DNA of 64,000 nucleotides, from assembly GCF_964194155.1 (NCBI RefSeq), contig NC_135890.1, positions 17,918,001 through 17,982,000 on the forward strand. Reading direction: 5' to 3'. The stretch comes from Cetorhinus maximus. Its lineage: Eukaryota. Below the pieces are notes generated by a model. It worked only from the letters and a program-made list of their open reading frames with translations. It was not told the DNA's origin and did not search any database. The position numbers and the translations under genes were made by a program. Below, one piece after another: positions 1 through 64,000 of this stretch (positions are counted from its first letter, which is position 1; every line of letters starts with the position of its first letter).

Positions 1-834
1 ACCTGCCCCAGAAAGCCACTGGTGCAGCGTTTAAAAAGGAGACACATTTAGGAAATATACAAGATATGAAGAAAAATCAGGGAACTGGTATGAAAGAATG
101 AAAGCAGTGAATGGCAACAAAATGGTAGAGCAAACCCTCCGTTATCAAGTGCAAGTGGTCCTCTACTCTTTCCATGTTCAATGACACAAGAAGATAATTT
201 TTATCACCAGGAACTACTTTTAATTCTTCACTGAGTGCAGGGCTCAGGGAAGGAGGACTCCTTGTGAATTCACTGATTATATCCAGGTCTGCAACAGTAG
301 CTAGAAACTATGTACTTCTAATAAATTACTGCATGCGTTGATAGAAGTAGACAGAAGTTAAATGTTAGGACGTTAATAAGGAAAGACAGCGAATTAGGGT
401 AAATGCACCACAAATCTGTTGCCTTCTGGATGAAATCATTGACGCCATTGTTCCATAGGAGCAGAAATCAGAACAGCATTAAAACGTTGGGGGACAGAGG
501 ACAGTGATCATCATGCAGAGGGGGAATACTGAATCAGGTCATGAGTTATTTCTTGTATCCTGTGCAGGTGTTCTAGGGGGTTTGTAGAAGAGCCTGATTA
601 CACTTTCCTCTGCTTTTGTTCTTTTCCAGGCTGTTGCTTCCTCAGCCCTACAATCTCTTCTCCACATCAGGAATGCAGCCTGCTCACAAGCATTGGGAAG
701 CTGCCCAAGTCTTGACATTCCAATTTCCCTATCAGCGCTCAAAACAGCAGAAACAGGAAGAGGAACCTTTAACCAAGGTTGGTGGGGGGTGATTGAAATT
801 TTGTCCCCCGCCCCAGATGAGGCACAATTTTTAA

Positions 835-1460
835 AAATTCATTCATGGGATGTGGGCGATGCTGACTCAGCCAGCATTTGTTTCCTATCCCTAATTGCCC
901 TCGAGAAGGTGGTGGTGAGCTGGCTTCTTGAACGGTTGCAGTCCATGTGATGTAGGTACACTCACAATGCTGTTAGGGAGGGAGTTCCAGGATTTTGACC
1001 CAGCAACAGTGAAGGAACAGCAATATATTTCCAAGCCAGAATGGTGAGTGGCTTGGAGGGGGACTTACAAGGTGGTGGTGTTCCCATGCTGCCCTTGTCC
1101 TTCTAGATGGTAGTGTTCATGGGTTTGGAAGGTGCTGTCTAAGGAGGCTTGGTGAGTTTCCATAGTGCATCTTGGAGATGGTACACATTGATGCCACTGT
1201 GGGTTGGTGGTGGAGGAGTGAATGTTTGTGGATGGGGTGCCAATTAAGCAGGTTGCTTTGTCCTGGATGGTGTCAAGCTTCCTGAGTGTTGTTGGAGCTG
1301 TCCGCATCCAGGCAAATGGGAAGTATTCCATCACACTCCTGACTTATGCTTTGTAGATGGTGGATGGGCTTTGGGGAGTCAGGAGGTGAGTTACTCGCCA
1401 CAAAATGTGGCCTGCTCTTGTAGCCACAGTATTTATATGGCTAGTCCAGTTCAGTTTCCA
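835..1460 (-). mobile_element. CR1-clade LINE 3' fragment (family A)
   Basis: RT C-terminal peptide MEYFPFAWM..PTTLRKLDTIQDKA and a conserved 3' tail repeated across the window. Confidence 0.85.
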
Positions 1461-2168
1461 GTATATACTGTATATTGTATACACTGTAGATCCAGTTACA
1501 GTTACCACCAACACCATCTGTGCTCATCATAGGTGTTGCCTGTATAGGGTAAATGGCATTAACCATTGGCCATCACTGCCAGCCCCAGAGGCAATCACAA
1601 AGTTGCCACTGTAACTTAGATAGGTTGCCAGCTATTTCAGGTAAAGTACTGACCAATTTCAAAGGCTCTGCTGATTTCAGGCAAAGCTAGTTCTTCAACT
1701 GGTTTCAATCAGTTGTTTACACCTGGTTAAACTGAAATTACCTTTGTGATGTGAATTCTGGGCTCAATGGTAGCCTGAGAGGCTATTGCTAAGGAGATTT
1801 TCTGTGCTTTATAAATATAAACAGAAGTTGGTTACTTTGCTTTTTTGGTTTTACCATCATGTATAGCAACAAATCTCATTTACACCCACTATAGGTGGTG
1901 GGGACTATATTAGACTACAGGTTGCACTTGCTCAGACCCCTACCCATGCTCATTATGTCATTGTTGAACTAGACTTCTTTAAGAAGTAGCTTGGTGCTGT
2001 GCTGGGAGCATGGTGGAGTTGGTGTGGCGGACAGGATGAATTGTGCCAAACTAGATTAAGGATCTTGTCACTTAAAACTTAATGGGATTGCTGCTAAGGC
2101 CTAACAAGAACAGCAGGCTCCCAACGAGTGAACCACAGAATAGCAGGGTGCTGTGAATGGTTACTTAC

Positions 2169-10863
<8,695 letters not shown>

Positions 10864-11169
10864 TCATTGATTTTCAATAAAGGATAAACTGGAGAAGTGA
10901 AGACTTCCATAACATGGACAAGCAACATAAAGGCACGTGTGTGTGTGGGAATTGTGCCTAGTACAGGACTCCAGTCCCTGAGCACCTGATAGCCCAATGC
11001 CCCAAGCATCTCTTCACCCTGCAGACCCCTCCCTTCCCTTCCCCACCCCATCTCTCTCTCCTCCCCCTCTCTTCTCTCGCCTCCCCTCCCTCTCTCCTCC
11101 ACTCCCTTCTCTCCCTCTCCTTCTCTCCCCTCCCTTCTCTCCCCTCACCCCTCTCACTCACTCACTGAC

Positions 11170-11460
11170 CGTTCTTCCAGTACTCGCTCTACCGCGCCGG
11201 AAAAGGAATGACATATTTCCGCTCAAAAACGTCAAACCTGACGTCTGCCAAAACGTTTTGAACAGGCCCGGGAGATTTAACACGTGACCAACAGGACACG
11301 CCCACTGCCCATAGGACGCGCCCACTTCCCGCGGGATACGCCCCCTGACTCACAGGACACGCCCACGGCACACGGGACACGCCCACGACTCGCAGGACAC
11401 GCCCCCTGCCGACAGAACCAGCCCCCCCCCCCCCCCCCCCCCGAGTCACCGGACACATCC
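11170..11460 (-). promoter_or_regulatory. TMEM209: TMEM209 CpG-rich promoter and probable non-coding first exon (donor after 11170)
   Basis: Densest CpG cluster nearby. Minus-strand donor gaacg|gtcagt. Motifs on the plus strand: CACGTGAC E-box (11281), TTCCCGC E2F-like (11326), TTTGAA CHR-like (11257), CCGGAA ETS core, repeated CACGCCC boxes. Confidence 0.7.
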
Positions 11461-11622
11461 CCTTGAGCCTGGGTCAATCCCCCCCACACTGTGGCCATCC
11501 ACCTACTGACTGGATCGCACATGAAGAAAAAAGCAAAATACTGCGGATGCTGGAAATCGAGAACAAAAGCAAAAATACCTGGAAAAACTCAGCAGGTCTG
11601 ACAGCATCTGTGGAGAGGGATA

Positions 11623-11663
11623 CAGTTAACGTTTCGAGTCCATATGACTCTTCAACAGAACTA
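11623..11663 (-). ncRNA. Minimal hammerhead-like motif (CUGUUGA variant)
   Basis: Minus strand: tagtt-CTGTTGA-a-GAGTC(atatg)GACTC-GAAAC-GTT-aactg. Confidence 0.55.
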
Positions 11664-12025
11664 AGGAAAAATAGAAATGAGATGAAATATAAGCTGGTTT
11701 AAGGAGGGGTGGGACAGGTAGAGCTGGATAGAGGGCCAGTGATAGGTGGAGATAACCAAAAGATGTCATAGACAAAAGGGCAAAGAGGTGTTGATGGTGG
11801 TGATATTAGCTAAGAAATGTGTTAATGGGATATTAAGGGTCTTTCTACCCTATTAGCACATTCCTCAGATAATATCACCACCATCAACACCTCTTTGCCC
11901 TTTTGTCTATGACATCTTTTGGCAATCTCCACCTATCACTGGCCCTCTATCCAGCTCTACCTGTCCTCCCCCCCCCACCCCCGCTCTTAAACCAGCCTAT
12001 ATTTCACCTCTTTTCTATTTTTCCT

Positions 12026-12066
12026 TAGTTCTGATGAAGAGTCATTCGGACTCGAAACATTAACTG
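12026..12066 (+). ncRNA. Minimal hammerhead-ribozyme motif in Penelope pLTR
   Basis: tagtt-CTGATGA-a-GAGTC(attcg)GACTC-GAAAC-att-aactg: intact core, helix II, and helix I (tagtt/aactg); helix III damaged (ACGT to ACAT). Confidence 0.65.
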
Positions 12067-12494
12067 TATTCCTCTCCGCAGATGCTGTCAGACCTGTTGA
12101 GTTTTTCCAGGTATTTTTGTTTTTGTCACACATGAAGAAACCGGGCTGGAAGCACCCACTTCATTATTAGGTGATTATTTAACCTCCAGCGCATATGGTA
12201 AATGTTTTAGAAAATACTATTTTGTTTGACCAATTTATTTTTTTCCCAATGGGAAAGTGAAACAAAATACTGGATCTTAAGCTATAGACAAAACATCCCT
12301 TATTGGCAAATTGGTAAAATAAGAAGTGCTCAGGCACTTATTTATCTTCAAGGAACATATAAAGGATAGTTAATAGAAAAAATGCAATTATAAAGCACCT
12401 TTCATGTTCTCAGGACATCCCACAGTTCCAGCAAACAACATCTACTCACCAATAACTTGCTAATCAGCATTCAGTCCAATGCCCAGGCACTGAT

Positions 12495-14160
12495 AAGAAC
12501 ATAAAAAATAGGACCAGTTGCATACCCTTGAGCCTGCTCTGCCATTCAATATGATGGATGGCTGATCTTGGGCTTCAATTCCACTTTATTCTCTGCTCTC
12601 CATATCCCTCAATTCCCTGAGAGGCCAAAAATCTATCTCAGCCTTAAATATGACACATCCAAAACCCTCTGGGGTACAGAATTCCAATGATTCACAACCT
12701 TCTGCGTGAAGTTAGTTCTCAGTCCTAAATGATTGGCCCCTTATCCTGAGACTGTGCCTCTGTGTTTTGGAAGCCCTAGCCATGGAAACAACTTCTCAGT
12801 ATCTACCCTGCCAATCCCTTTCATAATCTTGAATGCTTCAATGAGATCACCTCTCATTCTTCTAAACTCCAGAGAATATAGACCTAATTTACTCAGCCTC
12901 TCATCATAGGACAACCCTCTCATTGCAGGGGCCAATCTAGTGAACCTTTGCTGTACCGCCTCCAATGCAATAATAAGTCATTAATATAAATGATAAATAG
13001 CTGAGGCCCCAGCGCTGATCCTTGTGTCACTCCACTAGTCACAGTCTGCCAACTTGAAAATGCCCCATTTATCCCTCCTCACTGTTTCCTGTCATTTAAC
13101 CAATCCTCTGTCCATGCTAACGTATCATCCCCAATCTATGAGCCCTGGGGGAGAATCTTTGCCCTTGTTGGGAAGGCTCGGCAGGGGTGGGTGGGGCCAG
13201 TTGGGAAAGCCAACCACCGCCTGCGATTTGGGCTGCACCGCGATTTCACACTAGCGGGCCAATTAAGGCCCACCCAGCTTGAAACGTGAGCTTCAGGCAA
13301 TCAGCGCTGCCTGTGCGGGGGTGGGGGAGGAGAGTGAGCGGGACAAGCGTGAACTTCGCGCATGCATGCGAGTGCATGCTCGAAAATCTCCCTGAGGCAC
13401 AGAGCTGCCTCAGGGAGATGAAGAATTTTCAAAAAAACAAAATAAAGATTTGAAAAATGTTATAAAACATATCCCCTTAAGTGAGTCTGTCACATGAGTA
13501 GGGATATGTTATAAATGAAATTTAAAACATTTTATTTCATTTTTATTTGACATTGGAAACCTCATCCTGCCTGCAAAGGCCGCTTGGTCTTTTCGCCTGC
13601 CCGCCAACCATAAGATTCGATGGGCACTGAAAAATTTAAGTTAATTGATACTTTAATGGCCTTAATAGGCCTTTTAATTGTCAGTGGGCGCGCTGCCGAT
13701 TCCCACGCGTGCCTGCTGACCGAACTATTGCACAACTGTGCGTTGGTGTTGGGACACTCGCCTGATGTCAACATGCATCATTTCACACTCGAGCGGGTCA
13801 GGCTTGTGCTCGCCCACCGAGGTGAAAATTCTGCCCCTTATCTTGAGTATTGACCTTTTGTGTGGCACCTTATTGAATGTCTTTGGAAATCCATGTATAC
13901 TATATCTACTGGTTCCCCTTTATCTACTCTACTAGTTAAATGCTCAAAAAACTCTAATAAATTTATCAGCCAGGATTTCCCTTTCATAAAACCATGTTCA
14001 CTTGTTCCAATTATACTATGTTTTGCTAAGTGCATTGTTAAGACTTCCTTAATAATTGATTCTAGCACTTTCCTGATGACTGATGTTAGGCTAACTGGCC
14101 TATAGTTCTCTGTTTTCTCTCTTCCCTCCTTTCTTGAATAGCAGTGTTACATTTTCTAAC
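12495..14160 (-). mobile_element. CR1 LINE fragments (family B), interrupted by a MITE
   Basis: [38 protein letters not shown]; HGFMKGKSWLINLLEFFE..VDIVYMDF. Confidence 0.85.
13148..13836. mobile_element. MITE (PIF/Harbinger-like ends) nested in a CR1
   Basis: Ends GGGGAGAATCTT ... AAAATTCTGCCC form an imperfect TIR; CpG-rich subterminal arms; CR1 sequence resumes on both sides. Confidence 0.7.
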
Positions 14161-15430
14161 CAATTAGATTAACCACCTAAGGGAGATTTGACCATGTACA
14201 CCACCAATAGCCCTTAGAAAAATGAGGTTAATGGAGGTTAAGAGATAAACCCTCATGTGGCAAGGGTCAAACATGACAACAGAGGAAGGTGACCATGGTT
14301 GTCCAGGGTTAACCATAGGAACATGGTGAACATGAGGAAGCCATTCAGCTATTTTGAGTCTGTCCTGCCATTCAGTTCAATCAAAGATCAGTACCTCAAC
14401 TCCATTTATCAATCTTTGTTCCATATTCATTTGATGCATTTACCTAACAAAAATCTACCAATCTCAGCTTGAAAAATTTTAGTTTACCTAAAACACACAG
14501 CTTTTGGGGGAGGAGTGCCAAATTATTAGCCTTGTGATCACTTTGCACACCAGTGCATTAGATTCTAGTGATTAGTGTACATGGACACATACATTAATCT
14601 GATCCTCCATGGCTCCGAGTGTCTCACATCAAGAAAATCTTGCAATTTGTCTTTCTTGGATCCAAAATGAATGACCCCACAATGTTCATCCTGAACTCTA
14701 TCTGCTGCAGTTTTGCACATCACTTAGCCTGTCTATGCTCCTTTGTAACTTCCTGCTGCCATCTACATAACTACTACTGGTTGGAATACAAGAATAAGGA
14801 AGTGAAGCATCAGTTGTACAGAGCCTTAGTCAGACCCCGTCTGGAGTAATAGCATTTAGTTTTGGGCGCCGCACATCAGGAAGGATAAATTGGATTTGGA
14901 GGGAGTGCGGTGCAAATACACCAGAATGATCCTGGGGCTTGAAAGGGTTAAATTATAAGGACAGCATAAGCTTGATTTATATATTATAGAGTATAGCAGT
15001 TTGAGGGGTCATCTCATCGAGTTGTTTCAAATGATAAAAGAATTCTGTGGAGCAGATACTGAGAAACTATTTCCTCTGCTCCCCCAACAAGTGCCCTAGA
15101 TGAGGTTAGGTAACTCAACGTAGAACAGGCTTTGAAACTTTGTCCCCCCTGATAATGAAAGGGTCAGGAACATGCCAACTCACAAAACCATCTGTACATT
15201 TCCTCCCACTGCCACCGCTTCTAACCCCAAAAGTAAGTTTTATAAAGAATCACAAAGAGCAACAGCATTGAGTGATTTGGTTGAATTGGAAGTCACCAAT
15301 GCACAGTTTTTCCATTCTTGAATTTGTTTGCACATTGTCGAGTTATGAAGAGGTACACATTTTTATTCACAGGTATAAGGGGTTTGTTGGAAAAACAAAC
15401 AAGGTTTTGATATGAACGGCTTCAACTTGT

Positions 15431-15519
15431 GTGGGAATTATTCCACCTTTGTACAGATTAATGTTGGTCATTAATCTTTGGTCCGAGTCACTGCCTTGGC
15501 ATCTCTCACCCTTTAAATA
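15431..15519 (+). promoter_or_regulatory. Putative CPA proximal promoter (TATA-like box, RBPJ-type site)
   Basis: TTTAAATA at 15512-15519, about 40 bp before the ATG; GTGGGAA at 15431-15437. Confidence 0.4.
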
Positions 15520-15556
15520 TGGCCCAACGCATTGTATCTTTCCACAAAGCTTCACC

Positions 15557-15621
15557 ATGAGAACACTTCTGATTTTCTTGGCTCTGCTGGTGGCCGTTTA
15601 TGCTCAGAGAGGTTTCGAGGG
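15557..15621 (+). CDS. CPA2: CPA exon 1 (signal peptide)
   Basis: caccATG; [22 protein letters not shown]; donor gtgagt. Confidence 0.92.
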
Positions 15622-18600
15622 GTGAGTTGCAGTCTTGTAGCCAGGTTCCTCAATGTTATTATTCCAATCAGACACAAGGGTGGTAGGCCTTTACAAGGAC
15701 CTCTTGGTTTGGAATCTGAGTTTGGAATCAGAAAGTTCCCAGGTTCAATCCTTGCCATTTGTTGAGTTTGCTGATGCATAATGGAGGGGTTGTGACTGTT
15801 GATCTCTGTGGCCCTGAGCTCAGAATTGGGGTGGGGAAGGGGAAACTCACCCAGGCATCCTCCATCTAAAAGATGTGTGTGCGTGTGAAGAGAATTAGGT
15901 TTGGTTGTGACGTCTCTCTTGCCAAAATAGCCAGCCAACACTAATGGCCGAGATTCCCACATGGATCAACTAGATGAGATGTTCTCATCCAAACCTTGGA
16001 GAGTAAATGGGAAAGAGTTGCTCTTTTGATGGCTACTCATAAGCTTGTGGTGTGCTAACGCACCCCTGATTAGTACCAAAGTGGTTGCACCATTGGTGCC
16101 AAGGATAAACATACTGAGAGTAATCAAGTGTTCTGTTCAATTCCAGAGTGTTGGCTGTGATATAGTTGCTGATGTTTAAGGAGCAGCACTGTTAGTGACT
16201 GAACTAGAAAGCTTCACTAATCCATAGCAAATCAAACCTTGACCTGGAACCTAATAGAGACTAAAGATGGAGAAATGAGTGATGCAGTGATTAGTATGCT
16301 GAACTTACACCTTCGCTATCTAAGTTCAAACATTGTCCAAAGTGATGGGGTGAAGATCGCATCTGGCTCCCTCCTCTAGCGGTTGCCTACAAAATGACTG
16401 GGAAAGTCTTTACTCCAATTCCTCATGGGTGAGGACCAACAAGGCAACTCAGTCCACAAGTTGGCACTGAATTGGCAATCAAGGAAACTGGGTACGGAAA
16501 GTGGAGAATTGTCATCTTAGGGTAGTTGTGAGTGCCCCTCTCAGGATGGGTCTGAGGCTCATGGCTGGGGCTGAGTAGAGAGAGCTGTGTAGTGATCATC
16601 TGACCATTTTGTAACTGAGCCTATCAAGTTGGGGGGGATCAGCAAATTAAAGCCCTGGAAGGTCAGAAGGAAGAGACGACTTTGGGCTGTAACAAAGACC
16701 ACTGGGAATGCTGCTGGGTGCTCCCATGGAGTCCCCGAAATATCTGCAAGGATTAGAGCTTCATCTACTGGATGGTTCTGAATTGTAGCCAGGCTTTTCT
16801 GAGTGTCAGTTTTCAATTTAAGAATATGGATGGCAACGGTCTGAAGATTTTCCTGCAAATGCACCGATTGCCTGAAACAATGTCACTTATTTAATGGTGA
16901 CTGGTCGTCTCTGGTCTCCTGACTATCTGCTCCTACACCCCTTCCATTTCACATCTCTTCTCACATAGTGATAACATCTGCAAGACTTCACACCTGACCT
17001 CATACTTCTTGCAATTACTGCAGAATTAGTCTTTCATCTCAGTGATCCTGGGATTTAAACCCACCCTTTGTAATAACCATATGCTAAAGGACTGATCCTT
17101 GGGTTTACACCTGGTCCCTTGTTAAATAATCACTAAAGGACCAAAGCTGTGGTTTACGCCCCGATCTCTTGTATTAACTTTACATTTAAAGACTGATCCT
17201 GGGATTCACACTTCATCCCTAGTATTAATCTTACACTAAACGTGCCCCCACTGTAAAGACTCTCTTAAGGAATGACCTGGGAACCATGAAACCAGACCTT
17301 AATAGGAGTTAGCTCTTTGAAAGCATGCAGGAGGGACAGAAGGGAGAAATAAATAATTGCTAAAATATATTTTATATATATGGTGGATCATCCTCCGCTA
17401 TTTCCGCCAACTCCAGCATGATGCCACCACCAAACACATCTTCCCTTCACCCCCCCGCCCCCGGCGGCATTCCGCAGGGATCGTTCCCTCTGGGACACCC
17501 TGGTCTACTCCTCCATCACCCCCTACACCTCAACCCCCTCCCACGGCACCTTCCCATGCAACCGCAGAAGGTGCAACACCTGCCCCTTTACTTCCACTCT
17601 CCTCACCGTCCAAGGGCCCAAACACTCCTTTCAAATGAAGCAACATTTCACTTGCACTTCCCTCAATTTAGTCTACTGCATTCATTGCTCCCAATGCGGT
17701 TTCCTCTACATTGGAGAGACCAAACGCAGACTGGGTGACCGCTTTGCAGAACATCTTCGGTCTGTCTGCAAGCATTACCCAGACTTCCCTATTGCTTGCC
17801 ATTTCAACACACCACCCTGCTCTCATGCCCACATGTCCGTCCTTGGCCTGCTGCAATGTTCCAGTGAAGCTCAACGCAAACTGGAGGAACAGCACCTCAT
17901 CTTCCTACGGCACTTTACAGCCTTCCGGACTGAATATTGAGTTCAACAATTTTAGATCATGAATTCTCTCCTCCATCCCCACCCCCTTTCCGATCCCCCT
18001 CTTTTCTTTTCCAATAATTTATATAGATTTTTCTTTTCCCAGCTATTTCCATTATTTTTAAATGTATTTCCTTTCCATTGTTTTATCTCTATCTTTTAGC
18101 CTTTTTTGATTCCTTCACCCCACCTCACCCCCACTAGGGCTATCTGTACCTTGCTTGTCCTGCTTTCTACCCTTAATTATCACATTCCTTAGATAATATC
18201 ACCACCTTCAACACCTCTTTGTCCTTTTGTCTGTGACATCTTTTGGTTATCTCCACCTATCACTGGCCCTCTATCCAGCTCTACCTGTCCCACCCACCCT
18301 TAAACCAGCTTATATTTCACCTCTCTTCTATTTTTACTTAGTTCTGTTGAAGGGTCATTCAGACTCGAAACGTTAACTGTGTTCCTCTCCGCAGATGCTG
18401 CCAGACCTGCTGAGTTTTTCCAGGTATTTTTGTTTTTGTTTTGTGCTAAAATATATTTGTTCACTTTGGTTGTTCTCCAAAGCTGTGATGCATTCCGCAG
18501 ATCAAAACGATCCCAGAAGTTCTCTCATAGCTTCACAAAGTATCTTTCAACATCTCTTTTCTCATGAGGTACCTGTGCTATATCAACTCAGGGGCAAACT

Positions 18601-21600
18601 CTCACCTCAGAAGGTCATGGGTCCAAGTCCCACTTCAGCGATTCGAGCACAAAATCTAGGCTGATACTTCAGAGCAGAACTGAGGGAGCACAGCACTGTC
18701 AGAGATGCCATCTTGACGTTAAACCGAAGCCCTGACTGCCCTCTCAGGTGAAGGTAAAAAAATACCGCAGCACTGCTGGAAGAACAGGGGGTATCTCACC
18801 ATTGCCCTGAGGCAATCTTTATCTCTCAGCCAACTTTATTACAACAGATTATCTGGTCATTTAACTCATTGCTATTTGTGGAGCCTTGCTCTGTGCAAAT
18901 TGACTGCATTTTGCTACATTTCAACAGTGACTATATCTTAAAGTACCTTGTTATGGGACATACTGGGATCATGAAAGGGTGCTATAAATACGCAAGTTCT
19001 TTTCTTTCTTAATAATTAATCAAAGGCCCAAAAATGAAATACTGGCACTGATACCTGCCCTCTTTGTAGGGATCAGGTCCTCCGGATAACGCCAAGAGAT
19101 GAAGAACAGGCGAGCCTAGTGATGTCCTTGGAGGATCAGGAGCATCTCCAGGTGAGTCAAACTGTAAATCGGCACCTTTCACCATAAGCTATAGAGGGAG
19201 CTACAAACACATGAACTCTTCATCAGTGGCCAGCCCATGGCATTGCTGAAAGATAGACTAAAGTCTACATCATCATTCCAATGTTTCAGTGTTAATCTGT
19301 CCTGCTCCTTTAAGACTGCCATTCAAACTGGCCTCATCAGGTTTTGACGCTACTTATAAACTGTTGGGACCAGAGATTAGTTCCAACAGGTTGTAAATGT
19401 CAGGCTCTAAGTCAAAAAATGACTTTCTCCCCCTTTTTTAAATTTCCTTTGCCCGTGTAGCGAAACAACAACTTATATTTATATACCGCTCTTAACGTGA
19501 TGAAATATCCTAAGGCTTCACAGATGCATTATCAAACAAAATGTGACACTGAGCCAAATAAGGAGATATTGGGTCAGATGACCAAAAGTTTGGTCAAAGA
19601 GGAAGTTTTTAAGGAGTGTCTTAAAGGAGGAAAGTGAGGTGAAGAGGTGTAAGGAGGGAATTCCTGAGCTTAGGGTCTAGGCAGCTGAAGGCACGACCAC
19701 CATTGCTGGAGCAAAAGAGACCAGAATTAGAGGGGTACAGATATCTCAGAGGATTGTGGGGCTGGAGGAGATTACAGGGGTAGAGTGGGCAAGGGCATGG
19801 AGGGATTTGAAAACAAGGTATGACTCTGGTGTGTGATGGGGATGATCAGTAACTGATCGATTTTCCTTCCTGTTATATTTCCTGTCACTGAAGTAGAATA
19901 AAGCTGGGTTCAGATGACTTACAGTGTGAAAACTCTTACGGTAAATTCAGCAGCTTATCATTGGGATCTGGCCAACCAATTACACACGGTGACTAGCAAC
20001 ATTGTGTGGAAACATCTGTTTTTTGAACAAAACCTTGCTTCAGATGCCGTATATTGCTGTACACTAGTCAACAAGTCGTTGCCAGGAAATGTAGCCTATA
20101 TTATATAATGTTCTGCAAATATATATTCTATATGTTAAACATAACCACAATTGTCCTCTCCCTCTCTCTCCAGCTTGATATATGGCACAGTCCCATGAAG
20201 TCTGACCTCATTATAGATATCCATGTTCCGGAGAACAGCCTTCAGTCTTTCAAAGTGTTTCTGGAGCACAATGGTATTCAGTACTCAGCGATGATTGAAG
20301 ACTTGCAGGTATGACACTAAACCACATTAAGCCAAATAGAGGGGCTACAATTGGGCTCAGTTTCCTGGGTCAGAGAGGGAGATATTTGACCAGGTTTCCC
20401 ATTCTTAATTTTATTCCAGTGGCCCCTGCTGTACATGTCTGTGACTGGGCTGTGTGGAAGCCTATGCAAGTGTCTGTGTATATGAGCTATGTGTGAGGGC
20501 CTATGTGTGAGTAGAGATATGTGTAAGTATATGCAAATATGTGTCAGTGGCATGTGTGTGACTGCATGTACTTGGTTGTGAGTGTAGACTGTTTGCAGGG
20601 GGGTGGTGGTGGTGTGTGTGTGTGTGTCTAGTGGATGTGACCATGTGCATGAGGTTATGCAAATGGGGGAGTGCATAGTGTTCTGTGTTCATGTGGGGGG
20701 TAGGTACATGTGAGTAGCGGTGGGTGTTTGGAGGTTTTTGGGGTATGTGTATTTGTGAACAGGTTTGTGTGTGTTTACATTTGTATGAAGTGGGTATGTG
20801 ACTTTGTAGTGGTGTGCGTGTGTGGAATGTGTGTTTGGGTGTGTATGAAGTATAAGTATATGTGCATAAGTATATGTGAGTAGAGCTGTGTGTTTGGGGG
20901 CACATGGGGTGTGTATATATGTGAACAGTGGTGTGTAGGGTGTGTGTGTGTCTGGAAGGATGTATGAAATGTCAGATAAGAACAATATTAGATGAGAACA
21001 GCTGGCCCGTCATGTCTGCAGCATTGGATAACCTGCTGAGCTAGAGATGAAGGAAGAAAATAGGTGGGAGAGAAAATGACTATTAGTGATACTGGTCTTC
21101 CCAACCAACATCACTAAAACAGATTATCTGGTCATTTACCTCATTGTTGGATGTGGGACCTTGCTGTGTGCAAACAGACTGCTGTATTTCTCTGCATTAC
21201 AACATTGACAACACTTGAAAAGTATTTTTGGGAAGCACTTAGGGATGTGCTGAGGGTGTGATACGTTCTGTATAAAGCCACATCTTACCTTTAGGTGCTG
21301 ATTGACGATGAGAAAGCTGAGCTGGAGCAGATGACCATGATGGAACATACCGCTTCCTCCTTCAGCTATGGCAAATACCACACTCTGGACGAGGTACACA
21401 CTCAGGGGTTTTACTGGGAAGGAGCTGCATCACATTTGTCTGCTGTGCTCTGACAACACAGTGACTGAGGGGGGGGTCTTGGGGGGGTGGGGGGGGGAGG
21501 GGGGTGATGTGGGGGGAGTGGTCAGAGGTAAAGTTGGGCACCAGCCAGCTCCTGATGCTCTTGGTCACTGCGTGCAGGTCTTGCAGATACAGTCGATGAA

Positions 21601-24600
21601 AGCATGAGGGAGGGTGGGACAGGGACAAGGAGAAGGGCAGGACAGTGCCCTCTAAGGCTCCTTTCATCTACAGACCTTTCACTGACTCTCCACTACAGGA
21701 ATACTTCCAGGAACACTCCAGACAATCTCATTTACACATCCCCAGCCACTTACTTTAGTTATTATGAAAGATCTGAATTGTCATTTACTAGTTAGATTGG
21801 TTAGTTAGTATGACCAGGGCTAGCTAGATTAGTTGGTGCAAATAGCCAAAGCTGGAGTGTTTTCAATCGCCGTCTTTCTTTCACGTGTTCCTTCCTCTCC
21901 TGTTCCTCTACACAGAAGTGCTAGTCTGCAATGTTTTGATTTATCTTTAACATTTGCGCCAGGTTTATAGTTGGATGGACAGTCTTGCTATTGAGTATCC
22001 AGGACTGGTAGAGAAGCAACAGATTGGGACATCGTTCGAAGGCCGCCCGCTCTATGTGTTAAAGGTATGGAAATGATTTGAAAGTAACTGGGGACTAATT
22101 ACACACTGGCCTCCCACCACCAGGTTCTCCACATCCAGCCAGGAGTGAGGGGTTGAACGTTGAATTTTTCTTCTTGCTGCCAACTGTTGGGGTTATTGGG
22201 CAGTTCCAACCCAGCCAGGGGGCTTGGGCCCAGTTATCATGTGGAGCCACTGGCATGATCATCAACCTAGGCCCAACTCTGGGCCTGTGCTCTAGGACCC
22301 AGCTTAACCAGAGAAGTCCCCAAGACCCGAATGTCCAACCAAGATTGTTCAGTTCTCACTGAAACAAGAAGAATTACTCTCCCTTTGGTGGGATTTAATC
22401 CAACACCAAGGCAGATAAAGCAATTTGAGCGAGTCAGACATGGACTGTAGGGTTGCCAACTCTAGTTGGACAAATTCCTGTAGATTTTACCAGTTCACCC
22501 AGGCAGACTACCTTTTTTAAATCCTTCACCGATGTTGTGTGTGGCACAATGGGAACCTGTTGGTAAATCCACTATGAAGGGCATGTTTCCATGAGGACAA
22601 AATTTCCTTGTTAGCGTTTGGGATATAAACTGTTGCTTGGGTGCAGTTTGGGGAAATTTGACTGGGGAGGATCATGAGCCTGTGACAGAGCCTGCCTCTG
22701 ATATTTGATCCATTTGAGTGGACAGGCAGACTGTATTATGGGCTGTGCTCTCAGTTTCCTCTCTGCTCCCCCAGACGACGCTTTAAGCCTGCCAAGTTCT
22801 AAGGGGGGAAATCTGCCCCCCCTCACTGCAGGGCCGTGTTCCTCCTTGTAACCATATCCTATTCACTTTGACAGTTCAGCACCGGTGGAACCAGACGCCC
22901 GGCGATCTGGATTGACAGTGGGATCCATGCCCGTGAGTGGGTCTCTCCTGCCAGTGCAATCTGGATGGCGAAGAAGGTAAACCAACCCATAATCAGTGGA
23001 GTTGTCAGGCGTGGTTAACACCCATGGCATCATAGATCAAACTGAGCCACACAGAGCAGGAAAGGTCTGGGGTCCCATTCCTGCTTTGTGCTCTGTTAGC
23101 TGACTTCAGTGCTTGGAGGCGATGGGGGGGTGGTGGGAGGGGAGGATGGGAGGAGGAAGGAGGGTTGGCCTCAGGACCCTGTGGAAGGGAGAGAAGCAGG
23201 GGAGCAATAGAGTCAGCATCAGCACCCTGGGGTTTGAGGATGGACAGAATTGTGAGGTTTTGTGTGACAGATGGAGATTGACTGACCCTGGTGGCTGGGT
23301 AGCTGTTTCCCCGCTCTCTGTTTATCTGTTTCTTGTTGCATCCCATTCACTGTCTCTCTTTATCTGTTTTTTCCCGTCTCACTTTCTTTCTCTTCATTTT
23401 ACTCTGTCTCACTTACTCTACTTCTTTATTTGTGCCTTGTTCTGTCTCACTCTCTTCTACCTTACTCTCTGTCTCACTTGCTATCGATCTAGCTATCTGT
23501 GACTTGTTCTATCTCACTATCTCTCTCTCTCTACGTTTTATCTACTTCACTCTATCTCCCTCTATCGGTTTCGCTCACTTGGTCTGTTTTTCTCTTCTCT
23601 CACTTGCTCTTTTTTCTCTTTGTTTGTCCCCACTATCAAGAGACAGATGAGGTTGTCGAGCATTTGCACTGTGCTGGATGGCACTGTGGGTTTTTTGCTT
23701 ATATTTGTTCATGGGGTGTGGGTGTCGCTAGCTAGGCCAGCATTTATTGCCCATCCCTAATTGCCCCTGAGAAGATGGTGGCGAGCTGCCTTCTTGAACC
23801 GCTGCAGTCCAGGTTCCTTGGGGTGTATGGTAACTGAGGTTTGCACACCTGGAATGCACCAAGTTTGATCCTTGAGCGATGTATGGCTGCTAATCTTTGT
23901 CGAAATTCAACCCAGTCCCAAATAACACTGAGGAAAAGAGCAGGGATCAAGCACAATTTGTTATATCACAAATTCTCTCTTTCAGATCTGCACTGACTAT
24001 GGCCAGGAACCTTTCATCACATCACTGCTGAGGAAAATGGACATCTATATGGAAATTGTGGTGAACCCAGATGGTTATGTTTATACCCACACCAAGGTCA
24101 GTACCCCAAGGGTTTCCAGCTTGACCGAACCACTCCGACATCTTCAAAATCTTGGGTTAGGCTCTGTCAATATTCACCACAAACGCTTAGCAGCTTCCGT
24201 TGGTCCCTTATGTGAAGGAATACAATCTTCATATGACTGAGCGATATGTTACGCTGTCAGTAATTACAGGTGATCTGGTCACTTATCACGCCACTGTTTG
24301 TGGGAGCTTGCTGTGCACGAATTGGCTGCTGCGTTTCCCTTATATTATAACCATCTTTTAAGAAAGTAACTTCATTGGTTGTAAAGTGGTTTGGGATGTC
24401 CTCAGGTCATGAAAGGCGCTACATAAATTGAAGTGCCTTCTATTTCTCCTGACCTCATGAAGATGCTGTAGTCGTTGCGCTCATGAGGATGCTGTAACAA
24501 CAACTTATATTTATATGACATTTTTAATGTGATAAGATGTCCCAAGGCACTTCATAGGAGCATTACAAAACAGAATATGACACGCATACTGAAGGAGATA

Positions 24601-27600
24601 TTAGATCACATGACCAAAAGCTTGGTCAAAGATCTTAAAGGAAGAAAGAAAGGTGGAAGTGGTATAGGGAGGGTATTCCAGAGCTGTGGGCCGAGGCAGC
24701 TGAAGGCATGGCCACCTATAGAGGATTGATTAAAACCAGGGATGCTCAAGATGCCAGAATTAGAGGAACGCAGATATCTTGGAGCGTTGTGGAGCTGGAG
24801 GAGATGACAGAGAAAGCAAGGGGCAAGGTCATGGAGCGATTTGAAAACATGGATGAGAATTTGAAAATTAAGATGTTGCTTGACCAGGAGCCAACATAGG
24901 TCAGCGAGCACAGGAGTGATAGGGGGACGGGACTGAGTGCGAGTTAAGACACAGGCAGCAGAGTTTTCGATAACTTCGAGTTTACGAAGGGTAGAATGTG
25001 GGAGACTAGCCAGGAGTGCATTGGAATAGTTGAGTCTGGTGTAATGCTGGTGTTCTGATAACATGACCTTTTTCTAGAACCGTATGTGGCGTAAGACCAG
25101 GTCCACAGCCCCTGGAAGGAAATGTGTCGGGGTCGATGCCAACAGGAACTTTGATGCTGGGTTTGGAGGTGCGTGAGATGATTTTGTTTTCTTCCTCCTT
25201 TAGCTCCATAAGAATATATGACCCTTAAGGCGCGTCCTGATGTCATCAGTTAGTGAATGCCAGAGAGCTATTTGACCACTGTAGGCATCACCACTGTGTC
25301 TAGTCTTGCCTTCACCTGACGCCTACACACAGACACCATACAATGGTTGGAGGAGGGGTGGGCTGAGGGAAACATGGTTTTCACTGGATAAGTCACCAGA
25401 AGTCAGAATCCTAGCTGAATATGGAATATGGAGACTGAGATCAGGTTAACTGAAGGCAGACAAATGGGTTCCAAAAGTTCATGTCAGGACTGTGGCTGGA
25501 AGTAAGAGAGTGCAGACTTCAGGTAGGGACAGGATCAAACTTGGTTTTGATGCCCCTGTTGTTGAATAGCTGGTCATTGCCCTTTGGGCAAGATAGTGGC
25601 ATGCACCAGTTCCTGGGAATTAGCAGCAGAGGAGGAAGAGGTGAGATGGGCTGAGAGCAATACAGAGGGACTAAGGTGTTTGTGTAAAGATTAATGACAG
25701 CTGCTGCCCATGTGACAGGTCCTGGAACCAGTAACAATCCATGCATGGAGACGTACCGTGGGCCCCACCCCAACTCTGAACCCGAGGTCGCGGCCATCGT
25801 GAACTTTGTGCGGAGACACAGAAACATCAAGAGCTTCATCACCATTCACAGTTACTCACAGCTCCTCATGTTCCCTTTTGGGTACAAGTGTGTGCACCCT
25901 GCTAATTACCAGGAGCTGGTAGGTCAAACCTTCTTTACAATCTTTATTGTCCACTTTTCTACATCACCCCCACCCCGCTGCCTCTTCCTCCATCTCCTAT
26001 GAATATTCCCCCATTTCTTGAGCAGGCTGGACCCATTGATGAGGTGAGGGGACTGTTTCACTGAAGCTGTGTCCCCTCCATTAACTCCTCCAAATGGCCA
26101 GTCTAATCAACGTCACCAGCAGGCCCAGTGCTGTCCTGGTCCCTGGCCTGCACTCCCATTAGGATGAGATGTTGAGGCCTTCCCTTCCCTCCCAGATGGA
26201 TGTAAAATATTCAGTGGTGGTCTTTGAAGGAGAGTGACGAATTCTTTTGGTTATTACAACAGTGACTGCACTTCATAAAGTACTTCATTGACTGTAAAAT
26301 GCTTAGGGATGCCCTGCAATCATGAAAAGTGCTAAATGAATTGAATTCTTTATTTTCTCTTTTGCACTTTGCTTTTTTTGCACTTTAGTAACTGGGGCTA
26401 TTTATACATAACCCACCTGCAAGATATTAAAAGGCCAGATAGAACCCATGATACAGTGGACTGTTTATGGGTCATGGGAGGAGTTTTGGCAGCACATTGG
26501 TTATGTTATTGGACTAGTAATCAGAATTCAATAAATCTGGAATAAAATAAAAAGCTAGTATCAGTAATGGTGACCATAAGACTACTAGATTGTTGTAAAA
26601 AACCCATCTGGCTCACTAGTATCCTTCAGGAAAGGAAATCTGCTGGCCAATTGTGGCTTCAGGCCCACAGCAATGTGGCTGATTCTTAACTACATTCTGA
26701 AATGACCTAGCATGCCACTCAGTTGTAATAGGGATGGGCAATAAATGCTGGCCTTGCCAGTGACACCCACATCCTGTGAATGATTAATAATAAAAATACT
26801 TCCCATTATAGAGGGGATAGCGATTAATGGTTGGGTAGATGACGCAGGGGCTAAGTGACCTTTTCTAGTTCTGCTCTCATTTTCCATGATCAGTGCTCCA
26901 GACTGGACCATGGGAAGGTGATTGGTGAAGTGTGCTGATTCTGTTTTCTCTCTGCAGGAGGCACTTGCTAAATCCGCTGTCAGCTCTTTAACCTCACTGT
27001 ACGGAACACGGTATAAGATCGGGTCTATCTGTGATGCAATCTGTAAGTACAATAACCGCGCCCAGTAACAGTTACATAGATGGGGCAAAAGCTGTCTTTT
27101 AGGGTCATCCTTGGCTGAATCTATAGCACTCTTTCCCCTGAGTCAGAAAGTCCCAGTCCAAGGTTCAAGTCCCAGGAAACTGAGCAGATAGTCCAGGCTG
27201 ACCCTCCAGTGCAGTGCTGAAGGAGTGCTGCAGTGTGGGAGGTGCCACCTTTCAGATAAGGCCCTGCATGCCCCATCAGGTGGAAGTTAAAAGATGTCAT
27301 AGCCCTATTTTCAAGAAATCTAGGGTACTCTCCCTGCTGTCCTGGCCAATATGTATCCCTCAACCAACAACACGAAAACAGATTATCTGCTTGTTCATCA
27401 TTGCTGTTTGTGGGAGCTGGCCATGGACAAATTGGCTGCCGCATTTCCTACATTACAACAGGTACTACACTTCAAAAGTCACTTAATTGGCTGTAAAATG
27501 CTTTGCGATGTCCTGAGGTTGTGAAAGGTGCTATATAAATGCAAATCTTTCTTTTGAATGAGGAAATGATAAGCTGTGATGACAAAACACTCTTAAGGCT

Positions 27601-27808
27601 TACGCTCTCCTTTTCCATTTCAGACCAGGCCAGCGGAGGCAGCATTGACTGGACATACAACGAGGGCATCAAGTACTCCTTTGCCTTTGAACTCCGTGAC
27701 ACCGGTCGCTATGGTTTCATGCTGCCATCCAGGCAGATTCTCCCAACTGCTGAGGAGACTTGGCTGGCGATGAGGACAATCATGGAGTACGTTAGCGACC
27801 GCTCATGA
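15557..27808 (+). CDS. CPA2: Procarboxypeptidase A2-like (M14A metallocarboxypeptidase), complete, 11 exons, 418 aa
   Basis: Exons 15557-15621, 19070-19151, 20174-20308, 21295-21393, 21963-22064, 22875-22976, 23986-24096, 25078-25168, 25719-25918, 26958-27042, 27624-27808 total 1257 nt in frame. Signal peptide and propeptide present. Zn ligands HARE and HSY, plus R127, N144-R145, Y248, I255 and E270 (bovine CPA numbering). A268 and the C210/C244 pair are CPA2-type. Orthology is inferred, not tree-tested. Confidence 0.9.
17040..17240. repeat. Degenerate minisatellite, about 50-bp unit, about 4 copies
   Basis: Recurring (aaag)gactgatcctggg.tt.acacc...ttgta.taa. Confidence 0.65.
17373..18443 (+). 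mobile_element. 5'-truncated Penelope-like retroelement (GIY-YIG endonuclease remnant plus pseudo-LTR)
   Basis: ORF 17635-17940 [40 protein letters not shown] is a PLE GIY-YIG motif. Perfect 15-bp TSD TGCTAAAATATATTT at 17358-17372 and 18444-18458. Confidence 0.9.
18339..18379 (+). ncRNA. Minimal hammerhead-like motif (CUGUUGA variant)
   Basis: tagtt-CTGTTGA-a-GGGTC(attca)GACTC-GAAAC-GTT-aactg. Confidence 0.55.
18595..19010 (+). mobile_element. Deu-type SINE copy
   Basis: Same family. Further partial copies at about 5560-5880, 21100-21290, 24270-24440, 26170-26345, 28510-28850, 41400-41575 and 43905-44130. Confidence 0.8.
19070..19151 (+). CDS. CPA2: CPA exon 2 (propeptide)
   Basis: [27 protein letters not shown]. 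Confidence 0.92.
20174..20308 (+). CDS. CPA2: CPA exon 3 (propeptide)
   Basis: [45 protein letters not shown]. Confidence 0.93.
20435..20950. repeat. TG-rich low-complexity tract
   Basis: Imperfect (TG)n. Confidence 0.75.
21295..21393 (+). CDS. CPA2: CPA exon 4 (activation linker and mature N-terminus)
   Basis: [33 protein letters not shown]. Confidence 0.92.
21963..22064 (+). CDS. CPA2: CPA exon 5
   Basis: [34 protein letters not shown]. Confidence 0.94.
22875..22976 (+). CDS. CPA2: CPA exon 6 (Zn-binding HxxE)
   Basis: [34 protein letters not shown]. Confidence 0.95.
23310..23630. repeat. TC-rich low-complexity tract
   Basis: Imperfect (TC/TCTA)n. Confidence 0.7.
23986..24096 (+). CDS. 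CPA2: CPA exon 7
   Basis: [37 protein letters not shown]. Confidence 0.95.
24497..25045 (-). mobile_element. L2-clade LINE 3' fragment
   Basis: [44 protein letters not shown]. Similar copies at about 7790-8290 (+), 10180-10450 (-), 19465-19820 (-), 45100-45530 (-) and 55090-55330 (+). Confidence 0.85.
25078..25168 (+). CDS. CPA2: CPA exon 8
   Basis: [30 protein letters not shown]. Confidence 0.95.
25719..25918 (+). CDS. CPA2: CPA exon 9
   Basis: [67 protein letters not shown]. Confidence 0.95.
26487..26795 (+). mobile_element. SINE-like element with the CR1 family A 3' tail
   Basis: Unique body, then gggatgggcaataaatgctggccttgccagtgacacccacatcctgtgaatga, near-identical to the CR1-A tail. 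Confidence 0.65.
26958..27042 (+). CDS. CPA2: CPA exon 10
   Basis: [28 protein letters not shown](Y). Confidence 0.94.
27125..27555 (+). mobile_element. tRNA-derived Deu-type SINE (SacSINE1-like)
   Basis: Head with B-box-like ggttcaagtccc, conserved core (ctggccaatat.tatccctcaacc..cagattatctg), and tail gaaaggtgctatataaatgcaa shared with L2. Confidence 0.8.
27624..27808 (+). CDS. CPA2: CPA exon 11
   Basis: [60 protein letters not shown]. Confidence 0.95.
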
Positions 27809-28003
27809 CCTTTATACCAATTGGGACAACATAGAGTTAGGGTTATGGCTAAACTTGTCCTTTGATGATCATTCATTATGTCAAACATGTTGTAATTTGC
27901 AACAACTCCCATTGAGCTGCTTCTGTTTTACTTGTATTTTTATCAATGCATTGTCATGAAAATGTATGAGCAAAACCCACCACCACCCCCCATCGTCAAA
28001 AAA

Positions 28004-28009
28004 AATAAA
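28004..28009 (+). terminator. Polyadenylation signal of the CPA gene
   Basis: First AATAAA, about 200 nt after the stop codon. Confidence 0.7.
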
Positions 28010-29489
28010 GATTAGAAAGGGACAATCCTGACTGATATTTGAAATTCAATCCTTTTAGACTGAGCTGAAAGTTTTCTTATTGGAAACAGAGACAAACAGG
28101 AACAAAATTGTCCTGAGTGGCTGAGGACTCTGGTGCTGCGTTTACCTCATATTATTGGGCAGTAGTTGTGTAAGGAAGTTTTAAAAAAAAGAGAAAAAAA
28201 CTTTCGGGATTGTAAGCGCTCATCCTCACAGAATAGCCTCCTGCAACACACTCCCCAATCACAAGTGAACCCTTCCCACCACTAATGAAACTACCCCTGA
28301 TCATTAATAAACCCTCCCGTAATCTTTAGTAACCCCCATTACTAGTAAACCAATCATTAAAACCTCTCCCCCAGTCACAGGTAACCTCTTCTCCCATTGC
28401 TGAAAAAAATAATTAACTTTCATTTTTTAGTACCTCTCACGCTCTCAGAAAACCCCAAAATAGCCAATAAAGTATTTTGCAAGCTGCAGTCCAGAGGTTT
28501 GGGCATAGTCCAGCCCAATATTCCAATGCAGTATTGAGGGAGTGTCACACCATCTGAGGTGCTATCATTCGGGTTAAACTGAGGCCTCATCTGCCCTTCT
28601 CAGGTTGATGTAGAAGATCCAATGGCTCTACTGAGAGAAGAGTAGGAGAGTTCTCCTGGTGTCCTGGCCAATATTTATCTCTCAACCAACAGCATTCAAA
28701 CAGATTATTTGGTCTTTGATATGTGCAACTTGCTGTATTTTCCTATATTAGACCAGTTATGATGTTTCAAAAGTACTTAATTGGCTATGAAACACTTGGG
28801 GAGGTTCTAAGGTTGTGAAAGGTGCTATACAAATGCAAGTCCTTTCTTTCTTATGAATTGCAGTTGCTGTTATTTTATAGGCAGTCAATTTGTATACAGC
28901 AAAGTCCTACCGGTACCATGAGGGAAGAGGCCAGTTAATCTGTTTTCCGGATATTGTTTGAGGGATAAATGTTGGTCAGGACACAGGGGGGAGCTGCCCT
29001 GTGCTTCAAATAATGCTATGGGATCTTTCACATTGAGCTAAACAGCTGGAGCAGGGCCTTGGTTTAACACAGTGGCAAAAGTGCAATCACTGAGCCAAGG
29101 CTGCCACTTAAACATCTCATTTGGAAGCTCTGAAAAAACTGCACTTCCTCAGTACTAGCGTGATGCCTAGATGGTTCTAAACCTCTGTGCTTCTCAGCCT
29201 CACTCTTGTCCTTTAAGACCCTTCTTAAAATCCATCACTTTGACGAACCTTTTGGGCTTCCTTCCGAATATCTCCTTCTTTGTCTCAAAGTTCACATTTA
29301 TTAGACTACACTCCTGTGAAGAGCTTTGGGACATTTCCCCACATCAAAGGGATTATATAAATGCAAGTTGATGTTGCTGTTGATAGTAGCAGACTGTAAA
29401 ATTTTGGCTGAATGGTTATCCTTAAATTAGGAAAGATATTGGTTGCCCCCCTAGCTCAGTGGATAAATAACCCGTTAGGTATGTTTTGA

Positions 29490-29795
29490 CAGCAGCTTCC
29501 AAATCCACAACCTTTACCACCTTGGAGGACAAGGGCAGCAACTGCATGGGAACACCACCACCTGGAAGTTCCCCTCCAAGTCACTTACCATCCTGACTTG
29601 GAAATATATCGCCATTCCTTCACTGTCGCTGGATCAAAATCCTGGAACTCCCCCCATAACAGCACTGTGGGTGTACCTACACCACATGGACTGCAGGTGT
29701 TCAAGAAGTTGGCTCACCTCCGCCTTCTCGAGGGTAATTAGGGGTGGGCAATAAAAGCTGGCCTGGCCTGTGATGCCCACACCTTGTGAATGAAT
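29490..29795 (+). mobile_element. CR1 family A 3' end
   Basis: Matches the shared tail; similar copies at about 23700-23815 (-), 55590-55930 (+) and 62975-63295 (+). Confidence 0.8.
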
Positions 29796-31392
29796 TTTTA
29801 AAAATGAGCCACACGGTTGGGAACAAGGTACTAGTTTCAATCCCAGGTCTGTGCTGAGTTCTCCATTGGCTCAGCGTTAGGAGCACAACAGATAGGCTTG
29901 GGAAGACTGGCCAGATTTCTTGGCCCTGATGACTATTCAGTGACTACCACGCCCACTCTTGGTAATTTATATGCACAGTCTTTGGGAGAGGGAAGAGCTC
30001 AGCATGGCTGTGATGAGTTCATAGTAAAATAGCCCGTGGACACTCAATGTCTCAGCAAATGCTTGCATGAGGTGTTGAATAGCCACTGATACTTGTGGAA
30101 GGGTCTCCAGGAGAGAGTCAATGTTGTGACAGAAGGAGGGAGAATGGCAAATTTAAATTAAAAACTGGCCGTGGGGCAGTTATGGAGGAGCCAAAGTTAA
30201 AAATCAGAGGTTATGTCACAGAAACGGGATCTTCAATATGATTTAATAATACCCTGATCACCACTGGGCCTGGGAACACCCTAATTACAGGTTTAGGATT
30301 CCTTTATTGAAATGAATATACCTTGTAAAATGATTTTCATTGCTTCCTTGTTCCTTGGTTTCCTTCCAAGTCACTGCTATTCTGGTGAAAGGGGGTAGTC
30401 GATGACCTGCTTGCTCCCAGTCAAAGCCACTGAACAATTAACACCAATATAAATACAGTGCATTACATTTGGTACAAAGGCTGTATAACGCCATAGGATT
30501 AGCAACAGGAAGCTATTCAGACCCTTGAGCCTGTTCTGCAATTCAATTAGATCATAGCTGATCTGTACCTCAACTCCATCGGCCTGCCTTTGATTCATAT
30601 CTATTGATGCCTTTCCCAACAAAAATCTACTGATATCAAGGTTTGAAAATTATCAATTGACCGTCAGGGGGAGAGTGTTCCAGATTTCCTCCCTCAGCTT
30701 CTAACACGGTATCACATCAACCATTTTAAATAGAATAAATGAAAATAAATGGAAGCTGCATTTATAAATCACCTTTCACATTCTCAAGAATCTCAAACTG
30801 CTTCACAAGTTAGGGACCACTTGTGAAGTGTAGTCACTGTTGTTACTTAGGGTAATTTTGCAGACAATCTAAACATCATGAACAAATTAGATAAATGATC
30901 GCTGAACCTTTCTTGGTGCTGGTGTCTGACGGAGGAATGTTGGCCAGGACACCAGGAGAACTCCTTTGTTCTTTGACCAGTGCCATGGATCCTTTATATC
31001 CACCTGGTTCTTTTTAACTATAGTTGCCTGGGGTGAGACACAGCTTACCTCTTTCAGCTATCTGGACAGTCTGTGTCCTGTTTTGTTGCGAGCTAGATAA
31101 CATTACAGTGACAGTGTAGCACATCCCTGGTATATGTCCCCACCACTGGTGTACTGACAAAATATAATCAATTTTGTTCTTTTTTACACCCTATCCACCG
31201 TTTCCAAAATATCAGGTGGCACCCAGACATAATGGGATTGTACCCAGGCTGTCTTCAGATGAGGCAATTAGAGTCAAATGAACTCTCAAGATTTAGCCCA
31301 GAATGAGAAAGAGAGAGGATTTTTCCTCCCAACTGTGATGTATTAAAATATTAAATATTTATTTCTCTACATATGTCTTTTTTCTTTCTTGC

Positions 31393-31398
31393 TTTATT
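31393..31398 (-). terminator. Candidate SMKR1 polyadenylation signal
   Basis: AATAAA on the minus strand about 12 nt after the stop; a second copy near 31358. Confidence 0.45.
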
Positions 31399-31410
31399 TA
31401 TTTAGCCAAT

Positions 31411-32002
31411 TCATCGCCGTCCTTTCTTCTTTGGACCACCAGGCCAGGCAAAGCCTCGAAAGGTTAGGCTGTCGGTGGCATTGTGAGAGATGTAGTACAG
31501 GTTGAACATGGCTGCCGGGCTCAGAATATCCACCTCAGTTTCTTTCTCCTTCTTGTCCTTTTTCTTCTTCTTCCTGCCGCCCTTTCCCTTCTTACCGCCC
31601 TTTCCCTTCTTGCCGCCGGCACTTTGGGCCTTTCCCTTTGGCTTGCGGCTTTTGGAGAGCTGCAACAGAAGCAGACAAGCTCAGCTTCACTCCAACCAAA
31701 TGGTCACTCACAACGAGAGGTGCCTAATGGCAAGGGTCCCAACACCTGCACCCCAAAAGAAACTGATAGCTGGTGGCACTCTCCTGGCCCCCCCCCACCC
31801 CACCATTGAGCAACAGAATCAGTGTCACTGGCCTTCCACTGGTCAATCAAAGAGGTGGCAGACATTGGTCAAGTCATCCTTTCTCATCCCAGCAGAGGCA
31901 CAGGACTTAGTGATATGATAGGAAGGAAACTGATGGACAAAGCTTGCCCCCATCAATGTATAAACACCCTTAAAACAAAGAAGATGAATCAATACTTGCC
32001 AT
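31411..32002 (-). CDS. SMKR1: Small lysine-rich protein 1 (about 83 aa): main exon 31659-31411 plus probable ATG at 32002-32000
   Basis: K/G-rich N-terminus followed by [41 protein letters not shown], matching recalled human SMKR1 ([18 protein letters not shown]...RGFHWPG). Acceptor ttctgttgcag precedes 31659. Lies next to STRIP2 as in human. The start exon is less certain. Confidence 0.9.
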
Positions 32003-32384
32003 TGTGAAATTGTATGGATTGCAGGGGACGTAACTTCCTAGTGTTGTTCAAAGGCAACCATTTCCTAGATAAAAAGAGCAGTTGGACAGTAACCATTGAC
32101 ACAGCCAAAACCCAATAAATCCATCACTGACATTACCATAACAGCATTTTGCCAGTCACTGCCTCTACTTCAGCTCATCTGCTACTGAAACCTTCCTCTA
32201 TATTAACTTTAGACTTTATTACTCCAGTGGTCTCCAGGATGGTAATCCCACCCCCACCCCATGAGTTTCAACTCATTCAAAAAGCCCAAACCTTATTCCA
32301 CATATCAAGTCACATTTACCCATCATGCTGACCTCACTGGCCTACATCAACTCCTGGTCTCCCAAAGCCTCAAATTTAAAATAG

Positions 32385-33190
32385 CCACCATTGACCAGAA
32401 ACTTACCTCAACTGGCCATATAAATACAGTGGCTACAAGAGCAGGTCAGAGACTGGGAATTCTGAGGTGAGTAGCTCACCTCCTGACTCCCCAAAATCTG
32501 TCCACGACCAACAAGGCACAAGTCAGGAGTGTGATGGAATGCTCTCCGCTTGCCTGGATGAGTGCAGCTCCCACAACACCCAGGAAGCTCGACACCACCC
32601 AGGACAAAGCAGCCTGCTTGATTGGGACCCTATAAACATTCACTCCCTCCACCATCAACACACAGTGGCAGCAGTGTGTGCCATCTACAAGATGCACTGT
32701 AGAAACTCACCAAGGATTCTTTGACAGAACCTTCCAAACCCGCAAACTCTACCACCTAGAGGGGAAAGTGCAGCAGACACATGGGAACACCACCACTTGC
32801 AAGTTCCCCTCCAAGTCACACATCATCCTGACCTGGAAATGTATTGCCGTTCCTTCACTGTCACTGGGTCTAAATCTTGCAACTCCCTCCCTAACAGTAT
32901 TATGGGTGCACCTACACCACATGGATTGAGGTGTCAGCTGTGGCTCAGTTCATAGCACCCTCGCCTTTGAGTCAGAAGGTTGTGGGTTCATGTCCCACTC
33001 CCGGAAACCAAGAACTGTGAATGTACTCGAAAGAGTTACATGCGATCTGTTGATAACTCGAAAGAGTTACACCACATGGACTGCAGCAATTCATTAAGGT
33101 GGCTTATTACCACTTTCTCAAGGGTAACTAGGGATGGGCAATAAATGCTGGCCTAGCCAGCGACGCCCACATCCCATGAACAAATAAAAA
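32385..33190 (+). mobile_element. CR1 family A 3' fragment with an internal SINE-headed insertion
   Basis: HINTVATRAGQRLGILR and the family A 3' tail. Confidence 0.85.
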
Positions 33191-34239
33191 GAATCCATGT
33201 TAATGCTTCCAACAAGCCTCTCCCATCCTCTTCTAACTCCATCAACACATCCCTCTATTCTCTCCAACATGTTTATCTGGTTTTCCTTAAATGCATCTGG
33301 GCTACTCGCCTCAACTACTTACTGTGTAGTGAGTTTCACATTCTAACCACTCACTGGGTAAAGAGATTTCTCCTGAATTCTCTATCAAATTTCGTAGTTA
33401 CTGTCTTATATTAATGCTGCCCAGGGTCCCGTTGCTAAGTGGAAACATCATTTCTATATCATCGGGAATATTAATGCCAACCTGTGTATTACATTTTCAC
33501 ACATTCGCTGACCTGTATATCACCAGCAACCGTATTCGGTTTTTCTTTTTAACATTTACAGTCAAGAGCATTCGGTTTGTCGAATGCAAAAATTGCATGG
33601 ATATAAAACACTTACTGGATCTGCTTCACGGGGGTGGGGGGGCGGCGGTGGAAATGTCCAGGCTCAGGTCACAGGGGGAACCGAGACTAACAAAGAGGCA
33701 GCACCGACTGGGGAAGGGCTTCTTCAAAGTTGCAAGAACTTTGCTTGGTCTCAGAAAGTTTTTCCCCCCCCCCCCCCCCCTCTGCTTTCTCCTGAAGTTT
33801 GTCAGGAGCTGGTGAGTTTTCCCTGTGTCGGGATTTACTGATCTCTCCCACTGCCTGGAGTCTGAATCAGAGCTGAAATGATAAACTCTCGCTGTCCACT
33901 CAAGTCGAAACTAATTGTTGACAGACCGTCTCCTTAGAAACACTTAGTAATTGAGAGGTGCTATATACTGTATGTGAATGCGTGTGAGGATAAGCCCACT
34001 CCACAAACATTGAGAACCTTTGCTTCATTCTCAATTGTCGAATAGTGGATTAATCTCCCTTTAAGACCATGAAAAATGAAAGATAATAGAGGGTGCAGTT
34101 TAATCTCTGCGTGAGACAGAGCCTTCAGATTGCGTGTGGGGGTGAAAACATTCTGGATGCAACAAAACGAGGTCTTGCTCTGTTCTGCAGTGATTTCTCA
34201 ATGATGGAGTTCTCTGCAGTAACTACTCTATGCCTAGCC

Positions 34240-35245
34240 CGAAGGAAGATGGCCCTGTTTGTTGGAGGCCAATCATCTCAGCCCCAGGACATCACTGCAG
34301 GAGTTCCTTTCTCAGGGCAGTGTCCCAGGCCCAACCATCTTCAGATGCATCATTAATAACCTTCCCTCCATCACAAGGATAGAACTGGGGATATTTGATG
34401 ATTATTGCACAGAATTCAGCACCATTTGCAACTCCTCCGATACTGAGGCAGCCCTTGCCTGTGTGCAGCAAGACCAGGACAATATTGAGGCTTGGGCTGG
34501 TAAGTGGCAAGTAACATGCAAGCCACACAATGACCATCTGCCACAGGAGAGTTTCTAACAATCTCCCCACGATGCTCACTGCATTACCATTGCTGAATTC
34601 CCCCACCATCAACATCCAGGGGTTACCACTGTCTAGAAACATATCTGGACCAGCTAGATATATGCTGTGGTGACAAAAGCAGGTCAGAGGCTTGGAATTT
34701 TGTGGTAACTTGTCTTCTAACTCCCAAAGTCTGGCCTCCATTTACAAGGCACAAGTCAGGAGTGTGATGGAATACCTTCCATTTGCCTGGATGAGTGCAG
34801 CTCCAACTACACTCAAGAAGCTTGACAAGAAGCAGGACAAAGCAGCCTGCTTGAATGGCACCCCATTTACCACTTTAAACAGTCACTCCATCTACTACAG
34901 GGGCACAGTGGTGGCAGAGTGTACCATCTACAAGACACACTGCTGCAATACATCAAGTCTCCTTCGACAGCATCTTCCAAACCCAGAATCTCTACCAACT
35001 ATAAGGACAAGGGCAGCAGTCACATGGGAATACCATCACCTGCAAGTTTCTCTCCAAGCTACACACCATCTTGACTTGAAACTCCTTCACTGTCACTGGG
35101 TCAAAAATCTGGAGCTCCCTTCCTACCAGCACTGTGGGAGTATCTACACCACATGTAGCAACTCGCCACCACCTTCTCATGGGCAATTAAAGAAGGGCAA
35201 CAAATGCCGGCCTAGCCAGCAACGCTCATGTCCTATTAATTAATT
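34240..35245 (+). mobile_element. CR1 family A fragment
   Basis: QGSVPGPTIF...; IYKAQVRSVMEYLPFAWMSAAPTTLKKLD. Confidence 0.85.
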
Positions 35246-35279
35246 AAAAATCAACAGAGTTGTACTCTGCAGTAATTTC

Positions 35280-35850
35280 TTTATTCATTCAAGGGAAGGC
35301 CAGCATTTATTACTCATCCAATTACCCTCGAGGTGGTGCTGATGAGCTGCTACCTTGAACCGCTGCAGTTCATGTGATATAGGTACTCCCACAGTACTGT
35401 TAGGGAGGGGGTTCCAGGATATTGACCCATCAACAGTTAAATAGTGGCTGATATATTTCCACGTAAGGACGGTGTGAGACTTAAGAGGGGAACTCGTCGG
35501 TGGTGGTGTGCCCTTGTTCCTGCTGCCCTTGTCTTCCTAGGTGGTACAGGTTGTGGGTTTGGAAGGCGCTGCAAAAGGAGCCTTGCTGAGTTGTTGCAGC
35601 ATATATTACAGAATGCACTTGTTGTGCTGGTGATGGGAGGAGTGAATGCTTAAGTTGGCGGATGGAGTGCTCATGAAGTGGGCTGCCTTCATCCAGGAAA
35701 ATGCAGAGTATTCCATTCCACTCCTGATTTGTGTTTTCTCAATGATGCACAGGTTTTGAAAGTCAGATAATTTACTAGCAGCAGAATATCCAGCCTCTGA
35801 CCTGCTTTTGTCACAACAATATTAATAGAACTGGCCCAGTTACCTTTCTG
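35280..35850 (-). mobile_element. CR1 family A fragment, tail-to-tail with the previous copy
   Basis: Reverse-complement match to the family A 3' region. Confidence 0.8.
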
Positions 35851-38800
35851 GTGGAATCCAAACCAAGAATAAACTCTTTCAGGGAGCCAGTACAGACTTG
35901 ATAGGCCGAAAGGCCTCCTTCTGCACTGTAACAATACTGTGACACTGTGAAATTTCATGTGATAGCACTGTCAACGACACCTTCCAAAGCTTTATTGAAA
36001 TATTATAAAGCACTTTATTGAAATATCACTTCTTAATAGTGATTAGTCTGTGAAGGAATATTCTACAGTTGCTCGATGAATGAACACTCAATGGGGGAGT
36101 ACGCTGCAGCAATTGATTATAAATGGTCGTTGATTCTATCATGCCAGCAGTATTCAGAAGAAAAGTTTGTGTTGAGGAATGAAGGAGACTGTAATATAAT
36201 CTGTAAAGGCAGATGACATTTATACCATATTGGTTTGTAACCCTGTATCCATTACAGCCTTTTTAATTTATTCCCAACACGCACAGTAGTGGATAGGATG
36301 GTGGACCCGCCCTTCCTTAACCAAGCTTGCTTTGATGGTTTTTGTTTGCTACATAGGGATTTCATGAAGGACTATTAGCACCATACAACAAGTCCAGGGT
36401 CAGAGCATTTGGTTATTCTGTTAACAACAATGATCACTCAACAAAATCTAAGGCCACTGGCCAAAACCTCCCATGGAGGGATGAAATTCTGGCCCAGCGT
36501 CTGCACAGACTCTGAGAAAAACTACCTCCTGCATTAGAACCCAGGAGCAGTTGTACTGCACCATGGTACTGTTTGAAGAACAGGAATAATGTCCTTATGC
36601 CTAGCCAAAAGTGTTCAATCAATAGACACCAAAGCCCCTTTAATAACTGTCAACAACTTGCATTTATATAGTGCCTCTGAGGTAGTAAAACATGCCAGGA
36701 TGCTTCCCAAGAGCAATTATCAAACAAAATTTGATAAGCTTTGTCAAAGGAGGAAGTTTTAAGGAGCATCTTAAAGCAGGAGAGAAAGAGTTAGAGAGGT
36801 CATTTGCTGAATGCTATTTGTAGTGTTGCAAATATAAAATGGCAAATATATCTGCCTCCAGAATGACAGTCACCGCATTCCAAAATGTAATTCATTGTGT
36901 GAAACCCTTGGAGATGGGTGTAGGTGACAAGGTGCCAGTATCACCAACCAAGAACCTTGGCCACAAGTTTGAGTAAGAATGAAAGTTAGGCAGAAGTTGT
37001 CAACTTAAAAGACAATTGTTTGGTGACAAATGATCAGGGCCAGGCATTGAAATGAACTGTACGAACATGTGGAAAGGAAGCAATTAGATTTAGTGGTTTT
37101 AGGGGTAAGTACAGATCAAGGTGTTCAAATACTCTGAGAAAGAATGGAATCTATGCTGTGGACTAAAGGGAAATGTGTGGAAAATCACCAGCTAGGGCTG
37201 AAAAATAGAAATGTGAAGATGGATAAATGTGTTAATGATTTTCTTTTTCACCTTTAGTGATAAAATGTTTCCCTCTCAGATTAACTGAGTTGGCCTGTAT
37301 AAGTCAAGTTAACTAGGACGCCTAACAATATGAAAGATTACCTAGGAATGTTTTACAGGATAAATTTAACAGCCAATTACTGCCCTATCCATCTCCTCCC
37401 AATCATCAATAAAGTAATGCAGGGAGTTATCAATAGTGCCATCACATGAGCCAGTCTCCAATAATCTGCTCAGCAATGGTCCGTAGGTTCACCTAGAATC
37501 ATGCGACTTCAGACTTCCATCAAGGCCTTGATCGAGACATGGCTACAAGGGTCAACAGGAGCAGTGAAACTAACTGTCCTCAATATTAAGGCAGCATTTG
37601 GCTGAGAAGCCCCCAGCAAAACTGGGAGTCAGTGTGGTCAAGGGAGAAAATCCTTCAATGGCTGGAGTCATACCTCTCACAAAGATGGTTCTAGTTTGTG
37701 GAGGCCAATCTCAATCACATGACATCAATGCAAGGCCAGGATCAATAGGTAAGGATATCAGGGGATAGGGAGTTATGGCCGGTAAAATGTAGCTGAGATG
37801 CAACTCAACTATGATCTAATTGAATGGTGGAACAGGCAAGAGGAATTGAATGCCTGACTCCTGATCCTATGTAGAAGGTGAAAATTGAGATGCTGGGATT
37901 ATTTCCATTGGAGGAGAGAAGATTTTATTAAATTTCTTAAAACTATGAAAAGTTTTGATAGGGTGAATAGGGAAATAATTCTCTGGTTAGGATGGTCACT
38001 AGGTTGCAAAGCAAGGGGATCACAGGAATGCGATTCCATATGGAAAGGATATGACAGCAATCACTGCTTCTATTAAAGGGAAACTGAACACATATTTGAA
38101 GCAGGTGGAGAAAAAGCGCAATGAGTTTTGTATTGTTTTAGTACAAACACAATGGGCCAAATTACTTCCTTCCATAAGATAAACGTTATCAGGTTGTGTG
38201 CTATTGACATTGCTAGACATCTTTCAATCCCAAAATGCTTGCACTTCTGTTTCACACATCCAACCTGGCAGCACAGATTTTAAGCAAATCAAGATATTTT
38301 TCTCACTCCCCCCGCACCCCCCATACACCCTCTCCCCAGTATTTGACAGTTTGCATATTTATTTTCCACCTCATTGATTTTCATTCATTTATGTTACTGA
38401 ATTATGCAATAAATATCTCTATAATCTGCACACCTACCGCTTCCCAGCCAACCACGCCACCTGGATTTTGGCTCCAGAACAGCTGGTCAGGAAGGCCCTA
38501 CAGGTAGACCCTTCAGCTAATGCATTATCTGCTGTGACATCATGAATAGGGATAGTGCATCGTGGGCAACACACACTACTCATGTCATCACAGCAGAGTG
38601 AGGCTTACAGAATATGGCTGACATGGGTTAATAAAGGGGAACAGAGGCTTCTCCAGAATAACTGGCCTGATAAGAGCTCTTTACAATTGTAAAAGGGTTG
38701 ATGTAAAACGCTTTCTGTATGTCTACCCTTTCTGGGGGAAGTCCAAAACCACGAAGCCATAAATAGAAGACAGTCGATAAATTCAATAGGGAATTCAGGA

Positions 38801-40329
38801 GAAATGACAAACTCACAAACACAAGGAGTGGTTGAGAATAGTATAGGTGCATTTAAGGGGAAGCTAGGATTAACACTTGTTGAAGGAAGTAATAGAAGAT
38901 ATGTGCTGATAGAACAGCACAACTAAATGCAGCATAATCAACTGCATCGACCAGAATGGCCTGTTACTACTGTGGCAAAAAGTACAACTGCATATTATTC
39001 CTTTCATGATGTTAAGGAATATGGTGAATGTATTAGACTGCACACTGCCTTTACACACAGCACTTGTAACATCTTTATTTGAAAGCTATCTTCCCCTCCC
39101 CCCATATCAATACACTTAACTACAACTCCATTACTTACACCAAGTGGTCCAAAAAAATTAATCCAAAGGTAAACCTTCATAATTCTTGGTTAGGCCCCAG
39201 CTAGGGAATGGTGTCCATTTCTGGGCGCCACACAATAGGAAAGATGTCAAGGTGAGAATGTAGAGATTTACTAGAATGGTAGCAGGGTTGTAGAACTTAA
39301 TTTATGTGGAATTGCTGGATTGTTCTCCTTGGAGCAGGGAAGTCAAGTGGAGGTTTAACAGAAGTGTTCAAAATCGCCAAGGGCTTTGCTAGAGTAAATG
39401 AAAAGAAGCTTTCCACTGATTGGGGAGGGGATTCAGAGGGTGTTTGGGGGGTGAATAGAGAACATGGATTTAAGATAAATGTCAAAAAAAAACTGTAGTG
39501 GGAGGAGAATTTTTTTTAAGCCGTGGGATACGATGATCTAGATTTCAGTGCTGATAAGATGGTGGAAGCAGGTTCAATAGTAACTTAAAGGGGATTGGAT
39601 AATTACTTGAAGAGGAAAGGTTTACAGAGCAACGTGGAAAGAGCAGGGGAGTAGGACTAATTAGCTCATTTAAAGAAACAGGCAAGATGAGCCAAATGGT
39701 CTCCTTCTGTGTTGCATAATCCAATGATGTTTACCAATCCTTTGGGCAGCAATATGGGGACACCACTGTTCCCAGTCACAATGGAGATGATGGGAGAATT
39801 AGCCAGTTGATCAATTCTGGAAACTGCACTGTAGTGAGCGACTGGATTGATTTTACACACACAATTTATATCATGCCACTATTCCCCACTCACTGCATTT
39901 TTCTGGAGAAACCAGGCTGTTTTTATCAGAAGTTGCTGCCGTTCAAATTCTGAGTTTTGATTCTTCCAGTTTGTAAATACTCATTTAAAGTAGACTCTGT
40001 AGGCTGTTAGCTGTTTACATAGACTCTTTGCTGAATAAATGCACTTTTGTCTGCTGTGAAATATTGGGATGTAACTTCTGAGCTCTAGGGCAGTGTATCT
40101 GGGGGGTACCCCCACCCAACCCTGAATTTCCCAGATAAGGATTGCATGACAATTACCCAGGAAGTTCAAACTTCCAATGGGCAATAATTGCCCTGCACTG
40201 GGAAACATCTGAAAATGTGATTTAAATTGCAAACTTTGGATGGTTCCGACTATCTTGCAGTAATAGTTACCTAGAAAAAGTTAGAAGAATTAAAACCACT
40301 TCTAGCTTCTGGGTTAACTATTGCACTGA

Positions 40330-41085
40330 CCTCCCCTGACCAACCCCCCACACCAATCAACCCCCACAGGACTCCATCAACCTCTCCCAACCCCACCCAG
40401 GACTACCCCATGGGACTAACACCATGCCCCTGATCTCCCAGGACTAGCCTCCTAACCCCAAACTGGACTCCCCCCAACCTGCCCAATACACCCCGACTGC
40501 CCTCCCCAACCCACCTCTCAGGCATAACTCCTGAACCCAGGTCTGACTCCCAACCCACACAACCCCATTCAACACCCTGCTCCCCCACCACCACCTCCCT
40601 AGTCCTGACTCCTGATTCTCCCCACCCCCCACAGGCCCGACTCCCGACCCTTTGCTCCCTCCCCAGGCCCGACTCCCAACCCTCTTCCCCCTACTCCGAG
40701 GCCCGAAACCCTCCCCCCACTCCCCAGGCCCGATTCTCAATCCTCCCCCACACCATGCTCAACTCCCTCCACCCCGCCCAACCCCAGCCCCGACTCCCGA
40801 CTACATCCGTCCCCCGCCGGCCAGACTCCTGACTCACCACCCCACTCCTCCCCAGCCCCGACTCACCACCACCCCCCAGGCCCAACTCCTGACTCTCCAC
40901 CAACCCCCAGGCCTGACTCATGACACCTCCCACTCCCCTAGGCCTGACTCACGGCTCCTCCCACCCCTTCCCCAGGCCCAACTCACCCCCACCCGGCTAC
41001 CCAGGCCTGAGTCACGACTCCCTGAAACCTATCCCCGACCTCCCAACAAAAACCCCTCCTCCACCCCCCACCACCCCCAAAAAAA
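40330..41085. repeat. C-rich degenerate tandem repeat
   Basis: Recurring cccaggcc(c/t)(g/a)actcc separated by C-runs. Confidence 0.75.
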
Positions 41086-41994
41086 CCTACCCACTTACTT
41101 TATACACTTATCTTCTCTCTGGCTTGTTAAAGACCTTTAAACTTGGCTGGACTTTTCAGCTTACGTAGTTGACAGCAGCTAGCGCCATAAAATTATCTAC
41201 CTTTGACTGAGCTGCCCTCAATTGTATGCCCTGGGAGCAAGCTGCACTACATAGATCTCGCCTGGCTGGAGTTGGAAGGTCGGGCAAGATAGGATCGCCT
41301 GGATTTCCAGGTCAGTCATTTTGAGCGGAGTGGCAACCCAACTCAATTGCCACTCCATCGGATGTCCCTGCCCATCTCAAACTCATTGGTTGACGCAATG
41401 GTGTCAGCCTGAACTCGGTGGTAACACTCTCGCACCTAAGCCAGAAGGTCGTGGGTTCAAGTCCCGTTCCAGAGACGTGAGCACAGAATCTATGCTGAGA
41501 CCCCAGTGTTGTACCGAGGGAGAGCCGCAGTCTTTTGGACGGGACATTAAACCAAAGCCCTGATTGCATTCTCAGGTAGTGAGGTGGCAGCTTCAGCTAA
41601 GATGCAAACTTAACAATTGTGCTACAGGTCCCACACATGAGTAGTGCTGCTTGGACCAGCCTGGCCCACAACTTATTGCACAATTTAAATACATCAGCAA
41701 CACAAAAAAAACACTTTTATATGAAGCCACCAGCACAATTCGGCTAAGGTTCCCAGACATTAACTAAAAGCACTTTAGCATCGTGCGCTTCACTGTGTCT
41801 CAACATTTCACTGTCTTGTGTGTCATTGTGACTAACACTACTGGGGATCCACAATTTAATATAAGCAGCAGCACATCCCACGACAGGACAAGAGCACAAA
41901 ATTCTGCAGTTAAAACCCTCCAAACCTCCAATCCAGAGAACTTTCCAGCACAGGAGGAGGCCATTCAATCCATCAGATTGGCACTTTTTTTTTT

Positions 41995-42946
41995 CTATTC
42001 ATTCACAGGATGTGGGCTTCGCTGGCTGGGCCAACATTTATTGTCCATCCCTAATTGCCCTTGAGAAGGTGGTGGTGAGCTGCCTTCTTGAACCGCTGCA
42101 GTCCCTGTGGTATAGGTACACCGCACAGTGCGGTTAGGGAGGGAGTTCCAGGATTTTGACCCAGCAATAGTAAGGGAACGGTGATATATTTCCAAGGCAG
42201 GATAGTGAGTGGCTTGGAGGGGAACTTCCAGGTGGTGGTGTTTCCATCTATCTGCTGCCTTGTCCTTCTAGATGGTAGTTGTCATGGATTTGGCAGGTGC
42301 TATCTAAGGAGCCTTGGTGAGTTCCTGCAGTGCATCTTGTAGATGGTACACACTGCTACCACTGTGCGTCAGTGGTGGAGGGAGTGAATGTTTGTGGATG
42401 GGGTGCCAATCAAGTGGGCTGCTTTGTCCTGGACGGTGTCAAACTTCTTGAGTATTGTCGGAGCTGCACTCATCCAGGCAAGTGGGGAGTATTCCATCAC
42501 ATTCCTGACTTGTGCCTTGTAGATGATGGACAGGCTTTGGGGAGTCAGGAGGTGAGTTACTTGCTGTAGGATTCCTAGTCTCTGACCTGCTCTTGTAACC
42601 ACAGTATTTATATGGCTAGTCCAGTTCAGTTTCTGGTCAACGGTAACCCCCAGGATGTTGATAGTGGGAGATTCAGTGATGGTAATGCCATTGAACGTCG
42701 AGGGGCGATGGTTAGATTCTCTCTTGTTGGAGATGTTCATTGCCTGACACTTGTGTGGCGTGAATGTTACTTGCCACTTGTCAGGCCAAGCCTGAATATT
42801 GTCCAGGTCTTGCTGCATTTGGACATGGACTGCTTCAGTATCTGAGGAACCATGAATGATGCTGAACATTGTGCAATCATCAGTGAACATCCCCACTTCT
42901 GACCGTATGATAGAAGGAAGGTCATTGACAAAGCAGCTGAAGATGG
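41995..42946 (-). mobile_element. CR1 family A fragment (best preserved)
   Basis: ORF 42369-43043 contains FVNDLPSIIRSEVGMFTDDCT (RT FADD-motif region) through WQVTF..LGVTVDQKLNWTSHI. Confidence 0.9.
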
Positions 42947-43513
42947 TCACAGTGCACTTTGAATGAAAATCACCTTGAAGTAAACACCTTTCCGTTTTTC
43001 TGTAAAAGAGGTGGGGGCGGTGTGGGGGGAAGAGGTGGTGCAATGCTTTTCCTGCCTTTGCACATTTAATGCATCAGTAGGACATGAAGTGAACCCAGTG
43101 CCCTCCCTGTACCAATGCAATAAACACTGCATTACTCAAGTCTACAACAGTAAAACGTGCGTCGAGCTCCATTCAGTTCCTGATCTGTCAATTCAAGTGG
43201 GCGGGTGGGAAAATCCCGTCTGAATGGCCCCTATGTCCTGGTCCAGACGGCTGTAAGTGACTGACTCCAGAATGAGATGTGGGTGCACCCACTCAGTCAC
43301 CACAGACCCTTGGGTGGTAGTGTGCAGGGGCTGGGGCTGGGCCGGTGGGGGGCGAGGAGGGTGGAATAAATGAAGCTGCAAAATCACCACCCCCGTGAAA
43401 TGAGGTTAAAAACCAAACACCAAATAACTGCTGAGATGGGTTTTTCATTGAAAAAAAGTCTTTTGAAGACAGGTCATTATAGGAGCACCAGCTCGAGAGG
43501 TGAGCTGACCTCA

Positions 43514-43770
43514 TTAAGCTAGAGGCTGAAGAAGATCCTCCCAGCGGATGGGATGGGCAAAAACCTCTCTCTCCAACCAGAGCTCATAGCTGTAGCGAAA
43601 ATCCTCAGGCAGCGAGACATGATGGCCCAGGACGCTCTGGAGGCAGTTGTCCACCGGGGCAAACTCCAGGTCACTGTGGTGCAGACCATAGCGTCGGCTG
43701 TTGAACATCTCAATATTGACTCTCAGGCCGCACTCCTCTGCCTGGAAGTCCCAGGGTCGAGCATCAATAT
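43514..43770 (-). CDS. STRIP2: STRIP2 terminal coding exon
   Basis: DIDARPWDFQAEECGLRVNIEMFNSRRY...PVDNCLQSVLG...YSYELWLEREVFAHPIRWEDLLQPLA*. Confidence 0.95.
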
Positions 43771-46700
43771 CTGTAGGAAGACAGACGTCAGAACTTATTG
43801 CGGTTGGAAACTAATCGATATCCCAGATTTACGAGGGTGGTGCCAGAACCGAGTGGTTAACACTATTTGGGAAAGGCTGAACTCGCTTTCTAAACTGACA
43901 GTCCGAGTAAAGGAGTGCTGCACTGTTGGAGGTGCCATTAAACCGAGATCCCCTCTGTGCTCTCAGATCAACATGAAAGACCCCACAATCACACTGGAAG
44001 AACAGCACGGGAGGTCTCCCTCAGTGTCCTGACCAATATTTATCCCTCAACCAGGATCACTAAAATAGATAATCTGGGCTGTTTGTGGGATCTTACTGTG
44101 TGCAAACTGACTGCTGAACATCTTCTAAATTACAAAAGTGGGTGCCCAACTGGAACCTCAAAGTCCTGCGCTACTGCTGGTCCAGTATACAGTGTGCATT
44201 GCTGACCCAGGCTAACTAACCACACATGGGTCTGATTTTCTTTGCCATACCGTTTCCGTACGCCCAGTCATCGTTGAGGCGGTGTCGCACTTTGTGGTAG
44301 ATGGCAGACATGATCTTCATGTTACTCTTCCTCCACTGGCGCCCCAGGTACTTGGTTTGGAATTTCAGCAGTTTCAGTGCGTAGAGCTGCAGCATTGCCT
44401 GCTTTGCCCTCAGCACCCGCTTTAAAATTGGGGCCGACTTGAAAACCACAAGCATCTAAAAATAAACCAGAAGATGCAGGTGGTCAACGAACAAATCGAT
44501 GAACATTTTCGACTCCAAAAAAAAATCAACGGGGTCATCGTCATTCATAACCATGGGCTTTCAAAGGGACGTTTTTGTGTCTTGTAGGAAGGTGATTTCT
44601 TGTCACCTGTGCTTCTCTCCACCAGGTTTAAGGGGCCACAGCCAATATGTAGGTGACGGCGAGAATGAGATTAAACAGCGAGCGCACAACTGGCCAGTGC
44701 TGAGTAGGCGATAGACTGAAGGTAGCATGACTGATTCATTTTCCACGAAACGTGTATCTACAAATTGGACAATGCAGTGGTAAAGGCCAGTCAGTCTCTC
44801 TGACTCAGCACTGTTCTATGGTAATGGGGAGAGAGTGAGGGGTGGGGCACAGCACATGCCTGAAAAGCACCATTTTAGCTCGAGTTTCACTGTAGATGTG
44901 CTGTCAGTTAATGGGATCCTTGCTGACGCTTGTGGGGTAACCAAGGAACCCACAAAACAGATCAACCTTTATTCTCACCATGATGCGGGAGTGTTTCCAT
45001 TTGGTGAGCTTGTTTAGGATACGCAGCAGGTTGATGCACGAGAAGAGATTCCTCCAGCAGAACTGGTTGTGGTCACCAGCTTCCTAGAGGCAGAACAAAC
45101 AACAACTTGTCTTTACATAGCCCCTTTAATATATTAAAACATCCCAGTGCACTTCAAACACAAATTGACGCAGAGATGGAGATGATGATACTGGGGCAGG
45201 TGACTAAACGCTAGGTAGGTCTTAAGGAAAGTGATAAAATAGGACAGAGATAGAGAGTTTTCAGGGGGGAATTCCAGAGCTTAGGACCTAAAGAGCTGAA
45301 CACAATGGAAGTGGGTGATGTTTGAGAGGCTAGAGTTGGAGGAATGCAGGGATCTTGGAGAGTTGTAGGGCTGGAGGAGGTTTCAGAGATGGGAGAGAGG
45401 TGAGGTTATGGACTGATTTGATCAGGAGGATGAGAATTTTAAATTCAAGGCATTGCTGTACTGGGAGCCAATGTAGGTCGATGTGTCCAGGGCTGGTGGG
45501 TGAACAGGAATGTGTGTGTTGAATATGGGTAGATCACAACGCCACATCCCCTCACGCACTGTTGCACAGATTGAACATTCAGTGAAGCTTCCCTTATCCT
45601 GACCCAAGCATGCAACTCAATCCCATCCAGGATGACACTTCCTGAACATCAATGACCTTCTGGCCTCTCTGGTAAATGCACCATTTACTATTGAATTTCA
45701 GTCAACGTTAAGTTTTGGATTCATACCCACTAGGAACTGACTCAAGTTCGTTTGTTTCAAATTCACTTAGCGCCTTCCCTCATACTGAGGGAAGAGACAG
45801 TGACCCTGAGAGCATGGGTTGAATTGTAATGCTGACCCCAGAGGATAGACTAGTCCAATTCCTACTAAGTGCGTTGCTGGTTAGTCCCCGGCTGCTCTCT
45901 TCTACATCTGCAAGATGCATGTGCCACAAACAAACGAGATAAACCAGCTCCAGGTCTGTTTCTGCTGAGGCTCGTACAAAGGGGAGTGTAAGCCAAGGAG
46001 TTGGGAGAACTCTCTGCTTTCTCCAAATTGCATCTCCCAGATGAGGCAAACTACTTAATGGCTGAACTAAAGCTATTGCCTGTAACAGGGCAGCTTTCCT
46101 TCAGCGCTGCACTGAGCGGAATGGGACTTGAACACATGACTTGCTATAAAGATAAAAATGTGGGCCAAATTAGTGTGGCGCAATGATTAATGCTGGAACC
46201 ATGTGGGCTGATTAATTCTGCTGTGCCTCCAAACCTGAAGATGGCAATTGATGCTGGGCTCTACCCGCCTCTGTCTATAATACTGGCAGCTCTCTGGCTG
46301 TCACAGAAGGCATCCTATCCTCACTCAATATGTACATATACCTGCCCTCCCCAGCAGGAATCAGGGAGTGGCTGAGTTCTGCCTTCCCTGCTCAGGAGTG
46401 GGAAGCTAATCATCAGGGCTCCACCATCTCAGCTCAACTGCAGCCAAACCTGGGTTTGTTACTCAGTATGACCCAGTATCACAGGACAGATTCTGATTTC
46501 AATGTCTTCTGTACTTACCAGAACCTCTGTGGTGAGTTCTGGCAATTCGTGGATTACAGAATGAGGGTAGTCTAGGACGCAGATACTGTGCACACAAAGA
46601 AACAGAACAATTAAGGCAAAGTCCTTGGCGTAAGCTGCTCAAACTTTCAAGAAATGACTTCAGTGATCTAACACAACATTCACACCTGGTACTCACTGCA

Positions 46701-49700
46701 TGAATCCTGGGTTAAATCATTGCTGAGGAACAGGCAGACACACAGCAGAATGTGCGGCTGGACCTGGCAATACCGTACCTGCTCTTGTAATACAGCCGTC
46801 TGCAGAACTTGTTCTGTGATTGGGTTCCCCTACTCCCATCCTCAGATATCCCAGTTATGTACAGGATCAATACTTAACAATGTACTTAACAATCCTGCTC
46901 TTCCTTCAAATAACATCTAGAATCATGCAGCACACAGGAGGCCATTTAGCCCATTGTGTCTGTGCTGGCTCTCTGAATGACATCTAATTAGTGCCACTCC
47001 CCATCTCTTTCCCATATTCCGGAAAATATTTCTTCTTTTTTTAAAGTGCAGGTCCAATTTCCCTTCGAAAATTGCTATTGAATTTGCTTCCACCACCCCA
47101 GCAGCGAGTGCATTCCAGATCAAAACAACAGCAAAGAAAACGCTCATCTTCCCTAGCTTTTTTTTTGCCAATTATTTTAAATCTTTGGCCCTTCTTCAAG
47201 TGGAAATAATTTCTTCCTATTTACAAAAACACCTCCTAATTTTAAACAGCTCCTGATTCGCCCCTTAATCTTTTCTGCCCCTAGGAGAACAATCCAAGCT
47301 TCTCTAGTCTCTCCACCTTACTGAAGTCCCTCATCCCTGGTACAATTCTAATAAATGTCATCTGCGCCTTCTCCAAGGCCTTGACATCCTGCATAAAGTT
47401 TGGTGCCCAGAATTGGACACAATGCTGCAGCTGAAGCCTAACCAGCCATTTATAAGGGTTCAGTATAACCTCCTTCCTTTTGTATTCTACGCTTCTGTTT
47501 ATAAAGTGAAGAATTCCATACGCTTCGTTTTACACAAAAAAGCGTTAGCTTTGAACAGTTTAAAAATCCTGTCGCAATCAGAGAGTCTTTGATTGTTACA
47601 GATCAGGGAGGTCCCAGGTTTAATCAGAGGCACCTAAACTCAATGAGGGTATTACAATGGGCTGTGCTGTCCTAATTCGGAGGAAGAAAACTCGGTCACC
47701 ATTGCAGTCCCTTATCCCTATTCTGTGAGAGGTAGCCCTGCTAGAAAACAAGAGGAGCAGAGGACAGGTTTGAACTCAGTTGCGATAACTCCTGAAGGCT
47801 GCAATTAACTCTGCCCAGGCTCGATGGTGATATGGGGAGGCCATGGAGAAAGATTGGCACCTTTGGAATGGAAGGCTAACCTGAGGAGGAGAAGTTAGGG
47901 GAAAAAAAAAAAGAGTTTTAATTCCCCCCATCCCCTCCACTAATGAGCATTCAGGCCAGATGGAGTTGGCTTTCTCAGCACAGATTTCCCCCCCCCTCTG
48001 AAGGTGCTAACATTCCTTCCATAGGCACCTGCTGCTCCCTGGTACCTTACCAAAGGTACCCCCATTCCTCAGAGAAAAGACTGACCAATGAGTGCCTGCA
48101 AGCCATTCGATCATGGGAGGCATCACAGGTGAGCCTGCCTGACCTCTCACAATGCCCACACATGGGCTTTACAGCGGGGGTTCTTGGATAGTAACCCAGA
48201 GAATAACCCAGAGAATAACCCAGAGGGGCACCATTAGTTTAAGATGGGCTGCTCACTGGCTGGGTTTGATTTCAGAGTTCACCCTTCTCACCTGTTCTTG
48301 GCGGTGACGTAGGACATGATGCTCTGATTGAAGAACTTCAGAATCAGTGGGATGCAGTTAGCAAATACCAAGTGCTGGGAAACATATTCAAACTAGGAGG
48401 GAAGGCAAAGAGGGGAGTAAGAAGAGATCATCTCCTATTCAAACTTTAAAATCACATTCCCAGACCACGGGACCCTACTCTACTTTTGCCAGGTTTTCCT
48501 GCTCCTTCCCCCTCTGCTATTCTGCAGTAACCATTTATACCTCTTGCGTGTACGTCTTTTCTTCTTGTCTTTTTGCCTTGCCCCCATCATCCCTATTGTT
48601 GTTTAATCACTCTGCCTCCCACCCTGTGACAGAGCTTCCCAATTGTTTGTTCCTTTCACCCCCTCCACCCCCTTCACAGGCTCTGATCTGGCTTAAACAA
48701 AACTCTTAATTCTCTAACGCCTTCTAGTTCAGATGAAAGGCCATCAACTCCAAGTGTTAAGTCAGTTTCTCTTTCCACAGATGCTGCCTGACTTCTGGAA
48801 TGTTTTCCAGCATTTTCTGTTTTGACTTAAAGTTTTGAAGACCAATGAATAGGACTGATAACTAATTGTTCACAAGGGGAATAGCAGAAGAAAAGCCTGT
48901 GAGCTTTTAGAAAGGGAGCGGGAGGGGGAAGTCACACAAGGTGCGGGGAAAAAAAAAATCACCAGCCGACATGGCTGCCGTACATTTGTGCAGCTCCTGG
49001 ACAGGATGTCACTTTAAAGACGCGTGGTGCCTCTTTGAGGAATACATGACGCCCCAAGAAGTGAATTGGTGGCATGTTTGGGAAATTTGCAGATGACACA
49101 AAAATTGGTCGTGTAGTTGATAGTGAAAAGAATAGCTGTTGTATCCAGAATGATATCAATGGTTTGGTTGGGTGGGCGGAAAAGCGGCAGATGGAATTCA
49201 ATCCAGAGAAGTATGAAGTAATGCAAACACAGTTAGGGGATATACAATAAATGGGAGGATACTGGGAGGGGTAGAGGAAGTGAGAGACCTTGGTGTGCAT
49301 GTCCACTGATCCCCGAAGGTGACAGGACAGCTGGATAAGGTGGCAAAGAAAGCATATGGAATGCTTTCCTTTATTGGATGAGGTATAGGTTACAAAAGCA
49401 GGGCACGTAATGATGGAACTGTATAAAATGCTGGTTAGACTGGAATTTTGTGTACAGTTCTGGTTGCCACATTACAAGGAGGACATAATTGCTCTGGCGA
49501 GAGTATGGAAGAGATTTACAAGAATGTTGCCAGGTCTCGAAAACTGCAGCTATGAGGAAAAATTGGATAGGCTGGGGTTGTTTTCCTTGGAACTGAGGCT
49601 GAGGGGTGACCTGATTGAGGTGTACAGGATTATGAAGGGCCTAGATAGACAGAGATGCTCTGTTTCCCCTAGTGGAGCGGTCAGTTACCAGGGGGCACAG

Positions 49701-52700
49701 ATTTGAGATGGTTGATGCAAGGATTAGAGGAGACATGGGGAAAAGCTTCTTCACCCAGAGGGTGGTGGGTGTTTGGAATTCACTGCCTGGTTTTGTGGTG
49801 AAGGCAGAAACCCCCAACTCATTTAAAAGGCATCTGAATCTGCACCTAAAGTGCTGTAACCTACAGAGCTGCAGACCAGGTGCTGGAAGGTGGGATTAAA
49901 ACGGGCAGCCAGTTTTCTTTTTCTTTTTCAGCCGGCACAGACATGATGGGCTGAATGGCCTCTTTCTGTGCTGTAACTTTTCTATGGTTCTATTGAATTT
50001 AGAACACCCCATCAGAATACCTGTGGCTAGATGAGGAGGATGTGGGAAAGCACAGGGGGGGGGTTGAGGGGGGAGGCATGGGGGGAGGGTCAAGAACCAA
50101 TTGCGGACCCTGTGAATCAACCACCTGTCCTCACCATTAAAAGTACGGATCAGCACAACCTGCATTGGAACGTCATAGGGGAATGAATAAATGGGAGGTG
50201 TGGGCTAGCCCGCTGTGTGACTGTGGAGGGACTATCCAAACCGCACTGCATCTCAAACATCAGTGCTCATCCACAAGAACACAAGGATTAGGTGCAGGAA
50301 TAGGCCATTCAGCCCCTCGAGCCTGCTCTGCCATTTGATAGGATCATAAGATTCCTGTCTATCCCCATAGCCTTTGACTCCCTTGTCAATCAAGGATCAA
50401 TAAGAATCCTTCCCTAGATGAATAACTTCTACTGACTCTGTAACACCAGAGAACAGAAAGGGGATAACCAGCTTCACATTTAATATTGGTTTTCAGGCTG
50501 ACATTGAAGCAAGTGAGTCACAGTCTGGAATCTAATCCAGGGGTCTGGGTGGTTTGTAGATAGAATAGTGGATATGCAAGAGTGAGTTAGAGGCTGAAAC
50601 ATAATCCAGGATTTAGATATAGAACTGTCATTCAGAATGAGTCACAGTTAATGGGACTCATACATTTTACCCCACTGCCTGATGTCTTATAGCCATTCTG
50701 TTCTGTGTTTGGAATAAGATTGATACTTGTGAATTCTCCACTGTATGACTAACCAGCAACAGGTCAGACACATGTGGAAGTATGTTATAACTGTTTATCC
50801 TCCCTCTCATCCCTTATTATTTCCATTACTTTGTTGGGCATTTCCCCCTAGCTGAGCCCGTTTTGTATTCCATCCAGACTCGGTACCTTAGCTGCCAAGA
50901 TTGCAAAGAGCCGTAAGTTCACAGACTCCGTCCAGTGCTCCCTGGTTGACCGCTAGGAGGCACAATGCATCCAATCTGACTTCTCCAATTGGCAGCCAGA
51001 GGATGATTGTCACTTAATACAGCTCAAGGTGAGAAATCGCACTGAGTTCGGGAAACGAAACCCACGCCCTACACTGCACCCACCCACCCACACTCCCCCC
51101 AACTCGGTCAGTGCCTCTAGTGTTGTTTACCTGGTAGACATGGTTGAGTTTGAGATGCTTGAGTAACAGGAGCATCAGTGCCGAGATAGCTTTAACAATG
51201 ATCTCCTTGTGCCTGTTGACGTCAATCCCCAACTTCATGCTTTGTAGCACAGTATTGCTGCATAAAGTGTAACAAAGAGGAGAATCTATCCCACTGAAAT
51301 ATTAAATACTCTATTATTATTGCTTCCTCTGTGAACTACTGTGAACTAACTTAAAGAGATGCTGATAGTTCAGTTCGTAATAGGGTCAGCCAGTTGGCAC
51401 CAGGATAGTCGTGAAATAACCTGGATATAATAGTGGAAAAAAACCCCAGTGTGGCACTGGGATATGGAAATTAATTAACCCCCAGTGTGGCACTGGAATA
51501 TGGTCATGAAATAACTCCCAGTGTGGCACTGGGATATGGTCATGAAATAACCCCCAGTGTGGACTAGGATATACTCAGGACAATCCCAAGTTTGATTCCA
51601 ATTTGCATTTGCCCAGGTCTGGGACAGCTGTTGTGTTCTGGGCTGGGGCTAGGGTTGGCGAGAGGGGGAAATAATATCAGACAAAGTCCTTCCTCTCCTC
51701 TCACTCCAGGTTCAGCAGTTTTGTTTAGGCCCAGGCATGAAGACTAATCACGGGCCCAATGGTCACATCTCTCCAGCTTCACAAGTAACGAATGCAACTA
51801 AAGTGCACCGAGTGCTGTGATGTTGGATAATGGAATTTGGCCTGACATGGATGAGCGGCTCCTGAAGAGGTGGGGAAACACCACAGGAAAACCAGAGCCC
51901 TTGTGCAACAAGTAGCGGGAGGATAATGGGCATATTGAAAATCAAACAGACCTTGTTATTTTAGGGGAAACGTTCCAAATCAGGACACAAACAAATGCGG
52001 AAAGGAGTCACTGAAAACATTATCTGAACAAAACTCACGGCATCTCCTCAGGCAGGAGATCAGCCAAGATATTGATGGAGTCAGTCTTTGCCTTGGATGT
52101 GGGGGCAGCAGCCAGCTGGATCTTCAGCAGTGCTATCTGTAGAATCATAACACCCCACCACCCCATCAAAAACCGTTAGTTAAGAAGGAAAGAAAGTGCA
52201 TTTTAGCACACCTTTGACAAATCACTGTACAGCCAAGGAAGTACTTTTGAAGTGCAGTCACTGTTAGGACATGCAGCAGCCAGTTTGCGCACAGCAAGCT
52301 CCCACAGACAGCAATGTGATAATGACCAGATAATTTGTTTTTAGTGATGCCGGTTGCAGGATGAATATTAGCCAGGGCATTGGGAAGAAATCCCCTGCTC
52401 TTTTATGAAAAGGCACCAGGCAATATATTTACGTTCTCCTGACTTCAAAGTCTCATCCTAAAGATGGCAGTGCAGCACACCCTCGGTACTGGAGTGTTAG
52501 CCTAGATTTTTGGGCTCAAGTTTCTGGAGTAAGGTTTCAACCCACAACCTTCAGACTTGAAGGTGAAAATGCTACTAACCAATTTATGGCTGACATCCAA
52601 GTAAGTATAAAACCCATTGTGGAAAGGAATTGGACACTGTGCTAAACTGGTATTCAGAATAATATGAGGATTTTCAAGCAGAGCTCACGCCAAGGGGAAC

Positions 52701-55700
52701 AAGTTAAAGAGTTGGAGACGGAATTGGGCGGAAGTAGGGGAACAAATAATAAGAGTTAATACTTTGCAACATCTGCAAGGGGTCAGCTGGTAAGGCCAAT
52801 GTAAGACACATTAAAGAGCATAGGTTCAAATCCCAGTCCGGCCTCAGGACTGTTCCTGTAGAGAGGTGAAAGAACTCAGGAGATTCCAGCTCCTGATCCA
52901 GTGACCTCTTTCCAGTGGAAAGGAAAAGCATGGAGGGAAATGGAAAACCAAGAAACACAGCAGGTTTTAAGGGGCAGCACAGTAAAGGACGATCCCTGGT
53001 TTGACCCCCAGTCTGAATGGGTCTCAGTCATAATGGCGCCTCTGATTTATGCACCAGAAGGGGGCCTGGGGATGGGAGGGTGTGCTGGCCCCTGTGAATC
53101 TGACCCCCTCAATCAATGAACTGGTCCTGGAGGGGTGGCAGGGGCTTAGGAAATTGGGGATAAAAGCAGAAGAATGGTACTGATCGGGACAAAGGTACTG
53201 TTGAGGACATGGGCTGTGTGTAGCCGATACTCACCATATACTGAGGTAGGTTGTATAACATTGCCTGATACAGGATCTCAACTGGGGTCTGTTCTACCTC
53301 CTCAGCTCCCTGTGTTCAAGGAAAAGGCAGAATTGTAATCATTTTGTTTAATGTTACTCAGTTCAGTCTGTTTTTAGACTGCACAGCAGTCGTTGAGTTG
53401 GGTGAGAATATTCCCCTCCAGTTGCTAAGAGTGCAGTAAGTTACCATGAGTTGAATCTACTTTATACCCTACTTTATACTCGCAGCAAAGATGGGGGGGT
53501 GTGGTAGAATATACCCTTCAGAAGCTTTTAGCTGATTAAAGCCTTTCCTTCCACGTGGTCGGCTTCTGCTTTTGGTGTATCAGCCTCACAGGCTAATACC
53601 CATATTCCGCCAACACTTATGCGAGTAGTGCTCACTAAACCAGGCCTGACCTGCTGTGTTGGCAACCCTGATAATGAAAAGCTTACAAATGGAAATAAAT
53701 TCGAGATGGGTCTTGAAGGTTTCAAGTAACGGGGTTGTGATTTTGGCAGCTTGTTCCATTGTGGAATTGTCCTTGGGGAGAAAGATTGTTGATACACTGT
53801 CTTGGAAACAAATGGTCTTTGTAGTTTGTGTTGGATGGCTACCTGGTGTTTTGTCATTGCCGGAGGACACTAGGCTGTGCATCTTGGACTTACTGAGGAA
53901 GTTCCGCAAAACTTTTGACTCTTTCCTTCAAGAGGTAACTCAGCTAATCAGAATGTCTACTTAATCTCTCAATACTGGCTACCTCACTCTGCATATTTCC
54001 AAGCAACATTAAATGTATATTAGGGACAAAAATGTAAAATAGGTGCTTACGCAAGGTACTCTAACAATGGGGACGTTTAGAATCACCCACTGTGGAAGGT
54101 AACGAAATCAGGCAATGGAGGGCTGGGGAAGGAATCCATCGGCAAGTCAAAGCTTTCGAGTGATACTCACACGAGGCAAGTAAGTGGACTTGAAGGTCAT
54201 CTCCATGCCCTGCTCTTAAGCCCCATTGAATAGAATGCATATAGAAGGGGTGTGATTACCTAAGAGCCCTCCGTTGTTCCTCATGTACTCCACGTACCAC
54301 TGGATGGGTACACACTGCACAATCCTTACCAGTGACACTGGGGATTTCTGCAACTCTTCCTCCATCTTGGCCTGTACTTCTGCGATGGATACGTACTTGT
54401 GCTAATGGAGGAAAAACACAAAACCAACTCCAGTTTTTTTAAACAAAATACTTTTCTTCAGCCAACGGATGCCCTGGCATAATTACTTAATCACATCAAG
54501 CTTCTCGATGGCCCATTAAAATGACCCATGTTGAGCCAAGGCAGTCAATCGCAGCAGACTATTGTACCATGGAGGGCATCACAACACAGCCCACTCCTGG
54601 CCTCTCCTTCCCAATAGTGCAGCTGACAGAATGGCAGCATCATCAGACTCAATAAAATGCTGCAGCGCAAGATCGTAAATCCAGCCACAAGCCCGTTCAA
54701 GTTAGACTTACATAGATTCTGCACAACATGGACAGGCCATTTGGCTCAATTAGACTATGCTGGTGTTTATACTCCATACATGTCTCCTCCCATTCCCATC
54801 TCAGCCTTCCAGCTTATCTTTTTATTCCCTTTTCTCTCATGTTACGTCTAGTTTCCTTCTGAAGGCATCTAAGCGGTTTGCCACAACCACTTCCTGTGGT
54901 AGCGAGTTCCATATTCTAACCATCCCGAGTAAAAGAAATTTCTTACTTTCCCATTGCATTTATCGGTAAATATCACGTATTTATGGTCCCTAGTTGCAAG
55001 GTTAGTAGCAGTTATTAGTTATTAGTAGCCTTAGAAGGACTTAGACCCCACCCCATTCCCTGGCTATTGCCTAATGTTGAATCAACCTTGATATCCCATT
55101 TGACTCTGTGCTGAGCTTCTGATCTTATATTGTCTCCATCTCCATGACCACCTGCTTCCACCTCTGTAAAATTGCTCGTCTCTTCCCCAATCTCAGCTCA
55201 TCAGCTGCTGAAAACTTCATCCATTCCTTTGTTGCCTTGAGACCTGACTACCCTAATGTTCCCTGGGTCAAATTCTCATCCTTCATAAACTTTAGCCCAT
55301 CCAAGGCTCTGCTGCCCATAACCTAACTTGCACAGAGTCCCATTCAGCTGTTGCTTCGCTGCAGACTGATCTATTTGGGCTCCCAGTCGCAAATCAAAAT
55401 GACCCTCTAACCGGTGCTCTGCTAACTGACACATCAAACTAAATGGAAAATGCCATTTGTAAACGCAGTCACTTTGAAACATTTATTAACCCAGGTTGGC
55501 CTCTCAGCTTTGCAGAGTCCCAGTGGCATCAAATAGTCAAAGTGGCCTTTCTTGCAGGTAAAGGTGTGAAACATGATGAGGTGGACAAGCCACAAGCATC
55601 AACTCACCGAGGTTCCTTCAACAGCATCTTCTGAACCTGCAACCTCTACCACCTAGAAGGACAGGGACAGTAGAGGCTGGGGAACACCACCACCACCTGC

Positions 55701-58700
55701 AGGTTCCCCTCCAAGACTCACACCGTCCTGACCTGGACATACACCACTATTCCTTCGCTATCATCGAGTCAAAAAATCCATGAACTCCCTCTCTACGCAC
55801 TGTGGGAGTACCTACACCATATGGACTGTCCACGGTTCAAGGTGGCGGCTCATCACCACCTTTGAGGGCAATGAGGGATGGGGAACAAATGTTGTTCATG
55901 TCAGTGTCACCCACATCCTTTGAATGAATTTTTTTTTTTAAAAGTCAATCAAGGCTGGAAGATCGTTGCCAACAATTGCTAGAATACTGGGAATTCATTC
56001 CAAAAGTAAGGAGAAATTCCATGGTGAATCTGGTGTCCATAGAGTTCCGGGGCATCCTGCCCTCCTATGTTTGTACGACATAAAGTGATTCCACAGGATC
56101 AGTACAGCTGCTGTGAGTCTTCATCTGACAGCAATTATATAAATATATATAGCACCATTCACTCACTCAGGACTTCCCAAAATATTTTCCAGCCATTTAA
56201 TTACTTTTTGAAGTTTAGTCGCACATTATATAGGCAAACATGGCAGCCAAACTTGCACCCGGGAACCTCTCAAATTGGAAATGAATGGTTAAAGTTCTTC
56301 ATAACTTAGTTCTATGTCTAAGAGGCCCCAGGAGACTGGTTTAGTCTTCCTAAGAGAGTGGATTTACTGTCAGAACCTTTGCTTATCCTGAAGAATTTCC
56401 TTTAATTTCTAAAAAGAAACAAAGGCGGCCTCATTATTGAGCTATCTGTATTTATCTTTGCAGTGAAAGATGGAGGGAAGGGGTTATTAATCCCAAACAA
56501 TCTTACTGTGGAGCTGAAAGATGAGAGAGAGAGAGCCAGAAAGGGAGAGAAAAAGAGAGAGCGAGAGAGAGATCTGCAGATCTCTGTAACAGCACTGCAG
56601 ATTGTGCTCAATGAGGAATCTTCTGAAGCTCCCTGCCTGTAAACCTAAAAATAGGACAGCTGGAATGTGGAAACCTGTCCTAGACAAAACACAGGCCGAG
56701 GGAAGCATCTGATCAGCACTAGACTTAGTGAGAGAGAGAGAGAGCTCAGTGTGGACTTAGGTGATTAAAAAAAACAAAAAGTTTAAAAAAGTGTTTGATT
56801 TCCCTTGAACTCAAAATAAATCACCAAAATATCACAAAGGCAAGTAGTACTGGTTCATTCTTTCAGAGGAAACTAATCTCACCAACGCAGCATGTAATTG
56901 CCTGGGAATGAATCCAGAGTTTTTATTCCCTCACTATCATGCCCGGGAGACTATATCTTACTGATGGATTCCCCGCATTTTGCCACGGTGTCTTCCTCGT
57001 TTTCTGGTCACCATTTTTTGAACATGAGAAGCACACTGGTTTGCTCTCAGCTCAGAGGCCGGGATTTTCCAGCCCCGTCGCTGGTGGGACCCACCGTGGG
57101 CGAGGCGGGTGTCCATTGACTTGCGACGGGCCCAGAAGATTGCGGCGGTGGGGGGCGGGTGGGGGGGGGGGGTGGTGGGTGCGGAAAATCCCGCCCGGAA
57201 TTTTTCCCTGCATTCAGTAAATCATTCATGGTGAGTGTCAGCACTTTAGAGATTTCACCCTGAGGTACATACACCACCCCCTCACCCTTCGTGCTCCCAA
57301 TTGCAATGGCCGGGTTTCAGTCTCTATAGGAACTCCAGGCACATAAGAAATAGGAGCTGGAGTAGGCCATTCAGCCCTATTAGCCTGCCAGCTGCTAGCC
57401 ATATGATCATGGCTAATCTCCTACCTCAACTCACCTACTATCCCAATTATCCTTTAACATGCAAAAATCTATAGCACTTGTCTGGAATATACTGAATGAC
57501 ATGACATGATGTCAGTGGTAGTAAGTTTAGTCCGATGATGAGTGGGGTTTGTTCCTGGCGTCTTCTCGAGCAAGTACCTACAGCAAACAATCGTTTACTC
57601 AGCTTTTAATTTTCTTAATAGGACTTTCCTCTTGCTTGTTTGCTGCGTATGTACTTTTTTAAACAAGAAAACAGAATTTTCCCTTTTTGTTTCGCTAAAA
57701 TATTTGCTTGTGCACTCTTTTTTTTTGAAGAAATAAAAACTGTGTGTGATTCAGGCGGATTGTACTCAGTATTTACTCTCCTACCTGTTTCAGGGTTTTC
57801 ACACTGTTGTGGATGGGTCTGGGCAACCCCACCAGGGTTTCTGTGTCACTAGAAACAGAGAGCACAAGAATATTTTAAATAGTTGTTAGGTAGGACAGAA
57901 CTTGAGTATTGCTGAAAAAAGAAAAGTTGCACAGCATGTTTTTTTTAAGCAATATTTTATATCAATGAGTGGGTGACACAGATTGGAGTTTACTGCCTTC
58001 ACTATAAATACTAAGAATATTTGAAAGCGAATTACACACTGAGCAGAGTTGGGAACAGGCACAGGGAAGAATCACAATCAGAAAATTTATTACAGCAACA
58101 GGCCAATTGGCCTATCGCACACTTGCTAGCTCTTTAACTGGAGCACTCTAATCTCACAACCCTGCCTTTTCTCTCTACCCATCAATCTTCTTTCTCTTTC
58201 AATAAAATCCAATTTTAGCTGCTTTAATATCTGCAGAAAGACTTTCTGCTAATTTCCCATTCATTCTTTTCCTGTTAATCGATTTCTAAACCAGGCGTAA
58301 ACAAATCTAAACTGTCTATCTTTTCAAAGTTAAGAAAAACTCTGTTTGAACCATTTTAACTTTCTCCATTCCAGTTAAAATAACCGCACTCGATTTCTCA
58401 AGCCTTTCTTCATAACTATGATCTCTCATTCCTGGTGTCATTCTAAAAGAATCTTCCCTATTCCCTTTCTATGGTTCTAATATCTCCCTATCATGGAGCC
58501 TCCTGAACCTCTGTCTTGCACAAGTTCCACTTCACTTGCTTTTGTGCTCTTTATATAAAACACAGAGACCCAGTTGCTATTTTAATAGTCTTCTCTATGT
58601 ATCTGCAGTCACTGATCTCTGCATTCTCTACCCATTTTAGAATCTTATCAGTTATGGTATACTGCTGTTCTCCCAGTCTGACAATCTCCCTAATTTGTTG

Positions 58701-58924
58701 ACAGCAATATTCTGAATCATTTCCATCGTGCCTGTGTCCAAATGGAAAAGTAAAGAGGAGGATGTTACATCTGGTGACAGGCGGCGAGGGGGGGAGTTAC
58801 AGGCAGCGACAGGTGGCGAGGAGGATGTTACAGCCAGTGACAGGCAGCAAGAACACACACACATTTTAGATTTTATTTTAATTGGCCCCATTGTCACTGC
58901 TGAGTTGACACACAAAAATTTAAC

Positions 58925-58963
<39 letters not shown>

Positions 58964-61900
58964 TATATACAACACATATACACAGGTATACATAGAATAC
59001 ACATGCACACATGTAACAATTCTTTCTCACTCACTTTCCCAGGGTGAATCCAATGAACTTGCACCTACTGACTTCCAGAAAATCTTCAATGTCCTTCTCT
59101 CTGCAGAAGTGAGTAGAACAAAACTGAGAATCACGTTCACATTGGAGGCGATAAGGCTTTAAACTGAGAATATGCAGCATATCAAATAGCAGCAGCACAT
59201 TCCAATGGAAACCAATCAAACATTTCTAAGCAGCGGTGCGATCAAGATGCTTCAGCGTAGCTGTACATTGAGTGGGTTTGTGTAGTCACTGAATGGAGAT
59301 CGAGTTGAGTCTCCTGGGGATGAGAGGGAAGGGAAGGATGTAAATGGGATGATCTCCTGGAATGCTGCGGCACTCAGTCAGTCAGTTAAATGGTCTGTGT
59401 GACCAGGAGCAAGTGATCAGCTGTGGGGCATGTGGAAGGGTTGGGTGGGGGCGGGAATGGGTGAAGGTGAGTGTCCTTTTCAGAAAGTTACATAACCAGA
59501 CAAAAAAAAAAATCTTAAAATCATAGTCTGACTGATGTTGTCAATAACTAACGACACACCTGACTTTAGTGGCCCAAGGCAGGCATCGAGGGAAGAACAA
59601 CCTCTCTGGCACCAGTCCAGGGGAAGGCAGGTCCTGAATTAGTGCCTCCCTCTCCAGTGGATCCACGTCTCCCTCATTCCCACCGTCACCATCATCTGCC
59701 TCCTCCTCTTCCTCCCGAGCCTCATCTCTCTCACAGTACATGTCCAGGCTGTCTTGCTTCATGAGAACCTGCCAGTGAGACCACATGGTTAACACATACC
59801 CCGGCTGTCCAGAATGCACCCCCCCACCCCGCATCGCCCATCTGTACATGTGTTCCACCCACCCAAAGCCCATCCGTCAGCTCGTTGCCCTCAGCCTCTC
59901 TTTCAAAACTGAGTTCGATAAATTTTTGTTGGGACACGGGACCGAGACGGGCAAATGGAGTTAAGAGAAAGATTGGCCACAATCTAACTGAATGGACCAC
60001 ACTGACTTGAAGGGGCTGAATGGCCTAATGGTTCCCATGAAGGACAGAAGGGGATCAGCGGCTCTGAAGATGGGTCTTACCCTCCTGCCCCTGCGACCTC
60101 GCTTCTGCTGCTGCTCCAGGATGTCCATGGCAGATGCTGGTGGAGAGGTGGCTCGTAGGGTTCGCGTTACCTGGATACTGTCCTCCAACAGCGGAGGGAG
60201 GCCCAGCTTCACTCGCTTTTCCACTTTCAGCTCCTGGAGTTTCTCAAAGCCTCCGAAACAGAACTAGGACAAAGGAAAGTGGTTAACCAAATGACCTCAC
60301 CCTTTCAATAGCACCAAATACAACCTGAGCACCTGAAGGGGTGAAGGGTAACTGCAACAGTACACAAGTCACTAAACAGGGCAGGATAGGCCTTGGAGAA
60401 AGTGCCAGAGGGGTTTACCACAATGATACCAGGGATAAGAGGCTTCAATGTGGAGAGACTGGAATGGCTGGGATTGTTCGCCTTAGAACAGAGAAGGTTA
60501 AGGGGTGGCTTGTTAGAGGTGTTTTTAAAAAATAGCATGGGATTTGACAGAATAAGTGAGATGACATTATTTTCACTGGCAGCAGGGTCAGTAATTAGGG
60601 GACACAGGTTTAAGGTAATTGTCATAAAGCACCAGAGAGGCAATGCTTTTTTAGGGAGCAAGTTTTTTTAAAAATGATCTGAAGAGGTGAAGGCAGCAGA
60701 TTCAATAATAACATTTATAAGGGAAATGAATAAAAACCTGCAAAAGAAAAGTCTGCAGAGCTATTGGGAAAGAAGCAGGGGGGAGTGGGACTAATTGGAT
60801 AGCTCAACCAAAGAGCTGAATAGCCACCTTCTTAGCTGTATAAAAATACAAAAAAACTTTCCTATACATAATACACAGATACAAGTGACTGGTTTATTCA
60901 TCTACATCTCCCATGAAGAATAGTCACAAAAAGTTAGTCTGCTGGTACAGCAAGTAATTAAGAAGGCTAATGGAATGCAATCCTTTGTTACGAGAGGGAT
61001 TGAACATTAAAGTAAGGATGTTATGCTTCAGTTACGCAGGGCACTGGTGAGACCACACCTCGAATACTGTGTACAGTTTTGGTCTCCTTATTTAGGGAAG
61101 GATGTAAATGCATTGGAGGCGGTTCAAAGGAGGTTTACTAGATTGATACCTGGGATGAGTGGGTTGCCTTATGAGGAAAGGATGGACAGACTGGGCTTGT
61201 TTCCACTGGAGTTTAGAAGAATGAGGAGTGATTTGATTGATGTATACAAGATCCTGAATGGCCTTGACAAGGTGGACGTCGAAAGGATGTTTCCTCATGT
61301 GGGTGAGTCCAGAACTAGGGGGCACTGTTTTAAAATTAGGGGTCGCCCTTTTAGGACAGAGATGAGGAGAAACGCTTTCTCTTGGAGGGTTGTGCGACTT
61401 TGGAATTCTCTGCCTCAGAAGGTGGTGGAGGCGGAGGTAGATAGATTCTTGTTAGGCGAGGGAATCAAAGGTTATCGGAGTTAGATGGAAATGTGGAAAT
61501 CGAAACACAAGAAGATCAGCCATGATCTTATTGAATGGCGGAGCAGGCTCGAGGGGCCGAATGGCCAACTCCTGTTCCTATTTCTTGATACTCTGAGAAG
61601 TTATATTAATAACTAGAATTGAATCATTAATACAATTGTTCTTAGTGTGTACAAACTTTATACAAAATAAAAGGCACAGTTCACCTGTGACCATTTCTCT
61701 GCACCCACAAGTACTCCCTTTGCACATCCTATGTAACCAGTGAGAAAGATGCACGGTCTGCATTGGTCACTGCAGATGGAATAGGGTTAGACTCCAAGAC
61801 CTATCCGGTCAGTTTCAAAGTCTGTAATGGAGTAACACCAAGATCTTTGGTGCGCAAGTTCAGGGCATGACGCTATATGCCCTCTGATAAAACCCATCAT

Positions 61901-63478
61901 CATATTGGAGTGTTTTTTTTGGAGGGGTGGAGTAGGGGAGGATAAATATCTGCTGGATCTGTTCCATTTAAGCATAGTACAACAGCACAGACCCATCAGG
62001 GATTTAAGAATCACTTAGGATGAACATAGGAGTTTGTGGATATCCTCCAGGTTCAATCCATAGGATATACGATTGTGGGGTCCACTGGATTGTATTGGAA
62101 AAGTTTGATGGTGCAGCACTGGCATTCGGACTGGCATCAAGCAGGACAGCAGAGCTTCCTCATGGGAAGGCAGAGATGAGGAACAGCTCCTAGCTCAAGG
62201 GCAGGGCTGGCAGTGGATTGATGCCCACTCAGTCAGGTTGGGGACACGTGACAGTGCAAGGTATACCAGCATAAAACAACCTGGACTCCCCACGGGCAGG
62301 AAAACATTTCAAGTGTTTTATACTCAGGGGAAATAGTAGCGGAGAGAAAGGAGAGGGGTTTAGTTTTGTGGGGAGGGGGAGGTGTAGCAGAAGAGGGTTT
62401 CTGAAAGCAGAAGGGGAACGGCAAGGAAAAGAGAATTAGTGAGAAAATTGCGGAGGACAGGAACAGGCAGCCACAAACTGGTGGAGTGAGGGGTCATTTA
62501 GTGACCCAATACTGAAGGTGCAGTTAGACTCAGGTAGCACAGGGAGAGGCCATGCAGGGATTTAAAGGAGCACTACCACTACACACATCTGAGATTCCAG
62601 ATTTGAGACCCCAATTAGCCAATCCCCGCAGGGGTGATGGAGATGATGGACATTTGGCTTCAGTGGCCCTGTGAGGGTGGGAAAAAAATCAGCCAAGGTC
62701 CCCATTCCTGGTGGCTAGCCTGCTGCAAAGGGGCATGCAAACACCCTCAATTGAGAAAGAGATCAGGGCTAGACTGGGTTACAATGCTCTCCACAGGCAA
62801 GTTGCTGTCTGAACTGAGGAGCGGGGAAAGTTACTCGACTGAGATGCCAGAGTCTGTTGCACCTGTGGCACCATGTCCCAGCAAGGAGCAGCAGCTGCAG
62901 CAGGGGGGAGGGTGTGGGAAAGGGTTGAGGAAGTGTGGGGCAGAATAGCTGTCTGCAGCATGTACCATCTATAGAACACACTGTGGCAACTCACTGAGGA
63001 TTCTTCAGCAGCACCCAAACCTGTCACCTCCACCAATTCAAATGATAAGAACAGTCCCTGGGAACACCACCATCTGCAAGTTTCCCAAGTCACGCTCCGT
63101 CCCAACTTGGACATATAATCGGTTGTTCCTTCACCGTCGCTGGATCAAAATCCTGGAACTCCCTCTCTAACTGAGTGTACCACATGGACTACAGTGGTTC
63201 AAGGCAGCTCACTGCCACTTTCTCAAGAGCAACTAAGGATGGACTTTAAATGCTGGCCTTACCGGTGATGCTCATATCCTGAGAATGAATAAAAATAAAA
63301 CTTAGAGGGAGTTAAAAAGAAAGCGTAAAGGAAACTGCAATGAGACCTACCAGAATTGTTTTCCAAAGAAGCAGCAAGACCTTCTTAATGGGGCAATGTG
63401 GAGTGTGTCCATTACAGTATTTATTAACAAGAGAGAAGAGGAGAACTGCAAAGGGCTCACCATTATATACCGGGAAAC
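43514..63478 (-). CDS. STRIP2: Striatin-interacting protein 2 (FAM40B), last 14 coding exons; 5' part lies off the right edge
   Basis: Exons 63478-63351, 60263-60081, 59768-59560, 59100-59035, 57848-57785, 54401-54330, 53309-53235, 52136-52039, 51257-51131, 48392-48292, 46585-46519, 45083-44979, 44455-44251, 43770-43514. All GT-AG and phase-consistent. Hallmark STRIP peptides are present. STRIP2 rather than STRIP1 is assigned from adjacency to SMKR1. Confidence 0.93.
44251..44455 (-). CDS. STRIP2: STRIP2 exon
   Basis: MLVVFKSAPILKRVLRAKQAMLQLYALKLLKFQTKYLGRQWRKSNMKIMSAIYHKVRHRLNDDWAYGN. Confidence 0.95.
44979..45083 (-). CDS. STRIP2: STRIP2 exon
   Basis: EAGDHNQFCWRNLFSCINLLRILNKLTKWKHSRIM. 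Confidence 0.95.
46519..46585 (-). CDS. STRIP2: STRIP2 exon
   Basis: SICVLDYPHSVIHELPELTTEVL. Confidence 0.93.
46920..47520 (-). mobile_element. CR1 family B 3' fragment
   Basis: Decayed WNAL..VVEA.S and the aatggcctcctgtg tail. Confidence 0.7.
48292..48392 (-). CDS. STRIP2: STRIP2 exon
   Basis: FEYVSQHLVFANCIPLILKFFNQSIMSYVTAKN. Confidence 0.95.
48585..48825 (+). mobile_element. Old diverged Penelope pLTR fragment
   Basis: Decayed match: ctagttcagatgaaagg...ccacagatgctgcctgac...ttttccagcattttctg. Confidence 0.6.
49065..49990 (+). mobile_element. CR1 family B fragment
   Basis: KFADDTKIG; LEFCVQFWLPHYKED; FFTQRVVGVWNSLP. Confidence 0.88.
51131..51257 (-). CDS. STRIP2: STRIP2 exon
   Basis: NTVLQSMKLGIDVNRHKEIIVKAISALMLLLLKHLKLNHVYQ. 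Confidence 0.95.
51443..51572. repeat. Minisatellite, about 36-bp unit, 4 copies
   Basis: ccccagtgtggcactgggatatggtcatgaaataac. Confidence 0.85.
52039..52136 (-). CDS. STRIP2: STRIP2 exon
   Basis: IALLKIQLAAAPTSKAKTDSINILADLLPEEMP. Confidence 0.94.
52195..52595 (-). mobile_element. Deu-type SINE copy
   Basis: Reverse-complement match to the family; similar copies at 28850-29160 and 30755-31005. Confidence 0.75.
53235..53309 (-). CDS. STRIP2: STRIP2 exon
   Basis: GAEEVEQTPVEILYQAMLYNLPQYM. Confidence 0.93.
53455..53900 (-). mobile_element. 3' end of a distinct non-LTR retrotransposon
   Basis: C-terminal peptide YQQSFSPRTIPQWNKLP and a short tandem tail (GTATAAAGTAG x2). Confidence 0.6.
54330..54401 (-). 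CDS. STRIP2: STRIP2 exon
   Basis: HKYVSIAEVQAKMEEELQKSPVSL. Confidence 0.92.
57057..57196. mobile_element. 140-bp MITE
   Basis: TIR GGCCGGGATTTTCC / GGAAAATCCCGCCC (13/14 match). Confidence 0.7.
57785..57848 (-). CDS. STRIP2: STRIP2 exon
   Basis: DTETLVGLPRPIHNSVKTLKQ. Confidence 0.93.
58929..58961. repeat. (AC)n microsatellite
   Basis: Perfect dinucleotide run. Confidence 0.95.
59035..59100 (-). CDS. STRIP2: STRIP2 exon
   Basis: EKDIEDFLEVSRCKFIGFTLG. Confidence 0.92.
59560..59768 (-). CDS. STRIP2: STRIP2 exon
   Basis: VLMKQDSLDMYCERD...LPWATKVR. Confidence 0.92.
60081..60263 (-). CDS. STRIP2: STRIP2 exon
   Basis: FCFGGFEKLQELKVEKRVKLGLPPLLEDSIQVTRTLRATSPPASAMDILEQQQKRGRRGRR. Confidence 0.93.
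60385..61580 (+). mobile_element. Two tandem CR1 family B 3' fragments
   Basis: ORFs 60393-60671 and 61023-61484 (RPHLEYCVQFWSPYL...RVVRLWNSLP). Confidence 0.88.
63351..63478 (-). CDS. STRIP2: STRIP2 exon
   Basis: FPVYNGEPFAVLLFSLVNKYCNGHTPHCPIKKVLLLLWKTIL. Confidence 0.92.
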
Positions 63479-64000
63479 CTAAGGAACAGGATGCAATTCA
63501 TCAACACAGGACACATTTTACTTATCACGTGAACTATCTGAGAAACAGTCTGGGTCATTTTGAACTAAACCGATTCCAATGACAAACTCCATTCACACAA
63601 TTGCAACAACAGCTCTGTATTATTTGGAAGTTCACAAGATAGTTGAGGGTGGGGGCGGAAGGTGGGGAATATTTCAGGAGGACAGAGGGAGTGAATCCCA
63701 TTGAAATTCACACCCGAATCATCCCGATGTTTGGTTCTATCCCATACGATTGCCAAAAAACTGCAGTGGTGGAAAGGCACCCTCACATCTTTTTACAATC
63801 CAGCTGCCTCAGCTTGGACTAGGCAGCTGTGGAAATGGCCTGTGAGGGATAGGGTAGAGGGACATATCAGCTCACCACCCTGGGATGCCCGCTGGAAGAG
63901 TGGATCACAGCAAGGACACGGCAGGGCTCAGCTAACAAGAACTCTGCAGTCGAATAGCTTGCCAGAATCATGCTGTTCTTTGGTTCTGAGTGTGTCAGTC

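What the first reader, a model, noticed from the sequence alone, without database searches (positions are those of the whole stretch)
21295..21393. Procarboxypeptidase A without the tryptic activation site
Seen: exon 4 reads [33 protein letters not shown]. Established: pancreatic proCPA1 and proCPA2 are activated by trypsin at an Arg in this linker (recalled human CPA1 SLLDEEQEQMFAFRSR/ARSTDTFNYATYHTLEE). Ungapped, the three Arg align with Thr, Met (the P1 position) and His, and the only nearby basic residue is a Lys in the connecting helix. The reading frame and catalytic residues are intact. Inference: the zymogen may be activated by a chymotrypsin- or elastase-type protease (M-T-M-M), or outside the trypsin cascade.
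Basis: partly seen in the sequence, partly recalled or inferred. Interest (0 to 1): 0.7.

Follow-up and report, generated by a model that had tools for sequence, protein, structure and literature searches.

The report
Shark carboxypeptidase lacking its trypsin site
This intact shark gene for a digestive pro-enzyme has lost, by one base change, the only linker arginine where trypsin would likely cut it, as have a sawshark and four stingrays and mantas independently, so another gut protease likely switches it on.

Summary
21295-21393 is exon 4 of an intact 11-exon procarboxypeptidase A gene, identical to a RefSeq basking shark protein, with all catalytic residues and CPA2-type marks. The linker loop has no Arg or Lys. 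Met at the classical P1 (-1) is ancestral (19 of 21 cartilaginous fish species), and these orthologues usually keep an Arg at mature position 2 (15 of 21), the layout of human proCPA4. The basking shark reads CAT (His) there, where related sharks read CGT. The same Arg is lost independently in a sawshark (His) and in four stingrays and mantas (Leu): 6 of 21 species, three origins, against 1 of 115 bony-vertebrate sequences with no basic residue from -5 to +6. A separate paralogue keeps its tryptic linker (13 of 13 species). Most likely a chymotrypsin- or elastase-type enzyme makes the first cut at Met109/Met110, which is still downstream of trypsin. Rivals: trypsin at helix Lys101, or tolerated loss covered by the paralogue. 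Activation and expression were not tested, and only one individual was seen. New variant of a known kind.

The parts
15557..15621 (+). Exon 1 coding part (ATG, signal peptide), 65 bp
   Evidence: exact match to P0003 residues 1-21, ends at GT
19070..19151 (+). Exon 2 (pro-domain), 82 bp
20174..20308 (+). Exon 3 (pro-domain), 135 bp
21295..21393 (+). Exon 4: connecting helix, activation linker and start of the mature enzyme (residues 95-127)
21313..21315 (+). Lys101 (position -10), inside the predicted connecting helix 93-107; K or R in 21 of 21 orthologues; candidate tryptic site of the rival explanation
21337..21342 (+). Met109-Met110 (positions -2, -1) in the predicted loop; candidate chymotrypsin- or elastase-type sites (inferred)
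21346..21348 (+). His112 codon CAT (mature position 2); Arg in 15 of 21 orthologues; CGT in contigs of runs X5, X6, X13 of two other organisms
21361..21363 (+). Phe117 (mature Phe7), invariant in 21 of 21; further candidate chymotryptic site (inferred)
21963..22064 (+). Exon 5, 102 bp
22875..22976 (+). Exon 6, 102 bp (His69, Glu72 zinc ligands)
23986..24096 (+). Exon 7, 111 bp
25078..25168 (+). Exon 8, 91 bp (Arg127, Asn144, Arg145)
25719..25918 (+). Exon 9, 200 bp (His196, Cys210)
26958..27042 (+). Exon 10, 85 bp (Cys244)
27624..27808 (+). Exon 11 coding part to TGA, 185 bp (Ile255, Ala268, Glu270); AATAAA follows at 28004

Best explanation
The gene encodes an intact CPA2-type procarboxypeptidase whose linker loop has no Arg or Lys after a CGT-to-CAT change at the Arg usually kept in this gene's linker, so a chymotrypsin- or elastase-type gut protease likely makes the first activating cut, probably after Met109 or Met110. 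Shown: sequence, intact frame, catalytic residues, codon difference, and losses of the same Arg in a sawshark and in stingrays and mantas. Predicted: the helix ends at Met107 and residues 108-113 form a loop. Inferred: Arg2 was the tryptic site in the ancestor; the Met pair offered a second, non-tryptic site that made Arg2 dispensable; trimming of the helix (Leu or Met at 96 in 21 of 21) would then release the pro-domain; activation would remain indirectly trypsin-dependent, one tier lower in the cascade.
For: No K/R between Lys101 and Lys121. In five of the six Arg-less species the next basic residue after the helix is mature position 35, so Lys121 is no general substitute. Three separate losses on the tree, each with an Arg-bearing neighbour where resolved: Cetorhinus with Carcharodon (SH-aLRT 99), four myliobatiform rays (100) with Pristis (85), and Pristiophorus in an open fork. 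All six keep every catalytic and zinc residue, and their end branches are short (0.011 for Cetorhinus). Met at -1 in 19 of 21 and Met/Leu at -2 in 19 of 21, including all six Arg-less species. The model puts 108-113 outside the helix, at pLDDT about 58 for block 101-110. Chymotrypsin C cleaves leucyl, methionyl and phenylalanyl bonds (PMC8398347 passage) and already completes activation of human proCPA1 and proCPA2 (PMC9779553 passage). Catshark pancreas transcribes chymotrypsinogen, Ctrl and elastases (PMC4362833 passage).
Against: No biochemical test. In humans trypsin initiates activation and chymotrypsin C only completes it. Conservation of the Met is weak evidence, since 42 of 70 pro-domain columns are at least 90% conserved in this set. 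Lys101 is K or R in 21 of 21, leaving trypsin a possible site. The Arg codon is CGT in relatives, a CpG that mutates readily, so recurrence can come from drift. The His was seen in one sample only. Expression of this gene in basking shark pancreas is not shown. Arg2 is kept in 15 of 21 here against 13 of 13 in paralogue A, but the difference is not significant (Fisher p = 0.06) and species are not independent.
Confidence: 0.5

Rival explanations
1. Trypsin still activates it, by cutting after Lys101 in the connecting helix. One cut would sever the pro-domain and shorten the helix, making Arg2 redundant.
For: Position -10 is Lys in 19 and Arg in 2 of 21 orthologues, including all six Arg-less species, against K/R in 57 of 115 bony-vertebrate sequences.
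Against: It lies mid-helix in the model (helix 93-107) and among acidic residues (D-D-E-K-A-E), which slow trypsin (established knowledge). Several neighbouring helix positions are equally invariant (Leu93, Gln94, Glu100, Glu105), so a structural role explains it as well.
Confidence: 0.2
2. Tolerated loss: the proenzyme is now activated slowly or partly, or works through residual zymogen activity, and the trypsin-activated paralogue A supplies most carboxypeptidase A activity.
For: The same genome holds paralogue A with intact catalytic residues and a linker with Arg, Lys and Arg; its orthologues keep Lys(-1) and Arg2 in sawshark, Hypanus and Mobula. The change is a one-step CpG transition. 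Residual activity of proCPA2 and of dogfish proCPA is recalled, not read.
Against: No sign of decay: frame, splice sites and all 23 key residues checked are kept in the six Arg-less species, and four ray species share the loss with intact genes. Paralogue A lacks the CPA2-type pocket marks (Ser210, Phe244, Cys268), so it may not be equivalent.
Confidence: 0.18
3. In the basking shark the His is a segregating allele of the sequenced individual, not a species trait; the species may still carry the Arg.
For: All runs that cover the codon (X1, X2, X3) are one sample; the other-sample run X21 has no depth on the exon.
Against: The assembly and three separately assembled runs all read CAT, which fits homozygosity. 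It would not explain the sawshark or the four rays.
Confidence: 0.07
4. The gene acts outside the pancreas or gut lumen, like CPA4 or mast-cell CPA3, and is processed by a tissue protease.
For: It lies about 575 kb from the other two CPA genes, and the usual single-Arg2 linker resembles human proCPA4. No PTF1-like motif was found by my simple patterns in 700 bp upstream.
Against: It has CPA2-type residues, and catshark pancreas expresses transcripts annotated as CPA1 and CPA2 (which gene is not known). The promoter scan was crude.
Confidence: 0.05

Closest known systems
Human procarboxypeptidase A2 (PDB 1AYE, 1DTD)
   Same: 59% identity in the structural alignment, TM 0.82; Cys210 and Cys244, Met203, Gly253-Ser254-Ile255 and Ala268 align.
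   Different: The human linker carries Arg-Arg-Arg-Glu-Arg; the shark loop has no basic residue.
Human procarboxypeptidase A4 (PDB 2BOA, mature 2BO9)
   Same: Its linker has a single Arg at mature position 2, and the 2BO9 chain starts just after it: the layout of most shark orthologues.
   Different: That Arg is His here. CPA4 lacks Cys210 and has Thr268; 52% identity. The 4A94 chain is listed from two residues earlier.
Human and porcine procarboxypeptidase A1 (PDB 5OM9, 1PCA); bovine beta-CPA (1CPX)
   Same: Best sequence and fold matches (58-60% identity, TM 0.83-0.84); ungapped linker register; the beta form begins at residue 3, after Arg2.
   Different: These have Arg at -1 and at 2 and lack the Cys210/Cys244 pair.
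Cartilaginous-fish orthologues (P0127, P0128, P0014, P0140-P0142 and others)
   Same: 71-96% identity, one clade (SH-aLRT 99), Met-Glu at -1/+1 in 19 of 21.
   Different: 15 of 21 keep Arg2; the sawshark has His and four myliobatiform rays have Leu.

Membership tests
M14A procarboxypeptidase A | Propep_M14 plus Peptidase_M14 domains | tested here: met
   PF02244 73.6 bits, PF00246 360.6 bits, both above cut-off
M14A procarboxypeptidase A | Zinc ligands His69, Glu72, His196; catalytic and binding residues Arg127, Asn144, Arg145, Tyr248, Glu270 | tested here: met
   (numbering from established knowledge, register)
M14A procarboxypeptidase A | Hydrophobic residue 255 (A-type pocket, not Asp as in CPB) | tested here: met
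   Ile255
M14A procarboxypeptidase A | Zymogen fold | tested here: met
   model pLDDT 76; best matches 1PCA, 5OM9, 1AYE, 2BOA, TM 0.82-0.84
CPA2 subtype | Cys210/Cys244 pair and Ala268 | tested here: met
   aligned to 1AYE and 1DTD; Cys pair in 21 of 21, Ala268 in 20 of 21 orthologues; that these define CPA2 is recalled
CPA2 subtype | One-to-one orthology with bony-vertebrate CPA2 | tested here: inconclusive
   quick unrooted tree: joins CPA2 and paralogues A and B in a 38-row group (97) that is open inside; no mammalian CPA2/CPA4 or CPB outgroup included; synteny not tested
Trypsin-activated pancreatic zymogen | Arg or Lys in the exposed linker loop | tested here: not met
   none from 102 to 120
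Trypsin-activated pancreatic zymogen | Activation by trypsin | not testable with these tools
   needs recombinant protein
Trypsin-activated pancreatic zymogen | Pancreatic expression | not testable with these tools
   no RNA run was available to lay

The most novel reading that the evidence does not exclude
The CPA2-type zymogen of cartilaginous fish has shifted from trypsin to a chymotrypsin- or elastase-type primary activator at a conserved Met-Met-Glu site, and three lineages have since discarded the tryptic Arg: natural vertebrate procarboxypeptidases A that trypsin cannot switch on directly, with the white shark orthologue (96% identical, Arg kept) as a ready control.
Probability: 0.4. 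Interest if true: 0.52.

Novelty: new variant of a known kind. Interest (0 to 1): 0.36.

Why it matters
Trypsin is held to start the activation of pancreatic procarboxypeptidases, with chymotrypsin C only completing it (PMC9779553 passage). A natural, intact proCPA with no tryptic residue in its linker, arising three times, would show that this step can be rewired. The basking and white shark proteins have the same exon 4 sequence but for this one residue, so the question is directly testable. The scope is narrow: one enzyme, a known family, with an ordinary paralogue beside it.

Tried and rejected
Assembly error: rejected as far as testable; three runs of one sample read CAT. Mis-called exon: rejected; AG/GT borders, phase and the RefSeq model agree. 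Pseudogene: rejected; open frame and key residues kept. Filter-feeding convergence (basking shark and mantas): rejected; the whale shark keeps Arg, while a sawshark and two stingrays lost it (diets recalled). Lys121 as general substitute: rejected; absent from five of the six Arg-less species. Second CPA copy in the window: none found by tblastn. Expression: no RNA holder listed; X21 had no depth on the exon and X4 laid nothing. Three unnamed skate-like fragments of 202-206 aa on contigs under 1 kb (P0134-P0136) span several exons and look like spliced transcripts of the orthologue, but do not cover the linker. Promoter motif scan was uninformative. Window ORFs were listed but not annotated, so synteny is untested. 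Papers not held: Szmola 2011 on chymotrypsin C co-activation, Witt 2013 on CPA1 variants (21, 25), PMC5016165, PMC3573857. Two supplements of PMC4362833 held no match. Earlier findings: none by sequence or words. Rows dropped from counts: 8 of 123 bony-vertebrate proteins could not be anchored; isoforms, duplicates, unnamed and mis-spliced cartilaginous-fish rows were left out so that each of 21 species counts once.

Full report
What is there. Coding exons run 65, 82, 135, 99, 102, 102, 111, 91, 200, 85 and 185 bp from 15557 to 27808. Exons 2-11 give a 396-residue open frame contained exactly in P0003, a 418-aa RefSeq protein labelled carboxypeptidase A1-like of Cetorhinus maximus. It has both Pfam domains, folds like proCPA1, A2 and A4 (TM 0.82-0.84), and keeps His69, Glu72, His196, Arg127, Asn144, Arg145, Tyr248 and Glu270. 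Cys210, Cys244 and Ala268 match human CPA2 rather than CPA1. The tree does not settle orthology: it is a quick, unrooted tree, and the group joining this clade to CPA2 is open inside.

The linker. The model has a helix at 93-107 with 108-113 outside it, at modest confidence. No Lys or Arg lies between Lys101 and Lys121.

Which site was lost. Among 21 cartilaginous-fish species, one row each, position -1 is Met in 19, Lys in 1 and Val in 1; position +1 is Glu in all; position 2 is Arg in 15, His in 2 and Leu in 4. The Met-rich linker is therefore ancestral, and the tryptic residue this gene normally keeps is Arg2. Human proCPA4 has the same single-Arg layout, and the mature chain in 2BO9 starts directly after that Arg (the 4A94 chain is listed from two residues earlier). 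Bovine beta-CPA is deposited as residues 3-307 (1CPX). A cut after Arg2 thus yields known mature forms; that trypsin makes this cut in sharks is inferred. In 18 of 115 bony-vertebrate sequences Arg2 is likewise the only basic residue from -4 to +6.

The change. The window has CAT at 21346-21348. Contigs of runs X5, X6 and X13, from two other organisms, read G at 21347, giving CGT: one transition at a CpG. Runs X1, X2 and X3 agree with the window and X4 laid nothing; these are one sample, possibly the assembly's source. No second individual covers the exon.

How common. No K/R from -8 to +6 in 6 of 21 cartilaginous-fish species: Cetorhinus, Pristiophorus, two Mobula, Hypanus and Hemitrygon. The tree places these as three origins. 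Among bony vertebrates 1 of 115 anchored sequences (a tortoise; 8 of 123 not anchored) lacks K/R from -5 to +6; with the narrower window -4 to +6 it is 7 of 115, five of them sea turtles. That sample is the top hits of three searches, rich in birds, turtles and fishes, and not a census.

Paralogues. The genome has two more CPA genes on the same contig, about 575-680 kb away. Paralogue A has a conventional linker; Arg2 is present in 13 of 13 species seen, including sawshark, Hypanus and Mobula (Callorhinchus read by eye). The contrast with 15 of 21 gives p = 0.06 and ignores relatedness. Paralogue B keeps a linker Arg but has Ser for Tyr248.

How it most likely works. The six Arg-less proteins are otherwise intact, so the enzyme is probably still used. 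All six keep Met at -1, Met or Leu at -2 and Phe7. Chymotrypsin C cleaves after Leu, Met and Phe (PMC8398347, passage) and completes activation of human proCPA1 and A2 after trypsin (PMC9779553, passages; PMC12987931, passages). Catshark pancreas transcribes chymotrypsinogen, Ctrl and elastases (PMC4362833, passages). I put 0.5 on a chymotrypsin- or elastase-type first cut in the loop, which would still sit downstream of trypsin. Trypsin at Lys101 gets 0.2: that residue is K or R in 21 of 21, but it is mid-helix, among acids, and 42 of 70 pro-domain columns are about as conserved. Tolerated loss covered by paralogue A gets 0.18, a private allele 0.07, and a non-pancreatic role 0.05. None of these was tested by experiment.

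Literature. Ten full-text searches, seen as listings, showed no paper on an Arg-less shark proCPA; the shark-specific ones returned only PMC4362833. The library lacks most subscription papers. The 1970 dogfish proCPA paper was seen only as a reference entry, and Szmola 2011 was not held, so prior biochemical data on shark proCPA activation may exist unseen. Two supplements of PMC4362833 were searched without a hit.

Verdict. A real feature of an ordinary enzyme family. New variant of a known kind; interest 0.36.

Noticed in passing
G000:C12 about 17318436-17358750 (+), loci L008, L007, L002, L001, L003: Paralogue B: open frame and zinc ligands intact, but Tyr248 is Ser, Gln200-region reads HSYLQR, the linker is one residue shorter, and its branch is long (0.69). 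Possibly a low-activity or altered-specificity CPA.
   Followed up: partly
G000:C12 about 17226797-17252999 (-), loci L004-L006: Paralogue A: conventional tryptic linker; Cys at 268 and Asn in place of the usual Asp before the HxxE motif.
   Followed up: partly
P0047, P0074, P0089, P0091, P0109, P0116: Turtle CPA1-like proteins have Met at -1 and Gln for Arg2 in five sea turtles and one tortoise; the tortoise protein P0116 has no K/R from -10 to +6, a parallel case outside fishes.
   Followed up: partly
P0129, P0133: Stegostoma has Lys at -1 (a second tryptic site) and Amblyraja has Val, so Met(-1) is not strictly required where Arg2 is kept.
   Followed up: no
P0012, P0139: Heptranchias has two listed proteins of this gene on one contig length; P0012 has Val253 and Thr268 instead of Gly and Ala, suggesting a narrower pocket.
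   Followed up: no
window 21265: Contig of run X2 reads A where the window and X1 read G, an apparent heterozygous intronic site in the same sample.
   Followed up: no
window 21100-21235 and 21457-21524: High-copy repeat fragment and a G-rich simple repeat flank exon 4.
   Followed up: no
G000:C20:81949531-82021448, C16:22064638, C4:79640762, C11:9242908: Six further M14A-type exon matches (42-52% identity), three clustered on C20; not annotated here.
   Followed up: no
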